Shown here: piece by piece, positions 1 to 64,000 of the stretch | Layout: every line of letters starts with the position of its first letter | How positions within the stretch are numbered: the first letter of the stretch is position 1 | Assembly: GCA_958295695.1 (NCBI GenBank) | Contig: OY282363.1 | Location: forward strand, 1,738,225 to 1,802,224 | DNA length: 64,000 nt | Direction of reading: 5' to 3' | Origin: an uncultured Alphaproteobacteria bacterium | GTDB lineage: Bacteria > Pseudomonadota > Alphaproteobacteria > SP197 | Program-made: the position numbers and the translations under genes | The notes under the pieces: model-generated | What the model saw: the letters and a program-made list of their open reading frames with translations, nothing else | Told to the model about the DNA's origin: nothing | The model's database searches: none

Positions 1-712
1 CAACACCGAGACCAGCACCATGGCGCGGGAATCCGATGTCGTGCTTGCGACGCACGCCGGCCCCGAGATCGGCGTCGCGGCGACCAAGACCTTCACCTGC
101 CAACTCGCCGTCCTCCTGAGCCTCGCCATCGCCGCGGCCCGGGCGCGCGGCGCCCGGTCGGACGAAGAGCTCCGGCGCGCCGCCGCGGCGTTGGCCTCCC
201 TGCCGACCCAGGTGTCGCGCGCGCTGCGCACGGAAGACCGGGCGCGGGCCATCGCCCATGACATCGCCGAGGCGCGCGATGTGCTCTACCTGGGCCGCGG
301 CGCCTCCTATGTCATCGCCATGGAAGGAGCATTGAAACTCAAGGAAATCAGCTACATACACGCGGAAGGTTATGCATCGGGCGAGATGAAGCACGGTCCC
401 ATCGCGCTGATCGACGAGCATGTCCCGATCATCGTCGTCGCGCCCACGGACGCGCTCTTCGACAAGACCATGTCGAACGTCCAGGAAGCCGCCGCGCGCG
501 AGGGGCGCATCATGCTGATCACCGACGAGGAGGGGGCCCGCCGGGCCGGCGACGTGGCCGAGAGAACGCTGATCGCGCCCCGGGCCGATCCGCTGATCGC
601 GCCGGTCGTCTACGCCGTTCCGGTCCAGATGATCGCCTACCATGCCGCGGTCAGGAAAGGCACCGACGTCGACCAGCCCCGCAATCTCGCCAAGAGCGTG
701 ACGGTCGAGTAG
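1..712 (+). CDS. glmS: glutamine--fructose-6-phosphate aminotransferase, C-terminal part (5' end outside window)
   Basis: The frame of ORF 20..712 stays open to the window edge. SIS-domain motifs are present (GPEIGVAATKTFT; EGALKLKEISYIHAEGYASGEMKHGPIALID), as is the family-typical C-terminus DQPRNLAKSVTVE. Confidence 0.93.
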   Translation, partial: NTETSTMARESDVVLATHAGPEIGVAATKTFTCQLAVLLSLAIAAARARGARSDEELRRAAAALASLPTQVSRALRTEDRARAIAHDIAEARDVLYLGRGASYVIAMEGALKLKEISYIHAEGYASGEMKHGPIALIDEHVPIIVVAPTDALFDKTMSNVQEAAAREGRIMLITDEEGARRAGDVAERTLIAPRADPLIAPVVYAVPVQMIAYHAAVRKGTDVDQPRNLAKSVTVE

Positions 713-879
713 AGCGTTGTCGGCGCCGGCATGTCGGACCTGGTTGCGGGCCACCGGCTCAAGCAGGTGGGTCTTTCCTTCACCGTTGTCGAGCGCCGCG
801 CCGAGATCGGCGGAACCCGACTCGACAACGCCTCGCGATACAAGCGTCCGGCGTTTGGCGACCGCGTTCTCCGATCGTC

Positions 880-1241
880 CGCTCACTATCGCCCGCGGGT
901 CCTTCATCAGCAGGAACAGGCGACAGGGATCCGTGGGGCGCGGCTCGAACTCCAGAGCCTCGTACCAAGCCCGCGCCTCGTCGTCCTTGGTGTGGACAGG
1001 AAGCGCCCGGATATCGGCGGCCGCGGCGGTCGAGGATATCCTGGAAGGCCCGCCACCGCCGGTCGTCGATCCGGAACATCCGCCGGGCGACCAAGGTGTC
1101 CTCGGCGGCGGCGACCCCGGCCTCGAGCAGAAACTCCGTGACGTTCTTGTGCGACAAGGCCGCGGCCCGCTGGAGCAACGCCTTCACGCTCGGGGTCGTC
1201 CGAAACTCGATGCGCTACGACTTGTTTTCGGCGATGGCCGT
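880..1241 (-). pseudogene. eroded type II toxin-antitoxin pair: DUF1778 (TacA-like) antitoxin remnant joined by deletion to the last ~45 codons of a GNAT (TacT-like) toxin
   Basis: My minus-strand translation reads TAIAENKS*RIEFRTTPSVKALLQRAAALSHKNVTEFLLEAGVAAAEDTLVARRMFRIDDRRWRAFQDILD, a DUF1778 pattern. It has an in-frame TAG at 1215-1217, and GGAGGA at 1248-1253 is followed by ACG (1239-1241) where ATG is expected. A different frame then reads ADIRALPVHTKDDEARAWYEALEFEPRPTDPCRLFLLMKD, which is GNAT-toxin C-terminal motif. The N-terminal ~120 toxin codons are missing. Confidence 0.6.
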
Positions 1242-1361
1242 GAGCGTTCCTCCGAGAGGATCCGCCGGCGTCCTGTCATACGGATATTGTACGGACAAGG
1301 ACGCATCGACGCCGGATGTCAATGGCGCTCCAACATGCCTCGCACGAGCCCCAGGCGACGA

Positions 1362-1910
1362 CTACTCGGTCGCCGCGGCCTCATCCTCTTCCTTCATCTG
1401 CTTGAGCAGTTCGGCGTTGTCCATCATGGCCTGCTTGCGGGCGCTACAGGAGCAACCGCCGTACTGGGCCCAGGTCACGGGATCGACGAAGGGGCCCGAC
1501 CACATGCCGACGCCGTCCCGTTCGGCGGCCGCGGCGCGCTCGAGATACTCCGCGCCGCGGTCTTCGTCGGGCACGGCAAGCCCGGCGTCGATCATGGCGC
1601 CGGCGAGGTCGCGGCCCGCGGCGCTGCAACGGCCCACGAGGCCCGCGCCCGTTTCCGCGATGTCCGAGCAGACGACCTCGTCGGCGCCGATCGCTTCTTC
1701 GAGATAGAGCGCCGCGTCCCAGCCGCAGGACCAGACGTTGTCCCTGGAACCGCAATTCTGGGTGATGGTCGGCGCGTGTACGCCATGGAGGGTCACCTCC
1801 CGTTCGCCGAACCGCACGGTGTCGCCGTCCATCACCATGGGTTGGCCGGCGAACTCGGCGAACGCCAGAGCGGGCGCCAGAGCGAGGATTGCCGTCAGCA
1901 GACGTTTCAC
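1362..1910 (-). CDS. secreted thermonuclease (SNase-like) family protein
   Basis: This is the C-terminal 182 codons of ORF 1362..2696. A GTG start at 1910 is preceded by GGAGGG. The signal peptide is VKRLLTAILALAPALAFA. An SNase-like core is present (MDGDTVRFG..V.LHGVHAP...GRCSAAGRDLAGAMIDAGLAV). Confidence 0.75.
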   Translation of the reverse strand: MKRLLTAILALAPALAFAEFAGQPMVMDGDTVRFGEREVTLHGVHAPTITQNCGSRDNVWSCGWDAALYLEEAIGADEVVCSDIAETGAGLVGRCSAAGRDLAGAMIDAGLAVPDEDRGAEYLERAAAAERDGVGMWSGPFVDPVTWAQYGGCSCSARKQAMMDNAELLKQMKEEDEAAATE

Positions 1911-1984
1911 GGTGTCCCTCCATCGTGTTTGCCGAGCGACCGGAGTATGGCCCAGGCGCGGGAACCGCGCCAAGAGGCCGGATT

Positions 1985-2788
1985 TCACGTTTCCGCGCGC
2001 CGCAGAACGGCGATGAGCTCGTCTTCGAACGGAACGAGCGCGAGGTCGCGGCCGATGCGGGCGGCCAGCGCTTCGACGTGGCTCCGGTAGGTCTCCCGCA
2101 TGCCCTTCTCCCGGCCGCCGAGCGACCGTGCGGGGTAGGTGACGACCACTTGGGGGACGTCGGCGAGGCGCCGGAGCAGCGCGAGGGACGCGCCGTCGTC
2201 CTGCCGGTCGAGGCAGGGCAGGGTTTTGAGCGCCAACGCCAAGTCCGCGCCGCCGCTCTCGATTCCGCCCAGAACGTCGGCCCACAGGCTTTCGCCCGGC
2301 CGGCCGAGGCGCTTGAGAAGCCGCCCCGTCGCCTCCGCGACGCGGCGGTTCGCCTCCACGGCGCGGTAGCGGGTCGAGGGCGGTAGACCCATGAACGGCA
2401 GCGCGAAACCGTTGAAACCCGCCGCGACATCCAGGATGTGCGCGGGGAACCCGGTCTGGGCCCAGATGGCGGCGTAGAAGGCGTCCAGACGGTCGAGCCG
2501 CTCCGCGCTGGAGCGGTGCAGGCGGAGGACCGCCCGGCATGTCTCGACGATGTCGGCGCCGGTGTCCAGCGCATCGAGCCGGCGTTCGAGCGCGCGCAGG
2601 CTCCCGGGATCGAGGTAGGCGCCGAAAGCCTGATGCAACTTGCGCTTGGCGGCCTTCAACGCCTCGGCGGGCCTCGAATGCCGCTCGATCGCCCATCGCG
2701 CCGTTCGCTCCAGGGCCTCGGGCGCCAGGTCGCGGTACTTCGACGATGACGAGAGGACCCCGACGACCGAAGCGAGGGGATCAGCCAT
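1985..2788 (-). CDS. FmrO/Rmt/Arm-family 16S rRNA (guanine1405-N7)-methyltransferase homologue
   Basis: The 267-aa product is collinear with remembered RmtB/ArmA motifs: SSKYRDLAPEALERT; KLHQAFGAYL; LRLHRSSAERLDRLDAFYAAIW; ILDVAAGFNGFALPFM; DLALALKTLPCLDRQ; VVVTYPARSLGGREKGMRETY. The ATG at 2788 overlaps the upstream stop by 8 nt. Confidence 0.85.
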   Translation of the reverse strand: MADPLASVVGVLSSSSKYRDLAPEALERTARWAIERHSRPAEALKAAKRKLHQAFGAYLDPGSLRALERRLDALDTGADIVETCRAVLRLHRSSAERLDRLDAFYAAIWAQTGFPAHILDVAAGFNGFALPFMGLPPSTRYRAVEANRRVAEATGRLLKRLGRPGESLWADVLGGIESGGADLALALKTLPCLDRQDDGASLALLRRLADVPQVVVTYPARSLGGREKGMRETYRSHVEALAARIGRDLALVPFEDELIAVLRRAET

Positions 2789-3866
2789 CGGCCTCGCTCC
2801 GGCGCATCCTGTCGATCAACCGGGCGTAGAATCCGAGGTTGTGGCGCGTGGCCAGCCGCTCCGCCGCCGCATCGCCGATCTTGAAGAGATGATGAAGGTA
2901 GGCGCGCGAGGGGCCTTCGGGATCGAGGGACGGGTCTAGGGCCGACCGGTCTCGCGAGTGCCGTTCATGCTCCATGTAGAGAACATCATAAGATTTATTA
3001 TTTTTCAATATATTATCACTATTATCTAATGTAATATATAAACGCTTGCGACGAGCGTTGCGAGTGGGCAGGGCGCAGTCGAACAGACGGTAGCCGGCCC
3101 GCCAGGCCGCGAGCATGTTTTCCGGCTTTCCGATGCCGAGCGCATGCTTGGGGGCGTCCGCGGGCAGCAGGTCCGCGGTCATGGCGACCATGTCCGTCAG
3201 CAGGCCGTCGTCGCCGATGGGCCAGCCGCCGAAGCCGAAACCGTCGAAACCCATGCCGGCGAGCTCGCCGGCGCAACGTCTGCGCAGGTCGGGATCGGCG
3301 CCGCCCTGGACGACCGCGAAGAGCAGGGGGCGCCCGGCGGCGGCGGCGCCCGGTTCGCAGCCGGCCCGGGCGACGAATTCGTCGCGGCAGCGCCGCGCCC
3401 AGTCGAGCGTCCGTTCGATCCCGGCCCGCTGCGCCTCGGCGGGATCGTTGGGGTGGGTGCACTGGTCGAGGCAGAACAGGATGTCGGCGTCGAGATCGAG
3501 CTGGCGCCGGATACACTTCTCGGGCGTGAGGAGGCGCTTCCTGGCGCCCTTTTCGTGCCGGTAGACGAAGCCCCTGTCGGTCACGCTGCCGAGGCCCGCG
3601 CCGGACGCGGCCATCGACCACGCCTGGAAGCCTCCGGAATCGGACGCGGCGATGCCGTTCCAGCCCATGAAGCGGTGGACGCCGCCCACGGCCTTCACGG
3701 TCGAGGCGCCCGGCCGCGTGGCGAGATGCAGGCTGTTCACCATCAGCGCCTCGACGCCGCATTCGGCGAGGTCGCGGGAATCGAGACCCTTCACGACCGC
3801 GCGCGTGCCGTCGGGCAGGAACGCCGGCAGGCGGAGCGGGCCGCGGCGGGTGCCGAGGACCTTCAC
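2781..3866 (-). CDS. tRNA-guanine transglycosylase (TGT) fold protein, divergent (no Zn-cysteine cluster)
   Basis: The 361-aa product carries TGT motifs: LPAFLPDGT, SDSGGFQAW, LFCLDQCT, FGFGGW, ALGIGKPEN, LFDCALPTRNARR, SRAYLHHL, RHNLGFYARLI. The CxCxxC zinc motif is replaced by SLDPEG. The GTG start at 3866 overlaps the rsmI stop (GTGA). Confidence 0.85.
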   Translation of the reverse strand: MKVLGTRRGPLRLPAFLPDGTRAVVKGLDSRDLAECGVEALMVNSLHLATRPGASTVKAVGGVHRFMGWNGIAASDSGGFQAWSMAASGAGLGSVTDRGFVYRHEKGARKRLLTPEKCIRRQLDLDADILFCLDQCTHPNDPAEAQRAGIERTLDWARRCRDEFVARAGCEPGAAAAGRPLLFAVVQGGADPDLRRRCAGELAGMGFDGFGFGGWPIGDDGLLTDMVAMTADLLPADAPKHALGIGKPENMLAAWRAGYRLFDCALPTRNARRKRLYITLDNSDNILKNNKSYDVLYMEHERHSRDRSALDPSLDPEGPSRAYLHHLFKIGDAAAERLATRHNLGFYARLIDRMRRSEADG

Positions 3867-4573
3867 GCCCGGCCCTTCGTCCGCGGGAACTTCGGGTTGT
3901 CGCCGGCGATCACGACCGTGACCTCGCCCCTGGGCGTCTCCTCCGAGAACCGCGCCGCGAGGGTCGAGATCCAGCCCCGGGCGGTTTCCTCGAACATCTT
4001 GGTGAGCTCGATGCAGACCGCCGCCCTGCGGTCGCCATAGACCTCCAGCGCGTCGGCCAGCAAGGCGCCCAGCCGGTGGGGCGATTCGAACAGCACCTGG
4101 GTGTGGCCGCTGCCGGTTTCGGCGGCCAGGAAGGTCCGCCGCTTGCCGGCCTTGCGCGGCGGGAAGCCGCGGAACGTGTAGCTCGCCGTCGGCAGGCCCG
4201 AGAGCGCGAGCGCGGTGGCGACCGCCGTCGGTCCCGGAACCGCCTCGACCGCGAAACCCTCTTCGGTGGCCATACGGACCGCGCGAAAACCGGGATCGCT
4301 GAGCCCCGGCATGCCGGCGTCGGTGGCGAGCCCCACCTTGAGACCCCGGCGCAGCAGGCCCGCCATGCGTTCCGTGGCCCGGTCCTCGTTATGGTCGTGG
4401 CAGGAGAAGACCACGGGCGGGCTGCGCAGGCCGAAGCGCTCGTAGAGCTTGCGTGTGCGGCGCGTGTCCTCGCAGGCGAGAGCGTCGAGCGAACCCAGGG
4501 TATCGAGGACCCGCTTCGAAATGTCGTCCAGGTTGCCGATAGGCGTGCCGATCAGGATGAGCGTGCCCGTCAT
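3863..4573 (-). CDS. rsmI: 16S rRNA (cytidine1402-2'-O)-methyltransferase RsmI-like
   Basis: An internal ATG at 4573 in ORF 3863..4714 is preceded by GGAAGG. RsmI pattern: LILIGTPIGNLDDISKRVLDTLGSLDALACEDTRRTRKL...ATDAGMPGLSDPGF...VPGPTAVATALALSGLP...FESPHRL...ELTKMFEE. Confidence 0.85.
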   Translation of the reverse strand: MTGTLILIGTPIGNLDDISKRVLDTLGSLDALACEDTRRTRKLYERFGLRSPPVVFSCHDHNEDRATERMAGLLRRGLKVGLATDAGMPGLSDPGFRAVRMATEEGFAVEAVPGPTAVATALALSGLPTASYTFRGFPPRKAGKRRTFLAAETGSGHTQVLFESPHRLGALLADALEVYGDRRAAVCIELTKMFEETARGWISTLAARFSEETPRGEVTVVIAGDNPKFPRTKGRA

Positions 4574-4632
4574 GCGCCTTCCGTTCTTGACCCCGCGTCC
4601 GCGCCCCGTTTCCATGCCCGCGTTCGGGCGGG

Positions 4633-6729
4633 TTGTCGAGCATGGCGGGTTCGAAGGAGACCCTCGCGGCCCTGGTGGCGCCGCGGCGCATCGCGGTGGT
4701 CGGCGCCACCCCACGCGAGGGCGCGGTGGGCAACCGGGTGATCCGGCATGTCGCCGGGCCGCGCTTCGCCGGCGGCGTCGTCGCGGTCAACCCGGGCTAC
4801 GGCGAGGTGCTCGGCCGCACTTGCCACCCTTCGCTGGAAGCGCTTCCCGACGCCGCCGATTGCGCGGTCATGTGCGTCGGCGACAACCGCGTCGAGGCGG
4901 CCGTCGAGGACGCCGCGCGCGCCGGCGTCAAGGCGGTCGTCCTGCTCGGCCGCCTCTACGATCCGGGCCACGGCGGCCCCACGCTCCCGGAGCGTGTCGC
5001 GGGCCTCTGCCGGGAGGCCGGCATGGCCGCCTGCGGGGCGAACTGCATGGGTGTGTTCAACACCATCGACGATGTGTGCCTGGCCATGAGCCACCTGCCC
5101 GGGCTGGACCGGCCCGGGCGCATCGGCCTGCTGTCCCACAGCGGCTCGACCTGGTCGGGGCTGGGCGGAAATCACCGGCCGTTGCGTTTCGGGATCGGCG
5201 TCTCGATGGGCAACGAGCTCGTGACGGGCCTGGCGGACTATCTCGAGTTCCTCGTCGAACGTCCCGAAACCTCCGCCATCGGTCTCGTGCTGGAGACGGT
5301 GCGCGACGGCGACCGTTTCGTCGCCGCCGCGGAGGCGGCGGACAGGGCCGGCGTCCCCCTCGTCGCCCTGAAACTCGGCAAGACCGAGAAGGCGCGCGGG
5401 TTCGCGCTCTCCCACAGCGGCGCCCTGGCGGGCGACGAGCGGGTCTACGACGCCGTGTTCCGCCGCCGCAACGTCATCGGCGTCGACACGCTCGACGAGA
5501 TGGCGGATACGCTGGAGGCGATGGCCTGCGGCCGCGCGCCCACGGCCGACACGGTTGGAATCCAGACAGATTCCGGCGGCGAGCGGCAGCTCATCGCCGA
5601 TCTCGCCGAGCGCAACAAGGTGCCGCTCGCTGTCTTCGGCGAGGCCACCCGGGCGGCGCTGGCCGGGGTGCTCGATCCGGGCCTGGAGCCCGACAACCCC
5701 GTGGATTACTGGGGCGAGGGAGGTCTTCCCGTCGCGCCCAGGGTCATGGACGCGATCGCGCGGGCGCCGGAGGTCGGGGTCGTGGTCTTCTCCACCAACA
5801 TGGTGTCGGGCCGTGCGCTGCTCAACGCCTCGACCGCCGCGCTCGAGGACGCCCACCGGGCGACGGACAAGCCCTGCATGATGCTGGCGAACATCTCCGA
5901 CGCCGTCGACGCCGGGGAGGCCGCGCGCCTCCGCGACGCGGGAATCCCCGTCCTTTCGGGCACCGAGACCGGTCTCAGGGCGATCGGCCATCTGATCGGA
6001 TGGCACGCGCGCCGGAGAGAGAGCGGAGAGCGCGGCGGCGCGGTCGAACCACCGGATTCCGGGATCGTGGCGTACTGGCGTCGGCGGCTCGAGGACCGCG
6101 CGCCGGCGCCGGAGGAGGCGATCGCCATGGTCGCCGATTTCGGCGTGCCGGCGCCCGAGACCGCGGTGTGCGCGGACGAGCGGGACGCGGTCGCCGCGGC
6201 GGAACGCATCGGATTCCCGGTCGTGCTGAAGACGGCGGACCCTTCGATCCCGCACAAGACCGACGTGGGCGGCGTTGTTCTGGATATCGGGACCGATGAC
6301 GAGCTTCGCGCGGCCTACCGGGCCATGGCCGGCGCGCTCGGATCCCGCGTCCTGATCCAGCCGATGGTCTCCCCAGGTGTCGAGATGCTCGTCGGGATGA
6401 CGTCGGATCCGACCTTCGGGCCGGTCATGACCCTGGCGACGGGCGGTGTCCTGACGGAGGTGCTGGACGACGCGGTGGCGGCGGCGCCGCCGGTGTCGCC
6501 CGGCGAGGCCGCCGATCTGGTCGCCGGCCTCAAGGGTTCGGTCCTGCTCGATGGCGTGCGCGGCGCGCGGCCGGCGGACCGCGACGCGCTGGCCCGGGCC
6601 GTGTCGCGCCTCTCGGCGATGGCGGTGGCGCTCGGCGACCTGATCGGCGCGTTCGACGTCAATCCCCTGATCGTCCACGAGCGGGGCGTGACCGCCGTCG
6701 ACGCGCTGGTGACGCCGCGGGGACCGTGA
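4633..6729 (+). CDS. acetate/acyl--CoA ligase (ADP-forming) family protein (CoA-binding + ATP-grasp domains)
   Basis: The 698-aa product has an N-terminal CoA-binding pattern (RRIAVVGATPREGAVGNRV) and a succinyl-CoA-synthetase-like flavodoxin region. The C-terminal ATP-grasp region contains GFPVVLKTADPSIPHKTDVGGV. The start could be the ATG at 4642 rather than the TTG at 4633. Confidence 0.8.
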   Translation: MSSMAGSKETLAALVAPRRIAVVGATPREGAVGNRVIRHVAGPRFAGGVVAVNPGYGEVLGRTCHPSLEALPDAADCAVMCVGDNRVEAAVEDAARAGVKAVVLLGRLYDPGHGGPTLPERVAGLCREAGMAACGANCMGVFNTIDDVCLAMSHLPGLDRPGRIGLLSHSGSTWSGLGGNHRPLRFGIGVSMGNELVTGLADYLEFLVERPETSAIGLVLETVRDGDRFVAAAEAADRAGVPLVALKLGKTEKARGFALSHSGALAGDERVYDAVFRRRNVIGVDTLDEMADTLEAMACGRAPTADTVGIQTDSGGERQLIADLAERNKVPLAVFGEATRAALAGVLDPGLEPDNPVDYWGEGGLPVAPRVMDAIARAPEVGVVVFSTNMVSGRALLNASTAALEDAHRATDKPCMMLANISDAVDAGEAARLRDAGIPVLSGTETGLRAIGHLIGWHARRRESGERGGAVEPPDSGIVAYWRRRLEDRAPAPEEAIAMVADFGVPAPETAVCADERDAVAAAERIGFPVVLKTADPSIPHKTDVGGVVLDIGTDDELRAAYRAMAGALGSRVLIQPMVSPGVEMLVGMTSDPTFGPVMTLATGGVLTEVLDDAVAAAPPVSPGEAADLVAGLKGSVLLDGVRGARPADRDALARAVSRLSAMAVALGDLIGAFDVNPLIVHERGVTAVDALVTPRGP

Positions 6730-6824
6730 GTGTCCGGTGGCGCGGCCCATGCAGATTTCGCATGGATGGGGCGACGAAATCCCGCTACCGCGCGGGCCGG
6801 CGGAAAACTATCTCGCCCCTCGAC

Positions 6825-6849
6825 GGCCCCGGACGAAGGCGGGCCTTTT
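6825..6849 (+). terminator. possible intrinsic terminator after the acyl-CoA ligase gene
   Basis: GGCCCCG / CGGGCC stem (one bulged C) with loop GACGAAGG, followed by TTTT at 6846-6849. It lies ~100 nt after the stop at 6729. Confidence 0.35.
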
Positions 6850-6868
6850 GCCGGCGAGGAACAAGGCC

Positions 6869-7039
6869 ATGTCCAACATTCTCCGCAAGCTGCGCGCCGA
6901 GTGGCGGGTGAAGAGCATGCGCCGGGAGCTCGCCGGCCTGACGGACGGGCAGCTCGACGATCTCGGCATCCATCGCGGTCAGATCGCCGATCTGGCGCGG
7001 TACTGCCACGGCCTCGGGCCGCGTCCAGACAGCATCTGA
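6869..7039 (+). CDS. DUF1127 domain small protein
   Basis: An internal ATG at 6869 in ORF 6737..7039 is preceded by GAGGAA. The 56-aa product MSNILRKLRAEWRVKSMRRELAGLTDGQLDDLGIHRGQIADLAR has the DUF1127 signature (L..L.D..L.DIGI.R..I). Confidence 0.8.
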   Translation: MSNILRKLRAEWRVKSMRRELAGLTDGQLDDLGIHRGQIADLARYCHGLGPRPDSI

Positions 7040-7197
7040 CATCCGCCCGGCTTCCTCCGGCCCGGAGTATCGCGCGACAGGGTTCCCGAGGCTGGCGTAC
7101 TTCGGACGCCACGACAAACCCTGTCCGCGCCGTCCGAGGCCGATTGCCGCGCGACTCGCCAACCTGTATCGTCCGGCCGGTCAGCCGGAGGCGTCCG

Positions 7198-8358
7198 ATG
7201 AATCCGACCGAGATGTACGGCCCGCTCCCGGGCGGGTTGCACGACGATCCGCGCCGATCCTACACGATGGCCTCGCGCTACTACACCGACCCCGCGGTTC
7301 TCGACGCGGAGATGGACAGGATCTTCGCGCGTTCGTGGCTCTTCGTGGGTCACGAAAGCCGGATCGCCGAACCGGGAAGCTACAGGACGGTCACGGTCGC
7401 CGACGAGAGCCTGGCGCTGGTCCGCGGCCGCGACGGCGAGCTCCGCTGCTTCTACAACGTGTGCCAGCATCGCGCGCACCGCATCCTGACCGGCGAGGGC
7501 GCGCTCAAGCTCACCATGGTGTGCCCCTACCACGGCTGGGCCTACAACCTGGACGGCACACTGAGGACGGCGCGCGGGTGCGAGAACGTCGAGAACTTCG
7601 ACAAGAGCGAATTCGGCCTCGAGCAGGTGCGTGTGGAAACCATGCTGGGTCTGATCTTCGTCAACCTCGACCCCGGCGCGCGGCCGTTCCGCGAACAATA
7701 TGCCGGACTGGAGGAGGACATCCTGCGCTGGATGCCGCGCGCCGACGGGCTCGGCTTCGCCCGCGCGCGGGATTTCACGATCGAGGCCAACTGGAAGGTC
7801 GTGATCGACAACTTCCAGGAATGCTACCACTGCGAGCCGGCGCATCCGGCCTTCGTCGATATGGTGGCGATGCCGACCTACCGCAACAGGACGCACCGGT
7901 TCTGGTCGGCCCAGACCTCGGACAAGCCGAGTTCCAGGAACAGTTCCGCCTACGCCTTCGAGACCGGTGACGTGGATTTCGGCTATGCGGGCTACTTCGT
8001 CTGGCCGAACCTGACGATCTGGCTGATGCCGGGCGAGCCGAACCTCATGACCCTGCAGATGCTGCCGGACGGTCCGGAACGTTGCGTCGAACACCTGCAT
8101 TGGCATTCGCTGGGCGGCGAACTGACCGGGCAGGCCGTGTCCGCCATCGACTATGTCGTCGATGTTCTGCAACCCGAGGACATCTCGATTTGCGAAAGCG
8201 TCCACCTGGGCCTGAAGTCGCGCGGCTACGACCGGGGCCGCTTCATCGTCGACCGCGACCGGAGCCACATCAGCGAGCACGGCGTCCACCACTTCCACAT
8301 GCTGGTGATGCAGGCGCTGGAGGGCGGACCGTCCCCGGCGACACAGGCCGCGGAGTAG
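7198..8358 (+). CDS. Rieske [2Fe-2S] aromatic-ring-hydroxylating oxygenase alpha subunit family protein
   Basis: An internal ATG at 7198 in ORF 6730..8358 is preceded by GGAGG. The Rieske motif is CQHRAH..17..CPYHGW. The mononuclear-iron region is NFQECYHCEPAHP. No reductase partner lies in the window. Confidence 0.85.
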   Translation: MNPTEMYGPLPGGLHDDPRRSYTMASRYYTDPAVLDAEMDRIFARSWLFVGHESRIAEPGSYRTVTVADESLALVRGRDGELRCFYNVCQHRAHRILTGEGALKLTMVCPYHGWAYNLDGTLRTARGCENVENFDKSEFGLEQVRVETMLGLIFVNLDPGARPFREQYAGLEEDILRWMPRADGLGFARARDFTIEANWKVVIDNFQECYHCEPAHPAFVDMVAMPTYRNRTHRFWSAQTSDKPSSRNSSAYAFETGDVDFGYAGYFVWPNLTIWLMPGEPNLMTLQMLPDGPERCVEHLHWHSLGGELTGQAVSAIDYVVDVLQPEDISICESVHLGLKSRGYDRGRFIVDRDRSHISEHGVHHFHMLVMQALEGGPSPATQAAE

Positions 8359-8397
8359 GGGACGCGGGCGGTCCGTCCCGTCCCGGAGGATGGAGGC

Positions 8398-9006
8398 ATG
8401 ACCGCGACCGCCGACTTCTACTACTCCCCGGGAAGCCGCTACTCGTATCTGGCGGCGACCCGGATCGCCCGCATCGAGCGCGGCGCCGGCGCCGTCTTCA
8501 ACTGGTTGCCGCTCCAGAGCAGCCGGCTGATCGGACGCGGCGGCAAGGACCCGTTCGCCGGCGAACCCCTGTCGGGCCAGTACGACTGGGACTTCCGGCG
8601 CCGGGACGCGGAGGCTTGGGCGGCCTACTACGGGGTCCCGTTCCGCGAGAGCCACGGCCGGCTTTCCTTCGACGAGGAGCTGATCGCCCGCGCGGCGCTG
8701 GCGGCCAGGAAGCAGGACGCCGTGGTCGCCATGAGCCTCCGCCTCTTCGCGATGGTTTACGAGGACGACCGGACCGCGTTGGACGCCGACGACTACATCG
8801 CTGCGGCGGAGGCCCTCGGGCTGGATGGGGCGCGCTACGCCCGGGATCTCATGAGCCGGGAGCTCGGGGGCGAGAACACGGCGTCGATCGGGGAGGCCGC
8901 CCGCCGCGGCGCGTTCGGCGTGCCGACCTTCTTCGTGGGCGAACGCATGTTCTGGGGCAACGACCGGCTGCCGCTCGTCGAGGCGGCGTTGCGGGGAGAT
9001 ATTTGA
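8398..9006 (+). CDS. 2-hydroxychromene-2-carboxylate isomerase / DsbA-like thioredoxin-fold protein
   Basis: The 202-aa product has DFYYSPGSRYSYLA at the N-terminus and GAFGVPTFFVGERMFWGNDRL near the C-terminus, which is typical of the HCCA-isomerase family. Confidence 0.8.
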   Translation: MTATADFYYSPGSRYSYLAATRIARIERGAGAVFNWLPLQSSRLIGRGGKDPFAGEPLSGQYDWDFRRRDAEAWAAYYGVPFRESHGRLSFDEELIARAALAARKQDAVVAMSLRLFAMVYEDDRTALDADDYIAAAEALGLDGARYARDLMSRELGGENTASIGEAARRGAFGVPTFFVGERMFWGNDRLPLVEAALRGDI

Positions 9007-9009
9007 AAG

Positions 9010-9056
9010 GGACCGCGCCCGCAGGGGGTGGGAGCCGCTCGGCGGGCGCGCGGTCC
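9010..9056. terminator. GC-rich hairpin between the convergent isomerase-like and dps genes (candidate bidirectional terminator)
   Basis: GGACCGCGCCCGC (9010-9022) pairs with GCGGGCGCG-CG-GGTCC (9042-9056) with a 2-nt bulge. It sits between the stops at 9006 (+) and 9065 (-). There is no clear U-run. Confidence 0.4.
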
Positions 9057-9064
9057 GCGGCCGG

Positions 9065-9535
9065 TCAGCCGATCGAGGCGTTCAGCATCCAGGCCGTCTT
9101 GTCGTGCTCGGTCATGCGGCCGATCATCATGTCGGCGGTGACCTCGTCACCGGCCTCTTGCGCGGCTTCCATCGCGGCCTTGGCCGAAAGGGCGAGCCGG
9201 GCGTGGTCGCGGGCGAGATTCCCGAGCATGACGTCGGCGTCCTCGGCGCCGTCGTCCTCGTCGAGGCTGGAGAGCTCCGCGAAGGCGGCATAGCTCCCGG
9301 GCGCCCGGCGACCGATGGCGCGGATGCGCTCCGCGACCTCGTCGGCGGCGAGGAACAGCGCGTTGTACTGCTCGCCGAACATGGCGTGGAGGCTGTGGAA
9401 GCGCGGCCCGGTGACGTTCCAGTGGTAACCCTGTGTCTTGAGCATCAGGAGGTAGGTTTCGGCGAGCACGGCGCCGAGCTTGGAGGCCACCGCGCCGCAG
9501 CTGTTGGCGGATGTCGTCCGGGTTCCCTGGGGCAA
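9065..9535 (-). CDS. dps: Dps family DNA-protecting ferritin-like protein
   Basis: The 156-aa product carries YLLMLKTQGYHWNVTGPRFHSLHAMFGEQY and DEVAERIRAIG (Dps ferroxidase-site pattern). The TTG start at 9535 is preceded by GGAGAAGAG. Confidence 0.9.
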   Translation of the reverse strand: MPQGTRTTSANSCGAVASKLGAVLAETYLLMLKTQGYHWNVTGPRFHSLHAMFGEQYNALFLAADEVAERIRAIGRRAPGSYAAFAELSSLDEDDGAEDADVMLGNLARDHARLALSAKAAMEAAQEAGDEVTADMMIGRMTEHDKTAWMLNASIG

Positions 9536-9542
9536 GGCTCTT

Positions 9543-9586
9543 CTCCGTTTCCTAGATTAGAATAATTCCAAATATAAGAAACGGAG
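9543..9586. repeat. perfect 9-bp inverted repeat (CTCCGTTTC / GAAACGGAG) enclosing a 26-nt AT-rich loop, immediately upstream of dps
   Basis: Read directly: 9543-9551 and 9578-9586 are reverse complements. On the minus strand the 3' arm GAAACGGAG contains the dps ribosome-binding GGAG. Confidence 0.7.
9556..9572. promoter_or_regulatory. Irr/ICE-like operator (ATTAGAA-TAA-TTCCAAA) in the dps upstream region
   Basis: It matches the remembered alphaproteobacterial iron-control-element consensus TTTAGAA-N3-TTCTAAA at 12 of 14 half-site positions. The centre lies ~30 nt upstream of the dps start. Confidence 0.4.
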
Positions 9587-9642
9587 CCGGCGTTTTCAAG
9601 GATCGAGCGCCGGTTTCGCACATTGCCGCGGCGGCCGGGGAG

Positions 9643-10767
9643 CTACGAGGCGCTGTCGCGGGTCTCGCGGAGGCTCCTTCCCAGCCGCGCGCAGCCCTCC
9701 TCGATCTCGTCGAGGCCGGGAAAGCCGAAGGCCAGGCGGATGAAGGGTCCGGCGTCGCCCCGGACGTGAAAATCCGAGCCGTGGGCGACATCGACGCCGT
9801 TGCGGTTGCCTACGGCCCGGAACGCGCCGGGATCGACATCGTCCGGCAGCCGCACCCAGACGAAAAGGCCGCCGGGGGGATTCGTCACCGCGCACTCGTT
9901 TCCCAGGTGCCGGCGCAAGCCGTCGACCATGGCGTCCCGCTTGGCCCTGAGCGCGACATTCGCCATCTCGACGTGCTCCCAGAGGCGGTCGCGCAGGTAT
10001 TCGTGCGTGACGGCCGAGGCCAACGTGTTCGGGCCGGCGTCCATGCGCTTGGCGACGATCCGCTCCAGCATCGGCGGACGGGCGACCAGATAGCCCAGGC
10101 GGACGCCCGGAGCGAAAATCTTGGAGAGGGAGCACAGGTAGATCTGGCGCGGGTCGTCGTCGAGGGCATAGAGGGCCGGCGGCTTGTCGCCATCGTAATG
10201 CACGTCGCCGTAGCAGTTGTCCTCCACGATCGGGATGTCGTGCTCGCGCGCGAGCTCGATCATGCGCAGGCGGCGGTCGGTGGGCAGCACCGCGCCCGTC
10301 GGGTTCTGGTAGGTCGCCAGCGTGTAGATGAAGCGCGGTTTGCGTCCGTCGTCGGCGAGACGGTTCAGCGTGTCGGCCAGCGCGTCCATCCGCATGCCGC
10401 GTTCGTCGAGCGGCACGCCGACCATCTCGATCCCCGACTCCCGGTACGCCCGGATCGTGCCGACGTAGCAGTACTCCTCCATCACCACGATATCGTCGCG
10501 GCCGTCGCGGAGGGCGTCGGTGGCGAGCATGATGGCCTGCATCGATCCGTTGGTGACAAGCATGTGGCCGGGATCGACCGCGACGCCCTCCCGGTCGAAC
10601 TCGCGCCGGGCCATCAGCATGCGAAGGCCCTCGTGGCCCAGATCGCCCGGATAGGTGTTGAGCCCGACGGTCAGGTCCGAGACGGCGCGCCGGGCCGCTT
10701 CGGCGAAGGCTTCGGTGGGAAAGGTCCCGGGGTTCGTGTTGCCCGTGGCGAAACCGATCGCGTCCAT
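9643..10767 (-). CDS. PLP-dependent aminotransferase (class I/II fold, 2-aminoadipate/AspC-like)
   Basis: An internal ATG at 10767 (MDAIGFATGN) starts the C-terminal 374 codons of ORF 9643..11220. Motifs include YQNPTGAVL and the PLP-lysine motif SLSKIFAPGVRLGY. Confidence 0.8.
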   Translation of the reverse strand: MDAIGFATGNTNPGTFPTEAFAEAARRAVSDLTVGLNTYPGDLGHEGLRMLMARREFDREGVAVDPGHMLVTNGSMQAIMLATDALRDGRDDIVVMEEYCYVGTIRAYRESGIEMVGVPLDERGMRMDALADTLNRLADDGRKPRFIYTLATYQNPTGAVLPTDRRLRMIELAREHDIPIVEDNCYGDVHYDGDKPPALYALDDDPRQIYLCSLSKIFAPGVRLGYLVARPPMLERIVAKRMDAGPNTLASAVTHEYLRDRLWEHVEMANVALRAKRDAMVDGLRRHLGNECAVTNPPGGLFVWVRLPDDVDPGAFRAVGNRNGVDVAHGSDFHVRGDAGPFIRLAFGFPGLDEIEEGCARLGRSLRETRDSAS

Positions 10768-10778
10768 GGGCCGAACCT

Positions 10779-11513
10779 CTATTCGGCGGCGCCACGGACC
10801 GCGTCCAGAGCCGGCGAGGGGCCGAGCCAGCGGTCGATGAAACGGGGCACCCAGACGTCGACCAGACGGTCGTATTTCTCGGCGTTCGCGAGCTGCTCGT
10901 CGGGCTGCTGGGCGCCGCGTTCCTCCAGCAGGTGGGACGCCTCGGTCGTCCAGAACCTGATGATGTCGAGCGTGCATTCGGGGTGGAACTGCACTCCGTA
11001 GACGCTGCCGTCGGTCCGGTACATCTGGTGCGGGAAGAGGCCTGAGACGCCGCGGGCCAGAAGCTCGCAGCCCGCGGGAAGGTCGAAGCCCTCGCTGTGC
11101 CACTGGTAGAAATGGCGCGTGTCGCCCAGGAGATCGTCGCCGGCGCCGGTCGGCGCGATCTCGGTGAACCCGATCTCGTGCCAGCCGTCGTCGTGGGGCT
11201 TCACGGCGGCGCCGAGGCAACGCGCCAGCATCTGCGCGCCGAGGCAGACGCCGAGGAACGGCGTGCCGGCCTCGAGCACCCGGTCGATCCAGGCCAGTTC
11301 CCCGGCGATGAAATCGAGCGTCGAATCGTCGTTGGCGCTCATCGGCCCGCCGAACACGACGGCGCCGGCGACCTCGTCGAAGCTCTCGGGCAGGACGTCG
11401 CCTTCCTTCGCGCAGCAGCGGATCTCCTCGAATCCGCTGTCGCGGATGCCGCGACCGATGCGGCCGGTGTTCGATTCCGCGCCGTGAACGACGCAGATGA
11501 CCTTGTTTTTCAT
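10779..11513 (-). CDS. class I (type 1) glutamine amidotransferase-like protein
   Basis: An internal ATG at 11513 (MKNKVICVVHG) starts the C-terminal 244 codons of ORF 10779..13622. The nucleophile elbow is PFLGVCLGAQMLA and a late GVQFHPE motif is present. Confidence 0.8.
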   Translation of the reverse strand: MKNKVICVVHGAESNTGRIGRGIRDSGFEEIRCCAKEGDVLPESFDEVAGAVVFGGPMSANDDSTLDFIAGELAWIDRVLEAGTPFLGVCLGAQMLARCLGAAVKPHDDGWHEIGFTEIAPTGAGDDLLGDTRHFYQWHSEGFDLPAGCELLARGVSGLFPHQMYRTDGSVYGVQFHPECTLDIIRFWTTEASHLLEERGAQQPDEQLANAEKYDRLVDVWVPRFIDRWLGPSPALDAVRGAAE

Positions 11514-11566
11514 GGCCGCGGAGTGTCGCGATCCGCGGCCCGCCGTCAACCGGCTGTCCCGTGGAT

Positions 11567-12796
11567 TCAGGCGGTCGCCGCGGGGCTCTCGGCTTCGAGC
11601 TGGCGGACCTCGAAGCCCGCGGCCGAAAGCTTGCCCATGATGTCGGCGATGTGGTCCCGGCCGAGCGTCTCCAGCACGACGTCGAGGTCGGCCTGCTTGA
11701 CGGGCAGGCTCGAGAAGGCGCGTTGGTGAAAGACGTCGATGATGTTCGCGTCGCAGCCTCCGATGATGCCGGCGATCCTGGCCAGCGTGCCCGGCGCGTC
11801 GGGAATCTCGATGCGGAGCCGAACCATGCGTCCGTCGCGCACCAGCCCGTGCTCGATCACCGCCGAGAGGATGCGGCTGTCGATGTTGCCGCCCGAAAGC
11901 ACCAGGCCGACCTTCTTGCCGGCGAACCGGTCGGAGTGGGCCAGCAGGGCCGCCAGGGAGGCCGCGCCGCCGCCTTCCGAGACGGTCTTCTCGATTTCCA
12001 GATAGGTCTGCACCGCACGTTCGAGCTGGTTCTCGGTCACGAGGACGATGTCGGAGACGAGTTCCCTGACGATCGGAATGGCGGCCTTGCCGGGCGTCTT
12101 CACGGCGATGCCGTCGGCGATGGTGCGCCCGCCCGCCTTCACGTCGAGCCCCTGGAGCGCCTGGCGCATCGACGGGAACATGGCGGCCTCCACGCCGACC
12201 ATTTCGATGTCGGGGCGCATCGCCTTGGCCGCGGTGGCGATGCCGCCGATCAGTCCGCCGCCCCCGATCGGCGCGACGATGACATCGAGGTCGGGCGCGC
12301 ATTCGAGCATCTCCAACCCGACCGTGCCCTGCCCGGCCATGACTTTCTCGTCGTCGTAGGGATGCACGAACGTCAGGTTCTCGTCGGCCGCGACCTTCCG
12401 GGCGGCGACGGCGGCCTCGTCGATCGTCTCGCCCGAAAGCACGACGCGGGCGCCGAAGCGCCGGGTGTTCTTGACCTTCACCGCCGGCGCGCCCTCGGGC
12501 ATCACGATGGTCGAGGGAATGCCGAGCCGCTGGGCGTGGTAGGCCACGGCCTGGGCGTGGTTGCCGGCCGACATGGCGATCACGCCGCGCGCCCGTTCCT
12601 CCTCGGAGAGCGACGACATCTTGACCAGGGAGCCCCGGTCCTTGAACGAGGCCGTGAACTGCTGGTTCTCGAACTTCACGTGGACCTGGGCGCCGCTGAT
12701 CTCCGAGAGCGTGCGCGACAGCGTGCAGGGCGTCCTGACGATCTGGCCCTCGAGAAGCCGGGCGGCGTCCCGGATGTCGGCGAGCGTCACGGCCAT
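11567..12796 (-). CDS. ilvA: threonine ammonia-lyase (threonine dehydratase) with C-terminal ACT-like regulatory domain
   Basis: The 409-aa product carries KFENQQFTASFKDRG (PLP lysine), MSAGNHAQAVAY and PIGGGGLIGG, with an ACT-like tail (RLRIEIPDAPGTLARI). Confidence 0.85.
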   Translation of the reverse strand: MAVTLADIRDAARLLEGQIVRTPCTLSRTLSEISGAQVHVKFENQQFTASFKDRGSLVKMSSLSEEERARGVIAMSAGNHAQAVAYHAQRLGIPSTIVMPEGAPAVKVKNTRRFGARVVLSGETIDEAAVAARKVAADENLTFVHPYDDEKVMAGQGTVGLEMLECAPDLDVIVAPIGGGGLIGGIATAAKAMRPDIEMVGVEAAMFPSMRQALQGLDVKAGGRTIADGIAVKTPGKAAIPIVRELVSDIVLVTENQLERAVQTYLEIEKTVSEGGGAASLAALLAHSDRFAGKKVGLVLSGGNIDSRILSAVIEHGLVRDGRMVRLRIEIPDAPGTLARIAGIIGGCDANIIDVFHQRAFSSLPVKQADLDVVLETLGRDHIADIMGKLSAAGFEVRQLEAESPAATA

Positions 12797-12886
12797 GACC
12801 GGGCTCCTTGCGAATCGGGCGCGGAGCGTGCCGAAAGCGGGACGCCCATGCGTGCCCGGATGCGACCCGCCGGGGTCGCGGAGAAA

Positions 12887-14506
12887 TCAGGACCTCGCGC
12901 CGGCCAGGGCCTCGGGCGTGTCGATATCGACGAGAACGGAATCGTCCGCCATCTCGACTTCGGCGACGAGGTCCTCGTTCTCGCCGATGAGGTGGCGGGC
13001 GCCGGTGTCGCCCGTGACGGCGGCCATGGCCTCGAAGAACCGTCGGTCCCAGAGAACGGGATTGCCGCGCTTCCCGTCGTGGGTCGGGACCACGATGGCG
13101 CGGCCCTCGACGGGATCGTAGGCGGCGACGAGCCGGGCGATGGCGTCCGCCGCGACCCCGGGCATGTCGCCCAGCGCCACGATGACCGCGTCGATATCGG
13201 CCGGCAGGGCGGCCAGCCCCGTTCGCAAGGACGTGCCGAGGCCGGCGGCGAAGTCCTCGTTGCGGACGACCGTCAGGTCGCGGCCCTCCAGGGCCGCCTC
13301 GACGGCTTCGGCCTCGTGACCGGTCACCGCGGTCACCGTCGCGATCCCGGCCTCGATCAGGGCGTCGACGGTGTGGCGCACCATGGGTCTGCCGCCGATC
13401 TCGACGAGGAGCTTGTTGCGCGATCCCATGCGGCGGCTCTGTCCGGCCGCCAGGACGATCGCGGCGATGCGGGGAGGGCGGCGAGCCCGGTCCCCGGCGT
13501 CCTCGGGCGCGGCGCGCGGCCTCGGCCGCAGCGGGATTTCCTTGAGCAGGCCGCCGACCCCCATGGCCGCGATGTCGCGGCCGGTGACGCGCAGGCCCGC
13601 GGCGATACGCCGCAGGACCCAATCGAAACCGTTGAGCTTGGGCGAGCGGGCGCAGCCGGGAAGGCCGACGATCGTGGTCGTCCCCAGATGTCCCAGCAGC
13701 AGCAGGTTGCCGGGATCGACCGGCATCCCGAGGCGATCGACCGAACCGCCGGCCCGTTCGATGGCCGCCGGGATCACGTCGCGCCTGTCCGCGATGGCCG
13801 ATGCGCCGCAGATCAGGACCAGATCGTGGCGGGCGGTCTCCTCGGCGATCCGGTCGGCGAGGATGTCGGTCCTGTGGTCGATGCGGACCTGGCCGTCCAG
13901 CGCCAGCCCGAGGGCCGCCAGACGGTCGGCCACGACCCCGGCGGTCTTGTCCAGGACACGGTCCTTGACGGCGGCCGTCCGGGTCATGATGAGCGCCGCG
14001 CGGCGGAGCTTGAAGGGCGCGACGCCGATGACGCGGCCGGAGACGCGCGCCGCGACGAGGCAGCGGTCGAGGACGTCGCCCTGGACCGCGAAGGGGATGA
14101 TCTTGACGGTGGCGACCATCCGGCCGGCCGACACCGCCTCGAACGGGGGCAGCGTCGCCACGGTCACGGCTTCGTCCGTCCCGTTGACGGCGTCGATCGC
14201 GGCGGCGTCGATCGCCGCGATACCGGATTCGGTCGCAAGGAGGTTGGCGCGGCCCGTGAAGGGCCGCTGGACCCGGATGGACGGCCCCGCCAGCGCGTCG
14301 GCCAGCATCCGCGCGGCCTCGTCCTCGTGGATATCGCCCTCTTCCAGGCGCGCGACGGTGACCGACTCCACCCCGGCCCGCCGGAGGCCCTCGACATGCG
14401 CGGCGTCCAGACGCAGGCCCTTCTTCAGAGTTTCTCCGCCGTAGCGCGCGCCGTGGACCAGGATCGCCCCAGCGGCCTCGCCCACGGGAATGCCGCCGAA
14501 CTTCAC
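12887..14506 (-). CDS. molybdopterin-binding domain / MocA-like molybdenum-cofactor cytidylyltransferase fusion protein
   Basis: The GTG start at 14506 overlaps the upstream stop (GTGA). The middle region has a MoCF-biosynthesis pattern (LVLICGASAIADRRDVIP...GMPVDPGNLLLLG). The C-terminal NTP-transferase pattern is IVLAAGQSRRMG..NKLL...ALGDMP. Confidence 0.75.
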   Translation of the reverse strand: MKFGGIPVGEAAGAILVHGARYGGETLKKGLRLDAAHVEGLRRAGVESVTVARLEEGDIHEDEAARMLADALAGPSIRVQRPFTGRANLLATESGIAAIDAAAIDAVNGTDEAVTVATLPPFEAVSAGRMVATVKIIPFAVQGDVLDRCLVAARVSGRVIGVAPFKLRRAALIMTRTAAVKDRVLDKTAGVVADRLAALGLALDGQVRIDHRTDILADRIAEETARHDLVLICGASAIADRRDVIPAAIERAGGSVDRLGMPVDPGNLLLLGHLGTTTIVGLPGCARSPKLNGFDWVLRRIAAGLRVTGRDIAAMGVGGLLKEIPLRPRPRAAPEDAGDRARRPPRIAAIVLAAGQSRRMGSRNKLLVEIGGRPMVRHTVDALIEAGIATVTAVTGHEAEAVEAALEGRDLTVVRNEDFAAGLGTSLRTGLAALPADIDAVIVALGDMPGVAADAIARLVAAYDPVEGRAIVVPTHDGKRGNPVLWDRRFFEAMAAVTGDTGARHLIGENEDLVAEVEMADDSVLVDIDTPEALAGARS

Positions 14507-15186
14507 GCGAGCTTTCCCCGCTGCGCGGCGACGACTTCGGCCATGATGGAAAGGGCGATCTCGGCCGCCGTCTTCGCGCCGATGTCGAGGCCGACCGGAC
14601 CCTTGACGCGCGCGACCGCGCCGTCCGGGAATCCGGCCTCCTTCAACCGTTCGATACGCCGAGCATGGGTCCGCTTGCTGCCCAGCGCTCCGATGTGGAA
14701 GACGGGCGCCGAGAGCGCGAAGCGAAGCGCGGGATCGTCGATCTTGGGGTCGTGGGTCAGCGTCACCACGGCGGTCCGGCGATCGGGCCGGAGCTCGGCG
14801 AGCGCGTCGTCGGGCCAGGCGTCGAGCAGGACCGCGCCGGGAAAGCGCTCCGTATCCGCGTAGGCGCGGCGGGGGTCGATCACGGTCACCGCGTATCCGA
14901 CGGCGCGGGCGAGGGCGGCGAGCGGTTCGGCGATATGAACCGCGCCGACGACGATCAGGCGCGGGGGCGGGTTGAAGACGTGGAGGAAGAGAGGCCGGCC
15001 TCCGATCTCGACGCTTGCCGAACGGTCGGACGCGAAGGCTTCGGCCACGGCTTCGGCGATCGCCGCGCCGGGCGCTTCTCCGGGCGCGATCAGCGTTTCG
15101 TCGCCGGTATCGAGCCAAGTGGCCAGCACGACCGGACGTTTGTCGCGCCGCGCGTCGTTGAGCGCCATGAGGGTCCGGGGGTTCAT
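14503..15186 (-). CDS. XdhC/CoxI family accessory protein (Rossmann-like C-terminal type)
   Basis: An internal ATG at 15186 (MNPRTLMAL). Pattern: PRLIVVGAVHIAEPLAALA...VTVIDPR...HIGALGSKRTHARR...GPVGLDIGA. Confidence 0.8.
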   Translation of the reverse strand: MNPRTLMALNDARRDKRPVVLATWLDTGDETLIAPGEAPGAAIAEAVAEAFASDRSASVEIGGRPLFLHVFNPPPRLIVVGAVHIAEPLAALARAVGYAVTVIDPRRAYADTERFPGAVLLDAWPDDALAELRPDRRTAVVTLTHDPKIDDPALRFALSAPVFHIGALGSKRTHARRIERLKEAGFPDGAVARVKGPVGLDIGAKTAAEIALSIMAEVVAAQRGKLA

Positions 15187-15512
15187 CCGACGCGGGACAC
15201 GAAAACCCTGACGGTTCCGCCGCAGGTCAACCCGACCTCCCAGGCCCGCTCGTTGCTGACCGAAAACTCGAGGGTCCGCGCCCTGCCGTCGCCGATGGCG
15301 GCCCGCGCTTCGCCGATGACCGCGCCCTCGATGCATCCGCCGGAGACGGAGCCCCGGAACGCGCCGTCCTCGCGCACGACGAGCTGGCTGCCCACCGGAC
15401 GCGGGCTGGACCCCCAAGTGTGCGTCACCGTCGCCAGGGCGACACGGCGGCCCTCGCCGATCCAGGCCTCCGCGGTTTCGAGCGCGTCGTCGTTCAGGCC
15501 GCTTTCAGCCAC
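15183..15512 (-). CDS. XdhC/CoxI family protein, N-terminal-domain type
   Basis: A GTG start at 15512 (VAESGLNDDALETAEAW). Pattern: VALATVTHTWGSSPRPVGSQLVV..DG...GSVSGGCIEGAV. The stop overlaps the next start (ATGA). The start codon choice is uncertain. Confidence 0.7.
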   Translation of the reverse strand: MAESGLNDDALETAEAWIGEGRRVALATVTHTWGSSPRPVGSQLVVREDGAFRGSVSGGCIEGAVIGEARAAIGDGRARTLEFSVSNERAWEVGLTCGGTVRVFVSRVG

Positions 15513-16699
15513 GCTTCCATCTCCCTGTCCGCGACGCGGTCCGGCCCGGCCAGGGCGTCGGCCAGCTCTTCCAGACTCTTGAGATTGTGGCACGTCCGGA
15601 AGGCGTCCACATGGGGCAACATCGTGCGGATACCCCAGGAACGGGGCTCGAAACCGCGCCAGCGCAGCAGCGGGTTGAGCCAGACGAGCTTGCGGCAGGA
15701 GCGATGCAACAGCGCCATCTCCCGGCCCAGACCGCCGTCGGCGTCGCGGTCGAGACCGTCGGTTACGAGGACCGCGACAGCGCCCTGGCCCAGGACCCTC
15801 CGGCTCCAGAACCGGTTGAACCGATGGAGGCACGCCCCGATGCGCGTGCCGCCGGACCAGTCGTCGACACGCCGGGCGACGAGCGCCAGCGCCTTGTCGA
15901 TATCGCGGTGCCTGAGGTCGCGCGTGATGTTGGTGAGGCGCGTCCCGAAGGCGAAAGTGTGGACGCGATGGCGGTCGTTCGTGAGCGCATGGGCGAAGTG
16001 CACCAGCATTCTGCTGTATCCCGTCATCGAGCCCGAGACGTCGCAGAGGAGAACCAGCACGGGCGGCCGGCTGTCCTGGCGCGCGCGACGGAGCGGGATG
16101 AGGCCGGCGGGGTGGCGTGTCGCGTCGCGCAGGGTCCGGCGCAGGTCGATGCGGTCGCCGGCCGGCGCGGACGCGAGGCGGCGCATCGGGACGCGGTCGA
16201 GATCGAGGCGCATGCGCGCGACGATCCGTTTCGCCCGCTCGATCTCGTCCGCCGACATGTCGTCGAAGTCCATGGCGCGCAGGGCGTCCCGTTCGGAGAA
16301 GGTCATGGTCATGTCGGACTCGACGTCGTCGCGTTCGGGCGGCCTGTCGTTGTCGCCCAGCCCCATCGCGTCCGCGGCGCGGCGGGCGACCGGGGCGCGT
16401 TCGTCCTCGCGCTCCGCGGCCGGCGGCGCCAGACCGAGCAGGCGTTCCAGAAGCTTCGGGTCGCGCCAGAACAGGTGAAAGATCTGGTCGAACAGCGCGC
16501 GCTGCTCGCGCCGGTGAACGAAGAGCGCATGGAGCGTCCAATAGAAATCGTCGCGCCGGTCGAGCCCCGTGAGGCGAACCGCGTCGAGGGCGTCGATCAC
16601 GCCGCCGGGCCCGACGGGCAGGCCCGCCGCCCTCAATGTCCGGGCGAAATGCAGGATGTTGTCGGCCAGACGGCCGCCCGCGTCCGGTTCCGCGCTCAT
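15494..16699 (-). CDS. coxE: VWA domain-containing CoxE-like protein
   Basis: The 401-aa product has the MIDAS pattern VLVLLCDVSGSM, followed by TDGLDRD and LVWLNPL, as in CoxE. Confidence 0.8.
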   Translation of the reverse strand: MSAEPDAGGRLADNILHFARTLRAAGLPVGPGGVIDALDAVRLTGLDRRDDFYWTLHALFVHRREQRALFDQIFHLFWRDPKLLERLLGLAPPAAEREDERAPVARRAADAMGLGDNDRPPERDDVESDMTMTFSERDALRAMDFDDMSADEIERAKRIVARMRLDLDRVPMRRLASAPAGDRIDLRRTLRDATRHPAGLIPLRRARQDSRPPVLVLLCDVSGSMTGYSRMLVHFAHALTNDRHRVHTFAFGTRLTNITRDLRHRDIDKALALVARRVDDWSGGTRIGACLHRFNRFWSRRVLGQGAVAVLVTDGLDRDADGGLGREMALLHRSCRKLVWLNPLLRWRGFEPRSWGIRTMLPHVDAFRTCHNLKSLEELADALAGPDRVADREMEAWLKAA

Positions 16700-17616
16700 T
16701 GCGCGGCGGCCCCGACCGTCATGTCGCGGCGAAGCCGGTCGAGCAGCAGGGCCGCCTCGGTCCCCTTCACGCGCTCGATGTCGTCCTGGTACTTCAGCAG
16801 CACGCCCAGCGTATCGTCGACGATCGCGGGATCGAGCGTCATCGCGTCGAGGTGGACCAGGGCCCGCGCCCAGTCGAGGGTTTCCGCGACGCCCGGCAGC
16901 TTGAAGAGGTCCTTCGCGCGCAGGGCCTGGACGAAGGCCACGACTTCCGATGAAAGCCGCTCGGCGCAGTCCGGCGCCTTGCGCCGCAAGATCTCGAGTT
17001 CCCGTTCGGCGGTGGGATAGTCGACCCAGTGGTAGAGGCAGCGGCGCTTGAGCGCGTCGTGGATTTCACGTGTCCGGTTCGACGTGATGACGACGACCGG
17101 CGGCTCGGCCGCCTCGATGGTGCCGAGTTCGGGAATCGTCACCTGAAAGTCGGACAGCACCTCGAGAAGGTAGGCCTCGAACGGCTCGTCGGTCCGGTCC
17201 AGTTCGTCGATGAGCAGGACCGGGGGGCCGGACTCGTGGGGCTGGAGCGCCTCGAGGATCGGCCGCTTGAGGAGAAAGTCGTTGCTGTAGATGTCGTCCG
17301 CGACGCCCTGGCGGTCGACCGCTCCGCCGGCCTCGGCGAGCCTTATCTCGATCATCTGGCGGGGGTAGTTCCACTCGTAGACGGCGTGCGCGATGTCGAG
17401 GCCTTCGTAGCATTGGAGCCGGATCAGATCGCGCCCGAGCGCCGTGGCCAGGACCTTGGCGGTCTCGGTCTTGCCGACGCCGGCCTCGCCTTCCAGGAAC
17501 AGGGGCCGGGTCATGGTCAGCGCCAGATAGATCGTGCTCGCCAGGCTGCGGTCCGCGATGTAGTCGGCGGATTCGAGCAGGGCCGCGGTGCGGTCGATGG
17601 AACGGGGGAGGGGCAT
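16696..17616 (-). CDS. coxD: MoxR-like AAA+ ATPase (CoxD-like)
   Basis: The 306-aa product has Walker A at LEGEAGVGKTETAK and Walker B at VLLIDELDR. It overlaps coxE by 4 nt. Confidence 0.85.
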   Translation of the reverse strand: MPLPRSIDRTAALLESADYIADRSLASTIYLALTMTRPLFLEGEAGVGKTETAKVLATALGRDLIRLQCYEGLDIAHAVYEWNYPRQMIEIRLAEAGGAVDRQGVADDIYSNDFLLKRPILEALQPHESGPPVLLIDELDRTDEPFEAYLLEVLSDFQVTIPELGTIEAAEPPVVVITSNRTREIHDALKRRCLYHWVDYPTAERELEILRRKAPDCAERLSSEVVAFVQALRAKDLFKLPGVAETLDWARALVHLDAMTLDPAIVDDTLGVLLKYQDDIERVKGTEAALLLDRLRRDMTVGAAAQ

Positions 17617-17649
17617 GAGCCGCCAAGGCCGGAAGCGCCGGGAAGACGG

Positions 17650-18000
17650 CTATTTTTGCACCCAGTCGCCGCTTGCGTCCATGTAGTAGCCGCCGGCGGG
17701 CAGGCTCTGGATGATTTTCTCGCCGGCCACGATCTCGACCGCCCGAAGCGACGCGCCGTTCTTGTCGGCCGGCTCTTCGTATCTGGCGCGGCGCCGCCCG
17801 TTGACGTCGGCCATCGGATCGAGCGCCCAGCCGGGCGCCGAGGGGTCGCGCGGGGCGAGGTAGCCGTCGGGGCGTTCGCCGAGATAACCCGAGGCGCGCG
17901 CCTCGCCGAGGCTCTGCGCCCGGGCCGCGCCGGCGGACGCCAGCATCGCGCCGGCCGCGATGGCGAGGAAGGAACGGCGCGGGAGATCAGAACGACTCAT
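17650..18000 (-). CDS. ydbL: YdbL-like periplasmic protein (DUF1318)
   Basis: The 116-aa product has a signal peptide with an RR motif. It matches the remembered E. coli YdbL pattern (LGEAR.SG.LGE..DGYL ... VN..R...Y ... G.Y....G.WV.K). Confidence 0.75.
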   Translation of the reverse strand: MSRSDLPRRSFLAIAAGAMLASAGAARAQSLGEARASGYLGERPDGYLAPRDPSAPGWALDPMADVNGRRRARYEEPADKNGASLRAVEIVAGEKIIQSLPAGGYYMDASGDWVQK

Positions 18001-18190
18001 CGTCGTCCTCCAGGAGATCTTCGATGTCCTTCTCCAGCTTCACGCGAACCTCCCGCTCGATCTTGACGTTGAGATCGATCACGATCGGGTCCTTGGGCGC
18101 CTCGACGCGAACGGTCGGCTGGAAGGCCGCCATGAACAGCGCGACCAACGCCGCTTGATACGTGGGAAGGGTTCTTCGAGAGGACCGCAT
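17987..18190 (-). CDS. ynbE: YnbE-like small protein (lipobox cysteine absent)
   Basis: In the 67-aa product, VRVEAPKDPIVIDLNVKIEREVRVKLEKDIEDLLE matches the YnbE core (IEV.APKEPI.IN.NVKIEHE). The position of the lipidated Cys reads Phe (AAFQPT). Confidence 0.7.
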   Translation of the reverse strand: MRSSRRTLPTYQAALVALFMAAFQPTVRVEAPKDPIVIDLNVKIEREVRVKLEKDIEDLLEDDDESF

Positions 18191-18221
18191 GACATCGTCC
18201 GTTCGCGGATGGCGACCCTGG

Positions 18222-18229
18222 AACGCGAT
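18222..18229. repeat. target-site duplication, left copy (AACGCGAT)
   Basis: Identical 8-mers lie at 18222-18229 and 19931-19938, each separated from the 23-bp inverted repeat by one base. Confidence 0.8.
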
Positions 18230-18230
18230 C

Positions 18231-18253
18231 GGAATTTCCTAGTTTAGGGTCTT
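18231..18253. repeat. left terminal inverted repeat GGAATTTCCTAGTTTAGGGTCTT
   Basis: It is the exact reverse complement of 19907-19929. Confidence 0.9.
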
Positions 18254-18448
18254 TATATCTGGGCGGTTGACTCTGCGCCGCCAAGGATTCCAAGCTCCCT
18301 CCATCGCCAAACCAACCATGGGACGCCCCTGCGTCGGGCTGCCCGTGAATACAAGACCGTGCGAGCGGGAATCAGCGGGGACCCTGAAACCCATGGTTGT
18401 TTGGCGACCGGCCCGGCACTCCCGCCGGCCGGAACGCTGGAGCGAGTC

Positions 18449-19075
18449 ATGAAGCGGATGATGATTGCGGCCCTCGCGGCACTGCTGAGCGGCGCGGCCT
18501 CGGCTGAGGACTACGAGGAGATGCGTCCCAAGGACAGCAAGCTGCGCCTCGGCGTCCTCGGGGAAGAAGCGGAGGGCTCGTGGTTTCTGGAGGAAAAGAA
18601 ATCGTTTGGGACGTTCCGCTGCGACTACGGTTATTGGGGCTTCGACGACGATCAGCGGAGCAGGGTCAAGGCCCAATACTGCTGGTCGGACAACGTCTCC
18701 TCTTGGGACGACAGTGGCGGCTACACTGGCGAGGAGGCCGACACGGACGAGTTCCTGGAATGGAACGATGAGACACGCCTTGCCGACAGCAGGGACAACG
18801 CCGAGGAAGGCCCTACCATCGAAACCGTCGTCGGAGATGTTGTCGTACACGCCTTCGACGTGGAGAAGGACACGTCTTGGAAGACCTACAGGGAGTGCAT
18901 GGGGTTTCACATGGTCTGGGGCAAGGGGTACGGCGTATCGCGCAAACTCTACGCCAAGTCGCTGACCTTCTACGCCTGCGACAACGCCACCAGCACCATG
19001 TCGGAGGCCAAGCTCCTCCGCATTCTGTCCAGCTTCAGCATCGAAGGTGAGTTCGACGCGCTGGTAGAGAACTAG
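18449..19075 (+). CDS. hypothetical secreted acidic protein (passenger gene of the IS-like element)
   Basis: An internal ATG at 18449 in ORF 18359..19075 is preceded by GGAGCGAG. The signal peptide is MKRMMIAALAALLSGAASA. The mature part is D/E/W-rich with 4 Cys. I recognise no family. Confidence 0.6.
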   Translation: MKRMMIAALAALLSGAASAEDYEEMRPKDSKLRLGVLGEEAEGSWFLEEKKSFGTFRCDYGYWGFDDDQRSRVKAQYCWSDNVSSWDDSGGYTGEEADTDEFLEWNDETRLADSRDNAEEGPTIETVVGDVVVHAFDVEKDTSWKTYRECMGFHMVWGKGYGVSRKLYAKSLTFYACDNATSTMSEAKLLRILSSFSIEGEFDALVEN

Positions 19076-19078
19076 CCG

Positions 19079-19833
19079 TCAGTCTTCCAGCGCGAGCGGA
19101 ATGGTCTTGTTCAGCTTGGGGAAGGCGCGGTTGAGGTCGCCCTTGAAGCGGTTCCAGTTGGGGGCCGCCCGCATGAGCGCCATGACAGCCGCCGAGTGCT
19201 GGTTGAGCTTGACGTGGCCGGGGTCCGGCGTGAACCATTGATGGTGCGTCGTGCGCCGCCGTCCTGTCGGCAGTGTCGGATTGATCCGCTTCAACTCATC
19301 CAGGACGCCGGGCGCCAAGCGTTCGTAGACGAGATCGTTGGTGTAGTGGCCGATGACGGCGGGGCGCTTGTGGCCGTCCGGGCCGGGCCGTCGCCCTTCG
19401 TGCCCTTGCGAGGCTTGCCACCGATAAAGGTCTCGTCCATCTCGACGATGCCGGCCAGAAGCAACCGGTGCTCGGCTTGGGTCATGGCCCGCTTGATCTG
19501 CATGGCGATCCGCCAGGCCGTGTTCTTGTTCACGTCGAGATCGCGGGAAAGCTGGAGCGCCGACAGGCCCTTCTTGGCGTTCAGCATAAGCATGATCGCC
19601 AGAAACCACTTCTGGAGCGGCAGGTGCGTGCGGTGGAAGATCGTCCCGACCGTCACGCTGAACGAGGTCTTGCAGTCGTAGCAGCGATGGCGGCGGCGTG
19701 CGTCGTTGCTGGGAGCGGTGTTGGCCGACCCGCAATAGGGGCACTTCGGCTCGCCCTTCCACCGTGCCGCCTCAAGATGAGCGACGCAGGATTCTTGGTC
19801 GGGAAACCACTCGAAAATCTGTATGATGTTCAT
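19079..19833 (-). pseudogene. IS1595-type transposase N-terminal region (Zn-ribbon + HTH) continued, after a -1 frame change, by a P63C-like phage-type C-terminus; DDE catalytic domain absent
   Basis: From the ATG at 19833 the sequence MNIIQIFEWFPDQESCVAHLEAARWKGEPKCPYCGS...RHRCYDCKTSFSVTVGTIFHRTHLPLQKWFLAI...GLSALQLSRDLDVNKNTAWRIAMQIKRAM...VEMDETFIGGK matches the IS1595/ISXO2 N-terminus. Near 19388-19400 (GGCCCGGCCCGG) the sensible reading moves to the frame of ORF 19079..19762. That frame reads HKRPAVIGHYTNDLVYERLAPGVLDELKRINP...HHQWFTPDPGHVKLNQH...LMRAAPNWNRFKGDLNRAFP. Confidence 0.65.
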
Positions 19834-19906
19834 CGGCAATCCGTCCTTTCGTGGCGCGTTCGATCCGGTGACAGGATGAACATGACCCCCGATTGGGCGG
19901 ATTATC

Positions 19907-19929
19907 AAGACCCTAAACTAGGAAATTCC
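19907..19929. repeat. right terminal inverted repeat AAGACCCTAAACTAGGAAATTCC
   Basis: It is the exact reverse complement of 18231-18253. Confidence 0.9.
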
Positions 19930-19930
19930 A

Positions 19931-19938
19931 AACGCGAT
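19931..19938. repeat. target-site duplication, right copy (AACGCGAT)
   Basis: Identical to 18222-18229. Confidence 0.8.
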
Positions 19939-19942
19939 TGTG

Positions 19943-22900
19943 TCAGAAAACGGACAGGCGTTCTCGGATTTCTTCCGGGAGGCGCCACGCGCCGAGGCCG
20001 TGGAGCAGGATCTCGTCGAGGTCGCCGGCGAGGTTGACGTTGAGTTCGATCGGATAGCCGTCATGAAAGCCCGGATTGGCCCCGGCGATATGGACGCCGA
20101 GTTCCGCCGCGCCGCCCGCCGCGCGGTCGATGTCGATCGCCAGGGCGCTGAACCGGAAGTCCGACAGGACATCGAGCACTTGTTCCATGTTCTCGTCCAT
20201 CGGGCCGAAGGGCGCTGGCCGTCCGTCCGGAATGTAGCGCAGCAGCCCGGCGGAATCGGCGTCGAGCCGGCCGTGCGCGATGACGATGTCGCCGCCCGTC
20301 ATTCGGACGGGAATGGAGCCCGTCAGTCTCGCGTCGGTCTCGATCCATGGAACGTCGAGGTCGTCCAGCAGCGTCGCGAGGTCGACGCCCTGGATGTCGA
20401 GCAGCGCCTCGTTGCCGTCCGGCGCGAGGCGGAGGACCGAGGGGCGGGCCGCGATGCGCCCGCCGGCGAGCCCGGCGGACGCGGCGTCGACGCGCAGGCT
20501 GCCGTCGCCGGGGAGCGCGAGGGTGACCGCGAGGTCGGTCAGGGGAAGGCCGGCATCGAGCCTTTCGGCCGCGAGCGTCTGTTTCGGCGGGGTCGAGAGC
20601 GGATCGACGTTGGAGAACGTCACCTCGCCTTCGAGGCCCTCGATGGCGACGCCGCCGTTCCGGCCTGACAGGCCGAGAAGGGAGAGCGTGAGGTCCGATG
20701 ACGCGACGCCGTCGTCGATCGCGATCTTCCCATGGAGCTCGACGGCGCCGGAGACCTCCTCCAGAAGGCCGCCATAGAGCGGAGACACCTCGTTCGGCTG
20801 GCTCCCGCCGGGCTCGAACCGGATCGGCGGGACGCGGATCAGCGCGCGAAACAGGTCGTCCGACGGCCGGTAGCTCGACTCCACGTTGGCGAGGAAGCGC
20901 CGGTCGCCCATGTGGAGAGTGCCGTTGAAGCGGACATCGTCGCCCAACGGCCAGACCGGCATGACCGCAACGTCGGCGGCCAGCGGCGCGAAACGGGCGG
21001 GTTCGCGGAGGTCTTCGATGACCCGGATGTCGGCGGTGGCCTGCGGCCAATCCGACAGGCCGTTGTTGTACGTGAAGAGGAGCCGGATATCGGCCAGACG
21101 GAGGTCGGGTCCCTCGACGAGGATGTCGCCGCCCTCGGTTTCGACCGTCCCCTGGAGGTGATGGCGGCCCAGGCTGCCGAACCGGACGCCCATCGACGGC
21201 AGAGTTCCGTCGACAGCCGCGATCGTCCCGCCGTCCTCGATCACGTCGAAACGCACTCCGGCCGGGCCGGTCAGCAGGCGCGCGTCCCAACTCCAGTCCT
21301 CGCCGAAGCGTTCCAGGACCAGCAACGGCAGCAGCTCGGCCTCGAGCTTCACGGAGGTCGCGCGATGCGAGCGGAGACGCGGATGCCGGAGGGTCCGGAT
21401 GTCGATCCAGGCGGTGTCGGCTAGGCGGACGTTGAGGCCGTTGTCCACCAGTTCGAAGTCGAGCGGCAGCTCGGCCAGGACCCCCGTGGCGGCCGTATCG
21501 AGGACGGTCACCGTGTCGGCTTGAAAGAGCGCGACGGGGTCGGCCTCCGCGCGCGTCGCCCCGTCCGCATGGCCGATTCTCAGCGGGAGGTCGAGGACGA
21601 TGGCGGTAGCGTCAGCGCCGGCGGCCGAGAGCGTGTCGAGCCTGGCCCGCAGGCTCGCCGCGCCGTCGAACGCGGCGGGCGCGCCCGCGATACCGCCGGC
21701 GACGCGGATGGCGCCCGTCGCGCTCCGGGGCGCGAGCGCGCCCGAGGCGGCGAACTCGAGCGCGGAAACATCGAAGGCGGCCAGCGCGCCATCGGGAGTC
21801 AGCTCCGCGTCGCCGCGGATGGAAAGCCGGCCGTCGAGGTCCCCGCCGCTCCTCAAGGAAGCGTCCAGGGCCGCCGCGATGGCGATCGACTCGCCCGAGA
21901 CGGTCGCGTCGGCGACGATCCCCTCCGGTGGAAGCGTCAGGTCGAACGGACGGTCGAGAGCCGCCGCGACGATCCCGCCCGCCGCCTCGGGCGGAGGCAG
22001 GCGCGCGCCCAGGATCGCCCCGCCCGGCCGCGCGGTCAGGCGCAGACGCCGCCCGTCCGCGGCGATGTCGAATGACAGCGCCGAGGCCTCGACGGAAAAC
22101 CGGTCGGACAGGGACATGGCCCCGGTCTCCAGGTCGATCCGGCCCGTCAGGGCGATGGCGTGGAGGTCGAGCGGCCGGTCGGGTGGAACGAAGGCCTCGA
22201 ACGAGACGTCCAGGCTCGCGGGGCCATGCAGATCGAGCGAATCGACCATGGGCGGGGTCATGGAGTCGCGAACGGCGAACGCGCCCGTCGCGGCGACGCG
22301 GAGCCGATCCCCGGCCATGCCGGAGACGATCGAGACGGCGGCCGAGAGCGGCGCCTCCTCGACGCCGAAACCGATGTCGGCGACGAACGAGCGGCCGTCC
22401 CACGACCCTTCGGCGGTCAGGCCGCCGAGGTCCGGGCCGCCCGCGGCGACCTCGGCCTCGGCGAGCGAAACGACGACCCTGTCGCGGCCCGAGACGGGGT
22501 CGGGTTCGAGGGACAGGACGCCGGACACGTGGCCGAACGCGCCGTCCACGCGCCATCGGCCGGAGCCCGAGACCGATGCGCCGGTCGATTCCAGGGCGGC
22601 GTCGAGCCGTGCGCGGATCGTGTCGAGCGGATGGACAAGGGCGATCTCGGCGTCCTCGATGACGAGGGCCGCGAAGGGGAGCGGTTCGCGGAGCCCGTTT
22701 CCGTCATCGCGCCGGTTCAGCAATCCGGCCAGAGGAGACGCCGGGACGCCGTCCCCGTCGAAACGGATCGCGAGATCGACGCCGGCGAGGCGCACCGATT
22801 CGACCCGCCCGTCGAGAAGCCGCCACGGACGAAAGGACAGTTCGACGCGGCCGACCGCGCCGGCCCCGGGAACGGAGACGCCGGTCAGCACCATGCGGCC

Positions 22901-23086
22901 GGTTTCGACCTCGGTCACGGTGTAGGCGGCGCCGGCCAGGGGCGTCCCGGAGATCCCGAGGCGCACCAGCCGGTCCGCGATCTCGTGGCGCGCGGCGAAC
23001 CAGACCGCCGCGACCGCGACCGCCGCGGCGACCGCCAGGATCGAAAGACGGCGGATCGGCCCCGGGAGAGGGCGGAGGAAGAACAC
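19943..23086 (-). CDS. ydbH: YdbH-like AsmA-family large envelope protein
   Basis: The 1047-aa product has an N-terminal membrane anchor (LSILAVAAAVAVAAVWF) and a long repetitive beta-rich body. The YdbH-type C-terminus reads LRYIPDG...FRFSALAIDIDR...GVHIAGANP...PIELNVNLAGDLDEIL. It is syntenic with ynbE-ydbL as in E. coli. Confidence 0.75.
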   Translation of the reverse strand: MFFLRPLPGPIRRLSILAVAAAVAVAAVWFAARHEIADRLVRLGISGTPLAGAAYTVTEVETGRMVLTGVSVPGAGAVGRVELSFRPWRLLDGRVESVRLAGVDLAIRFDGDGVPASPLAGLLNRRDDGNGLREPLPFAALVIEDAEIALVHPLDTIRARLDAALESTGASVSGSGRWRVDGAFGHVSGVLSLEPDPVSGRDRVVVSLAEAEVAAGGPDLGGLTAEGSWDGRSFVADIGFGVEEAPLSAAVSIVSGMAGDRLRVAATGAFAVRDSMTPPMVDSLDLHGPASLDVSFEAFVPPDRPLDLHAIALTGRIDLETGAMSLSDRFSVEASALSFDIAADGRRLRLTARPGGAILGARLPPPEAAGGIVAAALDRPFDLTLPPEGIVADATVSGESIAIAAALDASLRSGGDLDGRLSIRGDAELTPDGALAAFDVSALEFAASGALAPRSATGAIRVAGGIAGAPAAFDGAASLRARLDTLSAAGADATAIVLDLPLRIGHADGATRAEADPVALFQADTVTVLDTAATGVLAELPLDFELVDNGLNVRLADTAWIDIRTLRHPRLRSHRATSVKLEAELLPLLVLERFGEDWSWDARLLTGPAGVRFDVIEDGGTIAAVDGTLPSMGVRFGSLGRHHLQGTVETEGGDILVEGPDLRLADIRLLFTYNNGLSDWPQATADIRVIEDLREPARFAPLAADVAVMPVWPLGDDVRFNGTLHMGDRRFLANVESSYRPSDDLFRALIRVPPIRFEPGGSQPNEVSPLYGGLLEEVSGAVELHGKIAIDDGVASSDLTLSLLGLSGRNGGVAIEGLEGEVTFSNVDPLSTPPKQTLAAERLDAGLPLTDLAVTLALPGDGSLRVDAASAGLAGGRIAARPSVLRLAPDGNEALLDIQGVDLATLLDDLDVPWIETDARLTGSIPVRMTGGDIVIAHGRLDADSAGLLRYIPDGRPAPFGPMDENMEQVLDVLSDFRFSALAIDIDRAAGGAAELGVHIAGANPGFHDGYPIELNVNLAGDLDEILLHGLGAWRLPEEIRERLSVF

Positions 23087-23190
23087 CCCGTTATTCTAGC
23101 CCGGATCGCGTCCGGTTCCGTCAACCGGAATTCGCGCCGCGAGGTGGACCGTGACGCATTGGCGGGTGGGAACGATCGCGGTCCGCCCTC

Positions 23191-23988
23191 TCAGCCCAGC
23201 GCCTTGGCGACGGCGCGCTTGGCCATCACGGTGACGAGATGGGCGCGGTAGTCGGCGGCGGCGTGGATGTCGCTGTTGAGGCCGTCTTCGGGGATCGCGA
23301 TGCCGGCCACGGCGTCGGGGGAGAAGTCGCGCGTCAGGGCCTCTTCCATTTCGCGCACGCGGAACACGCAAGGGCCGGCGCCCGTGACCGCGACCCTCAT
23401 GCCCGCTCCGGTGTCGGCCACGAACACGCCGACGATCGCGTAACGCGAGGCCGGGTTCGGGAACTTCATGTAGGCGGCGCGGCGGGGCTTCGGGAAGGCC
23501 ACGGCCGTCACGAGCTCGCCCTCCTCCAGCGCGGTCTCGAAGAGATCGGGGAAGAAGCCGTCGGCCGGGACCGCGCGCCTGTCGGTGGTGACTGTGGCCC
23601 CGAGTCCGACCAGGGCGGCCGGATAGTCGGCCGCCGGATCGGCGTTCGCGATCGACCCGCCGATCGTTCCGCGGTTGCGCACCTGGAAATCGCCGATCAT
23701 GCCCGCGAGCTCGGCGAGCGCCGGGATGGCCGCCCCGCACCCGGGCGAGCGCGCGACATCGGCGTGACGCGCGCCGGCGCCGACGACGACCGCGCCGTCC
23801 TCCACACGGACGCCCTTCAGCGCCTCGATGTGGGCGATGTCGATGAGGTCGGTGGGCGCGGCGAGGCGCAGCTTCATCGTGGGCAGGAGCGTGTGGCCGC
23901 CCGAGAGGTAGCGCGGATCCTCGCACTCGCCGAACAGGCGGGCGGCGGCGTCGAGCGTGTCGGGACGGTGGTACCGGAACGCGTACAT
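23191..23988 (-). CDS. coxM: molybdenum hydroxylase (CO dehydrogenase/xanthine dehydrogenase family) FAD-binding medium subunit
   Basis: The 265-aa product carries [41 protein letters not shown] and a CoxM-type C-terminus ([12 protein letters not shown]). Confidence 0.85.
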
Positions 23989-23991
23989 CGT

Positions 23992-24471
<480 letters not shown>

Positions 24472-24540
24472 GGCAAGCTCCCCGATGGCCCCGAGGCCCG
24501 CAGTCTCGAAGCGCGCCGGCCCGCGGTCAAGCCCGCGCGG

Positions 24541-25155
24541 TCACTGCGCGACCGCGCCGGCGACCAGCAGGACGAGGAGCGCCAGGCCGATGAAGCCGAA
24601 CCACAGGTTCTCGAAACTGGCCTCGGCCGGCGCGCCGTAGACGGGCCGCGGAGGCGGACGCCCGTTCGCCGCCGGGGCCTCGGCCGTCGCGGCGGGCTCC
24701 TCCCCGGTCCGCGACGGTTGCGCCACCAGGTCGTCGAGGGCGCCGAAGAAGCGGTCCGCGATCTTGCGCGCGCTGCCTTCGACCAGACGGGCGCCGACCT
24801 GAGCCAGCTTGCCGCCGACCTGGCCTTCGGCTTCGTAGCGCAGGACGGTCGCCGCGCCGTCGGCCTCCAGCGTGACGCGCGCGCCGCCCTTGGCGAAACC
24901 CGCGACGCCGCCCTGGCCTTCGCCCGAGATGGTGTAGGCGTTGGGCGGATCGAGGTCCGACAGGGCGACCCGGCCCCTGAAGGTCGCCGAGACGGGACCG
25001 ATGCGCGCTGTCACCCTGGCGGCGAAGGCGGTGGCGGACTCCTTCTCGATCTCCCGGCAGCCGGGAATCGCCCGCTTGAGCACCTCGGGATCGTTGAGGG
25101 CGCGCCACACCGCCTCGCGAGGAGCCTCGATTCTGTGTTCGCCGGTCAGATTCAT
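24541..25155 (-). CDS. coxG: SRPBCC-fold CoxG-like protein with C-terminal membrane anchor
   Basis: An internal ATG at 25155 is preceded by GGGAGA. Pattern: [33 protein letters not shown]... [11 protein letters not shown]...[11 protein letters not shown]. The tail is hydrophobic ([18 protein letters not shown]). Confidence 0.8.
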
Positions 25156-25178
25156 CGGCGTCTCCCTGGGCGGACGGC

Positions 25179-26876
25179 CTAGCCGCCGCGGATGAGGTGG
25201 ACGATCAGCACGATCGCGAGCACCAGCACGATGGCGAGCGACGCGGCGCTCATCGCGGGGTCGCGCGCAAACAGACCCCGTGGGCCGTTCCAGCGCAAGG
25301 CCAGACCGATCGCGCCTTGGACCAGGTCGTGCGCGGCGGCCCCGAGCGGCGCGCCGGCGTCCGCCAGGAGGCGCCGGCCCCGTCGCGCCAGGCGCGGCAG
25401 CAGCCAGCGGTAGGTCCACTCCGCGTCGATATTCACGCCGGGCAGCTCGGGAGGATAGAGCCGGTGGAGCTTCAGCAGCGTGAAGGCGAGCGCGGAGAAG
25501 AAGAGGAGCTGGCACTGGGTCACCACATGCGGCCACGTGTAGGGCGCGTAGTCCACCGCATGGGGCAGCAGACCGTAGAGGAGATCCGGATAGACGCCGT
25601 TGAAGACGCAGACGAAGGCGGCGACCGCCATGGCGATCAGCATGGCCGGGGGCGCTTCCTTCGGCCGCAGGCCGGAATCGTGGGCGAAGAAGGCGAAGAA
25701 CGGGATCTTGATCCCGGCGTGGTGGAAAACGCCCGCCGAGGCGAACAGCAGCGCCAGCCAGATCCAGTCGTGACCCTCCTCGAGGGCGGCCGCCATGATC
25801 ATGGACTTCGAGACGAAGCCGGAGAACAGCGGGAAGGCCGAGATCGAGGCCGCGCCGACGATACAGAAGCCGGTCGTCATCGGCATGGTCTTGTAGAGGC
25901 CGCCGAGTTCCGAGCCGCCCATCCTGCCGGTGCGGAACAGCACCGCGCCCATGGTCATGAACAGGAGGCCCTTGAAGATCACGTCGTTGAAGGCGTGGCC
26001 GACGGCGCCGTTGATCGCCATCTCCGTGCCGATGCCGATGCCGACCACCATGAAGCCCAGCTGGTTGATCATGCTGTAGGCCAGAACCCGGCGGAGGTCG
26101 TTCTCGATCACGGCGTAGAAGATCGGGAACAGGGCCATCGCCGCGCCGATCGCGATCAGCTCCTCGGTTCCGGGGAACAGGCGGGCGAGCGCGTAGATCG
26201 CGACCTTGGTCGTGAACGCGCTCATCAGCACGGCGCCGGTCGCCGTCGTCTCGGGATAGGCCTCCGTGATCCAGCCGTGAAGCAGCGGGAAGCCGCACTT
26301 GACGCCCAGCGCGAGGAACAGGAGCCAGGCGGCCATGCCGTCGAGCTCGAGCGGAGCGAGGGCGAGGTCGCCGCCCTGCGCCGAAAGCACGACGACGCCG
26401 GCCAGCATCAGCAGGCCCGACGCGACCTGGATGACGAGATAGCGGATCGCCGTGCGTTCCGCCGAACGGGTCCGGCGCGCCAGGATGAGGAAGGCCGAGG
26501 TGAGCGCGAGGCCCTCCCAGAACAGGAAAAGCGCGACGAGATCCCCGGCGAACACCGCGCCGAGGGCGCATCCGGCGTAGGCGAGCGCCGCGGTGTGCTG
26601 CATGCGGTCGCGGGTGTGCAGGCTGTAGAGGCCCGCGATCAGCGCCGCCAGATGGAACAGCCAGCCGAACAGGGACGAAAGACGGTCGACGCTGACGAGG
26701 GTCACGTCGTGCGCGAGGAGCCCGGCCGTCAGGACAACGCCGGGATCGAGGAACCAGAGGTTGACCACGCCCACGACCGGCGTCGCGACCATGACCGCGC
26801 CGCGGACGGAACCGCGGGTGACGGCGGCGAGCGCGGCGCCGGCGAAGAAGACGAGGAAGGGCGCGACGCTAGTCAT
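25179..26876 (-). CDS. mrpD: Mrp/Mnh antiporter subunit D-like (NuoL/M/N family) protein, copy 3
   Basis: The 565-aa polytopic membrane protein has proton-pump family motifs (FLFWEGLALTSAFLI; GFPLLHGWITEAYPE; SMINQLGFMVVGIG). Confidence 0.85.
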   Translation of the reverse strand: MTSVAPFLVFFAGAALAAVTRGSVRGAVMVATPVVGVVNLWFLDPGVVLTAGLLAHDVTLVSVDRLSSLFGWLFHLAALIAGLYSLHTRDRMQHTAALAYAGCALGAVFAGDLVALFLFWEGLALTSAFLILARRTRSAERTAIRYLVIQVASGLLMLAGVVVLSAQGGDLALAPLELDGMAAWLLFLALGVKCGFPLLHGWITEAYPETTATGAVLMSAFTTKVAIYALARLFPGTEELIAIGAAMALFPIFYAVIENDLRRVLAYSMINQLGFMVVGIGIGTEMAINGAVGHAFNDVIFKGLLFMTMGAVLFRTGRMGGSELGGLYKTMPMTTGFCIVGAASISAFPLFSGFVSKSMIMAAALEEGHDWIWLALLFASAGVFHHAGIKIPFFAFFAHDSGLRPKEAPPAMLIAMAVAAFVCVFNGVYPDLLYGLLPHAVDYAPYTWPHVVTQCQLLFFSALAFTLLKLHRLYPPELPGVNIDAEWTYRWLLPRLARRGRRLLADAGAPLGAAAHDLVQGAIGLALRWNGPRGLFARDPAMSAASLAIVLVLAIVLIVHLIRGG

Positions 26877-27117
26877 CGTAATGGTCTTCCCCGCGCATGA
26901 CCGCCTTGCGCAGTTCCTTGGCGGCGAGGACGAGGATGACGCAGGCGACGAGGCCGTAGACCGCGTAGAACCCCGGCAGCGTTTCCCAGGGATGGTCGAT
27001 GTGCCGGTGGACGACGAAATCGGCCGCGAAAACGATGGCGCAGACGGCGTAGAGCGCCCGGATCGCTCGTTTCACGTTCTTCGGGTTGTCGAACAGGTGG
27101 GTTTTCTTGTCGTTCAT
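26869..27117 (-). CDS. small membrane protein within the Mrp operon
   Basis: An internal ATG at 27117 gives an 82-aa product with two hydrophobic helices (ALYAVCAIVFAADFVV; FYAVYGLVACVILVLAA). It overlaps both neighbours by 4-8 nt. I recognise no family. Confidence 0.55.
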   Translation of the reverse strand: MNDKKTHLFDNPKNVKRAIRALYAVCAIVFAADFVVHRHIDHPWETLPGFYAVYGLVACVILVLAAKELRKAVMRGEDHYDD

Positions 27118-28592
27118 GGGCTTGCTCCGGACGGGCCTTCCAGGAGGCCGATCAGCGGGTCGGAGAAGAGGAACAGGGCGAAGCAGCCGAGGGTCGTGAA
27201 CGCGATGGCGGCCAGGCAGGGAAGCGGCGCCTCCCTGACGCCCGGGGCCGCGCCCTCCGGCGGGGCGCGCAGGAAGGCGCGCACGGGGATCGGCAGCAGG
27301 TAGACGATATTGAGCAGGGTGCTCAGGCCGAGCACCGCGACCAGGACGGCCCGGTCGGCCTCGATCGCGCCCTCGACGATGAGCCACTTGCTCAAGATCC
27401 CGCCCAGGGGGGGCAGCCCGACGATGCTGAGCGCGCCGATCGCGAAGGCCGTCATCGTGACGGGCATCGCGCGGCCCAGCCCGTCGAGCTGCGAGACCTC
27501 GGTCTTGTGGGCCGCCACCAGGATGGCGCCGGCGCAGAAGAACAGCGTGATCTTTCCGAAGGCGTGGGTCGCGATATGGAGACCGCCGCCCAGGAACCCC
27601 GCCTGCCCGGCGAGCAGCGCGGCGAGCACGATGTAGGAAAGCTGGCTCACGGTGGAATACGCCAGCCGGGCCTTGAGGTTGTCCTTGGTCATCGCCACGA
27701 GCGAGGCCGCGACGATGGTGAAGGCCGCGCACCACAGCAGCGCGTCGGTCATCGCGAGGTCGCGCAGGAGGTCGAAGCCGAAGATGAACGCGGCCACCTT
27801 GAGAATGGCGAAGGCGCCGGCCTTCACCACCGCCACGGCGTGGAGCAGCGCGCTCACGGGCGTCGGCGCCACCATCGCGGCGGGCAGCCAGCGGTGGAAG
27901 GGCATGATGGCGGCCTTGCCGACCCCGAAGACATAGAGCGCGAGCAGCGCGCCCGCCGCGACGCCGCCGACCTCGCCGTCGATCACGCCGCCCGGCGTGA
28001 AATCGAGCGTGCCCGCGACGGCGTAGGTGCCCGCGATGGCGAGAAGCTGCAGGCCGATGGAAGTTCCCAGCAGGACGCCGAGGTAGGTCCTGGCGCCGCG
28101 CCGCGCCTCCGGCGTGCCGGCGTGGGCCACGAGCGGGAAGGTGGCGAGCGTCAGGGCCTCGTAGAAGACGAACAGCGTCAGCATGTTCCCGGCGAAGGCC
28201 ACGCCCATGGTCGAGGCGATGCTGATGGCGAAGAAGGCGTAGAAGCGCGTCTGGTCGCTCTCGCGGTGAGCGCGCATGTAACCGATGGAATAGACCGTGG
28301 TGACGACCCAGAGCCCGCTGGCGACCAGCGCGAACAGCATGCCGAGCGGCTCGACATCGAGGCTCAGCGGGAGCCCCGTCAGGGGTTCGGCCAGCGTCAG
28401 GCGGATCCGCTCGCCCGCCTCCAGGGCGGCGGCGGCCAGGGCGACGACGCAGAACAGGACGATCCCGCTGGCCAGGCTGACGCCTTCGCGCACGTTGGGC
28501 CGGCGCCGGGCCAGGAGAATCCCGACCGCGCCCGCCAGCGGCGTCGCGATGGCGGCGGCGGCGAGCCAGCCGGGATCGGGGAGGCCGTTCAC
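27114..28592 (-). CDS. mrpD: Mrp/Mnh antiporter subunit D-like protein, copy 2
   Basis: The GTG start at 28592 overlaps the upstream stop (GTGA). Motifs: FVFYEALTLATFPLV; MPFHRWLPAAMVAPTPVSALLHAVAVVKAG; STVSQLSYIV. Confidence 0.85.
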   Translation of the reverse strand: MNGLPDPGWLAAAAIATPLAGAVGILLARRRPNVREGVSLASGIVLFCVVALAAAALEAGERIRLTLAEPLTGLPLSLDVEPLGMLFALVASGLWVVTTVYSIGYMRAHRESDQTRFYAFFAISIASTMGVAFAGNMLTLFVFYEALTLATFPLVAHAGTPEARRGARTYLGVLLGTSIGLQLLAIAGTYAVAGTLDFTPGGVIDGEVGGVAAGALLALYVFGVGKAAIMPFHRWLPAAMVAPTPVSALLHAVAVVKAGAFAILKVAAFIFGFDLLRDLAMTDALLWCAAFTIVAASLVAMTKDNLKARLAYSTVSQLSYIVLAALLAGQAGFLGGGLHIATHAFGKITLFFCAGAILVAAHKTEVSQLDGLGRAMPVTMTAFAIGALSIVGLPPLGGILSKWLIVEGAIEADRAVLVAVLGLSTLLNIVYLLPIPVRAFLRAPPEGAAPGVREAPLPCLAAIAFTTLGCFALFLFSDPLIGLLEGPSGASP

Positions 28593-30064
28593 GGCAGGAC
28601 TCCCAGCATGTCGGCGGCGGAGCCCGCGACCCCGACGGTGAACTCGGTCGCGACGCCGAAGGCCACGCAGAGGACCGTCAACAGCAGGGTGGGCGCCAGC
28701 AGCATGGCGGGCGCTTCCCTGGTCCGCGGGCCGTCGGCCTCCCGGAAGTAGGCGGTCTCGACCACGCGCCAGATGTAGACGATGGCCAGGAGCGAGCTCA
28801 GGACGACGAGCGCGGCCACGGGCCAGAGTCCGGCGTCGAGGGCGCCGACGACGAGGTACCACTTGCTGATGAAGCCGACCGTGAACGGCACGCCGATCAT
28901 CGAAAGGCCGGCGACGACGAAACAGCCCATCGTGACCGGCATGCGCCGTCCCAGCCCGCGGAAGCTCCGCATGTCGGCCTTGCCCAGACGCAGGATGACG
29001 CAGGCCATGACCAGGAAGAGCGCCCCCTTCATCAGGCCGTGGTTGAAGACATGGACGATCGCGGCGATCAGGCCGTCGCGGTTCGCGTAGCCGATGGCCG
29101 CGGCGATGTAGCCGACCTGGGCGACGCTCGAATAGGCCAGCATGCGCTTGAGATCGTCCTGCCAGATCGCGACGAGCGAGCCGACGAAGGCGCCGGCCAG
29201 TCCGAGAGGGATGAGCGCCCAGCCGATCCGCATCTCGCCGAACGCGAAGTCGACGCCGAAGACGTTGAAAATGAACCGGATCAGGATGTAGGCGCCGACC
29301 TTGGTCGCCGTCGCGCCGAAGAACGCCGAGACGAGCGAGGGAGCGTAGGTGTAGGCGTTGGGCATCCAGACGTGCGCCGGGAACACGGCGAACTTGATCC
29401 CCGCGCCAACGACGATGAAGGCCAGCGCGGCCTGCACGGGCGCGGTGTCGCGCGCCTCCCGCAGCCTGACGGCCATGTCGGCCATGTTGAGCGTGCCCGT
29501 CATCATGTAAATCAGCCCGATGCCGATCAGGATGAACATGGCGCCGATGGTGCCCTGGACGAGGTAGTTGAAGGCGGCCGTCGTCGCGCGCCGGTCGGCG
29601 CCCGTGGCGACCAGGGCGTAGCTCGCCAGCGACGAGACCTCGAGAAAGACATAGAGATTGAAGGCGTCGCCGGTGATCGCGATGCCCAGCATTCCCGTCA
29701 ACGCGAGCAGGGCCAGGGTGAAGAACAGCCGCTGCGCGCGCGGCGCGACCTCCACGCCGACGCCGGGCCTTGCCGCTGGCATGACGATCGCGGCCATGCC
29801 CGAGACCAGCACGAGAAGGAGCGCGTTGAGGGGATCGACGGCGTGGCCGATTCCCAGAGGCGGCGCCCAGCCGCCCATCTCGTACAGGATCAGCCCGCGG
29901 TCGAGCACGCGGTGGAAGATCGCGAGCGAGACGGCGAAGGTGGCCCAAGCGGCCAGGGTCGCGAAGAGCCAGGCGATCCGGGGCCTGACCATCATCGCGC
30001 AGAGCGGCGCGGCGAGCAGGGGGACCGCCACCTGAAGCGCGGGCAGATGCTGGACGAGCGACAC
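28589..30064 (-). CDS. mrpD: Mrp/Mnh antiporter subunit D-like protein, copy 1
   Basis: The 491-aa product carries YVFLEVSSLASYALV; FPAHVWMPNAYTYAPSLVSAFF; SSVAQVGYI. Confidence 0.85.
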   Translation of the reverse strand: MSLVQHLPALQVAVPLLAAPLCAMMVRPRIAWLFATLAAWATFAVSLAIFHRVLDRGLILYEMGGWAPPLGIGHAVDPLNALLLVLVSGMAAIVMPAARPGVGVEVAPRAQRLFFTLALLALTGMLGIAITGDAFNLYVFLEVSSLASYALVATGADRRATTAAFNYLVQGTIGAMFILIGIGLIYMMTGTLNMADMAVRLREARDTAPVQAALAFIVVGAGIKFAVFPAHVWMPNAYTYAPSLVSAFFGATATKVGAYILIRFIFNVFGVDFAFGEMRIGWALIPLGLAGAFVGSLVAIWQDDLKRMLAYSSVAQVGYIAAAIGYANRDGLIAAIVHVFNHGLMKGALFLVMACVILRLGKADMRSFRGLGRRMPVTMGCFVVAGLSMIGVPFTVGFISKWYLVVGALDAGLWPVAALVVLSSLLAIVYIWRVVETAYFREADGPRTREAPAMLLAPTLLLTVLCVAFGVATEFTVGVAGSAADMLGVLP

Positions 30065-30068
30065 GGCC

Positions 30069-30434
30069 TCAGTCGCTCTCGCGCTCGCGGATCTCGTCTT
30101 CCTCGATCGAGCCGTAGGCCTCCCGGATGCGGACGATCAGCGCGAGAGCCAGCGAGGTCGTCGCGACCGACACGACGATGGCGGTGAGGATCAGGACATG
30201 CGGCAGCGGGTTGGAGTAGCGCGCCGCCCCTTCCAACACGATCGGCGCCGTGCCGTCCTCGACGTAACCGATCGAGATGTAGAGAAGGAACACGGCGGTC
30301 TGGACGATGTTGAGGCCGACGACCTTCTTGATCAGGTTGCCGCGCGTCATGACGATGTAGAGGCCGGTCATCAGCAGGACGACCGCGCCCCACTGGACCG
30401 CGTGGCCGGACAGGAACGAGAGCGGGTCCGTCAT
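30069..30434 (-). CDS. mrpC: Mrp/Mnh antiporter subunit C (NuoK-like)
   Basis: The 121-aa product has three TM helices and carries GLNIVQTAVFLLYISIG and PLPHVLILTAIVVSVATT. Confidence 0.85.
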   Translation of the reverse strand: MTDPLSFLSGHAVQWGAVVLLMTGLYIVMTRGNLIKKVVGLNIVQTAVFLLYISIGYVEDGTAPIVLEGAARYSNPLPHVLILTAIVVSVATTSLALALIVRIREAYGSIEEDEIRERESD

Positions 30435-30853
30435 CGCCGGCGGCGCTCGGCGAAGGTGTAGAAGACGGCGGTCAGCACCCCGGCGACCGTGACGCCGACG
30501 CCCAGTTCGATCAGGACGATGCCGACATGCTGGCCGTGCACGGGGTCGCGGCTGTCGAGCGCGCCGTAGTCGAGGAAGGCGCCGCCCAGGCCGAGCGCGA
30601 CGAACCCGACCGTCGCGTAGAGCGCGAGGCCCAGCGAGGCCATGGCGGTGACGGCCGCGAACGGCAGCGCCTGGATGGTGCGTCGGACTCCGAACACGAT
30701 GGCGTAGACGATGAAGCCGGTCGCGAAGATCACCCCCGCCTGGAAGCCGCCGCCCGGTCCGTAGTCGCCGTGCAACTGCACATAGAGGGCGAACAGAAGG
30801 ATGAAGGGCGCGAGCATCTTGACGACGACCCGGACGATGACGTTGTCGCTCAT
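30431..30853 (-). CDS. mrpB: Mrp/Mnh antiporter subunit B
   Basis: An internal ATG at 30853 gives a 140-aa product with LAPFILLFALYVQLHGDYGPGGGFQAGVI (MnhB domain). Confidence 0.8.
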   Translation of the reverse strand: MSDNVIVRVVVKMLAPFILLFALYVQLHGDYGPGGGFQAGVIFATGFIVYAIVFGVRRTIQALPFAAVTAMASLGLALYATVGFVALGLGGAFLDYGALDSRDPVHGQHVGIVLIELGVGVTVAGVLTAVFYTFAERRRR

Positions 30854-31395
30854 GGCTCGTCCCTCCGCCAGCGCCAGAGCAGCGCGATCACGCCGATGCC
30901 GGCGGTGAAGATCACGGTGACCTCGCCCAGCGTGTCGTAGCCGCGATAGCTCGCCAGCACGGCCGTCACGATGTTGGGGACGCCGGTGTCGCGCGGTCCC
31001 TCGGCGATGTAGCGGTCGGCGACGTGGTTGTGGATCGGCGCGGCCGCGTCGCCCAGCGCCGGCATGTCGAACGAGGCGTAGACCAGGGCCGCGCCGGCCG
31101 CGAAGGCGACCGCCAGGCCGAGGACGCGCCGCGCCGCGCGCCCGCCAGGCCGGGTCTCGCGCCGGGTCGTCAGGGAGAGGGCGGCCAGCATCAGCGTCAG
31201 CGTGATCCCGGCGCCGACCGCGGCCTCCGTGAAGGCCACGTCGACCGCGTCGAGCAGGGTGTAGACCGCGGCGAGCAGCAGGCTGTAGACGCCCGAGAGG
31301 ATCGCGATCGCCAGCAGATTGCGCATCCTCACCAGCGCGAGCGCCAGCGCGATCATCAACGCGATCAGAAGGACGATGTGAAGTCGTTCCATCAA
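30850..31395 (-). CDS. DUF4040 (MrpA C-terminal / MbhD-E-like) membrane protein
   Basis: The 181-aa product carries AVDVAFTEAAVGAGIT and NIVTAVLASYRGYDTLGEVTVIFTAGIGV. Confidence 0.75.
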   Translation of the reverse strand: MMERLHIVLLIALMIALALALVRMRNLLAIAILSGVYSLLLAAVYTLLDAVDVAFTEAAVGAGITLTLMLAALSLTTRRETRPGGRAARRVLGLAVAFAAGAALVYASFDMPALGDAAAPIHNHVADRYIAEGPRDTGVPNIVTAVLASYRGYDTLGEVTVIFTAGIGVIALLWRWRRDEP

Positions 31396-31736
31396 TCCGG
31401 CGCCTCGTCCCGCCCGTCGCCCGCCCGGTTGGCCGACGGGTCGTCGGGCGAAAGCCCGCCGAGAAGGGCCGAATGGGCGACCGCATGGCTGGCGGTCGGC
31501 GCCGTCAGCGCCAGGACGAGGCCGATGAGGACCAGCTTGACCGTCACGAGATCGAAACCGGTCTGAAGCGCCATGCCGAGCAGAAGAAGTCCGGCGCCTC
31601 CGGTGTCGACGACGCCGGCGGCATGGAGGCGCGTGAAGAAATCGGGCAGCCGGATGAGGCCGAGGGCGCCGATCGTCATCAGCAGGGCGCCGCCGACGAG
31701 CAGGACCCAGCTCGCGATATCCAGCGCGGCGCTCAC
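31392..31736 (-). CDS. mrpG: Mrp/Mnh antiporter subunit G
   Basis: The 114-aa product carries GALGLIRLPDFFTRLHAAGVVDTGG and TAPTASHAVAHSA. Confidence 0.85.
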   Translation of the reverse strand: MSAALDIASWVLLVGGALLMTIGALGLIRLPDFFTRLHAAGVVDTGGAGLLLLGMALQTGFDLVTVKLVLIGLVLALTAPTASHAVAHSALLGGLSPDDPSANRAGDGRDEAPD

Positions 31737-31996
31737 GGTTCCTCGCCCAGATGGCCGTGCCTGAAGAACCGGAGCGCGGCCAGCGTGCCGACGAAGTTCA
31801 GCAAGGCGTAGACCAGCGACAGATCGAGGAAGTCGGGGCGGTCCGTCAGGAATCCGCCGAGCGCGATGAGCAGCACCGTCATCGTGCCATGGACGTTGAC
31901 GGCGAGAATGCGGTCGTAAGGGGTGGGCCCGCGTACGGCCCGGACGAGGGTCGTGGCCATGGCGGCGACGACGAGCAGGGAGGCGACCGTGAACAC
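31733..31996 (-). CDS. mrpF: Mrp/Mnh antiporter subunit F
   Basis: A GTG start at 31996 gives an 87-aa product with RAVRGPTPYDRILAVNVHGT and LVYALLNFVGTLAALRF. Confidence 0.75.
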   Translation of the reverse strand: MFTVASLLVVAAMATTLVRAVRGPTPYDRILAVNVHGTMTVLLIALGGFLTDRPDFLDLSLVYALLNFVGTLAALRFFRHGHLGEEP

Positions 31997-32478
31997 TAGC
32001 GTCGCCCCTCCATGGCGCAGACCCGCCCGTTCATTTCGCCCTCCTTCAACTCTTCCAGCTCGCCGCGCGCCAGGGCGTGAACGTGGATCCTGCCCGGAAG
32101 CGCGGTGAGCGAGACGGTTCCGGGCGTTAGCGTGATGGAGTTGGCGAACGCCACGAGGCCCGCCGTCGTTTTCTGGTTCGCGTCGACCCAGCCCGCGGCC
32201 GGGTCGAGCGCGGCGACGGGCGAGAGGATCGCCCGGACGACCGCGAGGTTGGCGAGGGCGATCCGCCAGACGAGCCACGGAAGATAGGCCGGGAAGCGCC
32301 ACGCGAGCTGGATCGGGTGGCCCTCGCCGTCGATCGCGCCCATGCGGCGCGCGAGCGCCGCGACGAGGGCGGCGGACACGGCGCCGCATCCGAGGAGGAA
32401 CGGATCCCAATGCCCGGACAGCAGCAGCCACGCACCGAACAGGACGACGAACAGACTGAAGGTCCGTGCTGGCGGCAT
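31996..32478 (-). CDS. mrpE: Mrp/Mnh antiporter subunit E
   Basis: An internal ATG at 32478 gives a 160-aa product with FVVLFGAWLLLSG and FANSITLTPGTVSL (MnhE signature). Confidence 0.8.
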   Translation of the reverse strand: MPPARTFSLFVVLFGAWLLLSGHWDPFLLGCGAVSAALVAALARRMGAIDGEGHPIQLAWRFPAYLPWLVWRIALANLAVVRAILSPVAALDPAAGWVDANQKTTAGLVAFANSITLTPGTVSLTALPGRIHVHALARGELEELKEGEMNGRVCAMEGRR

Positions 32479-32706
32479 GACATCTCCCTGACCGGGATTC
32501 GGACCGGAGCCCGCCCTCGCGCGGTTGCGCGCGGAGCTCCGGAACGCGGGCGCCGAGTATGCCCGCCGTTCCGGTTCGGGCAAGCCCGCAGGCGGGTCGT
32601 GCCCTGATTTGAAGCTCTCTCCACGCCGGCCGCGCGGGAGGTGGAGCGTATCGTCGAGCGACATTGGAGGGCGACGGCGCTCGTGCTCCTGTTGTAACCC
32701 GTCGTC

Positions 32707-33231
32707 ATGGACCGAGAGAAAGCTCTTCCCGTTTCCTCGGGGGTGTCCGCGTCGTTCCGCCGTCGCGCGGAGCGCGTCGCGGTCGTCGCGCTGGTCCTGC
32801 TCGCCAGCTTGGGGGCCGCCGGCTCGGGCGCCGACGACACGGTCGTTTTCGCCAGGGATCGTCTGACGATCGAAACGTCCGACGGCCGGAGCCATCGCTT
32901 CGAGGTCGAGTTGGCGGTGACGCCGCGGCAGCGGGCCCGGGGACTGATGTTCCGCCGGGAGATGGCTCCGCACGAAGGCATGCTGTTCGTTTTCGAGGTG
33001 GAAGACCACCGAAGCTTCTGGATGAAGAACACCCTGCTCGCCCTCGATCTGATCTTCATCGACCGCTGGGGCGCCATCGTCGGCGTCGCCCGCGATGCGG
33101 TTCCGCTCGATCCGACGCCCATTCCTTCCGGCGTTCCGGCGGCCGGCGTCCTGGAGGTTCTGGCCGGAACAGTCGACCGCCTGTCCCTCGCCGTCGGGGA
33201 CCGCGTCGTCCACGCCGCGTTCCGCGAATGA
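32707..33231 (+). CDS. DUF192 domain-containing secreted protein
   Basis: The 174-aa product has a signal sequence and carries RARGLMFRREMAPHEGMLFVF...SFWMKNTLLALDLIFID. Confidence 0.8.
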   Translation: MDREKALPVSSGVSASFRRRAERVAVVALVLLASLGAAGSGADDTVVFARDRLTIETSDGRSHRFEVELAVTPRQRARGLMFRREMAPHEGMLFVFEVEDHRSFWMKNTLLALDLIFIDRWGAIVGVARDAVPLDPTPIPSGVPAAGVLEVLAGTVDRLSLAVGDRVVHAAFRE

Positions 33232-33337
33232 AACGGGAGACGGCGCGGTTCCGGGCCGTCGCGGGGGAGGGCGAGGCCCCAGACGCGATCGCCTGTTGAC
33301 GCGGTCGCGGCCGGACGCCACAAGGACCGTCGCCGGT

Positions 33338-33414
33338 CGGGGCGTGGCGCAGTCCGGTAGCGCACCTGCTTTGGGAGCAGGGGGGCGCTGGTTCGAATCC
33401 AGCCGCCCCGACCA
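33338..33414 (+). tRNA. tRNA-Pro (anticodon UGG)
   Basis: I folded the cloverleaf by eye. The acceptor stem is CGGGGCG/CGCCCCG, the anticodon stem-loop is CCTGC-TTTGGGA-GCAGG, and the T arm is GCTGG-TTCGAAT-CCAGC. The 3' CCA is encoded. Confidence 0.9.
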
Positions 33415-33533
33415 TCCGTCCGGGGCGGATGCGGTCGAGGCCGACGGTTCGGAACGGAAGGGGTGCGCGCTTGCGTCCGTCGTCGCGCATGGCGTAATAG
33501 AACGCGCGAGGGCTCGTGCGCCGGAGAGCCGCC

Positions 33534-33830
33534 ATGACCGCACGCATCTACTGCCCGGCCAAGACCGCGATGCAGTCGGGTCGCGCCGGGACCCGTTTTT
33601 GGGTCCTGGACTATGCGTCGTCGTCGGCCAAGACCGCCGATCCCCTGATGGGTTGGACCGGCTCGTCGGACATGAAGGCCGACCAGCTCCATCTCACCTT
33701 CGGAAGCCGCGAGGAGGCGGTGGCCTATGCCGAGCGCAACGGCATCGACTACCGGGTGACGGAGCGCCAAGCCCGCAAGATCGCGCCGAAGTCCTACGCC
33801 GACAACTTCGGGTGGCGGAGACCGGACTGA
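33534..33830 (+). CDS. ETC complex I subunit conserved-region protein (NDUFS4-like)
   Basis: An internal ATG at 33534 gives a 98-aa product with ARIYCPAKTAMQSGRAGTRFWVLDY...DPLMGWTGSSD...FGSREEAVAYAERNGIDYRV. Confidence 0.85.
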   Translation: MTARIYCPAKTAMQSGRAGTRFWVLDYASSSAKTADPLMGWTGSSDMKADQLHLTFGSREEAVAYAERNGIDYRVTERQARKIAPKSYADNFGWRRPD

Positions 33831-33842
33831 TCGTTTCCCCGG

Positions 33843-33919
33843 GCGCCCTTAGCTCAGCCGGATAGAGCAACGGCCTTCTAAGCCGTAGGTCCCAGGTTCG
33901 AATCCTGGAGGGCGCGCCA
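33843..33919 (+). tRNA. tRNA-Arg (anticodon UCU)
   Basis: The acceptor stem is GCGCCCT/AGGGCGC, the D arm is AGCTCAGCCGGATAGAGC, the anticodon stem-loop is ACGGC-CTTCTAA-GCCGT, and the T arm is CCAGG-TTCGAAT-CCTGG. The CCA is encoded. Confidence 0.9.
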
Positions 33920-33973
33920 TGGCTTCCCCGCCGCTTACGGCCTGTCGCCGAGTCCCTCGGGGACGGGCACGCT

Positions 33974-34912
33974 CTAACCGAGACCGTCGCGTCCACCGCC
34001 GCAGACGATGGCGAGCGGGCGCTCGCCGCCGACCGCATGGGTCATGACCGCGGCGACGCTGGCGGCGCCGGCGAGTTCCGCGCCGAGGCCGTATTCGGAC
34101 CAGAGCCAGCGGGCCGCCTCGCGCATCCGGTCGTCGTCGACCAGCACGATATCGTCGACCAGCTCGTCGACGATCCGGAAGTTGAGAGGCTCGCTGCGGC
34201 GGGGGGCGAGGGTGCCCGCGGCGGTCTCGACGACCTCCAGCGTGACCGGTTCGCCCGCCCGCCGGCTGGCGTGGTGGGTCGGGGCGCCCACCGGCTCGAC
34301 GCCGACGACGCGGATGGCGGGATCGATCGCTTTCGCGGCCAGCGCCACGCCGGAGACGAGCCCTCCGCCGCCGATGGCGACGACCAGCGTGTCGGTCCCG
34401 GGCGCCTGTTCGAGGATCTCGAGGCCCAGGGTGCCCTGGCCCGCGATGACCGCGGGATCGGCGAAGGCGTGGACATAGGCGAGGTTCTCCGCGTCGGCGG
34501 CCTCGAGCGCGGCGGCGTTCGAGTCGTCCCAGACCGCACCCTCGATGCGCACGTCCGCGCCCCAGGCGCGAATCTTTCCGGCCTTGTCGGCCGGGGCGCT
34601 CTCCGGCAGGTAGACCACGCTCCCGAGACCCAGGCGGCGGGCGGCGTAGGCGACGCCCAGCCCGTGGTTGCCGCCCGAGGCGGTGATGAGGCCGCGGACG
34701 CCGGCGGGCGCCAGGGTCGTGGCTTTCGAGAGCGCGCCGCGCGGCTTGAAGGAGCCCGTGACCTGAAGCGACTCCAGCTTCAGCATGAGCCGTCCGCCGG
34801 AGACGGCCGTGCGGGCGGGTCGCGCCGCGATCACGGGCGTCGTCCTCAGGAAACCGGCGATGCGCTCGCGGGCCGAGCGGATGTCGTCGAGGCCGGGGCG
34901 AGGATCGGGCAT
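33974..34912 (-). CDS. PLP-dependent serine/threonine dehydratase family protein
   Basis: The 312-aa product carries LKLESLQVTGSFKPRGA (PLP lysine), ASGGNHGLGVAYAA and AIGGGGLVSG. Confidence 0.8.
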   Translation of the reverse strand: MPDPRPGLDDIRSARERIAGFLRTTPVIAARPARTAVSGGRLMLKLESLQVTGSFKPRGALSKATTLAPAGVRGLITASGGNHGLGVAYAARRLGLGSVVYLPESAPADKAGKIRAWGADVRIEGAVWDDSNAAALEAADAENLAYVHAFADPAVIAGQGTLGLEILEQAPGTDTLVVAIGGGGLVSGVALAAKAIDPAIRVVGVEPVGAPTHHASRRAGEPVTLEVVETAAGTLAPRRSEPLNFRIVDELVDDIVLVDDDRMREAARWLWSEYGLGAELAGAASVAAVMTHAVGGERPLAIVCGGGRDGLG

Positions 34913-34937
34913 GGGACCGGGCGTCGCTCGCGCCTTG

Positions 34938-36104
34938 TCACGCCGCGGCGTTCAGCCGGTCGAAGGCGGCCTCGAGTTCGCCGATCAGGTCGTCCGGGTC
35001 CTCCAGGCCCGCGTGGACGCGCAGGAGCTGGCCCTCTTCGGTCCACGGCGCCGCCGTGCGGGCCGGACCGGGGTCGACGGGCACCAGAAGGCTTTCGTAT
35101 CCGCCCCAGGACCAGCCCATGCCGAAGTGGCGGAGCCCGTCCAGCATGGCGGCGAGCCTGCTCTCGTCCACCGGCCGGAGCAGCACGCCGAAGAGGCCGC
35201 TGGAGCCCGTGAAGTCCCGCTTCCACAGGGCGTGGTCGGGGCTGCTCTCGAGGCCGGGATGCAGGACGCGCGCGACCTCCGGTCGTGTCTCCAGCCAGCG
35301 CGCCAGCCGCAGGCCCGTCTCGTGATGGCGGCGGAGCCGGACCGGGAGTGTCCGGACGCCGCGCTGGCCGAGATAGGCGTCGTCGGGCCCGAGGCAGGCG
35401 CCCATGGCGACGAACGCCTTCCACAGGGCCTCGCAGTGGGGTTCGCGCGCGGCGATGAGGCCGCACATGGCGTCCGAATGGCCCACGACGTATTTCGTGC
35501 CCGCCTGCAGCACGACATCGGCGCCGAGCCGGAACGGCTTGCAGAAGTAGCCTCCGGCCCAGGTGTTGTCGGCGACGACGAGCGCGCCCCGGGCGTGAGC
35601 CGCCTCGGCGATCGCCGGGATGTCCTGGACCTCGAAGGTGATGGAGCCGGGACTCTCGGTGTAGACGATCCGGGTGCCGGGCCGGATCAGGTCGGCGATC
35701 CCGCGGCCGATCCGGGGGTCGTAGAAGGTGGCCTCCACGCCGAAGCGCTTCAGCACGTCGCGGGCGAAGGCGCGGGTCGGCTGGTAGGACGAATCGGTGA
35801 TGAGGATATGGTCGCCGGCCTCCAGATAGGCCATGAGCGCGATCGCGATCGCGGCCTTTCCCGAGGCGCAGGCGACGGCCAGGTCGCCGCCTTCGAGCTC
35901 GCGAAAGGCGTCCTGCAGCGCATGGGTCGTGGGCGTCCCGTGGCGCCCGTAGACCACCTTTCTGGGATCGCGCCCGTCGACGGACTTGAGCGCGTCGTAG
36001 CTGGGAAACAGGACCGTCGAGGCATGGTAGACGGGCGGATTGACGATGCCGTGGTTGGCGTGCGGGTCGCGGCCCGCCGCCACGATCCTGGTGTCGTCCT
36101 TCAT
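34938..36104 (-). CDS. metC: cystathionine beta-lyase
   Basis: The 388-aa product carries YGRHGTPTTHALQDAF, DNTWAGGYFCKPF, LQAGTKYVVGHSDAM (PLP lysine) and a MetC-type C-terminus (LLRVHAGLEDPDDLIGELE). Confidence 0.85.
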   Translation of the reverse strand: MKDDTRIVAAGRDPHANHGIVNPPVYHASTVLFPSYDALKSVDGRDPRKVVYGRHGTPTTHALQDAFRELEGGDLAVACASGKAAIAIALMAYLEAGDHILITDSSYQPTRAFARDVLKRFGVEATFYDPRIGRGIADLIRPGTRIVYTESPGSITFEVQDIPAIAEAAHARGALVVADNTWAGGYFCKPFRLGADVVLQAGTKYVVGHSDAMCGLIAAREPHCEALWKAFVAMGACLGPDDAYLGQRGVRTLPVRLRRHHETGLRLARWLETRPEVARVLHPGLESSPDHALWKRDFTGSSGLFGVLLRPVDESRLAAMLDGLRHFGMGWSWGGYESLLVPVDPGPARTAAPWTEEGQLLRVHAGLEDPDDLIGELEAAFDRLNAAA

Positions 36105-36140
36105 GTTCGGAGGCCCCTTCGCCGGCCGGCGCGGAGCCTA

Positions 36141-36169
36141 GAGCGGTTCCGGCCTTGCTGGAACCGCTC
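36141..36169 (-). promoter_or_regulatory. perfect 10-bp stem hairpin in the metC leader
   Basis: GAGCGGTTCC (36141-36150) and GGAACCGCTC (36160-36169) are exact reverse complements with a 9-nt loop. The hairpin lies 37 nt upstream of the metC start and has no U-run. Confidence 0.4.
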
Positions 36170-36382
36170 GCTCCGGGACGCTCGCCGCGAGTGGCGGCCC
36201 TTCGATACGCCCGCCTCCGGCGGGCTACTCGGGATGAGGGGAATGTTGGGTAGGGGCGCGAACGAACATCCCCTCGTCCCGAGGCGGTCCGCAGGACCGT
36301 ATCGAGGGATGGCGCCGTGGCTTGCCTGTCGCTCGCGGCGAGCGACTCCGTGGGCCACGGGTGCGCCGGCAAGCCGGCGGGA

Positions 36383-36940
36383 TCAGACGCCGGCGAAGCG
36401 CTCGGCCGGGACCAGATAGGATTCCTCGCGCCGGACGACCCGGAAGCCGGCCTTCCGGTACATCGCCAGCGCGCGCGGATGATCGCGCGTGTTGGTGTCG
36501 ACCGCGATCTTCCCGATCCCCGGCCGCCACAACGCCTCGATCGCCCAGTCGAGGAAGTAGCCGCCGAGGCCCTGGCCGGTGAAGTCGGGGAGAAGGCCGA
36601 AGAGACCGAGTTCCGCGATGTCGCCGCGCCGGAAGTCGAGCTCCGCGAAGCCCGCCGGCGCGCCGCCGGCGTGGAGCACGTGGATCTCGACATCCGCGTC
36701 GTGAATGGTCTCGATGAGCCTCTCCTCGGTCCAGGACAGCCGGTCGGTCCAGTGGAAGCCGCCGCCGACGGCGCGGTAGAGCCGGAGATAGAAGCCGGGC
36801 GGCGGCCGTTCGGCGCGCTGAATGGCGAGACCGCGCCGGGGCGCGGCCCGCCGCGGCCGCGGCGGGCGCCGGGCCATCTCCAGGAAGGTGATGACGGTGC
36901 GGAGGGTCCGCGCGCCGTCTTTCCCGAAGACTTCGGCCAT
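36383..36940 (-). CDS. GNAT family N-acetyltransferase
   Basis: The 185-aa product has an acetyl-CoA-binding pattern (LLPDFTGQGLGGYFLDWAI) and ALAMYRKAGF. Confidence 0.8.
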   Translation of the reverse strand: MAEVFGKDGARTLRTVITFLEMARRPPRPRRAAPRRGLAIQRAERPPPGFYLRLYRAVGGGFHWTDRLSWTEERLIETIHDADVEIHVLHAGGAPAGFAELDFRRGDIAELGLFGLLPDFTGQGLGGYFLDWAIEALWRPGIGKIAVDTNTRDHPRALAMYRKAGFRVVRREESYLVPAERFAGV

Positions 36941-36947
36941 CGACGGA

Positions 36948-37799
36948 TCAGGCGGGGCCGGTTTCCACCGGGGTGTCGTCGCGGCCGCCCCACTCGGTCC
37001 AGGACCCGTCGTAGACCGCGACCTTGCGGACGCCGATCAGGTCCAGCGCCAGGGCCAGGAAGCAGGCGCTGACGCCCGAGCCGCAGGTGGCGGCGACCGG
37101 CTTCGACGGATCGACGCCGAGATCGGCGAAGGTCGCGCGGATGGCGTCGTCGGGCTTGACGGTGGCGTCGTCGTTCAGGAGAGACGAATAGGGAAGGTTG
37201 CGGCTTCCGGGAATGTGGCCGCCGCGCAGGCCGGGCCTGATCTCGGGTTCCTCCCCGGTGAAGCGCCCGGCGCCGCGGGCGTCGACGACCTGCTCGCGTC
37301 CGCCCGCGATGTTGGCGAGCATCTGCCGCCGGTCGCGCACCAGGAGCGAGTTCGTGCGCGCGGTCAGATGACGTTCGCGCGGGATGACCGGCTCGTCGTC
37401 GACGGGACGCTCCTCCGAGAGCCATTTCGCCAGCCCGCCGTCGAGCACGGCGATATCCTCGTGGCCGAACACCCGGAACATCCACCAGACCCGCGCGGCC
37501 GCCATCATGTTTCCGCCGTCATAGACGACGACGCGGACGCCGTCGCCCAGCCCCAGCTTGCGCGCGCGGCCGGAAAACGTCTCCGGCGACGGCAGCATGT
37601 GGGGCAGGTCGGTCCTGTCGTCGGAGATGCCGTCGATGTCGAAGAAGACGGCGCCGTGGATGTGGCGCTCGGCATACTCGGCCTCGGGATCGCGTCCCTC
37701 GGTCGGGAGGTACCAAGACCCGTCAACGATCCGGATGTCGGGCGCGGCCATGTTGTCGGCCAGCCACCGGGTGGAGACGAGGCTCTTGCCGCGGGTCAT
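36948..37799 (-). CDS. sseA: 3-mercaptopyruvate sulfurtransferase (tandem rhodanese)
   Basis: The 283-aa product carries LVSTRWLADN, HIHGAVFFDID, GHIPGSRNLP and the active-site loop ATCGSGVSA. Confidence 0.85.
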   Translation of the reverse strand: MTRGKSLVSTRWLADNMAAPDIRIVDGSWYLPTEGRDPEAEYAERHIHGAVFFDIDGISDDRTDLPHMLPSPETFSGRARKLGLGDGVRVVVYDGGNMMAAARVWWMFRVFGHEDIAVLDGGLAKWLSEERPVDDEPVIPRERHLTARTNSLLVRDRRQMLANIAGGREQVVDARGAGRFTGEEPEIRPGLRGGHIPGSRNLPYSSLLNDDATVKPDDAIRATFADLGVDPSKPVAATCGSGVSACFLALALDLIGVRKVAVYDGSWTEWGGRDDTPVETGPA

Positions 37800-37810
37800 G
37801 GCGTACTCCG

Positions 37811-38518
37811 TCAGTCGAGCAGGACGACGTTGACGCGCCGGTTCCGCCTGCCCTTGTTCTCGATCTTGGAGACCGCGACCTTGCCGAGGTGGCCGGTGCG
37901 GGCCACGTGCGTTCCGCCGCAGGGCTGCAGGTCGACGCCTTCGATCTCCAGCAGCCGCACCCTGCCGAGACCGCGCGGCGGCGCGACGGACATGGTCCGG
38001 ACCAGTTCGGGCCGTGCGTCGAGCTCCTCGTCGGTGATCCAGACGGGTCTTACGGGGCGGTCGGCGGCGACGATCTCGGCGAGTTTCCCGGTCAGGTCGT
38101 CCCTGGTCATGTCGGGCTCGGGCCAGTCGAGGTCGATCCGGCTCTTCTCCGCGCCGACCGAGGCGCCCGTGATCTCCGCGTCGACGAGAGCGCAGATCGC
38201 GTGGAGCGCGGTGTGCATCCGCATGTGGCGGAATCGCCGGTCCCAGTCGATCTCGGCCGTCACCGCCGCGCCGGGGGCGGGCAGGCCGGCGCCGTCGGCG
38301 GCGACATGGACGACGTCCTCGGGACGGTCGCCCTTGACCGTGTCCACGATCGCGACCGTGTCGCCGTCGCCGAGCACGAGACGGCCCGTATCGCCCGGCT
38401 GTCCGCCGCCGGTGGGATAGAACACCGTGCGGTCGAGGCGGATACGCCCGTCTCCGGCCCGGATCACCGTGGCCTCGCAGGATCTGGCGTAGGCGTCGTC
38501 GCGGAACACGAGCTCCAT
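37811..38518 (-). CDS. AlaX-type alanyl-tRNA editing protein (tRNA synthetase second additional domain)
   Basis: The 235-aa product carries FYPTGGGQPGDTG, RMHTALHAICAL (HxxxH zinc motif) and QPCGGTHV. Confidence 0.8.
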   Translation of the reverse strand: MELVFRDDAYARSCEATVIRAGDGRIRLDRTVFYPTGGGQPGDTGRLVLGDGDTVAIVDTVKGDRPEDVVHVAADGAGLPAPGAAVTAEIDWDRRFRHMRMHTALHAICALVDAEITGASVGAEKSRIDLDWPEPDMTRDDLTGKLAEIVAADRPVRPVWITDEELDARPELVRTMSVAPPRGLGRVRLLEIEGVDLQPCGGTHVARTGHLGKVAVSKIENKGRRNRRVNVVLLD

Positions 38519-38519
38519 G

Positions 38520-39521
38520 TCAGCTCATCCAGGGCGGCGTCGGTAGGTTGCGCTCCCGGAGGAACCCGGGATTGAAGATCTTGCTCTGGTAACGGGTGCC
38601 GACATCGCACAGGATCGTCACGATCGTGTGTCCCGGACCCATCTCCTCGGCCACCTTGACGGCGCCGGCGACGTTGATCCCGGTCGATCCGCCGACGCAA
38701 AGTCCCTCGCGCTCGAGCAGCTCGTAGATCGCCTCGAGCATCTCCACGTCGCTGATCCGCAGCGACATGTCTATGGGGCCGCCCTCGATGTTCTTCGTCA
38801 CCCGGCCCTGGCCGATGCCCTCCGAGATGGAGCTTCCGTCCGACTTGAGTTCGCCGGTCTGGAACCAAGTGTGCATGCACGAACCGAAGGGGTCGGCGAG
38901 CACGATCCTGACGTTCTCGTCGCGCTCCTTGAGCGCCATGCCGACGCCCGCGAGCGTCCCGCCCGTGCCGATGGCCGACACGAAGGCGTCGACCTTTCCA
39001 CCGGTCTGCTCCCAGATTTCGGGACCGGTGCTCTCGATGTGGGCCCGGCGGTTGGCGATATTGTCGAACTGGTTCGCCCAGATCGCGCCCTTGGGCTCCC
39101 TGGCGGCGATTTCGGCCGCCATGCGTTCGGATGTCCGGATGTAGTTCCGCGGATCCTTGTAGGGCTTGGCGGGCGTAAGGTGGAGATCGGCGCCGAGCGC
39201 GCGCAGGGTGTCCTTCTTCTCCTGGCTCTGGGTCTCGGGCATCGCGATGACGCAGCGGTAGCCCAGCGCGTTGCCGACGGTGCAAAGCCCGATCCCGGTG
39301 TTCCCGGCCGTGCCCTCGACGATGACGCCGCCGGGCTGGAGCTCGCCCCGCGCCTCGGCGTCCCGGATGATCCAGAGCGCCGCCCGGTCCTTGACCGACT
39401 GCCCCGGATTGAGGAATTCGCACTTGCCGAGGATCTCGCAGCCGGTCTTCTCCGACGGCCCGCGCAGCTTGAGCAGCGGCGTGTTCCCGACAAGCGAAAT
39501 CAGGCTGTCGTGAGTCGTCAT
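38520..39521 (-). CDS. cysteine synthase / cystathionine beta-synthase-like PLP enzyme
   Basis: An internal ATG at 39521 gives a 333-aa product with GNTPLLKL, EFLNPGQSVKDRAAL (PLP lysine), EGTAGNTGIGL and GTGGTLAGV. Confidence 0.85.
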   Translation of the reverse strand: MTTHDSLISLVGNTPLLKLRGPSEKTGCEILGKCEFLNPGQSVKDRAALWIIRDAEARGELQPGGVIVEGTAGNTGIGLCTVGNALGYRCVIAMPETQSQEKKDTLRALGADLHLTPAKPYKDPRNYIRTSERMAAEIAAREPKGAIWANQFDNIANRRAHIESTGPEIWEQTGGKVDAFVSAIGTGGTLAGVGMALKERDENVRIVLADPFGSCMHTWFQTGELKSDGSSISEGIGQGRVTKNIEGGPIDMSLRISDVEMLEAIYELLEREGLCVGGSTGINVAGAVKVAEEMGPGHTIVTILCDVGTRYQSKIFNPGFLRERNLPTPPWMS

Positions 39522-40425
39522 GGCGGATGGGTCCCGATCGTACGGTCGCGGGCTGGGGCGCACCCTAGGCTTGCCGGATAGGGGGATCAAGGGAACGTCC
39601 CGGTTCGGGATACCGGCGACGGCGGGGGCTTCCGGGCAAGGCGACGGACCGAGGTTTGTCCGCCAGGGGCCCGGGCGCGGTCCGACGATATCGAACCCGT
39701 CGACAATGGAATTGCGACATCGGATCGTCGGGCGGCCTTGTTGCCGCCGCCGGCGCGTTTGCCGGGTGGCTCGGTCGGTGCGCGATCCGACGGCTTCTCA
39801 TGGGCATGAAGGGCGTCATCGACCCCCGGCCGGATACTTCCGGCGCATCCTGGAGATCTGCGAACGCCGCGGCGTTCCGGTCGTCGCCGGATTCCGTCGT
39901 CTGGGCGAGTTCCTCGCCTCCGATTCCCCGTTCGATATGGCCCCGGACCCGATCGCCCGCGCCAGGGGACCGACGTCGGGCTATCCGCCGATGGGCGCCA
40001 TGCCGATGTCGCGCGAGATTTTCGAGGTCGTCGGCAAGCCCATCCAAACCGGCGCCATGTTCGCCCACGCCCTCGCCCGTTCGGGCCATCCCGTATGCCG
40101 GTCGCCGGCGATGTCCGCGGCCGGAAGTTTGCGATCGGCATCGAGAGGGGAGATCGGGGAGCTACCGCCGTTGGACATCGCGCATCGAACCGTGCCAGAG
40201 AGCTCGGCCTTATCCCGAGGCTCCTGGGACATCTTGACGCCTTGCCCGCTCCTGGAGCGTGAACGGATCGACCGGACGGTCGACATTCCGCGCTGGAGCC
40301 CGCGGCGCACGCGGGACGATCTCGTGCGCGAGGACCCTTGGAAGGGTTGACGCCGGCGGCCGGTTCGCGCCGCCGTCGGGCAAGCGGGAGGTCAATAGGT
40401 CTCCGAACCTGGATGGGAGGATGAC

Positions 40426-41523
40426 ATGGAACGACTGGCGGAACGGCCCACCGAGAGCGTGGGGTTCCGACGGCGTGCGGTCGCGGCGTGGTTTGGCGCG
40501 CTTGCCGCTGCTCTGACGACCCTCGCCGTCTCTCCGGCGACAGCGATGGCCGAGGAAGCCATGCTCTACACACGGTCGGGCTACGACATGGACGGCATGC
40601 ACGGCGCTTATGTCGGAAAGCACGGCGTGAAGCCGGAGTTCACGTTCTTCCCCGACGAGGATGCGGCGTTCGCCAAGGTGCGAGCGGGTTTCACCCCCGA
40701 TGTTTCCACGATCTGCTCCTATGAGATCTCGCGGTGGCGCGACGCGGATCTGCTGCAACCCATCGACGAAAGTCGGCTCGGCAATTTCCCGGAGCTCATC
40801 GGTTCCCTGAAGAAGGTTCCCGATTCGGTCGTCGACGGCGAGCGTTGGTGGGTGCCGCTGGATTGGGGCAAAACGTCGGTCACCTATCGGACGGATATGG
40901 TCGACATGGAGGAGGAGAGTTGGGGTCTGCTCTGGGATCCGCGCTACGAGGGCCGCCTCGGCATGTGGGACGACGTGGTCGACGGCATGGCCATCGCGCC
41001 GATCTACATGGGGATCGATCCCTACCGCATGACGCCCGATCAGGTTGCCGAGGTGCGCGACCTTCTCATCGAGCAGCGACCGCTTCTGCGCTTCTACTCC
41101 AGCGACAGGCCCGGCATCGAGCGGGCCCTGGCGGCCGGCGAGCTGGTCGCCGCCGTCACGGCGACCGATTCCTACGTGAAGCTGAAGTCGGAAGGCGTGC
41201 CGGTCGCCTTCCTCAATCCGAAGGAAGGCGTCATGACGTGGTCCTGCGGGTTGGTCCTGATGAAGGACGCGCCGAATGTCGACAAGGCCTACGACCTGAT
41301 CGACGGCATGATCGGCGAGGAGGCCGGAGCGACCGAAATGCGCACCTTCGGGTTCGGCCACGCCAACGCCATGGCCTTCCAGATTCTCGAGGACGGGGAG
41401 CTGGAGGCGATCGGCCTGCCCCGCGATCCCGAAACCCTGCTGAACGGCGGCGTACTGCAGCGGGCTTTCGAGAACCGCGAGGAGCTGGTCGAGATGTACG
41501 AGGAAGTGAAGTCCGGCTTCTAG
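40426..41523 (+). CDS. periplasmic solute-binding protein (PotD/PotF-like), no transporter partners adjacent
   Basis: The 365-aa product has a signal peptide and the general PotD-type two-lobe pattern (WWVPLDWGKTSVTYRTD; AAGELVAAV; GVMTWSCGLVLMKDAPN). Confidence 0.65.
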   Translation: MERLAERPTESVGFRRRAVAAWFGALAAALTTLAVSPATAMAEEAMLYTRSGYDMDGMHGAYVGKHGVKPEFTFFPDEDAAFAKVRAGFTPDVSTICSYEISRWRDADLLQPIDESRLGNFPELIGSLKKVPDSVVDGERWWVPLDWGKTSVTYRTDMVDMEEESWGLLWDPRYEGRLGMWDDVVDGMAIAPIYMGIDPYRMTPDQVAEVRDLLIEQRPLLRFYSSDRPGIERALAAGELVAAVTATDSYVKLKSEGVPVAFLNPKEGVMTWSCGLVLMKDAPNVDKAYDLIDGMIGEEAGATEMRTFGFGHANAMAFQILEDGELEAIGLPRDPETLLNGGVLQRAFENREELVEMYEEVKSGF

Positions 41524-41669
41524 CGGTCTCCGCGCGGGAATCCTTGTCGCCGGAGGCTTCCTCGGTCGCGAGGGGGCCTCCACGCGGTCCGGCCGCTTGG
41601 CGCGTCCGGCCATGTCCCGGCGGTCCCGGTCGCCACGGCCCGCTCGGCCTTTCCGCGCCGGCGCGGTCT

Positions 41670-41978
41670 TCAGTCCGTCCGAAGCGGGCGGTCCTTGAAC
41701 TCGACCTCGACGAAGCGGAACTCGCGGTCGTTGGCGTTGATGACGTTGTGCTCGACTCCGGCTTCGCGGGAGTAGGAGATCCCGCGGCGAAGCTCCGCGA
41801 CGGTCTCCCCGCCGTCCTTCGTCTCGATCCGCAGCGCGCCGTCGAGCATCGGGACGACCACATAGTTGTAGCGGTGGATGTGCCAGCCGGTTTCCGCGCT
41901 TGGCGCGAAGCGCCATTCGGTGACGCGCGTGAAGTCGTTGTCGTCCTGGACGGTGGGAACGGCTTGGGGTCGGCTCAC
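41670..41978 (-). CDS. cupin domain protein
   Basis: The GTG start at 41978 is preceded by GGGAGAGAG and overlaps the upstream stop (GTGA). The 102-aa product has GWHIHRYNYVVVPMLDG...GVEHNVINAN (a two-motif cupin). Confidence 0.7.
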   Translation of the reverse strand: MSRPQAVPTVQDDNDFTRVTEWRFAPSAETGWHIHRYNYVVVPMLDGALRIETKDGGETVAELRRGISYSREAGVEHNVINANDREFRFVEVEFKDRPLRTD

Positions 41979-42767
41979 GATCTCTCTCCCGTTCGGACGC
42001 CGCGGCCGAATCCGCCCTCGGCCGGAATGTTCCGGCCGGCAATGTAGACGGCTTCGTGGAACAACGGGAAGGCCCCCATGCGCGCCGGTTCGTCCGAATC
42101 GGCCGGCCGGGCGCATGGGGGAGGGCGTCGAGTTGCTCCCGGCTCCAAGTGAAGTTGCCGACCGGCCCGGGAGACACCGTGTTCATGTGGATGCCGTCGC
42201 GGGCGTGGCGGTCGGCGTACAGCTTCACGTAGCCGTCGAGCGCGCGCCGGATCGTGGAGCTGCTCGGGTAGGCGGCGTGCGGTTCCTTCGAGGCCATGGC
42301 CGAGATGTTGACGATGGCTCCCTTGCCTTGGGCCCACATGACCGGCGTCAGCTGTCTCGCCAGACGGACGACGTACGTGAACTACAGGTCGAACATGTCG
42401 CGCCGGTAGATGTCGTCGTGGTCGACGATGCTTCCCGTTCCCCGATGTCGAAGAATTTGCCGTCGCAATCGCCCCGGTCGCGCGACAACCCGGTGTTCGC
42501 GACCACGGCGTCGACCCGGTCGTGGGACGTCATGGCGCGATCGACGAGGCGAACCGGATCTTCGACCTTGGTTGACGTCCCTTGGACCGCGTCGGCCCCG
42601 ACCCCGGCGGCGACATCCTGAATGGAGTCCGAGCGGGCCATGATCGTCAGCCTGTAGCCGCGCCGCGCGAGTTTGCGCGCGCGGGCCGCTCCGATGCCCT
42701 TACCGGCGGCGGTCACCGCGGCCGCCGGCCCATCGCCTCCATCGCTGGATGCCCCTTGCTCGCTCAA
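41975..42767 (-). pseudogene. short-chain dehydrogenase/reductase gene disrupted by frameshifts and an in-frame stop
   Basis: The SDR modules lie in three different minus-strand frames. The first is VTAAGKGIGAARARKLARRGYRL...VDAVVANTG. The second is DDIYRRDMFDL*FTYVVRLARQLTPVMWAQGKGAIVNISAMASKEPHAAYPSSSTIRRALDGYVKLYADRHARDGIHMNTVSPGPV, with a TAG at 42382-42384. The third is EPARMGAFPLFHEAVYIAGRNIPAEGGFG. Confidence 0.75.
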
Positions 42768-42973
42768 GGCGGGCCGAATATCCTGACGACGTTCGCACCT
42801 CCCGTGGTCCCCCCGCAAGGGACGCGCGACGGGCCGGGGTGGGAGACCGGGCCCGGGGACCGCCGCGGCGCCGGTCTCCGGAAAAGTGTCGGTCGGCCGC
42901 CGGTCGGCCGGCGCCGGCGCGGGGGCCATGGCGCCTCGCGCGCCGTCAACCGCAAACGACACACAGGTGCAAC

Positions 42974-44368
42974 ATGCGACACAACTTCCGTTACGACGTG
43001 GATGACCTGCTGGCCAAGGACAAGGCCCACGCCATGCATCCCTGGCACGAGTTCGGCCGCTCCGACCACACACTGCTCGCCGATTCGGAAGGCATCTACG
43101 TCTACGACGGCGCCGGCAACAAGTACATCGACGGCATCGGCGGCATGTGGGCCGTCCAGCTCGGCTACGGCAACGAGGAGATGGCGCGGGCCATCTCCGA
43201 CCAGGTCCGGAGCATGGTGTACTACTCGCCCTGGTCGATGGCGACGCCGCCGCACGCGGAGGTCTCGGCCAAGCTGGCCACGCTGACGCCTGGCGACCTC
43301 AACCGCTTCTTCTATTCCACCGGCGGCTCGACCGCGAACGACGCCGCGGTCCGGTTCGTCCACTATTACTGGAACGTGATGGAGCGCTCCACGAAGAAGC
43401 ACATCATCACCCGCGCCGACGCCTATCACGGCAGCACGTACCTGGCGGATTCGTTGTGCGGCAAGCCGGGCAACGACACGCGCATGGAGCGCGTGACCGA
43501 GTGGATTTCGCACGTCTCGTCGCCCAATCCGTACCGCAAGCCCGACGGCATGACCGACGGGCAGTTCCTCGACCATCTGATCGACGAGCTCGAGGGCAGG
43601 ATCGAAGAGCTCGGCGCGGAGAACGTCGCGGCCTTCATCGCCGAACCCGTGCTCGCCTCGGGTGGCGTGATCGTGCCGCCGGACGGCTACCAGAAGCGCT
43701 GCCTCGAGGTCTGCCGCAAGCACGATGTGCTCTACATCTCCGACGAAGTGGTGACGGGCTTCGGCCGCATGGGCCACTTCTTCGCCTCCGAACCGGTGTT
43801 CGGCATCGTTCCGGACATCATCACCGCGGCGAAGGGCTTCACGTCCGGCTACATCCCGGCGGGGCTGACGGCGATCTCCGAGAAGCTCCACCGGGACATC
43901 GTCGACAAATCCGGCGATTCCGCGACATTCTCGATGGGCTTCACCTATTCCGGCCATCCGGTGGCGATGGCGGCGGCGCTCAAGAACATCGAGCTCATGG
44001 AGCGCGACCGCATCATGGAGCACGCCCGCGCCACCGGCGACTACTTCCAGGATCGCCTGCGTTCGCTGGCGGACCTGCCGATGGTCGGGGACGTGCGCGG
44101 CGTGGGCCTGATGGGCTGCGTCGAATGCGTGAAGAGCAAGACCGGCAAGGAGCCGTTCGAGGAGAGCCTTTCGGTCGGCAAGAGGATCGACAGGAAGTGT
44201 CAGGAGTATGGGCTCATCCTGCGCCCGATGTGGCACCTCTGCGTGTTCTCGCCGCCGATCATCATCTCGGAGGGGCAGGTCGACGACATGGTCGGGATCA
44301 TGGAGAAGGCGATCCGGGAGGTCGCTGACGACATGATCCGCGAAGGCTCGTGGGACGGCAAGGAGTGA
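42974..44368 (+). CDS. class III (omega) aminotransferase
   Basis: An internal ATG at 42974 gives a 464-aa product with STGGSTANDAAVR, ISDEVVTGFGRMG and TAAKGFTSGYIP (PLP lysine). Confidence 0.85.
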   Translation: MRHNFRYDVDDLLAKDKAHAMHPWHEFGRSDHTLLADSEGIYVYDGAGNKYIDGIGGMWAVQLGYGNEEMARAISDQVRSMVYYSPWSMATPPHAEVSAKLATLTPGDLNRFFYSTGGSTANDAAVRFVHYYWNVMERSTKKHIITRADAYHGSTYLADSLCGKPGNDTRMERVTEWISHVSSPNPYRKPDGMTDGQFLDHLIDELEGRIEELGAENVAAFIAEPVLASGGVIVPPDGYQKRCLEVCRKHDVLYISDEVVTGFGRMGHFFASEPVFGIVPDIITAAKGFTSGYIPAGLTAISEKLHRDIVDKSGDSATFSMGFTYSGHPVAMAAALKNIELMERDRIMEHARATGDYFQDRLRSLADLPMVGDVRGVGLMGCVECVKSKTGKEPFEESLSVGKRIDRKCQEYGLILRPMWHLCVFSPPIIISEGQVDDMVGIMEKAIREVADDMIREGSWDGKE

Positions 44369-44373
44369 GCGGC

Positions 44374-45444
44374 ATGGGCGAGGAACGCTCTCCGGGGCCG
44401 GCTGCTGCTGCGGCGCGGCTCCGCCGCGCCGCTCTCGCGGCGCTGGTCTGCTGGGCGTGCGCGGGCCTGTCCGCTCCGGCCTCGGCCGGACAGGCCTGCG
44501 CGGAGGACGGCCGGACGCTCCGGGTCGGTTTCTACGCCTTCTTCGCGCCGGTCAGCTACAGCGCCGATCCGGATCCGGAGGCCGCCGGGTTCCATGCCCA
44601 TCGTGGCTATGAGGCGGATCTTCTGACCGCGCTGGAGGCGATGGACGGCGCCGGCCTGTCGTTCTCGCGCGCGGCGATCGCCGCCTGGGACGACATCTGG
44701 TTGCTCTCGGCGGGCCCGGACTACGATATCGTCGGCGGCGGCATCACCATTCTGGACTCCAGGACCGGCGACGCCGCGGGCGAGCGCCGGGTCGCGTTCA
44801 CCGCCGGCCATATCGCGTTCCGCCAGTCGCTGCTGGTCCGCGCCGCCGATGCGCAAAGGCTCGCGAGCTACGATGCGTTGACCGGCGACGTGCGCGTCGG
44901 CGTGCTCGCCGGCACGACGGGCGAGGCCCGCCTTCTGCAACTGACCGGGCTCGCCGACGGCGACGGCGTGCTCGCCGCCGGCGCGCGGATCGTCACGCCG
45001 GAAGGCGAGGCGGTGGCCGACGGCGGCGCGGATTTCGTCATCGCGGCCGCCGGCGCGTCGCCCGGCCTGGAGAAGCGGCTCGCCATGCGCCCGCCGGCTG
45101 ACACCATGCCGCAAGTGATCTATCTGGGCGGCGAGATGGGCGAGGCCGAACTGCTCGATGCGCTGCGCGACGGCGATATCGACGCGGTCGCCCGGGGCGA
45201 GCTCGGCAACCGCGAGGCGGCTCACCGGGCCGGCGGCGCCTTCGCGGTCGCCGCGCTCGACGCGCGGGTCGAGCACGGCGGTTTCACCGTCGCGGAAGGG
45301 CGGGACGACCTCGTCGCCTGCCTGGATGAAAAGATCGACTGGCTGACCGACGGGCGGCGGATCGGCTACGCCGCGTGGCTGGACAATCCCTCTGTGTTCC
45401 TCGACCGCGCCAGGCTCTGGAACGAGGAGGACAACCGCTCCTGA
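44374..45444 (+). CDS. periplasmic substrate-binding domain protein (amino-acid-binding family 3-like)
   Basis: It has a signal peptide (LAALVCWACAGLSAPASA). LRVGFYAFFAPVSY...YEADLLTALEAM resembles SBP_bac_3. The start could be 44350 or 44374. The family call is tentative. Confidence 0.5.
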   Translation: MGEERSPGPAAAAARLRRAALAALVCWACAGLSAPASAGQACAEDGRTLRVGFYAFFAPVSYSADPDPEAAGFHAHRGYEADLLTALEAMDGAGLSFSRAAIAAWDDIWLLSAGPDYDIVGGGITILDSRTGDAAGERRVAFTAGHIAFRQSLLVRAADAQRLASYDALTGDVRVGVLAGTTGEARLLQLTGLADGDGVLAAGARIVTPEGEAVADGGADFVIAAAGASPGLEKRLAMRPPADTMPQVIYLGGEMGEAELLDALRDGDIDAVARGELGNREAAHRAGGAFAVAALDARVEHGGFTVAEGRDDLVACLDEKIDWLTDGRRIGYAAWLDNPSVFLDRARLWNEEDNRS

Positions 45445-45517
45445 CCAGCGCGACCGGGACCGGCGCCGTTTCCCGTTGTCCGAAGAGCCGGGCCGGATTC
45501 ATCCGTCCGGGCCGGAT

Positions 45518-47056
45518 CTAACCGGTGGCCTTCCGGTCCGCGGTCGTCAGGCCGCCTGTCGTCGCGATCTCGACCGGCGCGTTCAGAGCGCGCGCGAGGG
45601 AGGCGGCGTAGCGCTCCACCTTGTCGAGCGTGGCGACCGCCGCGTCCGGGCCGATGGCGAGCCGCAGGCCGTCGCCGGACCGCTCGACCGGCGTCTTTTC
45701 GAGCGCGAGTTCCCGGCCCGCGCAGAGCTCGAACGCAAGGCGAAGCGCCTTGCCGAGCGTCTTGGCCTCGGCGGCGGCGTCCTCGTTCAGGAGGCGGCGG
45801 CAGACCGACGCCGCGTCCGAACTCGAGGAGCCGCCGTAGCGCGCGAACACGGCGAGAGCGAGAAAGGCGCGCTGGGCGTGGTCGAGGACGGACCACGGCA
45901 TACGAAGGACCCGGTCGAGCGACTGTTCCGCGCGGTATTCGGGGTGCTCGCCCCAGCCCGTGTCGGCCAGGATGCAGGCGGCCCGGACCATGCGCGCGTC
46001 CGCTTCGACGAAGCGCTCGGCGACGGGCCGGAGCCACGCCTCGAGCGTCCCCGACATATCCGGGAACCGGCGGCGCCGGCCGGCGAGTTCGCTGCACGCC
46101 GAGAGCAGGGGATCGTCGGACCGGGCCGGCCGGTCGAGCATGCGGAAATGATGGCCTTCGCGAAGCCCGTGGGCCGAGAAGATCAGCTCGCCGGGCCCGA
46201 GCGCCGCCATGATCCGGTCCAGGGCGACGGCGCCCCAGGGCAGGGTTTCCGCGCGCTTGGGCGACACGGCGCGGATCCGCGCGATCGTCTCCCGGCCCAG
46301 ATGCTCCAGCATGCCGGTGAAGTCGCGCGCCTCGCGGCGGGCCATGCGATAACCGTGGACGACCCGCAGAGGGTAATCGTGCTGCGCCATGTGCAACCGC
46401 GCGATCGCGCGCCAGACGCCGCCGACGGCGTAGAACGACAGGCCGCGCCAGTCGCGGAGCCACGTCACGTCCCCGAGCGCCCTGTCGATGACTCGTGCGG
46501 CGTCCTTCAGGACCCCACCGGTGCGGCCGATCAGGCGCAACGGCCCGATGTCGAGCGAGGTCCGTTCGGCGATCGCGCCATCGCGCAGGGCGACGAGTTC
46601 CAGGCTGCCGCCGCCGAGGTCGCCCACCACGCCCGTGAGATCCGGCACGGCCGAGACGACCCCCATCGCCGACAGGCGCGCTTCCTCGTCTCCGCTCAGG
46701 ACCGTAACGCCGCGGCCGGTCTTGGCCTCGACCGTACGGCAGAAATCGACGCCGTTCTCCGCGCCGCGCACGCCCGCCGTCGCCAGAAGCGCCAGATCGT
46801 CGACCGGGACGTCGCGGGCGATGCGCACGAGGGCTTCCACGGCGTCGACCGCCCGCCAGAACGATGAATCGCCGAAGCGGCCGAGCCGCTCGACATCGGT
46901 TCCCAGGCCGACCACCGCCTTGCGGTTGACGATGGGGAGCGGCGCGCGGCTCAGCCGGTCGTAGACGACGAGGCGGATGGAGTTCGAGCCGATGTCGACC
47001 ACGCCGAGGCGATGGCTCGCGCCACCGACCAGCTCGGGCGTGAACCGCGAACTCAC
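45518..47056 (-). CDS. ppx: exopolyphosphatase (Ppx/GppA family)
   Basis: The GTG start at 47056 overlaps the ppk stop (GTGA). Pattern: [15 protein letters not shown]...GVRGAENG...[15 protein letters not shown]...DLGGGSLEL. Confidence 0.85.
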
Positions 47057-49248
47057 GCCCGGCCGCCGGCCGTCACGTTGCCCTTGCGGATCTGTTTCTC
47101 CAGCGCGCTTCCGCGGCCCGAAAGGCTGGGATTGGTCATGAAGAACCGGTGTGCGCTGAAGGCGTTTTCGGAACTGGCCGGCCGCCGGTAGACGCCGTCC
47201 TCGTCGAGCGTCCAGGACTGCTCGACATCGCGCAGGTTGGCGACCATGATCTGGTCGAGCACCTGACGATGCACCGTGGCGTTGCCGATCGGCGCCATGG
47301 TCTCGACGCGCCGGTCGATGTTGCGCGGCATCCAGTCGGCCGAGGAGACATAGACCTTGGCGCGCGGCGAGGGCAGGGCCTGTCCGTCGGCGAAACAGAA
47401 GATGCGCGAGTGCTCGAGAAAGCGGCCCACGATGCTCTTGACGCGGATGTTCTCCGACATCCCCGAGACGCCGGGCCGCAGGCAGCAGATGCCGCGCACG
47501 ACGAGATCGATCCGCACGCCGGTCCGGGACGCCTCGTAGAGCAGGTCGATGAGCTCGGGATCGACGATGGAGTTCATCTTGGCCCAGATGGCCGCGGGCT
47601 TGCCGCCGCGCGCGTTCTCGGTCTCCTTGCGGATGAGGCGCGCGAGCGTGTCGCGCATCGTGAGCGGCGCCATGGCGACCGCCTCGAGGTTGCGGGGCCG
47701 GATGTAGCCCGTGAGGTAGTTGAAGAGCCGGTTGGCGTCCCGGCACAGCGCGGGATCGGCGGTGAAGAGCGAGAGGTCGGTATAGATCTTCGCGGTGATC
47801 GGATGATAGTTGCCGGTGCCGTAGTGCACGTAGCTGGCGAGACGCCCGCCTTCGCGGCGCACCACGAGCGACGCCTTCGCGTGGGTCTTCAAATCGACGA
47901 AGCCGTAGACCACCTGGGCTCCGGCGCGTTCCAGGTCCCTGGCCCACCGGATGTTGGCTTCCTCGTCGAAGCGGGCCTTGAGCTCGACCACGGCGGTGAC
48001 CGACTTGCCGGCTTCGGCCGCCTCGATCAGAGCCTTCACGATGGGCGAGCCCTCGCTCGTCCGGTAGAGCGTCTGCTTGATGGCGACGACGGCCGGGTCC
48101 AGCGCCGCCTGCTCGAGGAACTGCACCACCACGTCGAAGCTCTCGTAGGGGTGGTGGACGATGATGTCCTTGGCGCGGATGGCGTCGAAGCAGTTGCCGC
48201 CGAAATCCCGGATGCGCTCCGGAAAGCGGACCGCGTAGGGAGGGAACAGCAGGTCCGGCCGGCCGCCCACGATGAGCTGGTCGAGATCGGCCAGGCCCAG
48301 CTCGCCGTTCACCTCGGTCACGTCGCCGGGGTCGATCCGCAGCCGGTCCATGAGAAGGCCCCGGAGCTCGGCGGGCATGCCGGCGTCGACGACGAGATCG
48401 ATCACGCTGCCGCGGCGACGCCGCTTCAGGGCCGATTCGAAGTGGCGGACAAGGTCCTCGGATTCCTCGTCGATCTCGATCTCGCTGTCCCGCACGACCC
48501 GGAAACAGCCCAGTCCGAGCAGGCGGAAGCCCGGGAACAGCCGCTTGAGATGCACCCGCACGGCTTGCTCGAGCGGAAGGAAGCGATGCGCGTCTCCGGG
48601 CAGGCGGATGAAGCGGTCGGTCTGCTGCGGCAGGCGGATGATCGCGTGGACCGGCTCGTCCTGTCCGGCGCGGCGCAGCTTCAGGACGAGGCCGAACCCG
48701 AAGTTCGGAATGAAGGGGAAGGGGTGGGCCGGGTCGATCGCCACCGGCGTCAGGAGCGGAAGGATCTCCATGTCGAACCAGCCGGCGAGCCAGACCTGCT
48801 CCTCGTCGGTCAGCTCCCGCTCTCCGACGAGGACGACGCCCTCGTTGTCGAGCTGTTCGCGCAGATCGCGCCAGGTTTCGTACTGTCGGGCGATCAGCCG
48901 GTTGGAGCGATCCTTGATCTCCCGGAGCTGTTGAACGGGCGTCAGTCCGTCGATGCTGGGCGTGGTCACGTTCGCGTCGACCTGCGCCTTGAGGCCCGCG
49001 ACGCGCACCATCTGGAACTCGTCGTGGTTGTTGGCCGAAATCGACAGGAAGCGCAGGCGCTCCAGAAGTGGGTGGCGCCGGTTCCGCGCCTCCTCGAGGA
49101 CCCGCATGTTGAAGGCCAGCCAGCTCAGTTCCCGGTTGATGTAGCGGCCGCGCGCCGGCGCTTCGGCCGCCGCCGGAGGCGCGGAACCGCCCGCCGCCTC
49201 GCTCGCGGGCCAGGCGTCGGACTCGGCGCGCAGGTCTTCCTCGACCAT
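47053..49248 (-). CDS. ppk: polyphosphate kinase 1
   Basis: An internal ATG at 49248 gives a 731-aa product with [61 protein letters not shown] and [13 protein letters not shown]. Confidence 0.92.
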
Positions 49249-49384
49249 GGGAACTCCCGGTTGTCGCGCGGTTGTGCTAGAGCTACGGCGCTGAACGGCG
49301 GAACCATTATAGCAGCGATCGGTCCGGATTTGGACGGTCGCGGCTCCGGCCGGCGAACTCACCCGATCCGAAGGAAGCGCAGAG

Positions 49385-49897
49385 GTGCCGAACACGCTTT
49401 ACCTGCTTCGCCACGCCAAGTCGAGTTGGGCCGACGCCACGCTCGACGACCACGACCGTCCGCTCCAGGCCAGGGGGCGCCGGCGCGCAGGCGAGCTCAG
49501 GGTCTGGATGGAGGACCGCGACATCGGCTGCGACCTCGTGTTGTGCTCGACCGCGCTGCGGGCGCGCCAGACGCTCGATGTCGTACTCCCGGCGCTCGGC
49601 GGTCCCGATGTGCGCCACGTCCCGCGGATCTATGGGGCCGGGGCGGACGGCATCATCGAGATGCTGAAAGACGCCGACGAGGGGATCGAGCGGATCATGG
49701 TCGTGGGGCACGATCCCGTGCTGCGGCAGACCGCCATCGCGCTCGCCATGACGGCCAATGGCGACGCCATGGACCGCCTCAAGCGGAAGTATCCGACGGC
49801 GGCTCTTGCGGCGCTGACGTTCGGTTCGGCCGGCTGGCGAGCGCTGGCGCCGGGCGTGGCCCATCTGGAACTATTTTTTGCGCCGTCCGACCCCTGA
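49385..49897 (+). CDS. histidine phosphatase family protein (SixA-like)
   Basis: The GTG start at 49385 is preceded by GAAGGAAG. Pattern: [11 protein letters not shown]....RPL..RG...A and MVVGHDP. Confidence 0.75.
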
Positions 49898-49949
49898 GCG
49901 GGGTTAGCATGGCCGGGGATGCGACGGCCGGAACGCGGGAGGTCGTGCG

Positions 49950-50474
49950 ATGCGCTGGTTCGCGGGCTGGCTTTGCTTCCTCGGGGGAGTCGCGGCGGTC
50001 CTCGGCGTCGTTCTCTACGCGACCAACACGCCCGATGTTCCGGACGAAGACGAGCTCGTCTGGTTCGAGGGGTTCCTGATCGCGATCCGGCTCGAGTACG
50101 ACCTCGACGCGACCCACATCGTCTACCTGAAGTTCCGCGATCACGACAGGCTCTACCGCTATCTTTCCCGGCTCCCGAAGTATGTCGAGGTGCGCGACCG
50201 CCTCGGAATCTATCGACAGGTCGACGTCCTGATCGACCCGGACGCGGAGCCCGGTCTGGACGGCGCCTACGACATATGGGGCTTGGTGGAGCATCATCCG
50301 TATCGCGCGGGCGCGGTGGTGACCTACGGGGAAGTCTACGACGAGGTCACCGAAGCAGGCCGGTCGTGGCAGAACGTCGGCCTCTACACCCTCGCGGGCG
50401 GCGCGCTCGCCCTCGCGACCGGCTTCGGCATCCGCCGGACCGTGCCCTACGCGCCGAGGGAGCCCACCGCCTGA
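49950..50474 (+). CDS. hypothetical membrane protein
   Basis: The 174-aa product shows strong G/C third-position bias. It has N- and C-terminal hydrophobic helices (WFAGWLCFLGGVAAVLGVVLY; VGLYTLAGGALALATGF). I recognise no family. Confidence 0.6.
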   Translation: MRWFAGWLCFLGGVAAVLGVVLYATNTPDVPDEDELVWFEGFLIAIRLEYDLDATHIVYLKFRDHDRLYRYLSRLPKYVEVRDRLGIYRQVDVLIDPDAEPGLDGAYDIWGLVEHHPYRAGAVVTYGEVYDEVTEAGRSWQNVGLYTLAGGALALATGFGIRRTVPYAPREPTA

Positions 50475-50478
50475 CCTC

Positions 50479-51123
50479 TCAGGTCAGCAGGGCGTCGCCG
50501 GTGGAGACGATCACGCCGGCGTCCCGCATCGCCGTCATGGCCCGGTCGAGCGACCCGGCGAGGTCGATCGCGCGGCAGCCGTCCTCGACCACGACCGCGC
50601 CGAAACCCTCGCGCCGCGCATCCATCGCCGTGAAGTGGACGCAGAAATCTGTCGCCAGGCCGACCAGCACCACGCGGCCGAAGCCGCGGGTCCCGAGATA
50701 GCCCGCAAGCCCGGTCGGGGTCGTCCGGTCGTTTTCGTAGAAGGCGGAATAGGAATCGACCGCAGGGTCGGACCCCTTGCGGATGATGAGGTCCGCGGAC
50801 CCGGTTTCGAGTCCGGCGTGAAACGCGGCGCCGGAACTGTCCCGCACGCAATGGTCCGGCCTGAGAGTCTGCGGACCGTAGCTCATCTCCATCGTCGAGA
50901 ACGGCTCGGTGCCCTCGTGGCTTGACGCGAAGGAGCTGTGGCCCTCGGGATGCGAGTCCTGCGTGAGAACGACGTTGGCGAAGCGTCCGATCAGGTCGTT
51001 GGCGACCGGAACGACGGCGTCGCCATCGGCGACGGCGAGAGCGCCGCCGGGGCAGAAGTCGTTCTGGATGTCGATGACCAGCAGGACGTCCGTCCCCCGG
51101 TCGATCCGAACTACTTCGGTCAT
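50479..51123 (-). CDS. pncA: nicotinamidase/pyrazinamidase (isochorismatase family)
   Basis: The 214-aa product carries LLVIDIQNDFCPGGALAV, LTQDSHP.GH, IIRKG....DSYSAF and LVGLATDFCV (catalytic Cys). Confidence 0.85.
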   Translation of the reverse strand: MTEVVRIDRGTDVLLVIDIQNDFCPGGALAVADGDAVVPVANDLIGRFANVVLTQDSHPEGHSSFASSHEGTEPFSTMEMSYGPQTLRPDHCVRDSSGAAFHAGLETGSADLIIRKGSDPAVDSYSAFYENDRTTPTGLAGYLGTRGFGRVVLVGLATDFCVHFTAMDARREGFGAVVVEDGCRAIDLAGSLDRAMTAMRDAGVIVSTGDALLT

Positions 51124-51136
51124 GGCGTCCGCCCCG

Positions 51137-52279
51137 TCAGCGAAGCGTATAGATGCGGTTGCTGTTCCCCGTCGCGATCATGGCGACAATCCGGTCGGCC
51201 TCGGCGAGGTTGCAGTCGCCGTCGGCGATCCAGCGGTCGAGATGCCGCTTGAGCGTCCGGCGGAACTGCAGTTGGCCGAGATAATGGAGCTCCGAGAGGC
51301 CGAAGGCGTCCGAGCTGTAGAGCTGCTTGAAGAACGGCCCCATCTCGAGCGCCTCGCCCATGATGCTGGCGGCCTGCGGCCCGGCGAAGTTCAGGATGAC
51401 GCCGACATCGTAGTAGACGTTCTGGAAAACCTCGGCGAGCCAGGCCGCCTCGCGCTGGAAGGGGTAGTTGTGGAGCAGCGTGCAGGGTACCCGCCACTCC
51501 TCCATCGCGCGAAGGTAGTCGGTGAAATGGGTCGGATCGCAGGCGTGCATGTAGATGTCGGGATCGCCGAAGCCGACATGGATCTGCAGTGGCAGCCCGA
51601 GATCGCGGCAAAGCTCGGCGCCGGCCCAGAGGCCGTGGCGCACGACGTCGACATCGTCCAGCCGGACCCTGCCGGCCGCCATGTTCGCGCCGTACCAGCG
51701 GTCCGCGCCTCTCGCGACCTCGCGCCGGTCCGGGGGCGTCTGATCGATCGCGAAGGTCGCGCGGTAGGCCACGATGGTCTTGAGCGCCACGGCGGTCCGG
51801 GCGCGTCTGGCGAGCTCGTCGGCGAAGGCTTGGGGAAACTCCGCGGCGCTCGCGCCGCCGCGCGCGACCTGCTCGGCCACGGCTTCGATGCGGACGACCT
51901 CGTGCGCGGGCCGTCCGCCGAGCGCGGCCATCTCGGGCACGTTCGCGATCGAGTCGCCGCGGTGGCCCGTGTCGATCAAGAGGCTGTCGAGGCCGCAGGC
52001 GCCCAGAAAGCGCCGGTTGACCTCCTCGGCGCCCAGGTCGCCGCGCCGCTCGACATAGGCCGCGCCGGACGGGAACGGCGCGAGGTCGAGCAGCGGCGCG
52101 CAATGGCGGCGCACCAGGAGGCCGAGGGGCTTGTCGAACTGCGACGCGCCTTCGGGCGCAGGCCGGTAGCTTTCGCTCATCAGGGCCTCGAAGGCGCGCC
52201 GGTCGAGATTCCGGGGAACGACGCCGTGACAGTGGTGGTCGATGAGCGGAACGCCGACGGAGGGTCCGTCAGTAGGCAC
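51137..52279 (-). CDS. amidohydrolase family protein (metal-dependent hydrolase, TIM barrel)
   Basis: The 380-aa product carries PLIDHHCHGV at the N-terminus, LPLQIHVGFGD in the middle and SSDAFGLSELHY near the C-terminus. It overlaps the GS-like gene. Confidence 0.7.
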   Translation of the reverse strand: MPTDGPSVGVPLIDHHCHGVVPRNLDRRAFEALMSESYRPAPEGASQFDKPLGLLVRRHCAPLLDLAPFPSGAAYVERRGDLGAEEVNRRFLGACGLDSLLIDTGHRGDSIANVPEMAALGGRPAHEVVRIEAVAEQVARGGASAAEFPQAFADELARRARTAVALKTIVAYRATFAIDQTPPDRREVARGADRWYGANMAAGRVRLDDVDVVRHGLWAGAELCRDLGLPLQIHVGFGDPDIYMHACDPTHFTDYLRAMEEWRVPCTLLHNYPFQREAAWLAEVFQNVYYDVGVILNFAGPQAASIMGEALEMGPFFKQLYSSDAFGLSELHYLGQLQFRRTLKRHLDRWIADGDCNLAEADRIVAMIATGNSNRIYTLR

Positions 52280-53582
52280 GGGCGTACCTTTCGCACATGC
52301 GCCCGGGCGTCGACGCGGCGTAGGTCTCGGCTTCGAGACGCTTGAGCGAGGTGTAAGCCTCGAGCATCGTCGGCGTGAACCAGCCGCGGGCGGTCTCGTC
52401 GGCCGTCAGCGCGTCGAGAGCCGCGGCGAGCGACGAAGGCAATTCCTTGACGCCGAGTTCGGCGCGTTTGCCGGCGCCCATTTCGTCGGGATCCTCGTCG
52501 ATCATCGTCGGCGCCGGGAGGCTCGCGCGAATGCCTTCGAGCCCCGCCCTTGCGACGGCGCCGACCGCGAGGTAGGGGCTGGCCGTCGCGTCGGTCGCGC
52601 GGATTTCGATGTTGAAGGCGTCGGCCCGCGTGGCGGGCGCGGGGTCGGGCGAGGGACAGATGCGGATCGCGGCCTCGCGGTTCTGCACGCCGACCGCGTC
52701 GTAGCCGCAAGCCCAGTGGTGCGGACCGAGGCGCAGGTAAGACACCGGACTCGGCGCGGTCAGCGCGGCGAGCGCCGGAAGGTGGCGCTGAACGCCGGCC
52801 ACGAATTGCGCCGCCACCGGACTGAGCTGGCCGGGGCCGTCGGGATCGAAGGCGGCCGCTTGGCCTTTCCCGTCCCACAGGCTGAGGTGGAGGTGGCAGC
52901 CGTTGCCCACGGCGTCGGGCGCCGGCTTCGGCGTGAAGCTCGCGCGCAGCCCGCACTGTCGCGCCGCCTCGCGCACGGTCTCGCGCGTGATCACGACCCG
53001 GTCCGCGCCGGACACGCCGGTCGCCGGCCCGCAACTCACTTCGTACTGCCCGACGCCGTATTCCGGCTCGAACGTCTCGAGGCCCACGTCGGCGTCGAGC
53101 AGCGCGGCGGTGCAGAGATCGGCGAAGGGCGCCACCCGTCGAATCGAGTCGACGGAAAACGGCGCGGCCCATTCCATTCCCTCGCCGGTGAGGAGGAACT
53201 CGTTTTCGTAGGCGATGTGGAGCCGAAGACCGGTCTCGGCCTCGAGATCGGCCAGCGCCCGCCGCATGAAGCCGCGGGTGCAGCATTCCCAGGGCGCGCC
53301 GTCGGCGTTGAGACTGTCGCACAGGACAAGGTGAAGCGGCGGCAGGTTCTCGGTGAACCCGATCCTGCGGCGGGTGCTGTCGTCGGGCGTCTGGCGCACC
53401 TCGTCCATGGGACCCCAGGGATTGGGCGCGATGTCCTCGAAGGGCGTCAGCGACTGGCCCGCGAGCGCCCAGCCCAGGCCGTGGGAGCGGCGGCGGTCGT
53501 ATTCCGAGACAGGCACGCCGCGGGTGCGGGAGAGCCCGACCAGGTCGTTCCAGACGAGCAGGATCAGTTCGCCGCCGGTCAT
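52269..53582 (-). CDS. glutamine synthetase family protein (gamma-glutamyl-amine ligase-like)
   Basis: An internal ATG at 53582 is preceded by GAGGGAG. The 437-aa product carries FEPEYGVGQYEVS, SFTPKPAPDAVGNGCHLHLSLW, RLGPHHWA and NIEIRATDATASPYL. Confidence 0.8.
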   Translation of the reverse strand: MTGGELILLVWNDLVGLSRTRGVPVSEYDRRRSHGLGWALAGQSLTPFEDIAPNPWGPMDEVRQTPDDSTRRRIGFTENLPPLHLVLCDSLNADGAPWECCTRGFMRRALADLEAETGLRLHIAYENEFLLTGEGMEWAAPFSVDSIRRVAPFADLCTAALLDADVGLETFEPEYGVGQYEVSCGPATGVSGADRVVITRETVREAARQCGLRASFTPKPAPDAVGNGCHLHLSLWDGKGQAAAFDPDGPGQLSPVAAQFVAGVQRHLPALAALTAPSPVSYLRLGPHHWACGYDAVGVQNREAAIRICPSPDPAPATRADAFNIEIRATDATASPYLAVGAVARAGLEGIRASLPAPTMIDEDPDEMGAGKRAELGVKELPSSLAAALDALTADETARGWFTPTMLEAYTSLKRLEAETYAASTPGRMCERYARAY

Positions 53583-53970
53583 GGTTCGATCGCTCCCTCT
53601 GCGAACGGAAAGGCCCGGCCGTCCCAGGCGCGCCCCTCGCGCGGACATTCGAGGCTGTGTCGCGCCGCCAGCGTGTCGCGCATCGGCCGTCTCCGTCAAC
53701 GCCGGCCTCGCGCGCCCGTCGCCGGCCCAGCGGACCTTCCCGGCATCGTTCGCGTCGCCATGCCGGTGCTTTTCGCACCTGCCCGGACCCGGGGGCGGAA
53801 GCGCGTCGCCGAATCGATCGTCTCCGGATCGTCCGGGCCGCCCGCGTTTCTGGAGAAGAACCCTCCCGGATTGAATCGCCCGCGATCCGCTCTAAGCTCC
53901 CGCACCGATGCGTTCCCGGGATACGGGATCGTCCTGAAGGCGGGAAAGACATGCCGGAGACGCGCCCGAC

Positions 53971-55821
53971 ATGGCGGGGCCGGTCGTGATCGGCCGGATC
54001 CTGACGCCGGACACCCTGGCCGGAAGCGCGCTGCTGTTCGTCCCGATCGCGGCCGTTTCGCTGGTCGCCTGGCAGACGGTCGGGCCGGCGCCCCAGGGCA
54101 CCGTCACCCACTACCTGATCCTCACCGTCGCCGTGCTGGCGTTCAGCACCTTCACCGGCAATTCCGGCATCCTGAGCTTCGGCCATGTGGCGTTCATGGG
54201 ACTCGCGGCGCACATCAGCGGCCTTCTCACTATTCCGCCGGCCCAGAAGGGGGTCTTCCTGCCCGATGTTCCGTCCTGGCTCGCCGGGACCGACATGCAC
54301 GTCCTCGTCGCGGGCCTGATCGCCGTGGCTCTGGTGACGTCGATCGGCTTCCTGGTCGGGATTCCGATTTCGCGTCTCGGCGGCGCGTCGGCCGCCATCG
54401 CGACCCTGGGGCTGCTCATCATCGTCTATGGCGTCATCGTCGGCGCGCGGGATTTCACGCGCGGCAGCCAGGCGCTCATCGGGGTGCCGAAGACCGTCGA
54501 CATCCCCACCGCGCTCGTCTTCGTCGCGGTCGCGATCCTGCTCGCGCGCCTGTTCCGGGACTCGCTCTCCGGACTCGAGCTGCGCGCCGCGCGGGAGGAC
54601 GAACCGGCCGCCAGCGCCATCGGCGTCAACGCGCCGGGGCGCCGGTTGTTCGCTTGGACGGTCAGCGCGGCCATCGCGGCCGTCGCCGGCGTCCTGCTGG
54701 CCCACTACCTCGGGGTCTACTCGCCCCGGGAATTCTATTTCCAGATCACGTTCGCCATTCTCGCCATGCTGATCGTGGGCGGCATGACGAGCGTGTCGGG
54801 GGCCGTCGTCGGCGCGGTCCTCGTCACGGTGCTGATCGAGGTTCTGCGCGGCGCGGAGGAACGCGTCAACGCCGCTTTCTTCGACGAACCCACGGTTTTC
54901 GGCCTGACCGACATCGGTCTGAGCCTCGCGATCCTCGGCGTGCTGTTCTGGCGCCGCAACGGCCTGTTCGGCTACTGGGAGATCGAGGAGCTCGCCGGAG
55001 GATGGCGCCGGTGGACCGGGTTCGAACGGGGGCCGCCCGCGGCCGATGCGGTCGTGGAACGCGTCTCGGGAGAGGGAGCGCTCGAAATCGACGGCGTCGT
55101 CAAGTCCTTCGGCGGCCTGCGCGCCGTCGACGGCGCGAGCCTCGCGCTCCGGCCGGGCGAGATCCTCGGTCTGATCGGTCCGAACGGGTCGGGCAAGACC
55201 ACGCTCTTGGGCTGCGTTTCGGGCGCTCTCGACGTCACGGCGGGACGGGTCGGCCTCGACGGCGCCGATATCACGGCCATGCCGGCCCACATGATCGCTC
55301 GCAGCCGGGTCGGACGGACCTTCCAGAACATCCGTCTGTTCGCCAACCTGACCTGTCTCGACAACGTCAAGGCCGCCTTGGCCGCAAGCGGCGCGCGGCG
55401 GCCGGCGAACGGCATGGAGGCCCGCGCCTTGATGGCCGAGCTGGGCGTCGAGGACTACGCGGAGCGGCGCGCCGGCGCCTTGGCCTACGGCCTGCAGCGC
55501 CGGCTCGAGATCGCCCGCGCGCTGGCGCTGGAGCCGCGCTACCTCCTGCTCGACGAGCCGGCCGCGGGCATGAACGAAACCGAATCCGACGAACTGCTGG
55601 GCATTCTGGCCGGGCTCCGCGAGAGCCGCGGCCTGGGCCTGCTGATCGTGGATCACGACCTGCGCCTGATCATGCGTCTGTGCGACCGCGTGGTCGTGCT
55701 GAACAAGGGGCGGGTCATCGCCGAGGGAACGCCGGGGGAGGTGCAGTCCGATCCCGACGTGATCGAGGCTTATCTGGGCCAACGTCGCGCGGCCAGGAAG
55801 GCCGCCGCCCATCAACCCTAG
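53971..55821 (+). CDS. branched-chain-amino-acid-type ABC transporter, fused permease (LivM-like) and ATP-binding (LivG-like) protein
   Basis: In the 616-aa product the N-terminal ~340 aa are polytopic (GILSFGHVAFMGLAAH; AAREDEPAASAIGVN). The C-terminal part has Walker A at GLIGPNGSGKTT, the signature motif in YGLQRRLEIARAL and Walker B at LLLDEPAAG. Confidence 0.85.
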   Translation: MAGPVVIGRILTPDTLAGSALLFVPIAAVSLVAWQTVGPAPQGTVTHYLILTVAVLAFSTFTGNSGILSFGHVAFMGLAAHISGLLTIPPAQKGVFLPDVPSWLAGTDMHVLVAGLIAVALVTSIGFLVGIPISRLGGASAAIATLGLLIIVYGVIVGARDFTRGSQALIGVPKTVDIPTALVFVAVAILLARLFRDSLSGLELRAAREDEPAASAIGVNAPGRRLFAWTVSAAIAAVAGVLLAHYLGVYSPREFYFQITFAILAMLIVGGMTSVSGAVVGAVLVTVLIEVLRGAEERVNAAFFDEPTVFGLTDIGLSLAILGVLFWRRNGLFGYWEIEELAGGWRRWTGFERGPPAADAVVERVSGEGALEIDGVVKSFGGLRAVDGASLALRPGEILGLIGPNGSGKTTLLGCVSGALDVTAGRVGLDGADITAMPAHMIARSRVGRTFQNIRLFANLTCLDNVKAALAASGARRPANGMEARALMAELGVEDYAERRAGALAYGLQRRLEIARALALEPRYLLLDEPAAGMNETESDELLGILAGLRESRGLGLLIVDHDLRLIMRLCDRVVVLNKGRVIAEGTPGEVQSDPDVIEAYLGQRRAARKAAAHQP

Positions 55822-55834
55822 GGAGGGACGAACC

Positions 55835-57007
55835 GTGAGGTATCCGAAACTGTTGACCGTTTCCGCCACGGCCGCGCTGATGGCGGGCGCGGTGGCCGTC
55901 TCCGGCCCCGGCGAGGCGGAGCATCACGAACTGAAGATCGGCTATGCCGGCGGCTTCACCGGCTATCTGGCGCCCTATGACCAGCCGTCGCTGAAGGGCG
56001 TGCAGCTCGCCATCGACCAGCTCAACGCGGCCGGTGGCGTGATGGGCATGGAGGTGCGGCTCGTCGTGAAGGACACGCGCTCGGACACGGCCCAGGCCGC
56101 CACCGTGGCGCAGGAGCTGGTGGACGAGGGCGTGGCCGCCATGATCGTCTCGTGCGACGTGGACCCGGCCGTGGCCTCGGGCGTGATCGCCCAGGCGGCC
56201 GAGATCCCGGCGGCGAGTTCCTGCGCCTCGACGCCGACTCTTCCGGCGGCCGTGGGCCCCTACATGTTCTCGAACTACACGGCCGACAACCTTCAGGGCG
56301 CCGTGCTCGCGCAGTACGCCCGGGAGCAGGGCCACGAGAACGCCTACATCCTGCTGTCGCGCGACACGCCCTACACCGAGAAGCTGCCGGAGTACTTCGG
56401 CGAAGCCTTCGAGGGAATGGGCGGCAATGTCGTCGCGGTCGGCGAATACACCATGGGCCAGCAGGATTTCTCGGCCGAGGTGACCAACATCAAGGGTCTC
56501 GATCCGCGGCCCGACATCATCCAGACCTCGGCCTACGAGCCCGACTTTCCGGCCTTCATCAAGCAGCTTCGCGCCGCCGGCATCGACACGCCGGTGCTGG
56601 GCAGCGACGGCATCGACAGCCCGACCACCTTCGGTCTGGGCGACGTGGCCGAGGGCGTGGTGTTCTCGAACGCCGGCTTCGCCTCGCCGGGGAGCGCGCT
56701 CGCGGCCTATGAAATGGCCTACGAGGAGAAGTACGGCGAGCCGAACGACACCATCTTCACCGCCACGGGCTACGACCTGATGATGGTGATCGCCGCGGCG
56801 GTCGAGGCGGCCGGCTCGACGGACGGCTCCGCCATTCGCGACGCCTGGGACGGTCTCGAGAGCGTCCAGGTCGCCACGGGCGTCATCACCTACAAGGGCC
56901 AGGGCCGCGTTCCGGTCCGTGTCGTGGCGCTCAACATGGTGTCGGGCGGCGAGCGGGTCCATGTCGGCGATTTCTCGCCCGATCCCTCGGCGATCCCGGC
57001 TCCGTGA
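55835..57007 (+). CDS. ABC transporter substrate-binding protein (LivK / type I PBP family)
   Basis: The GTG start is preceded by GGGAGGGA. It has a signal peptide and carries LKIGYAGGFTGYLAPYD and GVQLAIDQLNAAGGV.G..V.L...D. Confidence 0.8.
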   Translation: MRYPKLLTVSATAALMAGAVAVSGPGEAEHHELKIGYAGGFTGYLAPYDQPSLKGVQLAIDQLNAAGGVMGMEVRLVVKDTRSDTAQAATVAQELVDEGVAAMIVSCDVDPAVASGVIAQAAEIPAASSCASTPTLPAAVGPYMFSNYTADNLQGAVLAQYAREQGHENAYILLSRDTPYTEKLPEYFGEAFEGMGGNVVAVGEYTMGQQDFSAEVTNIKGLDPRPDIIQTSAYEPDFPAFIKQLRAAGIDTPVLGSDGIDSPTTFGLGDVAEGVVFSNAGFASPGSALAAYEMAYEEKYGEPNDTIFTATGYDLMMVIAAAVEAAGSTDGSAIRDAWDGLESVQVATGVITYKGQGRVPVRVVALNMVSGGERVHVGDFSPDPSAIPAP

Positions 57008-57729
57008 CGGACGGAACGGCCCTTCTGGCGATCGAGGGGCTCGCGGTCCGCTATGGTGCCATCGACGCCGTGCGGGGCGCGAGCCTCGAGGTCCGCAAGG
57101 GCGAGATCGTGACTCTTCTCGGTGCCAACGGCGCCGGGAAGAGCTCGATCCTCAACGCGGCCATGGGGCTCGTTCCGGTGGCCGCGGGGCGCGTCGTCCT
57201 GGAAGGCGAGGATGTCGCGGGCCGCGCGCCGGAACGCATTGTCCGGCGCGGCATGACGCTTTGTCCCGAAGGTCGGCGCGTCTTCGCCAACCTCACCGTG
57301 GCGGAGAACCTGACGCTCGGCGCCGCCGCGCGTCGCGCCGCCGGCGGCGCGGAGGCCGCGCGGGCGGACATGTTCCGGCTGTTTCCGATCCTTGCCGAGC
57401 GCGGCGGGCAGATGGCGGGCACGCTGTCGGGCGGCGAGCAGCAGATGCTCGCGATCGCGCGCGCCATGATGTCGTCCCCCAGGATCGTGCTGCTGGACGA
57501 GCCGTCGCTCGGTCTGGCGCCGCGGATCGTCGACACGATCTTCGAACTCGTCGTGCGCCTGCGCGACCGCGGCGCGACCGTTCTTCTCGTCGAGCAGAAT
57601 GTCGATCTCGCATTGGAGATCGCCGATCGCGGCTATGTCCTGGCGACGGGCGCCATCGCGCTCTCCGGCCCGGCCGCGGACCTGCGCGCCTCGGGCAATG
57701 TCGAGCGCGCCTACCTGGGCGCGCACTGA
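57004..57729 (+). CDS. livF: branched-chain-amino-acid-type ABC transporter ATP-binding protein (LivF-like)
   Basis: The 241-aa product has Walker A at LLGANGAGKSS, the signature LSGGEQQMLAIARA and Walker B at VLLDEPSLGLAP. The GTGA overlaps the upstream gene. Confidence 0.85.
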   Translation: MTDGTALLAIEGLAVRYGAIDAVRGASLEVRKGEIVTLLGANGAGKSSILNAAMGLVPVAAGRVVLEGEDVAGRAPERIVRRGMTLCPEGRRVFANLTVAENLTLGAAARRAAGGAEAARADMFRLFPILAERGGQMAGTLSGGEQQMLAIARAMMSSPRIVLLDEPSLGLAPRIVDTIFELVVRLRDRGATVLLVEQNVDLALEIADRGYVLATGAIALSGPAADLRASGNVERAYLGAH

Positions 57730-57738
57730 GACCGCGGC

Positions 57739-58623
57739 GTGGAGGTTCTCTTTCAGCAGTTCGTCAACGCGCTGGCGCTGGGCGGCACCTATGCCCTCCT
57801 GGCCCTCGGTCTCGCCATGGTGTTCAGCGTTCTGGGTCTCATCAACTTCGCCCATGGCGAGCTGATGACGATCACGGGCTACGCCATGTTCTTCGCCATG
57901 GCCGGGGGCATTCCGTTCCCCGTCGCCGTCGTCCTCGGCGTCGCCGCGGCGACGCTCGCCGCGCTCCTGATGGAGCGTGTCGCGTTCCGGCCCGTGCGCG
58001 ACGCCAACACGGCGACCATGCTGCTCACCAGCTTCGCCGTCAGTACGATCCTTCACATGCTTTTCCAGAACCTGATCTCGGCGCGGCCCAAGGCGATTCC
58101 CGTACCCGGCTGGATGGCCGGCGCGCTCGACCTGGGTGGATTGAGCATCGGCGTGATCCAGGCGCTTTCGATCGCCGCGACGGCGCTCCTGCTCTTCGGT
58201 CTCACGGTCTTTCTCAAGCGTTCGATCCTGGGAATCGCCATGCGCGCCGCGGCGTTGGACTTTCCCGTCACGCGCCTGATGGGCGTCAACGCCAACGCCG
58301 TGATCGCGACGGCGTTCGGCCTCTCGGGCCTGCTCGCCGGCGTGGCGGGCGTCCTGTGGCTCGCCCAACGCGGCTCGGTCGATCCCCTGATGGGCTTTCT
58401 GCCGGTGCTGAAGGCCTTCATCGCCGTCGTCCTGGGCGGATTGGGCAGCCTTTCGGGCGCGGTGGCCGGCGGTTTCGCGCTGGCCTTCATCGAGGTCGGA
58501 CTGCGCGCCTTCCTGCCGGAGACCTTTCTTCCCTTCCGTGAATCGATCACGCTGACGCTCGTGATCGTCCTGTTGTTGGTTCGCCCCGAAGGTCTCCTGG
58601 GGCGCGGGGAAGCGGCTCGATAG
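57739..58623 (+). CDS. livH: branched-chain-amino-acid-type ABC transporter permease (LivH-like)
   Basis: The 294-aa product carries MEVLFQQFVNALALGGTYALLALGLAMVF...INFAHGE (LivH N-terminal signature). Confidence 0.85.
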   Translation: MEVLFQQFVNALALGGTYALLALGLAMVFSVLGLINFAHGELMTITGYAMFFAMAGGIPFPVAVVLGVAAATLAALLMERVAFRPVRDANTATMLLTSFAVSTILHMLFQNLISARPKAIPVPGWMAGALDLGGLSIGVIQALSIAATALLLFGLTVFLKRSILGIAMRAAALDFPVTRLMGVNANAVIATAFGLSGLLAGVAGVLWLAQRGSVDPLMGFLPVLKAFIAVVLGGLGSLSGAVAGGFALAFIEVGLRAFLPETFLPFRESITLTLVIVLLLVRPEGLLGRGEAAR

Positions 58624-58631
58624 GAGGAGGC

Positions 58632-59951
58632 ATGGCGAACTCGTTGCTGGAACGCGATGCGCGGGTCCTGGCCGGGATCGGCAAGTTACGCACCTATCCG
58701 CTCACCATCCGGAACGCCCGGGGCAACCGCCTGATCGAGGAGGACGGCCGCGAGGTGCTCGACATGTCCGGCGCGGCCGGCGCCGCCTTGCTCGGCTACG
58801 GCCATCCCGCCGTCATCGAGGCGGCCCGCCGCGGACTGACCGAGTGCGCCGGCGCGTCGGACATGTTCGGCGCTTCGGAATCGGCCGTGGCGCTCGCCGA
58901 ACGGCTGCTCTCGATCGTGCCGGAGGCGACGGACCACAAGGTCTGGCTCGGCCACAGCGGATCCGACGCCAACGACACGGCCATGCGCGCGATCGCCGCG
59001 GCGACGGGCCGGCGCCGCTTCCTCAGCTTCTACGGCGCCTACCACGGCGGCGTGTCCGGCTCGATGTCGGTCTCGAGCCACCCCTCGCAGCGGCACACGC
59101 TGCCGCGCGCCGGACTGGCGCAGATCCCCTACGCCAACCCCTACAGGCCGGTGTCGGGAGGCGACGCCGCCCAGGCCGTGTTCGACTATCTCGAGTTTCT
59201 CTTCGCCTGCGGCTGTCCGCCCGACGACATCGGCGCGGTCTTCATCGAGCCCCTGCAGTCCGACGGCGGCATGTTGGTGCCGCCGCAGGGATTCCTGAAG
59301 GAACTGGCGGAACGTTGCCGCAAACACGGCATCCTCGTCGTCAGCGACGAGGTGAAGGTGGGCCTCGGCCGGCCGGGACAGTGGCACTGCTACCAGGCGG
59401 AAGGTTTCACGCCGGATGTCGTGACCTTCGGCAAGGGCCTGGGCGGCGGCGTGCCGGTCTCCGCCATCGTGGCGCCGCGCGGCGTCATGGATTTCCAGGA
59501 GGCCTTCGCGCTCATCACGACGACCGGCAACGCGGTCTGCGCCTCGGTCGCGCTGGCGGTTCTGGACACCGTGGAGCGCGACGGCCTGATCGCCAACGCG
59601 GCGGCGCGGGGCCGGCAGATCGTGGAAGGGCTCCGCGCCCTTCAGGACAGGCACGGTCTGATCGGCGACGTCAGGGGCAGGGGGCTCGCGGTCGGTTTCG
59701 AGCTGGTGCGCGACCGCGAGACCAAGGAGCCGGCGACGGTCGAGGCGGCCAAGGTGGTCCTGCGCGGCTATCAGCTCGGCGTCGCGTTCACCTATGTCGG
59801 CATGTTCTCCAACGTGCCGGAGCTGACTCCGCCGCTGACCCTTTCGGAGTCCGAGGCGGACGAGGCCCTGGCGGCGATAGGGCAGGCGCTCTCCGACGTG
59901 GAGAACGGACTCGTGAGCGACGACGATGTCGCCCGCTTCGCGGGATGGTAG
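58632..59951 (+). CDS. class III aminotransferase (acetylornithine/GABA aminotransferase-like)
   Basis: The 439-aa product carries HSGSDANDTAMR, VVSDEVKVGLGRPG and TFGKGLGGGVPVSA (PLP lysine). Confidence 0.85.
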   Translation: MANSLLERDARVLAGIGKLRTYPLTIRNARGNRLIEEDGREVLDMSGAAGAALLGYGHPAVIEAARRGLTECAGASDMFGASESAVALAERLLSIVPEATDHKVWLGHSGSDANDTAMRAIAAATGRRRFLSFYGAYHGGVSGSMSVSSHPSQRHTLPRAGLAQIPYANPYRPVSGGDAAQAVFDYLEFLFACGCPPDDIGAVFIEPLQSDGGMLVPPQGFLKELAERCRKHGILVVSDEVKVGLGRPGQWHCYQAEGFTPDVVTFGKGLGGGVPVSAIVAPRGVMDFQEAFALITTTGNAVCASVALAVLDTVERDGLIANAAARGRQIVEGLRALQDRHGLIGDVRGRGLAVGFELVRDRETKEPATVEAAKVVLRGYQLGVAFTYVGMFSNVPELTPPLTLSESEADEALAAIGQALSDVENGLVSDDDVARFAGW

Positions 59952-60741
59952 GCGCGTGCTGGGGCCCAGGGATCCGCCGCCGTTCGAGTTGGCGAACCCC
60001 GAAGGCCGGGGACCCTGCCTGATCGTCTGCGACCACGCCTCGCACATCATCCCGGAATCGCTCAGCGACCTCGGCGTCGCGCCCGGTCACCGCCGCGAGC
60101 ACATCGCCTGGGACATCGGCGCTTCCGTCATGGCGCGCCGGCTCGCCGAACGTTTCGACGCGCCGGCGGTTCTGGCGGGCTATTCGCGCCTTGTGGTGGA
60201 CTGCAACCGCTATCTCGACGACCCCGCGGCCTTCGCGCATGTCAGCGACGCCGTCGCCGTTCCCGGAAACGCGACGATGACCGACACGGAACGGGCGCGG
60301 CGGGTCTCGAGCATCTATCGGCCGTATCACAACGCCATCCACGACCGGCTGGAGGACTTCGAGGACAGAGGGATCGCGCCTGTCGTGATCGCCTGCCACA
60401 CCATGACCCGTCGCCCGCGCGGAAAGGACCCCCGGCCCCAGGAGTTCGTCGTGTGCTGGGACCGGGACGACCGTCTCGCCGGGCCGGTCCTGGACCGGCT
60501 CGGCGCCCGGGACGACATCGTCGTCGGCGACAACGACCCCTATGCCCTCAACCTCGGCGAGGACTACACCATTCCGGAGCACGCCATGCGCCGGGGCCTG
60601 CCGCACCTTCAGTTCGAGGTCCGCCAGGATCTGGTCGCCGCCCCCGGCGACGCGGTGCGCTGGGCCGATTTCGTCCACGACCTCACGGCCGATCTTGTCG
60701 CCGATGCGGAACTGCGTACCGTGAAGCTCTACTGGCCCTGA
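59926..60741 (+). CDS. N-formylglutamate amidohydrolase family protein
   Basis: Pattern: LIVCDHASHIIP...HIAWDIGA...SRLVVDCNR...YRPYH..I...IACHTM. The start could instead be the GTG at 59956, just after the upstream stop. Confidence 0.75.
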   Translation: MSPASRDGRRVLGPRDPPPFELANPEGRGPCLIVCDHASHIIPESLSDLGVAPGHRREHIAWDIGASVMARRLAERFDAPAVLAGYSRLVVDCNRYLDDPAAFAHVSDAVAVPGNATMTDTERARRVSSIYRPYHNAIHDRLEDFEDRGIAPVVIACHTMTRRPRGKDPRPQEFVVCWDRDDRLAGPVLDRLGARDDIVVGDNDPYALNLGEDYTIPEHAMRRGLPHLQFEVRQDLVAAPGDAVRWADFVHDLTADLVADAELRTVKLYWP

Positions 60742-60751
60742 GGAGTCCGCG

Positions 60752-61900
60752 ATGGCGCCGCCGCTCGACCGCCGCCCGAACCATGCGCTCATCGGCGCGC
60801 CCGGCTCGCGCGAACGGCTGGCCACGCCGGCGCTCGTGCTCGATCTCGACGCCTTCGAGGCCAACGTGGGCGCCATGGCCGGCTGGGCCGGGGAGCACGG
60901 CCTCGGCCTTCGCCCCCACGCCAAGACCCACAAGAGCTCGATCATCGCCCGGAAGCAGGTCGAGGCCGGCGCCTTGGGAAACTGCGCCGCCACGCTGGCC
61001 GAGGCCGAGGTGCTCGTCGATGCGGGCATCCCCGGCGTCCTGATCACGTCCACCGTGGTGACCGGTGCCAGCATCCGGCGTCTGGTCGAACTCAACGACA
61101 GGGCGGAAGGTCTGATGGCGGTCGTGGACGATCCGTCGAACGTCGACGCCCTCGACGCGGCGGCGGGCGACGGCGGGAACCTCCTGCGCATCCTGGTCGA
61201 TGTCGAAGTGGGCGGCGGGCGGACGGGAGCGGCGACGCCGGCGGCGGCGGTCGACCTGATTGACCGGATTACCGCAAGCCCCAACCTGCGCTTTGGCGGC
61301 GTCCAGGCCTACGACGGCGGCGTGCAGGCGATCGCGGACTTCGGCGCGCGCCGCCGGGCCGCCGCGACCGATATGGAACCGTTGCGCCAGACGATGGCGG
61401 AGACGCGGCGGCGCGGCGTCGTCGTGCCGCTGGTCACGGGCGGCGGCACCGGCACCCACGACATCGACCGGATCGACGGCCTCTTCACGGAGATCCAAGC
61501 GGGCTCCTACATCGTCATGGATGCGATCTACAACGCCTGCGACCTTCGCGGCGCCGGCGCGGTCGTGTTCCGGACGGCGCTGTTCGTCAGGACGACGGTG
61601 GTCAGCACGGCCAAGGAGGGGTATGTCACGACCGACGCCGGCCTCAAGGCCTTCAGCGTGGGCGCGGGCGATCCGGTCATCGCCGGCGGCGCGCCCCGGG
61701 GCGCGGTCTATACCTTCATGGGCGACGAGCACGGCCGGATCGCCTTCGCCGAAGAGGGACACGGCATGGCGCTGGGCGATCAGGTGGAGTGCGTGACGCC
61801 CCACTGCGACCCCACCATCGCGCTCTACGATTGCTACCATGCGGTGCGCGGCGATACGCTGGTCGACATCTGGCCGATCGACGCGCGCGGCCATTGGTGA
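60752..61900 (+). CDS. DSD1-family PLP enzyme (D-threonine aldolase / D-serine dehydratase-like, alanine-racemase N-terminal fold)
   Basis: The 382-aa product carries TPALVLDLDAFEANV, LRPHAKTHKS (PLP lysine), VQAYDG and GGGTGT, with a C-terminal CVTPHCDPT. Confidence 0.75.
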   Translation: MAPPLDRRPNHALIGAPGSRERLATPALVLDLDAFEANVGAMAGWAGEHGLGLRPHAKTHKSSIIARKQVEAGALGNCAATLAEAEVLVDAGIPGVLITSTVVTGASIRRLVELNDRAEGLMAVVDDPSNVDALDAAAGDGGNLLRILVDVEVGGGRTGAATPAAAVDLIDRITASPNLRFGGVQAYDGGVQAIADFGARRRAAATDMEPLRQTMAETRRRGVVVPLVTGGGTGTHDIDRIDGLFTEIQAGSYIVMDAIYNACDLRGAGAVVFRTALFVRTTVVSTAKEGYVTTDAGLKAFSVGAGDPVIAGGAPRGAVYTFMGDEHGRIAFAEEGHGMALGDQVECVTPHCDPTIALYDCYHAVRGDTLVDIWPIDARGHW

Positions 61901-61921
61901 CCGGTACTGGGGGAGAACGGG

Positions 61922-62500
61922 ATGTCCGTCGCGGTGGAACGCAACAAGGCGATCGGGGAGGCGCTCGACAAGGTCCGCGCCATCGAGGCCGAGCAGGGCG
62001 TCACCCGGGCGGCGCTCGACGACATCCGCGAGGTCATGATCGGCTTGGCCAGCCGCACGGAGCTCTTTCCCGAAGAGGACTTCCCGGTTCCCGAAGACGC
62101 CGGCGGCGAGGGGTTCGACGTGTTGTCGGTCGACGACGACGGCCGCTTCGAGCTCTACATGGAGGTCGCGAACAAGCATGTGACCACGCCGCCCCACAAC
62201 CACACGACCTGGGCCGTGGTGGCCGGGATCCGCGGACTCGAGCTCAACCGGATCTACGAGGGCGTCGGCGGTCCGATGGGCGAGGCCCCGCCGAGGGTCG
62301 CGCGCGAGGTCGAGGTGAAGAAAGGCGCGGGCGTCTGCCTGATGCCCGACGACTACCACTCGATCCACATGGAGCCCGGCGAACTCAACATGCACCTCCA
62401 TCTCTACGGTCTGGGTTTCGCGCATCTCAAGGGCCGGAAGATGTACGACGAGGATAGCGGCGCGTACCGCGGCTTCGACTCCGCGCTGCCGGATGAATGA
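61922..62500 (+). CDS. cysteine-dioxygenase-like cupin (COG5553-type metal-dependent beta-helix protein)
   Basis: The 192-aa product carries TTPPHNHTTWAVVAGIRG and DYHSIH, a three-His cupin arrangement. Its stop overlaps the start of the downstream rhodanese gene (ATGA). Confidence 0.6.
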   Translation: MSVAVERNKAIGEALDKVRAIEAEQGVTRAALDDIREVMIGLASRTELFPEEDFPVPEDAGGEGFDVLSVDDDGRFELYMEVANKHVTTPPHNHTTWAVVAGIRGLELNRIYEGVGGPMGEAPPRVAREVEVKKGAGVCLMPDDYHSIHMEPGELNMHLHLYGLGFAHLKGRKMYDEDSGAYRGFDSALPDE

Positions 62501-64000
62501 GCGCCCCGCGTCTCGGGTCGGCGGCGCTGAGGGAGCGCCTTCTCGAAGGCGGCGAATTCGCTCTCCTCGATGTTCGTGAATCCCGGCCGTTCGCGGCCGG
62601 GCACATCCTGACGGCCAACAACGTCCCCCTGTCCCGGCTGGAACTGCGCATCGGCCCTCTCGTTCCGCGCAAGGCGACCGCGATCTGCCTCACCGACGGC
62701 GGCGATGGCCATGCCGACCGGGCGGCGCCGGCGCTGACGGGTCTGGGCTACACGGATCTGGCCGTCCACGACGGCGGCGCGCCGGCGTGGACGGCGGCGG
62801 GATTCGAGCTCTTCGAAGGCGTCAACGCGCCTTCCAAGGCGTTCGGCGAGGCGGTCGAGGCGGTCTGCCGCACGCCCGCGCTCGACGCCGCGGAGGTCAA
62901 GGCGCGGATCGACTCGGGCGAGGACCTCGTCGTTCTCGACGGCCGGCCATGGGACGAATACCGCGAGTTCAATATTCCCGGCGGAATCGACTGTCCCAAC
63001 TCGGAGCTGGCCTATCGCGTGCGCGACCTCGCGCCCGATCCGGAGACGACCATCGTGGTCAACTGCGCCGGCCGCACCCGTTCGATCGTCGGGGCCCAGA
63101 CCCTGCGCAACGCGGGCGTGGCCAATCCGGTCTTCGCGCTGCGCAACGGCACGATCGGTTGGGAGTGGGCGGGGTTCGATCTGGAGCGCGGTGCTACGCG
63201 GCGCTACGGCGCCGTATCGGACGCCGCGCGCGCGTGGTCATGGAAACGGTGCGACGCGCTGGCGCGGCGGGCCGGTGTCGAAACGATCGGGCTCGACACC
63301 CTGGCCCGGTGGCGCCGCGAGGCCCACGCCGCGACGCTCTACATCTTCGACGTCCGAGACCCCGAGGAACATGCGTCCGGAACCCTGCGCGGCGCGTCGT
63401 CGGCGCAGGGCACGCAACTCGTGCAGGCGACGGACGACTGGGTCGCGGTGCGCGACGCTCGCATCGTCCTGGTCGATGACACGGGCGTCAGGGCGCGCGT
63501 GACCGCCCACTGGCTCAAGCAGTTGCTCTATCCGAACGTGGCCGTGCTGGACGCCGATGTGCGCGACCGCGCCGAGGCCGTTCCGGAACGGCGGCGGCCG
63601 GATGCGCCCGCCATCGCGCCGTCCGAGGCCGCCGGTCGCCCGATCCTCGATCTGTCCTCGTCGCTCTCCTTTCTCGCGGCGCACCCGGCGGGCGCTTTCT
63701 GGGGCCTGCGTTCGCGGCTGGACGACGTCGCGGCGGGTCTTCCGCCCGGCCGCCCCGTCGCGCTGCTGGACGACGAGGGCGGCCATCTGTCCTCGCTCGC
63801 GCTGCCCGAGCTCGGGGCGCGCGGGATCGAGGCGGCGCTCCTCGACGGCGGGCTTGCCGCATGGAAGGCGGCTGGGCTGGCCCTGGCGCCGGGACGGGAC
63901 GGTATGCTGTGCGCCATGGACGATGTGGCCGACGTCCCGTTCGAGCTGGCGGACGATCCCGAGGCGGCCAAGCGCCGCTATATCGAGTGGGAGCTGCAAC
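62497..64000 (+). CDS. multi-rhodanese-domain sulfurtransferase (3' end outside window)
   Basis: This gene is not in the ORF track because no stop is reached. I translated it by hand from the ATG at 62497: MSAPRLGSAALRERLLEGGEFALLDVRESRPFAAGHI... with the active-site loop VVNCAGRTRSIVGAQTL. Further rhodanese-like repeats follow (LYIFDVRDPEEHASGTLRGA). The frame is open to 64000. Confidence 0.8.
   Translation, partial: MSAPRLGSAALRERLLEGGEFALLDVRESRPFAAGHILTANNVPLSRLELRIGPLVPRKATAICLTDGGDGHADRAAPALTGLGYTDLAVHDGGAPAWTAAGFELFEGVNAPSKAFGEAVEAVCRTPALDAAEVKARIDSGEDLVVLDGRPWDEYREFNIPGGIDCPNSELAYRVRDLAPDPETTIVVNCAGRTRSIVGAQTLRNAGVANPVFALRNGTIGWEWAGFDLERGATRRYGAVSDAARAWSWKRCDALARRAGVETIGLDTLARWRREAHAATLYIFDVRDPEEHASGTLRGASSAQGTQLVQATDDWVAVRDARIVLVDDTGVRARVTAHWLKQLLYPNVAVLDADVRDRAEAVPERRRPDAPAIAPSEAAGRPILDLSSSLSFLAAHPAGAFWGLRSRLDDVAAGLPPGRPVALLDDEGGHLSSLALPELGARGIEAALLDGGLAAWKAAGLALAPGRDGMLCAMDDVADVPFELADDPEAAKRRYIEWELQ

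Follow-up and report, generated by a model that had tools for sequence, protein, structure and literature searches.

A translationally coupled operon of RsmI-, TGT- and FmrO-like genes as a candidate undescribed module for modification of the ribosomal decoding centre

The closest described relatives of the enzymes considered here are the tRNA-guanine transglycosylase (TGT) Tgt and the 16S rRNA methyltransferases RsmI and Rmt/Arm/Sgm. In Tgt (EC 2.4.2.29), recognition of guanine versus preQ1 depends on a switch of the Leu231-Ala232 peptide that is supported by Glu235 (PMC3660597). DpdA of the Dpd system and ArcTGT share with it the TGT-fold exchange of a base for a 7-deazaguanine, and provide precedents for TGT paralogues with a changed nucleic-acid substrate. 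The structure of E. coli RsmI on the 30S subunit has assigned catalytic and helix 44 (h44) contact roles to individual residues of the enzyme; its C-terminal domain of 42-50 residues binds h23b, and deletion of this domain abolishes activity (PMC13037946). For RmtC, the residues needed for 30S docking and for methylation of G1405 at N7 have likewise been defined, among them Asp160 as the SAM-ribose acid and Lys204, which contacts the guanine N7 (PMC10288597). Our literature search found no paper describing an association of RsmI, TGT and FmrO.

Homologues of all three enzymes are encoded side by side in the 64-kb stretch of alphaproteobacterial DNA analyzed here, referred to as the window (Table 1). 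An earlier note, made from the sequence alone, had assigned the genes to these families and had proposed translational coupling, and both proposals hold: the products match PF00590 (RsmI-like, E 6e-28), PF01702 (TGT-like, E 6e-79) and PF07091 (FmrO-like, E 2e-42), and the stop and start codons of consecutive genes overlap. As the genes also lie on the same strand and keep their arrangement in orthologous loci, the sequence evidence is that they form one translationally coupled operon. In two loci from other Rhodospirillales (L001 and L003) the arrangement and the overlaps are the same, the 4-nt RsmI/TGT overlap being identical. The RsmI-like reading frame starts with the ATG at 4573, which agrees with the lengths of its orthologues and is preceded by a Shine-Dalgarno-like GGAAGG. 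All three genes are under purifying selection, with dN/dS values of 0.09-0.28 overall, 0.09-0.17 for the RsmI-like and 0.10-0.22 for the TGT-like gene. The operon promoter is presumed to lie in the divergent intergenic region, where a search for a sigma-70 consensus gave no match; L001 has the same divergent neighbor (CoA_binding/Succ_CoA_lig/ATP-grasp_5) as the window.

Table 1. Coordinates of the operon and its adjoining features in the window.
Feature	Positions	Strand	Remarks
182-aa gene	1362-1910	minus	signal-peptide-like N-terminus; 74 nt after the FmrO-like stop
FmrO/Rmt-like 16S rRNA guanine-N7 methyltransferase gene	1985-2788	minus	267 aa; third gene
ATGGCTGA overlap	2781-2788	minus	8 nt; TGT-like stop/FmrO-like start; plus strand reads tcagccat
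TGT-like gene	2781-3866	minus	361 aa; GTG start; base-exchange enzyme homologue of the GGWP subfamily
AT-rich island	2960-3050	minus	inside the TGT-like gene; down to 23% GC; encodes a subfamily-specific insertion loop; composition profile
GTGA overlap	3863-3866	minus	4 nt; RsmI-like stop/TGT-like start; plus strand reads tcac
RsmI-like gene	3863-4573	minus	236 aa; first gene of the operon; short form without C-terminal three-helix domain
Divergent intergenic region	4574-4632		59 bp; between the operon and an acyl-CoA synthetase-like gene, 4633-6729(+); ORF map

The AT-rich dip of the TGT-like gene is kept in L001, L008 and L009 despite saturated synonymous sites and is not present in high-GC members of the TGT subfamily from other phyla. 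The sole promoter-like match of the minus strand falls within it, together with one that is terminator-like.

The surroundings of the operon are only partly as the earlier note had described them. SIS domains support the glmS gene upstream, and of the dead toxin-antitoxin pair the TacA antitoxin remnant at 783-1187 is confirmed. The absence of queuosine-pathway genes near the block extends to the whole 64-kb window, where tblastn found no homologue of QueA, QueC, QueD, QueE, QueF or YhhQ and no second copy of TGT, RsmI or FmrO. The block does not sit in a strain-specific accessory island, however; its flanks are syntenic in related Rhodospirillales MAGs. Nor did the supposed secreted nuclease downstream find Pfam or PDB support; searches of its product against Pfam, PADLOC and PDB gave no match. 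L001 and L003 have homologues of 186-190 aa in the corresponding place; the gene is a lineage-specific neighbor and possibly a fourth cistron.

Both methyltransferases appear equipped for the decoding centre. The RsmI-like protein passes the TIGR00096 RsmI equivalog cut-off (181.3 vs 167.9 bits), aligning with model positions 2-225 of 275 and only with residues ~12-235 of the 286 of E. coli RsmI. In this alignment T19, P20, N23, E44-D45-T46-R47, H68, D92, D100 and K200 are all kept, so that Glu44 and Asp100 (metal, SAM) and the residues holding C1400-A1408 are common to both proteins. Unlike E. coli RsmI, the protein lacks the C-terminal three-helix domain and stops ~10 residues past the core domain. 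Some Anaerolineae have two short RsmI paralogues, of which the one in the module is the more divergent.

The PF07091 match of the FmrO-like protein spans residues 15-259 of 267 and thus includes the N-terminal 30S-docking domain. Among relatives of solved structure Sgm matches best (E 4.5e-37, residues 20-279 of Sgm), and the alignments with RmtB and RmtC cover the full length, N1/N2 docking domain included. The RmtC-essential residues are kept or conservatively replaced: matches were found at K20, Y21, R39, K47, R50(K), H54, Y60, S107, D160(E), K204, R211, K236(R), R241 and M245 of RmtC, the window equivalents of H54, Y60, K204, R241, M245, D160, K20 and R50 being H52, Y58, K188, R226, M230, E145, K17 and K48. 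The same holds for 92 TGT-linked FmrO-like proteins, among which His54 is found in 91, Lys204 in 90, an aromatic residue at Tyr60 in 91 and Tyr21 in 90, while Ser107 and an acidic residue at Asp160 are likewise kept in 90-92. Since the residues needed on helix 44 are retained in both enzymes, their assignment to the decoding centre is well supported. On the other hand, the FmrO-like protein differs from Rmt/Arm/Sgm in lying below the NCBIfam Rmt cut-off (NF000466, 178 vs 250 bits; relatives 170-220 bits), in lying outside an aminoglycoside biosynthetic cluster, plasmid or transposon, and in being obligately paired with a TGT and often duplicated.

This pairing is not a peculiarity of the window. 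The TGT-like protein belongs to a subfamily, named GGWP after an invariant motif, that spans about 17 phyla and at least 541 species genomes. Of its 80 best species loci, 76 have an FmrO-like gene in the neighborhood, which in 68 follows the TGT gene directly, and 41 have a short RsmI-like gene immediately upstream. Gaps have a median of -4 nt, both between TGT and FmrO (68 loci; ≤0 in 50) and between RsmI and TGT (41 loci), and such a recurrence of arrangement and overlaps is far beyond chance. Reciprocal sampling gave the same picture, four of four distant FmrO-like genes sitting behind a TGT gene. The three proteins also have correlated distance matrices (Spearman 0.45-0.62), and the TGT tree roughly tracks taxonomy. 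Fusions of TGT and FmrO occur in at least three divergent groups (P0222-P0227, P0232 and P0250, each with PF01702 and PF07091) and are stable across 58-62% identity. The AlphaFold2 model of the P0222 fusion has a disordered linker, consistent with tethering, and no fixed interdomain interface (pTM 0.60). As overlapping genes fuse easily, these fusions weigh less as evidence than first appears. At three loci whose flanks are intact, the TGT gene comes without FmrO; in one of them, from a Patescibacteria genome unlikely to carry two TGTs, it stands alone among translation genes. An Anaerolineae island holding the module also carries RsmF, RsmE and RimO. Conservation of the triplet in other genomes, which the earlier note had put forward for checking, thus turned out far stronger than expected, with hundreds of species and the fusion proteins. 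The operon belongs to a widespread and apparently undescribed module that combines a short RsmI-type 2'-O-methyltransferase, a GGWP TGT and one or two FmrO/Rmt-type enzymes.

The breadth of this distribution bears on whether the locus might be an island for aminoglycoside self-protection or resistance, in which the FmrO-like enzyme, acting against 4,6-disubstituted deoxystreptamine aminoglycosides, would be the functional core and the other two genes passengers. The characterized family members Sgm, RmtB, RmtC and ArmA are resistance enzymes, and the closeness to the producer enzyme Sgm fits such a role. However, neither aminoglycoside biosynthetic genes nor mobile-element hallmarks adjoin the operon, synteny of the locus extends to related genomes, the phyla carrying the module consist mostly of non-producers, and nearly all loci retain the TGT partner, as would not be expected of a passenger. 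We regard this explanation as very improbable.

The TGT-like protein itself has the fold of Tgt from Z. mobilis and E. coli, with 30-33% identity over the full length. Its AlphaFold2 model (pLDDT 89) shows a (beta/alpha)8 fold with a C-terminal subdomain, and superimposes on Z. mobilis TGT with Foldseek TM scores of 0.85-0.88. The nucleophile and acid aspartates and the Asp156/Gln203/Gly230 pocket are shared, D102, D156, Q203, G229-G230 and D280 corresponding to D76, D134, Q187, G213-G214 and D263, all of which are invariant in a 32-sequence subfamily alignment; the PTRxAR RNA-binding motif and the aromatic dimer-interface residues are common to both as well. Unlike in Tgt, the stretch Leu231-Ala232-Val233-Gly-Glu235 reads Trp-Pro-Ile-x-x: Leu231-Ala232 is replaced by W215-P216, which is invariant in the subfamily (the GGWP motif), and the Glu235 position is not conserved. 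Proline in place of Ala232 has no NH to contact bound guanine and pair with Glu235, so that no peptide switch is possible. Further differences from Tgt are an insertion of ~12 aa after the PTRxAR strand, a shorter N-terminus, the absence of yajC-secDF-like neighbors from the cluster survey and the nearly constant coupling, sometimes by fusion, to an FmrO-type methyltransferase. The window protein and its Rhodospirillales clade also lack three cysteines of the zinc motif CxCxxC...H, which are replaced by D/S/P in the window protein as well as in P0001-P0024, whereas CDCxxC is kept from P0025 onwards.

In Dpd and phage systems, paralogues with the TGT fold place 7-deazaguanines in DNA, and the TGT-like protein could be imagined as a paralogue of the DpdA or CBASS Cap10 type within a DNA-modifying or anti-phage system. 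This idea is barely credible, given that PADLOC yields no hit for any of the proteins, that DpdB/DpdC-like, QueC-like Cap9 and nuclease partners are absent from all 80 loci, and that the likeness to tRNA TGTs extends over the full length with 256-320 bits on the Tgt model. Nor are ArcS-type partners present; the partners are rRNA methyltransferases, and the protein is far closer to bacterial tRNA Tgt than to ArcTGT (256 vs 64 bits).

In other genomes the module is tied to preQ1 genes. One locus (L020) has the order queE-queD-queC-rsmI-TGT-fmrO-queF in one direction, with all que genes above NCBIfam cut-offs; in another (L091) queFCDE diverges from TGT-FmrO-FmrO-RsmI. A YhhQ transporter gene and a QueE-like gene are each found in seven loci. 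These links to preQ1 biosynthesis and transport indicate that the TGT is a 7-deazaguanine enzyme of the queuosine-precursor world and not an orphan. The interleaving of methyltransferase and preQ1 genes in one operon, together with the fusions, also gives some appeal to the idea that all three enzymes act on the product of the TGT in a tRNA or small RNA, for example by N-methylation of the preQ1 aminomethyl group and 2'-O-methylation of the ribose, yielding a new hypermodified 7-deazaguanosine. Methylated preQ1 is known from phage DNA, and with one or two FmrO paralogues at each locus, methylation could proceed in steps. We nevertheless consider this improbable, as the FmrO-like proteins keep the RmtC residues that dock on h24/h27/h44/h45 along with the N7-contacting Lys204, and the RsmI-like protein keeps those gripping C1400-A1408 of h44. 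Such residue patterns point to the 30S subunit and an unmodified N7 and not to a tRNA or a 7-deaza base.

A stronger competitor, quite possible in our view though its chances are somewhat below even, is that the GGWP TGT is the tRNA-guanine34 transglycosylase of these lineages, inserting preQ1 into tRNA-Asp, -Asn, -His and -Tyr, while the methylation of C1402 by the RsmI-like enzyme and of G1405 by the FmrO-like enzyme is independent of it, and the genes are kept together for co-regulation only. Mixed operons of this kind have an analogy in other bacteria, where tgt is kept beside yajC-secDF. Fold, catalytic and RNA-contact residues are those of a tRNA TGT, preQ1 genes adjoin in L020 and L091, and both the solitary Patescibacteria gene and the rough agreement of the TGT tree with taxonomy fit an ordinary tRNA enzyme. 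With 255.8 bits on TIGR00430 the window protein stays below the equivalog cut-off of 306.75, but relatives score 320.2 (L070), 304.8 (L087), 294.2 (L020) and 258.7 bits (L091), so that a role at tRNA G34 has to be reckoned with. The TGT gene of L087 immediately follows a genuine queA (486 bits), as in classical queA-tgt operons. Furthermore, no rRNA substrate for any TGT is known in the literature searched, and no experiment or structure places a TGT on rRNA. What an ordinary tRNA enzyme leaves unexplained is the near-obligate adjacency in both directions (76/80; 4/4) with its overlapping codons and stable fusions, the two rRNA methyltransferase genes between queC and queF in the single operon of L020, and the loss of the Leu-Ala/Glu235 switch, which to our knowledge is conserved in bacterial and eukaryotic tRNA TGTs. 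In addition, queA adjoins in only one of the 80 loci, and the alphaproteobacterial trio, putatively additional to the usual proteobacterial genes, is nonetheless under purifying selection.

The explanation we favor, tentatively and with a probability of about 0.4, is that the RsmI-like and FmrO-like enzymes methylate h44 while the TGT-like enzyme exchanges guanine there for preQ1. The former two would 2'-O-methylate C1402 and N7-methylate G1405, respectively, both on a late 30S subunit and both opening helix 44. The TGT-like enzyme would swap guanine for preQ1 or a close 7-deazaguanine by a covalent mechanism of the Asp280 type and, as a best guess, would share the substrate state of the two methyltransferases, the 5' strand of h44 once opened, to which it may be brought by the FmrO-like partner, tethered to it in the fusions. 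Its simplest target would be position 1405, possibly once N7-methylation has turned the base into a good leaving group, for which a hydrogen bond to N7 is unnecessary; a neighboring G-U step is an alternative. Because Lys204 contacts N7 in RmtC, the FmrO-like enzyme should be unable to act on a 7-deaza base, which constrains the order of events and is no proof of it. Where it is the sole TGT of a lineage, the GGWP enzyme may also serve tRNA G34. Of the ribosome-tuning module suggested in the earlier note, the part concerning the two methyltransferases agrees with the h44 residues known from the RmtC-30S and RsmI-30S structures, while action of the TGT on rRNA is hypothetical. An h44 target is opposed by the lack of an extra 30S-docking domain, by the retention of tRNA-type dimer-interface and RNA-contact residues (K52, K264, R286, R289; Y330, H333), by the L070 and L087 TGTs, which reach or nearly reach the Tgt equivalog score, with queA adjacent in L087, by the three TGT loci without FmrO and by the lack of a fixed interface in the fusion model.

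A more specific and unlikely version of base exchange in h44 is that methylation primes it: the FmrO-like enzyme would dock on the late 30S subunit, flip G1405 and methylate it at N7, the tethered or co-translated TGT would then replace m7G1405 with preQ1, and the short RsmI-like enzyme would methylate C1402 on the same unwound strand. The Trp-Pro pocket would suit such a substrate in having no N7 hydrogen-bond donor and in being locked in the conformation with room for a 7-substituent, and helix 44 would end up with a cationic, chemically stable isostere of m7G. Should this prove right, it would represent the first rRNA modification by base exchange (7-deazaguanine) and the first case of methylation being used to activate a base for transglycosylation. 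The recurrence of the module suggests that 7-deazaguanine base exchange and decoding-centre methylation are linked in a way not yet described.

The three minus-strand genes code for an RsmI-like, a TGT-like and an FmrO/Rmt-like protein, and these family assignments, proposed in the earlier note, were borne out by Pfam and NCBIfam profile searches. Stop and start codons of consecutive genes overlap exactly as described there, as read from the sequence itself. Within the 64-kb window neither a further TGT, RsmI or FmrO gene nor any homologue of QueA, QueC, QueD, QueE, QueF or YhhQ was found, and the claim that no que genes lie near the trio holds across this entire distance. Two tRNA genes were the only Rfam matches in the window at gathering thresholds; at the same thresholds a preQ1 riboswitch was found neither there nor in five representative loci. 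PADLOC did not return a match for any of the three proteins or for the downstream gene. A role in defence or DNA modification is without support, as PADLOC matches and Dpd or Cap partners are lacking, and the genomic context likewise gives no support for aminoglycoside self-resistance.

Features of the operon and its surroundings in the window
Feature	Coordinates	Strand	Description	Pfam or Rfam	NCBIfam
RsmI-like ORF	3863-4573	minus	236 aa, counted from the ATG backed by orthologues	TP_methylase, E 6e-28	TIGR00096 RsmI, 181 bits (cut-off 168)
TGT-like ORF	2781-3866	minus	361 aa, start GTG	TGT, E 6e-79	TIGR00430 Tgt, 256 bits (cut-off 307)
FmrO-like ORF	1985-2788	minus	267 aa	FmrO, E 2e-42	NF000466 Rmt family, 178 bits (cut-off 250)
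Overlap RsmI-like/TGT-like	3863-3866		tcac on plus strand, GTGA on coding strand		
Overlap TGT-like/FmrO-like	2781-2788		tcagccat on plus strand, ATGGCTGA on coding strand		
AT-rich island	2960-3050	minus	TGT-like codons ~275-300		
Sigma-70-like match	3035->3007				
Terminator-like hairpin	3059->3041				
Downstream gene	1362-1910	minus	182 aa		
TacA-type antitoxin remnant	783-1187	minus		PF08681, E 8e-16 (model positions 11-63 of 80)	
tRNA gene	33338-33411	plus		Rfam	
tRNA gene	33843-33916	plus		Rfam	

The downstream gene starts 74 nt past the FmrO-like gene, a position kept in the close-relative loci L001 and L003, and its product has a signal-peptide-like N-terminus preceded by a good GGAGG ribosome-binding site. 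The label "secreted nuclease" once attached to this protein is unsupported, since Pfam, PADLOC and PDB were all without a match. A TacA-type antitoxin remnant, whose ORF continues into unrelated Arg/Gly-rich sequence, is consistent with what had been called a dead toxin-antitoxin pair. Within the TGT-like gene (~70% GC), the GC content of 60-nt stretches drops to 23% in an AT-rich island, where the codons (TTA, ATA, AAT, AAA) carry A or T even at the third position. Three further Rhodospirillales orthologues show the dip at identical codons despite saturated synonymous divergence, and it is missing in high-GC carriers from other phyla. The island contains the sole sigma-70-like match as well as a terminator-like hairpin and may serve as an internal promoter, an attenuator or a rare-codon pause.

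The trio is conserved outside this strain. Close relatives, the Rhodospirillales MAG GCA_014323865.1 and a 3.75-Mb alphaproteobacterial chromosome, have the identical trio, overlaps and flanks: upstream lies a divergent gene for an acyl-CoA synthetase-like protein, downstream an unannotated one for ~185 aa. On the basis of an alignment of the TGT subfamily, one genome per species was scanned with patterns plus tblastn. This revealed a relative in at least 541 species, which is a lower bound, as the count rests on subfamily-specific peptide patterns. The best 80 of these at least 541 loci belong to about 17 phyla, including Chloroflexota (all classes), Latescibacterota, Hydrogenedentota, Ignavibacteria/Bacteroidota, Planctomycetota, Armatimonadota, Acidobacteriota, Gemmatimonadota, Nitrospirota, Spirochaetota, Bacillota, Actinomycetota, Myxococcota and Patescibacteria. 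An FmrO-like gene is present in 76 of the 80 best loci and directly follows the TGT gene in 68, an RsmI-like gene directly precedes it in 41, and two tandem FmrO paralogues are located downstream in nine, with a second copy upstream in others. The median gap is -4 nt both between TGT and FmrO (zero or less in 50 of 68 loci) and, among the best 80 loci, between RsmI and TGT. The reverse test gave the same picture: all four distant FmrO-like proteins retrieved by protein search (31-37% identity) are encoded directly behind a TGT gene, three of them also with a TP_methylase gene. In a Thermoflexales MAG (L083, 1273-3935) RsmI-like and TGT-like genes are followed by a pseudouridine synthase gene (PseudoU_synth_2) in the usual FmrO-like slot.

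Purifying selection acts on all three genes: among four Rhodospirillales orthologues dN/dS is 0.09-0.28 at dS of ~1 or more. The matrices of pairwise distances for the three proteins are correlated with one another (Spearman 0.45-0.62) and the TGT tree is in rough agreement with taxonomy, so that the trio is an old unit that evolves together. The same tree, the syntenic flanks in related MAGs and a GC content equal to that of the surroundings apart from one 90-nt island led us to reject a recent horizontal island.

One Planctomycetota MAG encodes both domains, TGT and FmrO, in a single 663-aa ORF. A search with this ORF yielded further fusions, a clade at 58-62% identity (P0223-P0227); others comprise 636 aa at 40% identity (P0232) or 709 aa with a long linker (P0250), and every fusion was confirmed to combine PF01702 with PF07091. 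The AlphaFold2 model of the natural fusion P0222 consists of two confident domains (pLDDT about 90) and a disordered linker of 12 residues. It indicates a flexible tether and not a rigid complex: with a pTM of 0.60, the disordered linker and no sign of rigid packing, a fixed TGT-FmrO interface was rejected. A 907-aa protein (P0414) was likewise rejected as an RsmI-TGT-FmrO triple fusion. It carries an SMC_N/RecN-type N-terminal region and a complete FmrO domain (residues 654-904), and could be a genuine fusion or a merged gene call.

In its AlphaFold2 model (pLDDT 89) the TGT-like protein matches the structure of Z. mobilis TGT (TM score 0.85-0.88) at 30-32% identity, and it shares 33% identity with E. 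coli Tgt. Pairwise HMMER alignments and the published structures of RmtC, RsmI and Tgt served for residue mapping. Equivalents of Asp102, Ser103, Asp156, Cys158, Gln203, Gly229-Gly230, Asp280, Arg286 and Arg289 of canonical Tgt are invariant in the subfamily, and Lys52, Lys264, Tyr330 and His333 are also retained. In contrast, Leu231-Ala232 are replaced by an invariant Trp-Pro, Glu235 is not conserved in the subfamily, CTHP stands in place of CTPYP, the N-terminus is shorter and ~12 residues are inserted past the PTRxAR strand. The 231/232 peptide of canonical Tgt undergoes a flip: its NH faces bound guanine, its C=O the aminomethyl group of preQ1, and Glu235 serves as its partner (PMC3660597). 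As proline is devoid of this NH, the switch is inoperable in the GGWP subfamily, and the Trp-Pro pocket is presumably fixed in a state fit for a base bearing a substituent at position 7. This defines a TGT subfamily without the hallmark guanine/preQ1 peptide switch. Furthermore, all three zinc-binding cysteines are gone in the Rhodospirillales clade (P0001-P0024), where CDCxxC has changed to, for example, LDPEGP, whereas the rest of the subfamily keeps them; the histidine is kept and the gene is under purifying selection. Mutation of the zinc ligands reportedly inactivates E. coli Tgt.

Judged by their residues, both methyltransferases look like true helix-44 enzymes. The functional residues of RmtC have been defined by the 30S-RmtC structure and by mutagenesis; docking onto h44/h45/h27 is through the N1 residues, and Lys204 touches N7 of G1405 (PMC10288597). 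When aligned with RmtC, the FmrO-like protein from the window matches K20, Y21, R39, K47, R50(K), H54, Y60, S107, D160(E), K204, R211, K236(R), R241 and M245. Among 92 TGT-linked FmrO-like proteins, S107 is present in all, H54 in 91 and K204 and Y21 in 90 each, with an acidic residue at D160 in 92, an aromatic one at Y60 in 91 and a hydrophobic one at M245 in 90. With Lys204 and the N1 docking residues kept, formation of m7G1405 on the 30S subunit is the parsimonious reading for the FmrO-like protein. The RsmI-like protein aligns to residues ~12-235 of E. coli RsmI, keeps T19, P20, N23, E44-R47, H68, D92, D100 and K200 and is devoid of the C-terminal three-helix domain; such short forms are the rule within the module. 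Removal of this domain from E. coli RsmI abolishes C1402 methylation (PMC13037946). In Brevefilum the RsmI of the module is a second, more divergent paralogue next to another short RsmI, and the same Anaerolineae island encodes RsmF-like (C1407 type), RsmE (U1498), RimO (ribosomal protein S12) and a YhhQ-type transporter, a striking concentration of decoding-centre modification genes. The Brevefilum sp. locus (L053, 3000-16700) contains RimO, MurJ, the divergent RsmI-like, TGT-like, two FmrO-like, RsmF-like, lipid, RsmE, YhhQ preQ transporter and second short RsmI genes; L065, L067, L074, L078 and L081 resemble it.

In several carriers the module is accompanied by genes for 7-deazaguanine synthesis or transport. 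A Solirubrobacteraceae MAG (L020) has the co-directional order queE-queD-queC-rsmI-like-TGT-like-FmrO-like-queF, with genes overlapping or a few nt apart, and its QueE, QueD, QueC and QueF-II each score above the NCBIfam cut-off. In another locus (L091) queF-queC-queD-queE is divergent from TGT-FmrO-FmrO-RsmI-like-GNAT. A QueE-type radical-SAM gene lies just upstream in seven loci (Latescibacterota, Gemmatimonadota and L020), seven Anaerolineae loci encode a queuosine-precursor transporter (TIGR00697, 109 bits), and in a single one, L087 from Caldilineae, the gene immediately upstream is a genuine queA (486 bits). In view of these neighbours, the TGT-like protein very probably inserts preQ1 or preQ0. 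Through this operon context, in which preQ1 genes are interleaved with those for two helix-44 methyltransferases, 7-deazaguanine chemistry is connected with the decoding centre. In Latescibacterota and Gemmatimonadota (L004-L007, L010, L011, L014, L016, L041, L063) a divergent QueE-like radical-SAM gene precedes TGT-FmrO, and thrS-infC-rpmI-rplT come next in order; L004-L007 additionally contain a GFO_IDH_MocA oxidoreductase. At 90-103 bits these QueE-like proteins score well below the QueE cut-offs and might lead to a different 7-deazapurine.

The module is conserved, co-evolving, translationally coupled and sometimes fused. Its members are a 7-deazaguanine transglycosylase, one or two methyltransferases of G1405 type and usually one of C1402 type, and the whole is integrated with genes for preQ1 supply. 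Cm1402 and m7G1405 would be formed on the late 30S subunit and the TGT would insert preQ1. Our leading reading, to which we assign a probability of roughly 40%, places the target of the TGT in h44, with or without tRNA. It is suggested by an adjacency that is nearly obligate whichever partner is searched for, by the fusions, by the position of methyltransferase genes between queC and queF, by the loss of the guanine-N7 contact and by the absence of the downstream queuosine step from all loci but one. On the other hand, the enzyme may work on tRNA only, in the ordinary role at G34. This reading, likewise tentative, is almost as probable and draws on the tRNA-type architecture, on equivalog-level scores in some Chloroflexota (320 bits in L070, 305 bits in L087), on the queA adjoining in L087 and on FmrO-less occurrences of the TGT, one of them in a Patescibacteria genome. 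Other roles of the TGT share the remaining probability. A dual-substrate enzyme acting on h44 and tRNA would fit every observation for both targets. The most specific version of the h44 reading, to which we give a low probability, is that m7G1405 made by the FmrO-like protein is then swapped for preQ1 by the TGT. Its chemical appeal lies in m7G being an activated leaving group, and 7-methylguanine is a known ligand of the TGT pocket.

Full-text literature searches turned up no paper on a TGT associated with FmrO/Rmt enzymes and none on base exchange in rRNA. What is found here is a widely conserved and so far undescribed combination of familiar enzyme families that includes a distinct TGT subfamily, and there is a real but unproven chance that something categorically new lies behind it. 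A TGT acting on rRNA would add a new class to the modifications of rRNA. Should tRNA be its substrate, insertion of the Q precursor would be coupled almost obligately to m7G1405 and Cm1402, a coordination of anticodon and decoding-site modification that would still lack an explanation. To our knowledge, members of the FmrO/Rmt family have been described almost exclusively as determinants of aminoglycoside resistance, in the clinic and in producers. Most of the family's diversity in the environment is bound to a TGT and, in many cases, to an RsmI as well, and the resistance family thereby gains a housekeeping context and a concrete hypothesis on its ancestral function.

Follow-up and report, generated by a model that had tools for sequence, protein, structure and literature searches.

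To our knowledge, base-exchange chemistry has so far been found only in tRNA (Q, archaeosine) and in DNA (Dpd), and we know of no base-exchange modification of rRNA. In the bacterial enzyme Tgt (EC 2.4.2.29; Z. mobilis, 1PUD/1Q2R, and E. coli) a peptide switch of Leu231, Ala232 and Glu235 lets guanine, and then preQ1, bind; the N-H of Ala232 faces the N7 of guanine, with a water molecule in between, and forms a pair with Glu235 in the course of the switch (PMC3660597). Substrate-specificity positions were exchanged between the bacterial and the eukaryotic enzymes in the mutations C158V and V233G (PMC3660597). ArcTGT and the QTRT proteins share the TGT catalytic domain. DpdA is a TGT paralogue, whose substrate was predicted from the clustering of its gene, and in the DpdA of phage 9g two of the four zinc ligands are missing (PMC5699537). 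In addition, tgt-like ORFs adjoin several 16S rRNA methyltransferase genes on plasmids, and this rmt-tgt linkage has been remarked in passing (PMC3904158, PMC9311965). A search of the full-text literature returned no published function for the subfamily to which these ORFs belong, only passing mentions of a "tRNA ribosyltransferase" or "tgt" beside rmtG.

Here, a member of the same subfamily was analyzed in a 64-kb window, by which we mean the whole stretch of alphaproteobacterial DNA under study. The features of the locus are:

1985..2788, minus strand, FmrO/Rmt-family 16S rRNA (G1405-N7) methyltransferase-like gene (Pfam FmrO, E 2.1e-42; conserved family residues)
2781..3866, minus strand, TGT-like CDS of 361 aa, zinc-less member of the Rmt/FmrO-linked TGT subfamily (Pfam, phmmer, AF2, Foldseek)
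2841..2843, minus strand, codon of H342 in TRHNL, equivalent to Z. mobilis H349, sole retained zinc ligand (alignment)
2907..2951, minus strand, loop DRSALDPSLDPEGPS where other TGTs have the CxCxxC zinc knuckle, without Cys and with a 3-residue deletion (alignment)
3078..3080, minus strand, codon of D263 in LFDCALPTR, equivalent to the catalytic nucleophile D280 (Asp in 84/84 subfamily members)
3219..3230, minus strand, GGWP motif G213-P216, with W215-P216 in place of the canonical Leu231-Ala232 peptide switch (Pro in 84/84, Trp in 81/84)
3465..3467, minus strand, codon of D134 in LDQCT, equivalent to the purine-pocket Asp D156 of Z. mobilis (Asp in 84/84)
3639..3641, minus strand, codon of D76 in SDSGGFQ, equivalent to the purine-pocket Asp D102 of Z. 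mobilis (Asp in 84/84)
3863..4714, minus strand, RsmI-like 16S rRNA (C1402 2'-O) methyltransferase gene, maximal ORF with a probable start at ATG 4573 (TIGR00096)

Fold, active site and pocket of the TGT-like protein

The TGT-like ORF, which starts with GTG, encodes a protein of the TGT superfamily with the (beta/alpha)8 fold. The Pfam model TGT (PF01702) matched with an E value of 5.6e-79 (266 bits, cut-off 26.3), and in a phmmer search against the PDB residues 6-361 aligned to residues 32-368 of the Z. mobilis TGT (E 3e-61). The AF2 model is of high confidence along the whole chain (pLDDT 95, pTM 0.93) and its best Foldseek match is again the Z. mobilis TGT, as a full-length match (TM 0.88, rmsd 2.0 A, 32% identity). 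QTRT1 and ArcTGT were matched with E values of ~1e-41 and 1e-7, respectively. In difference to ArcTGT the protein has no C1, C2 or PUA domain, as its chain stops after the TGT helices at residue 361, and it fails the archaeosine TGT model TIGR00432 (63.6 bits, cut-off 350); in difference to QTRT2 it keeps the nucleophile.

Judged from the retained residues, the active site looks competent. Beside the three aspartates, the purine-pocket positions Q203 and G230 are kept as Q187 and G214, and S103 of the pocket is likewise common to this protein and bacterial Tgt. Of the 84 subfamily members, 83-84 have the equivalents of D102, D156, D280, Q203 and G229/G230 (83 for Q203), and all have those of R286 and R289. 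The window protein also retains the RNA-contact and dimer residues R286, R289, K/R52, F92, Y330 and H333 of bacterial Tgt, with most of the dimer hot spots, and the equivalent of Cys158, which we take to be the mark of preQ1 specificity. The initial annotation had read SDSGGFQ, LDQCT, GIGKPEN, LFDCALPTR and SRAYLHHL as retained motifs and had named misaligned catalytic aspartates as the sign of an inactive relic. All five motifs were found correctly aligned in the phmmer and subfamily alignments, and D76, D134 and D263 line up with D102, D156 and D280.

The same annotation had estimated that about 10-15 N-terminal residues were missing, which agrees with the alignment: P14 corresponds to P27 of E. 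coli Tgt, and the 13 absent residues comprise the first strand and the GRARRG turn. The truncation is common to the whole subfamily, and the homologues all begin at the same point. A longer N-terminus from an upstream start was rejected, since the open frame has no start codon, reads as off-frame Arg/Gly/Pro over the rsmI-like gene and the homologues begin at the same residue.

The pocket wall that faces N7/C7 has been re-engineered, with Trp-Pro for Leu-Ala and with Glu235 unconserved. In the 84 members A232 is always replaced by Pro, L231 by Trp in 81 and V45 by Asp in 83; at the position of Glu235 the window protein has D219. Compared to bacterial Tgt it carries, next to V45D, the exchanges F155L, L259A, M260L and N304D. 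We define the subfamily by GG(W/Y)P, a short N-terminus of the form MxxLxTxxGxLxLPAF, Asp at the Val45 position and an FmrO/Rmt neighbor, and the window protein shows the hallmarks GGWP (213-216), the MKVLGTRRGPLRLPAF N-terminus and D19 at the Val45 position.

By sequence comparison, the TGT-like ORF belongs to a distinct, large and uncharacterized paralogous branch of TGTs. It fails the Tgt equivalog model TIGR00430 (255.8 bits, cut-off 306.75) and passes the superfamily model TIGR00449 alone. In the neighbor-joining (NJ) tree the subfamily was separated from 10 canonical Tgt sequences in 100/100 bootstraps; members are on average 51% identical to one another and 35% identical to canonical Tgt. 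A scan of 185,579 species genomes found at least 478 subfamily loci, in a patchy distribution. Some database records label homologues "Tgt".

The zinc site

The zinc ligands C318, C320 and C323 are replaced by Leu, Pro and a gap, respectively, within DRSALDPSLDPEGPS. The initial annotation had proposed that the zinc-cysteine cluster is lost and that only the His of the site is left, and both statements hold: the zinc region aligns without ambiguity, all three Cys are absent and H342 is retained. The rest of the sequence after C264 contains no Cys, so the missing ligands do not lie elsewhere in the C-terminal subdomain, which the annotation had named as a possible objection. Replacement metal ligands (His/Asp) were considered but are not supported, since the nearby DExHxRD and PxD residues are also present in zinc-containing members. 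The His pair in SRAYLHHL corresponds to H332/H333 of Z. mobilis at the dimer interface, and neither is the zinc His.

In the sampled loci of the subfamily the zinc site is the rule. Among 80 genome loci, which are the best of the at least 478 loci, most similar to the query and with two alphaproteobacterial loci among them, CxCxxC was found in 74 and three Cys in a variant spacing in 3 more. The site is absent in only 3 of the 80, i.e., the two alphaproteobacterial loci and one of Bacteroidota. Members with a zinc site have the same unusual gene context as those without. In the NJ tree the zinc-less clade is nested within zinc-containing members, which marks the loss as a late, lineage-specific event; going by these sequences, one small clade of Alphaproteobacteria shows it as a derived trait. 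The view that a remodelled zinc subdomain reflects a changed substrate can therefore be kept in part: the changed substrate stands as the most likely reading, but the zinc loss is not its mark, as most of the 80 loci keep the zinc site, with the same unusual gene context, and the loss is nested and late.

The same Cys-less sequence is kept in ~23 protein clusters (68-100% identity). With dN/dS values of ~0.12-0.25, which include the C-terminal subdomain, the sequences indicate that the zinc-less clade is under purifying selection. A reading as pseudogene or relic was dropped on these grounds. The marine alphaproteobacterial lineage of the window has lost the structural zinc knuckle secondarily, with a proline-rich loop instead, and constraint was not relaxed. 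E. coli Tgt mutants without the zinc site are inactive. The zinc-free clade is a natural experiment and shows that a TGT under selection can do without its zinc knuckle. One speculative cause of the loss is that marine bacteria may need to spare zinc.

Gene context in genomes and on plasmids

In the window the order of the operon is rsmI-like, TGT-like, fmrO-like, and the three genes are translationally coupled. The TGA of the rsmI-like gene overlaps the GTG start of the TGT-like gene (GTGA), and the fmrO-like gene, on the same strand, shares 8 nt with the end of the TGT-like gene, from its own ATG to the TGT-like stop codon (ATGGCTGA). The RsmI-like gene exceeds the cut-off of TIGR00096 (180.4 bits, cut-off 167.9), where the match begins at residue 52. 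The FmrO-like protein reaches 178 bits with the NCBI Rmt model NF000466, under the cut-off of 250, and its own G1405 specificity is for this reason inferred. Neither a second TGT gene nor a QueE-like or RsmH gene is present in the 64-kb window, PADLOC gave no Dpd match, and the Rfam and tRNA scans of the window returned just tRNA-Pro and tRNA-Arg, both distant. A nuclease-like gene, guessed by eye at 1362-1991, has no Pfam support.

The subfamily is a conserved operon partner of FmrO/Rmt-type m7G1405 methyltransferases, usually together with the C1402 enzymes RsmI or RsmH. An FmrO gene is the direct same-strand neighbor in 73 of the 80 genome loci; other adjacent genes encode RsmI (36), RsmH (3) or a QueE-like protein (4). 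In the reciprocal scan, seeded with FmrO and likewise taking the 80 loci closest to the query rather than a random sample, 67 of the 75 informative metagenome loci have a TGT-like neighbor. The linkage spans ~20 phyla. Clustering of all neighbors within a few kb of 85 loci (the 80 genome loci and five others), an unsupervised approach in which fused stop-to-stop ORFs from GC-rich DNA spoiled part of the result, gave one cluster present in 8 loci, which is RsmF-like (C1407) in its one tested member. In this locus (L051) the order is RsmI, TGT, FmrO, FmrO and then, downstream, the RsmF-like gene. The neighbors recognized at subfamily loci are genes of rRNA methyltransferases; some lineages add a QueE-like radical-SAM gene, and the Latescibacterota-type loci (L004-L011) add the translation genes thrS, infC and rplT. 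The queA-tgt-yajC context of the real tgt was never found at subfamily loci, and no dpd, DNA-metabolism or restriction genes are among the recognized neighbors there.

On clinical plasmids subfamily genes lie directly upstream of rmtB2, rmtD2, rmtE2 and rmtG. The rmtG array consists of rsmH, tgt-like, rmtG and a truncated rsmI; rmtB2 and rmtD2 each have a tgt-like gene upstream, and the copy upstream of rmtE2 is truncated. In tblastn the plasmid identities to the window protein are bimodal, with 40-44% for the Rmt-linked copies and 28-33% for true tgt. The ORFs named "tgt" or "tRNA ribosyltransferase" beside these rmt genes belong to the same subfamily as the window protein, share its GGWP motif and its N-terminus, and likewise directly precede and overlap the Rmt gene. 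However, the plasmid copies keep CxCxxC, which the window protein lacks, and they cluster with Clostridia/Eubacteriales MAG genes, away from the alphaproteobacterial clade. They are mobilized by IS91/ISCR-type elements. The TGT-like proteins show higher conservation than the Rmt proteins that they accompany (77% vs 57%, 66% vs 42%), and the carrier Enterobacterales have a chromosomal tgt in addition to the plasmid gene. We know of armA, rmtC and other such acquired 16S-RMTase genes only from reports without a TGT-like gene. Since Rmt resistance arises without it and rmtE2 has only a truncated copy, the methyltransferase is independent of the TGT-like gene.

The substrate

Three features point to a changed substrate, which we regard as the likeliest reading: the Trp-Pro replacement of the switch, the subfamily-wide N-terminal truncation and the near-obligate operon with helix-44 methyltransferases. 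The near-constant rRNA-methyltransferase neighbors suggest that the target is probably the ribosomal decoding site rather than tRNA. As the best explanation, which we hold at somewhat below an even chance, we propose a catalytically competent, distinct TGT paralogue that, as the partner of FmrO/Rmt, would exchange guanine in 16S rRNA helix 44 coupled to G1405 methylation. A more detailed version is more tentative still: here the protein would be an rRNA guanine transglycosylase that exchanges a base at or next to G1405 in concert with the m7G1405 methyltransferase, e.g., with m7G as a pre-activated leaving group. This would be the first base-exchange modification in rRNA, and the gene would be a hidden passenger or fitness modulator of the plasmid-borne rmtB2, rmtD, rmtE and rmtG.

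In mechanistic terms, a guanine-type base exchange would proceed through a covalent Asp263-ribose intermediate. We predict that the enzyme acts in the decoding-centre part of helix 44, on G1405 or a base beside it, where it would meet a G-U step comparable to G34-U35 of tRNA and would work jointly with the methyltransferase. In one version, N7-methylation would turn m7G into an activated leaving group, after which another base would be put in. As Pro216 offers no amide N-H that faces N7, the enzyme may be unable to activate the leaving group itself; this argument on m7G is a structural inference from the Trp/Pro pair. In lineages with a QueE-like gene in the operon the incoming base may be a 7-deazaguanine. 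A helix-44 module finds its rationale in ArmA (m7G1405), which blocks RsmI at C1402 (PMC3923132, PMC12406665), and the prediction of DpdA function from the clustering of a tgt paralogue provides a precedent (PMC5699537). The retained R286, R289, K/R52 and dimer hot spots would suit a substrate like the tRNA anticodon loop equally well and were counted against the rRNA reading, as were the dispensability of the gene for Rmt resistance and the low Rmt-model score of the window's FmrO-like protein.

It is rather unlikely, although deserving of attention, that the enzyme is a transglycosylase still acting on tRNA or another small RNA with an altered base or sequence specificity. It would then be retained beside the Rmt/RsmI/RsmH genes because it makes up for what m7G1405 in the decoding centre costs translation. 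The retained RNA-contact and dimer residues and the dispensability of the gene for resistance are in line with this, and m7G1405 methyltransferases are indeed costly in fitness and fidelity and disturb C1402 methylation (PMC3923132, PMC12406665). However, the operon partners are all 16S helix-44 enzymes (C1402, G1405, sometimes C1407) with no tRNA enzyme among them, the queA-tgt-yajC context is missing and so is the GRARRG strand of tRNA-type TGTs. Another reading, which we hold improbable, is a divergent orthologue that serves as the housekeeping Tgt, which would insert preQ1 at tRNA position 34, sit in a translation operon by chance and have lost its zinc as a harmless quirk. All catalytic and purine-pocket residues and Cys158 are kept, homologues carry the name "Tgt" in some records and the window holds no second TGT gene. 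This reading conflicts with the failed TIGR00430 cut-off, the split from canonical Tgt in all bootstraps and the loss of the Leu231/Ala232/Glu235 switch in every member. It also fits poorly with the patchy distribution, with only two alphaproteobacterial loci in the best 80, and with the coexistence with a chromosomal tgt in plasmid-bearing Enterobacterales.

We consider it very improbable that the protein has no catalytic role, be it as a dead relic or as a scaffold or chaperone of the methyltransferase comparable to the inactive QTRT2. Zinc-site loss does abolish the activity of E. coli Tgt, and Rmt-mediated resistance does not need the gene, but the nucleophile and the purine-pocket residues are invariant over the 84 members, the low dN/dS extends to the C-terminal subdomain, the AF2 model is confident throughout and, of the TGT-like protein and its methyltransferase partner, the latter is the less conserved. 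We give next to no credence to a DpdA-like DNA-guanine transglycosylase that places 7-deazaguanines in DNA. The common TGT ancestry, the partial zinc ligands of the phage 9g enzyme (PMC5699537) and the adjoining QueE-like gene of some lineages speak for it; against it, there is no PADLOC (Dpd) match, the neighbors are rRNA methyltransferases rather than dpd, DNA-metabolism or restriction genes, and bacterial Tgt is by far the closer in sequence, with bacterial tRNA TGTs as the nearest structures over the full length.

The TGT-like subfamily is also found on hospital plasmids with aminoglycoside-resistance genes and has been mentioned only in passing in the resistance literature. Intact copies accompany rmtB2, rmtD2 and rmtG on plasmids of Klebsiella, Enterobacter and Providencia, and a possible influence of these copies on the rRNA product, the resistance spectrum and the fitness cost is directly testable. 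If 16S rRNA is the substrate, base exchange would be a new chemical class in ribosome modification. The Rmt/FmrO genes would then be parts of a conserved module for modification of the decoding centre in many uncultured phyla, and not stand-alone resistance genes.

Fold, active site and zinc loop of the TGT-like protein

The TGT-like gene is the middle one of a three-gene operon on the minus strand of the window:

1985-2788, minus strand, fmrO/rmt-like gene downstream of the TGT-like gene (Pfam FmrO, E 2.1e-42)
2781-3866, minus strand, TGT-like CDS of 361 aa with GTG start
3863-4714, minus strand, rsmI-like gene upstream of the TGT-like gene (TIGR00096 above cut-off)

The TGT fold proposed in the initial annotation was recovered by a Pfam TGT match (E 5.6e-79) and by an AlphaFold2 model built from 114 homologues (pLDDT 95, pTM 0.93), which is confident along the whole chain and superimposes on Z. 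mobilis TGT structures over the full length (TM 0.88, rmsd about 2 A). Residues 6-361 align to Z. mobilis TGT 32-368 (phmmer against all PDB sequences, E 3e-61, 32% identity). In NCBIfam the TGT superfamily model was matched, and the score against the true Tgt equivalog (255.8 bits) lies below the curated cut-off of 306.75. P14 aligns with P27 of E. coli Tgt, making the N-terminus 13 residues shorter, where 10-15 had been estimated; a longer protein from a start codon further upstream was excluded.

Model confidence is lower in the variable insert ITLDNSDNILKNNKSYD (pLDDT about 71). The stretch encoding it (3007-3059) is an AT-rich patch, against a genomic G+C of about 70%, and gave the sole promoter-like match and one of two terminator-like matches in the scanned region 1200-5200, which are probably composition artefacts.

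The catalytic residues are kept (Z. mobilis numbering second): D76/D102, D134/D156, the nucleophile D263/D280, Q187/Q203 and G213/G214 for G229/G230. At the zinc ligands C318, C320 and C323 the protein has Leu, Pro and a gap, within ...DRSALDPSLDPEGPS..., and no cysteine occurs beyond residue 264, so that the ligands have not moved elsewhere in the C-terminal subdomain. Of the four ligands only H349 survives, as H342 in TRHNL; the His pair of SRAYLHHL (H332/H333) belongs to the dimer interface and is distinct from the zinc His. The initial observation of retained catalytic aspartates and a zinc site reduced to its His is thereby confirmed.

Among the 120 best database homologue clusters, 24 share 68-100% identity with the protein, and every one of these comes from Rhodospirillales or other alphaproteobacterial MAGs. 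The same Cys-less loop occurs in 23 of them; the remaining one (P0024) is an incomplete record that stops short of the region. All 96 remoter clusters (51-57% identity, many phyla) have three cysteines there, mostly as C[DG]CxxC and in a few cases with variant spacing. Among 80 genome loci, all three are gone only in the alphaproteobacterial L013 and L014, and are partly lost in L035 (Bacteroidota). The window, L013 and L014 form one clade in a neighbour-joining tree (100/100 bootstraps) and, because this clade is nested among zinc-containing members, the loss is derived. Their pairwise dN/dS is 0.12-0.23 across the whole gene and 0.20-0.25 when the C-terminal third is taken alone. Zinc loss is thus real, selected and lineage-specific. 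A precedent is DpdA of phage 9g (PMC5699537), in which two of the four zinc ligands are missing. A DpdA-like enzyme is hardly credible here.

A separate TGT subfamily with an altered purine pocket

The window protein is a member of an uncharacterised TGT subfamily separate from canonical Tgt. The bipartition between the subfamily and ten canonical Tgt from six classes was found in 100/100 bootstraps, and members share on average 51% identity with one another and 35% with canonical Tgt. A tblastn search of 72,556 plasmids likewise gave two identity classes (40-44% and 28-33%).

Positions invariant in canonical Tgt and altered in the subfamily (Z. mobilis numbering)
L231: Trp in 81/84 members
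A232: Pro in 84/84 members
E235: unconserved
V45: Asp in 83/84 members
F155: Leu in 84/84 members
L259: Ala
M260: Leu
N304: Asp

The canonical enzyme has a Leu231/Ala232 peptide that flips between two states, with its N-H towards guanine N7 via water or its C=O towards the preQ1 aminomethyl group, both stabilised by Glu235 (PMC3660597). In contrast, the subfamily has Trp/Pro and an unconserved position 235, and since a proline in position 232 lacks the amide hydrogen, the flip cannot operate. Among the residues retained are S103, G104, G105, Q107, R286 and R289; position 339 stays acidic, and most of the dimer hot spot (F92, Y330, H333) is unchanged. The enzyme is apparently active, with the wall facing purine position 7 remodelled.

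Gene context and resistance plasmids

Gene context is the strongest evidence on the TGT-like gene, which is co-inherited and co-translated with enzymes that act on C1402, G1405 and sometimes C1407 of 16S rRNA. In the window the rsmI-like TGA overlaps its GTG (GTGA), and the fmrO/rmt-like ATG overlaps its stop codon (ATGGCTGA). Scanning a single genome for each species gave at least 478 loci. In the best 80 of these (about 20 phyla), HMM searches of locus ORFs found the following directly adjacent genes on the same strand:

FmrO family: 73/80 loci
RsmI-like: 36/80 loci
RsmH-like: 3/80 loci
QueE-like radical-SAM: 4/80 loci

Conversely, with an FmrO alignment as seed in 80 metagenome loci, the TGT-like gene stood beside FmrO in 67 of 75 informative loci. 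Canonical tgt, by contrast, lies in queA-tgt-yajC arrays. Clustering of neighbours within a few kb (the 80 genome loci and five others) gave a further cluster in 8/85 loci; its sole tested member, from L051, is RsmF-like (m5C1407) and lies downstream in the order RsmI, TGT, FmrO, FmrO, cluster gene.

Some of the 80 loci carry two tandem FmrO paralogues. Such a pair follows the TGT-like gene in many Chloroflexota loci (L051:9058-12180; similarly L057, L064, L076, L084, L086, L089), and some Bacteroidota/Ignavibacteria loci have one FmrO on either side. Just upstream of the TGT-like/FmrO pair, Latescibacterota and Gemmatimonadota loci carry a small radical-SAM gene (L004:5334-5966, L008:4255-4905; also L015, L016, L019, L021, L039), for which every top-scoring family is a QueE (7-carboxy-7-deazaguanine synthase) one, yet with scores far below cut-offs. 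In L004-L011, the loci with downstream genes read, the pair is followed by thrS, infC, (rpmI,) rplT. The window operon is flanked by the glmS 3' end (1-712) and a divergent ADP-forming acyl-CoA synthetase-like gene (4633-6729), neither linked to translation; between glmS and the operon, the first 54 residues of a minus-strand ORF (780-1187) match a TacA-like antitoxin domain (PF08681, E 8e-16). At 18001-20000 local G+C is 0.62 against about 0.70 elsewhere.

TGT-like genes of the same subfamily also accompany clinical resistance genes on plasmids:

pKP13f: rsmH, tgt-like, rmtG, truncated rsmI
Providencia plasmid: tgt-like, metallophosphoesterase, rmtB2
Klebsiella plasmid: tgt-like, rmtD2
Enterobacter and E. 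coli plasmids: tgt-like gene lacking its 5' end, in overlap with rmtE2

Conservation is higher for the TGT-like proteins than for the methyltransferases beside them (77% and 57% for G against D2; 66% and 42% for B2 against D2), and divergence follows the same rank order. In front of rmtE2 the tgt-like gene has lost its 5' end beside an IS91-family transposase (L097:3555-4253, L098:3712-4254), and therefore the intact enzyme is not needed for RmtE-mediated resistance. The Providencia metallophosphoesterase (L002:7131-7940) is YaeI-like. In the literature searched, no paper on the function of the TGT-like gene was found, only mentions beside rmtG: a 'putative tRNA ribosyltransferase' upstream (PMC3904158) and, in a passage of PMC9311965 citing Passarelli-Araujo 2019, an 'operon with rsmH, tgt, rsmI'.

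The plasmid TGT-like genes group with genes of Clostridia/Eubacteriales MAGs in the tree. An uncultured Clostridia MAG (L066:486-4654, CANQEW010000054.1) has the order of the rmtG array (RsmH, TGT-like, FmrO, RsmI), and its identity to pKP13f (L001:5060-8126) is 75% for RsmH, 81% for the TGT-like protein, 71% for the RsmI fragment and only 49% for RmtG. Together these are a lead on the source of the rmtG, rmtD and rmtB2 arrays.

Proposed function

The changed substrate expected in the initial annotation is partly supported, on grounds other than the one proposed there: the pocket change and the rRNA-methyltransferase context speak for it, whereas zinc loss, being late and with zinc-containing relatives, does not serve as the reason. 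An ordinary Tgt seems improbable, and an inactive partner, with the catalytic aspartates in place, very improbable.

We tentatively favour rRNA as the target. The enzyme would act where helix 44 contributes to the decoding centre, at or beside G1405, exchanging a guanine-type base there in concert with the methyltransferase. Speculatively, N7-methylation might create the leaving group, with Pro216 no longer able to assist in its activation, and another base, perhaps a 7-deazaguanine in loci with a QueE-like gene, might then be inserted. ArmA-type G1405 methylation blocks RsmI at C1402 (PMC3923132, PMC12406665), which would explain why these enzymes might be co-adapted in one module. However, Rmt enzymes work without the TGT-like gene, and the conservation of R286, R289 and dimer residues suits a tRNA-loop-like substrate equally well. 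The same residues favour a tRNA-directed variant that would compensate for the cost of m7G1405, which we consider rather unlikely. The hypothesis on this subfamily is testable and has a direct tie to clinically important resistance plasmids.

Follow-up and report, generated by a model that had tools for sequence, protein, structure and literature searches.

A probable intrinsic m7G1405 methyltransferase gene in an alphaproteobacterial operon with rsmI-like and TGT-like partners

Plasmid-borne 16S rRNA methylases defeat nearly all clinically used aminoglycosides, and to our knowledge both their source and their native role are still unknown. A gene of this family on an alphaproteobacterial chromosome raises the question of whether such a gene is a displaced resistance determinant or an inherited ribosome-modifying enzyme with partners of its own. 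It lies on the minus strand at positions 1985..2788 of a 64,000-nucleotide stretch of contig OY282363.1 (the window) from an uncultured member of the Alphaproteobacteria, and its 267 amino acids, read from an ATG start, encode a predicted SAM-dependent methyltransferase of the FmrO/Rmt family with N7 of 16S rRNA G1405 as its predicted target (the window Rmt). The GC content of its three codon positions (0.75/0.52/0.88) is typical for true genes of this window of about 70% GC. Our reading, which we hold to be likely, is that the protein is an intrinsic, chromosomally inherited m7G1405 methyltransferase and the last cistron of a native RNA-modification module.

The original prediction placed the protein in the Rmt/ArmA family by full-length collinearity of motifs, and profile and structure searches bear this out. 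The window Rmt matches the Pfam FmrO family (PF07091) with E=2.1e-42 and 145.7 bits (cut-off 27) over profile positions 2-253 of 255, and the best match among solved structures is Sgm of Micromonospora zionensis (PDB 3lcu; E=4.5e-37, residues 8-262), followed by RmtB (9.5e-28), chain 6pi9 (5.8e-24) and RmtC (3.3e-23). Chain 6pi9 was deposited merely as a G1405-N7 methyltransferase, and we take it to be RmtF. Every motif quoted in the prediction is present: SKYR at residues 16-19, LHQAFGAY at 51-58, LHRSSAERL...FYAAI, LDVAAGFNGFAL, DLALALKTLPCL and TYPARSLGGREKGM. Sgm and the window Rmt have in common the two-domain layout, the LKTLPCLE and SLG.R.KGM motifs, and a glycine at the position of RmtC Ser239 (Gly224 in the window Rmt), as in producer enzymes. 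FmrO/Rmt proteins form a small family overall: a search of 1.84 billion representatives at E<=1e-3 gave 1152 clusters (50% identity), and at least 483 relatives occur in 185,579 GTDB species genomes. One contig carries proteins identical (100%) both to the window Rmt (P0371) and to its TGT-like neighbor (P0102), and the nearest relatives of the window Rmt are without exception proteins of MAGs assigned to Rhodospirillales or to other Alphaproteobacteria.

Within the family the window Rmt stands well apart from the clinical enzymes, with which it shares family and predicted target (RmtB, RmtD, RmtG, RmtF, RmtC and ArmA). Its tblastn identity is 33-36% to RmtB, 32% to RmtF, 31% to RmtD2, 29% to RmtG and 25% to ArmA, and a plasmid search returned no copy more than 60% identical to it. 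With the allele-level NCBIfam models it reaches 53-103 bits, far short of the cut-offs of 500-550 (best RmtB, 103 versus 525), and the NF000466 "Rmt family" equivalog, a model trained mainly on clinical and producer enzymes, scores 178 bits against a cut-off of 250. The HMM and identity comparisons proposed with the original prediction thus return Rmt-family matches, but at 25-36% identity to acquired enzymes and below the equivalog cut-off. The gene falls outside the named acquired 16S-RMTases (RmtA-H, ArmA) by allele cut-off, by identity and by mobile carriage alike, being chromosomal and free of mobile-element association. On the basis of these identities and the missed NF000466 cut-off, the window Rmt is best regarded as a divergent cousin of the clinical enzymes and not as their progenitor.

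A cryo-EM study of RmtC on the 30S subunit lists residues important for RmtC function (PMC10054953), and these were mapped by alignment of the window Rmt to RmtC chain 8ghu. For 30S docking, RmtC Lys20, Tyr21, Arg39, Lys47 and Arg50 correspond to window K17, Y18, R36, K45 and K48, and for distortion of the rRNA (h44), His54 (also grouped with docking), Arg211, Arg241 and Met245 correspond to H52, R195, R226 and M230. The SAM-binding residues Ser107 and Asp160 align with S93 and E145, and Tyr60, Lys204 and Lys236, which position G1405, with Y58, K188 and R221. Every position at which mutation abolishes RmtC activity has its counterpart in this alignment; the Asp-to-Glu change at the acidic site for the SAM ribose (E145) is conservative, and RmtC Thr207 is replaced by Pro, at a position where the T207A mutation of RmtC changes the MIC little (PMC10054953). 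Together with purifying selection on the gene (dN/dS 0.21-0.28 against relatives with 56-63% identity), this conservation leads us to expect 30S docking and N7 methylation of G1405.

If the window Rmt works as RmtC does, its N-terminal helical domain would bind the assembled 30S subunit at the h24/h27/h44/h45 surface, and G1405 would flip into the active site, where Lys188 and Tyr58 would position the base. SAM-dependent methylation would then take place at N7 of G1405 in helix 44, as with Sgm, RmtB and RmtC. The m7G1405 so formed would block binding of 4,6-disubstituted deoxystreptamine aminoglycosides. Members of the FmrO/Rmt family give resistance to these drugs through m7G1405, and from this family knowledge the host should be resistant to kanamycin- and gentamicin-type compounds. 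We infer the enzymatic product, the resistance phenotype and a native purpose in modifying the decoding center, not in drug defense.

The rmt gene is the third and final cistron of a minus-strand operon in the order rsmI-like, TGT-like, rmt. The rsmI-like gene (3863..4573) encodes 236 amino acids from the ATG at 4573, with a GGAAGG ribosome-binding site ahead of it, and the TGT-like gene (2781..3866), of the WP type described below, encodes 361 amino acids from a GTG start (Pfam TGT, E=5.6e-79). Between the rsmI-like stop and the GTG of the TGT-like gene the overlap is 4 nt (GTGA), and between the TGT stop and the ATG of rmt it is 8 nt (2781-2788, ATGGCTGA); the three genes are translationally coupled. 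A divergent intergenic region (4574..4632) separates the operon from an ADP-forming acyl-CoA synthetase-like gene and presumably holds the promoter, and the same arrangement with a spacing of roughly 68 bp is found in three relatives (L004, L002 and L001). No sigma-70-like consensus was found in 4574..4632 by a promoter scan, and the promoter and terminator scans gave no convincing operon promoter or terminator, with hits solely inside an AT-rich patch (31% GC; 2950..3049, minus strand) that lies within the TGT-like gene roughly 170-260 nt ahead of the ATG of rmt. The single sigma-70-like match of the region lies in this patch, which is the GC minimum, at the same position in the gene, in all relatives of the alphaproteobacterial clade.

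The TGT-like protein differs from canonical Tgt where the substrate base is read. In an alignment of 131 FmrO-linked or pattern-seeded TGTs against Z. mobilis Tgt, Asp102, Ser103, Asp156, Gly229, Gly230 and the nucleophile Asp280 never vary and 130 sequences keep Gln203, while Leu231 has become Trp and Ala232 Pro in 131/131 (the GGWP motif), Glu235 shows no conservation and Leu usually replaces Met260. The window TGT has W215-P216 and an Asp at the variable Glu235 position, and D102, D156, Q203 and D280 are kept. The fold is common to the window TGT and the canonical enzymes of Z. mobilis and E. coli, and an AF2 model of the window protein (pLDDT 88, pTM 0.89) has a TM score of 0.88 to Z. mobilis TGT. 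The three zinc cysteines (CxCxxC...H site) have been lost in the alphaproteobacterial WP-type clade, including the window TGT, and the TGT genes of this zinc-less clade are under purifying selection (dN/dS 0.15-0.23).

The canonical alphaproteobacterial Tgts of Z. mobilis, Paracoccus and Magnetococcus carry GGL[AS]VGE and the CxCxxC zinc motif and are 58-69% identical to each other, and the Magnetococcus gene adjoins queA; the window TGT has GGWP in place of the former motif and neither zinc ligands nor a queA neighbor. WP-type proteins, whatever their phylum, show 40-100% identity to the window TGT, and the three canonical Tgts only 31-40% to any of them. By these comparisons the window TGT-like gene is not the vertically inherited alphaproteobacterial tgt, and the WP-type proteins form a distinct subfamily. 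The window TGT scores 255.8 with TIGR00430, below the cut-off of 306.75, and since the scores of WP-type proteins (256-309) straddle that value, some of them are annotated as Tgt by pipelines. In canonical Tgt the Leu231/Ala232 peptide flips, its NH contacting N7 of guanine 34 through a water and its C=O binding the aminomethyl group of preQ1, and Glu235 supports both states (PMC3660597). Proline at position 232 has no NH, so the WP-type enzyme cannot use this switch, and the Trp-Pro change sits on the pocket side facing purine position 7. Literature on the TGT residues that read U33 and U35 yielded nothing mappable onto the alignment.

The pairing of this TGT with an rmt gene is widespread. 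A forward survey took the best 80 of at least 483 FmrO loci in GTDB species genomes, all of them MAGs, spanning Alphaproteobacteria, Nitrospiraceae, Dehalococcoidia, Anaerolineae, Ktedonobacteria, Armatimonadota, Planctomycetota, Hydrogenedentota, Latescibacterota and others. Among the 61 loci with at least 1.3 kb on both sides, 47 have a same-strand WP-type TGT homolog, directly upstream of rmt in 41 (gaps mostly <80 bp), and 29 also have an rsmI-like gene. Ten of the 14 exceptions without a TGT belong to one alphaproteobacterial subclade (L013-L023) in which neither a TGT nor an rsmI gene adjoins rmt, which shows that the linkage can be dispensed with; in the one locus of this subclade read in detail (L016), rmt comes straight after an acyl-CoA synthetase-like gene. 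The reverse survey, seeded with TGT peptide patterns alone, found FmrO adjoining the TGT on 39 of the 43 metagenome contigs that extend at least 900 bp to either side.

Pairwise identities of TGT and Rmt over 100 loci are strongly correlated (Mantel r=0.87; 0 of 999 permutations as high), the TGT always being the better conserved of the two across pairs (mean 52% versus 40%). In one lineage the two are joined in a TGT-FmrO fusion protein of 628 amino acids, found on two contigs with 627/628 identity. A second candidate fusion (P0327, 907 aa) was rejected as an SMC_N/AAA protein joined to FmrO, outside the module. The window operon fits the general form [rsmI/rsmH]-TGT(WP)-rmt, with a WP-type TGT immediately upstream of rmt on the same strand and coupled translation. 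Candidate complete genomes bearing the module are OZ242015.1, CP070816.1 and OZ250142.1. With environmental relatives drawn from MAGs or metagenome contigs throughout, rsmI-TGT-rmt is an old module that has been inherited together in many phyla.

The first cistron fits an rRNA-modifying module. RsmI and RsmH target C1402, three nucleotides from G1405, and the rsmI-like protein passes the TIGR00096 model for the 16S rRNA C1402 2'-O-methyltransferase (180.4, cut-off 167.9) and matches the E. coli RsmI chain 5hw4 with E=3e-43. It is shorter than RsmI, with a start read from the sequence (gene calls in relatives give 236-250 aa); its 236 residues cover model positions 2-225 of 275, and the C-terminal tail is absent. 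Operon-linked RsmI-like copies of other phyla are 55-62% identical to the window copy, which suggests that this gene has been co-inherited with the module. A block of RsmI methylation at C1402 by ArmA has been reported (Lioy et al. 2014, cited in PMC12406665), which makes a co-adapted C1402 methylase within an rmt operon plausible.

Remains of the same arrangement are found on clinical plasmids, where open reading frames called "tRNA ribosyltransferase" have been reported beside rmtA and rmtD. A tblastn search of PLSDB with the window TGT gave 12 plasmid records with a WP-type protein (40-44% identity; canonical tgt 31-33%) among 70 plasmid TGT matches, to be set against 1448 plasmid records of rmt or armA. 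Plasmid pKP13f of K. pneumoniae Kp13 carries rsmH, TGT(WP), rmtG and a truncated rsmI fragment of 98 aa, its genes overlapping by 4 nt and 8 nt just like those of the window. On plasmid 2964TF, TGT(WP) is followed by rmtD2, and on p12100-NDM by a metallophosphoesterase gene and then rmtB2. IS91-family transposases adjoin all three arrays. GGWP and the zinc motif occur in each of the plasmid TGTs, which are 64-77% identical to each other, their Rmt partners 39-57%. Compared with the window, the TGTs are 41-45% identical by tblastn and 42-44% when read from the multiple alignment; for the Rmts the two measures together give 27-36%. The plasmid arrays resemble the window operon in combining a C1402 methyltransferase with a GGWP-bearing WP-type TGT and an Rmt, but they are cut by IS91/ISCR and IS26, keep the zinc motif and are led by rsmH instead of rsmI.

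From these arrays rmtG, rmtD and rmtB2 appear to have been captured from such modules by IS91/ISCR-type elements. The suggestion that an intrinsic alphaproteobacterial copy bears on the origin of the acquired genes therefore holds for the module, since a WP-type TGT still stands beside rmtG, rmtD2 and rmtB2, but not for the window lineage itself, which is a probable cousin and not the progenitor. The rmtG operon was already known: the paper on the Kp13 genome mentions that a "putative tRNA ribosyltransferase" precedes rmtG (PMC3904158), and a 2022 review places rmtG in an operon with rsmH, tgt and rsmI (PMC9311965). We found no published description of the cross-phylum conservation, of the co-divergence, of the fusion or of the changed pocket of the TGT.

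Given the tight coupling to the TGT, the pair may do more than plain m7G1405 formation. The WP-type TGT could be a variant tRNA-G34 enzyme co-regulated with rRNA enzymes. That it acts with the methylase on rRNA or on m7G we consider unlikely, and the more specific proposal of a dedicated partner of the G1405 methylase, outside the queuosine pathway and exchanging bases on rRNA or on N7-methylated guanine, we likewise put forward only as a minority view. It draws on the pocket, which has lost the NH that reads guanine N7 and gained an invariant Trp, a change that would fit recognizing or expelling 7-methylguanine. A literature search for a link between TGT and FmrO, or for a TGT paralog acting on rRNA, returned nothing specific. 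If the proposal is true, the WP-type TGT would be the first transglycosylase on rRNA or m7G, and the "resistance" methylases would be one half of a two-enzyme system for modifying the decoding center.

The best-surviving alternative to our reading goes one step further and makes the methylase and the WP-type TGT a single pathway on a shared nucleotide, so that m7G1405 is not the native end product; N7-methylation might, for example, mark or activate a guanine (G1405 or elsewhere) that the TGT then excises and exchanges. In its favor, the two genes occur together across phyla whichever of them seeds the search, the proteins co-diverge and are naturally fused in one lineage, the TGT keeps its catalytic and guanine-binding residues with Trp-Pro in 131/131 and without conservation of Glu235, the canonical counterparts of the changed residues read guanine N7 or the C7 substituent of preQ1 (PMC3660597), and C1402, the target of the operon partners RsmI and RsmH, is three nucleotides away. 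Against this, the TGT is absent from most rmtB and armA plasmids, and the L013-L023 subclade has rmt without an adjacent TGT. Cloned by themselves, RmtB, RmtD and RmtG, moreover, suffice for resistance and for m7G1405 formation, which means that the methylase can do without the TGT, and we know of no TGT that acts on rRNA or on m7G. Weighing these points, we rate the single pathway as improbable, somewhat more so than a dedicated partnership, and keep to an m7G1405 methyltransferase as the reading of the window Rmt.

The surroundings of the operon are those of an ordinary chromosome, in line with the original prediction of an intrinsic copy. The flanks encode glmS, the ADP-forming acyl-CoA synthetase-like protein, a Rieske oxygenase, DsbA, ferritin, a PLP-dependent enzyme, MobA, CoxD, CoxE, YdbH and CoxM. 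A conserved secreted protein of 182 aa is encoded downstream, with no match in Pfam and weak NCBIfam matches to "hypothetical protein" families, and a fragment of a TacA-like antitoxin lies about 800 bp away. Rfam and tRNA scans returned two tRNA genes 30 kb away and nothing else. No transposase, integrase or repeat boundary was found within about 24 kb, and no aminoglycoside pathway genes in the surrounding 24 kb. The GC and GC3 of the operon match those of its flanks, and the flanking genes are syntenic in L001, L002 and L004, whose Rmts are 56-63% identical to the window Rmt.

A mobile resistance gene recently acquired on a genomic island could be imagined from the plasmid-borne relatives of the module and the nearby TacA-like antitoxin fragment, but it is hard to reconcile with the absence of mobile-element genes and repeat boundaries over those 24 kb, with GC and GC3 like the flanks, with the same flanks around relatives of 56-63% identity and with the lack of a plasmid copy above 60% identity; we consider it highly improbable. 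The same is true of an inactive or neofunctionalized remnant that has lost rRNA methylation. The missed NF000466 cut-off, the D160E change and the proline at the RmtC Thr207 position might be taken as signs of decay, but the gene is under purifying selection, its frame is intact and translationally coupled, and the residues critical to RmtC activity are present. Least likely of all is a self-resistance gene of an aminoglycoside producer, like Sgm, GrmA and FmrO, for although Sgm is the best solved relative, it belongs to an actinomycete antibiotic context, whereas the window gene sits in an rsmI-TGT-rmt operon of an alphaproteobacterial MAG lineage, found in many unrelated phyla and neighbored by RNA modification and ordinary metabolism without biosynthetic genes. 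With neighbors to 24 kb holding no aminoglycoside cluster, the gene lies outside the producer class (Sgm, Grm, Kgm, FmrO). Ordinary flanks, synteny and matching GC therefore rule out recent mobile acquisition and producer self-resistance. Context, synteny and selection were our grounds for discarding the producer, mobile-element and pseudogene readings.

The preferred reading is thus that the window Rmt is very probably, as judged from sequence, a native rRNA methylase of the gentamicin-type resistance class. Because the operon is conserved, it argues that the native role of these enzymes is ribosome modification and that drug resistance is a consequence. The window represents the undisturbed chromosomal form of the operon type whose fragments flank rmtG, rmtD2 and rmtB2, and it narrows the search for progenitors of the acquired genes to rmt genes linked to a WP-type TGT. 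Of the environmental contigs compared, those of the L115 and L160 type come nearest to RmtB, RmtD and RmtG. The role of the partner TGT becomes a directly testable question, as the module is already present in the cultured K. pneumoniae Kp13. For the lineages that bear the module, these observations argue for m7G1405 as a native modification of the ribosome.

The CxCxxC zinc ligands are absent from the alphaproteobacterial clade of WP-type TGTs, the subfamily with Trp-Pro in place of Leu231/Ala232 of canonical Tgt, and some members have lost the His as well. This zinc-less clade includes the window copy (2781-3866, minus strand), the relative proteins P0104, P0110, and P0116, and the copies at the relative loci L002, L005, L007-L012, L024, L026, and L108. 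Every WP-type TGT outside the clade keeps the zinc site. The zinc-less proteins remain under purifying selection and are predicted by structure modeling to adopt a normal fold.

Within the TGT-like gene of the window, which has a GC content of 68-70%, we identified an AT-rich patch of ~100 nt (2950-3049, minus strand; 31% GC) encoding the peptide LYITLDNSDNILKNNKSYDVLYME. All alpha-clade relatives have a GC minimum at the same position of the TGT gene (24-46%, mostly 24-38%), and the peptide encoded there is variable. The patch contains the sole sigma-70-like match of the region, and residues 281-290 of the TGT-like protein, which lie at the patch, have low pLDDT in the structure model. It could serve as an internal promoter for rmt, the predicted G1405 methyltransferase gene, or could encode a loop adjoining the lost zinc subdomain.

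The gene 74 nt downstream of rmt (1362-1910, minus strand) encodes a 182-aa product carrying a signal peptide and starts at a GTG preceded by a GGAGGG ribosome-binding site. The protein appears thermonuclease-like by eye; no Pfam match to it was found. This gene adjoins rmt in all alphaproteobacterial loci, even those without adjacent TGT and rsmI genes. The latter arrangement is seen in the subclade L013-L023, represented by complete or large MAG contigs from Alphaproteobacteria, in which rmt is followed by the 182-aa gene and adjacent TGT and rsmI are absent. In L016, the one locus of this subclade read in detail, an acyl-CoA synthetase-like gene directly precedes rmt, and the Rmt loop has the sequence SLGGARKNM in place of SLGGREKGM. 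The 650-bp gap separating the 182-aa gene from glmS in the window holds an ORF (780-1187, minus strand) that matches the TacA (DUF1778) antitoxin family over residues 1-54 (E=8e-16); it looks like a remnant because no toxin gene follows it. Rfam and ARAGORN scans of the window matched tRNA-Pro(TGG) (33338-33414) and tRNA-Arg(TCT) (33843-33919) genes and nothing else.

Two relatives of 628 aa each, P0316 and P0368 (NCBI contigs of 23.8 and 30.5 kb), are natural single-chain TGT(WP)-FmrO fusions. Their FmrO half has Arg at the position of His54 and Ala at that of Arg241 of the clinical methyltransferase RmtC. A further protein, P0327 (907 aa), joins an N-terminal SMC_N/AAA ATPase region to an FmrO domain, an architecture unrelated to the TGT module.

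The TGTs nearest to the plasmid-borne ones are found on metagenome contigs L160 (OLPR01007869.1) and L115 (JAEEGL016231736.1), with 64-69% identity, and the L160 RsmH is 67% identical to that of the rmtG plasmid pKP13f. We rejected these contigs as progenitors of rmtG, rmtD, and rmtB because identity reaches only 36-44% for the Rmt of L115; they are leads in the search for the environmental source of these genes.
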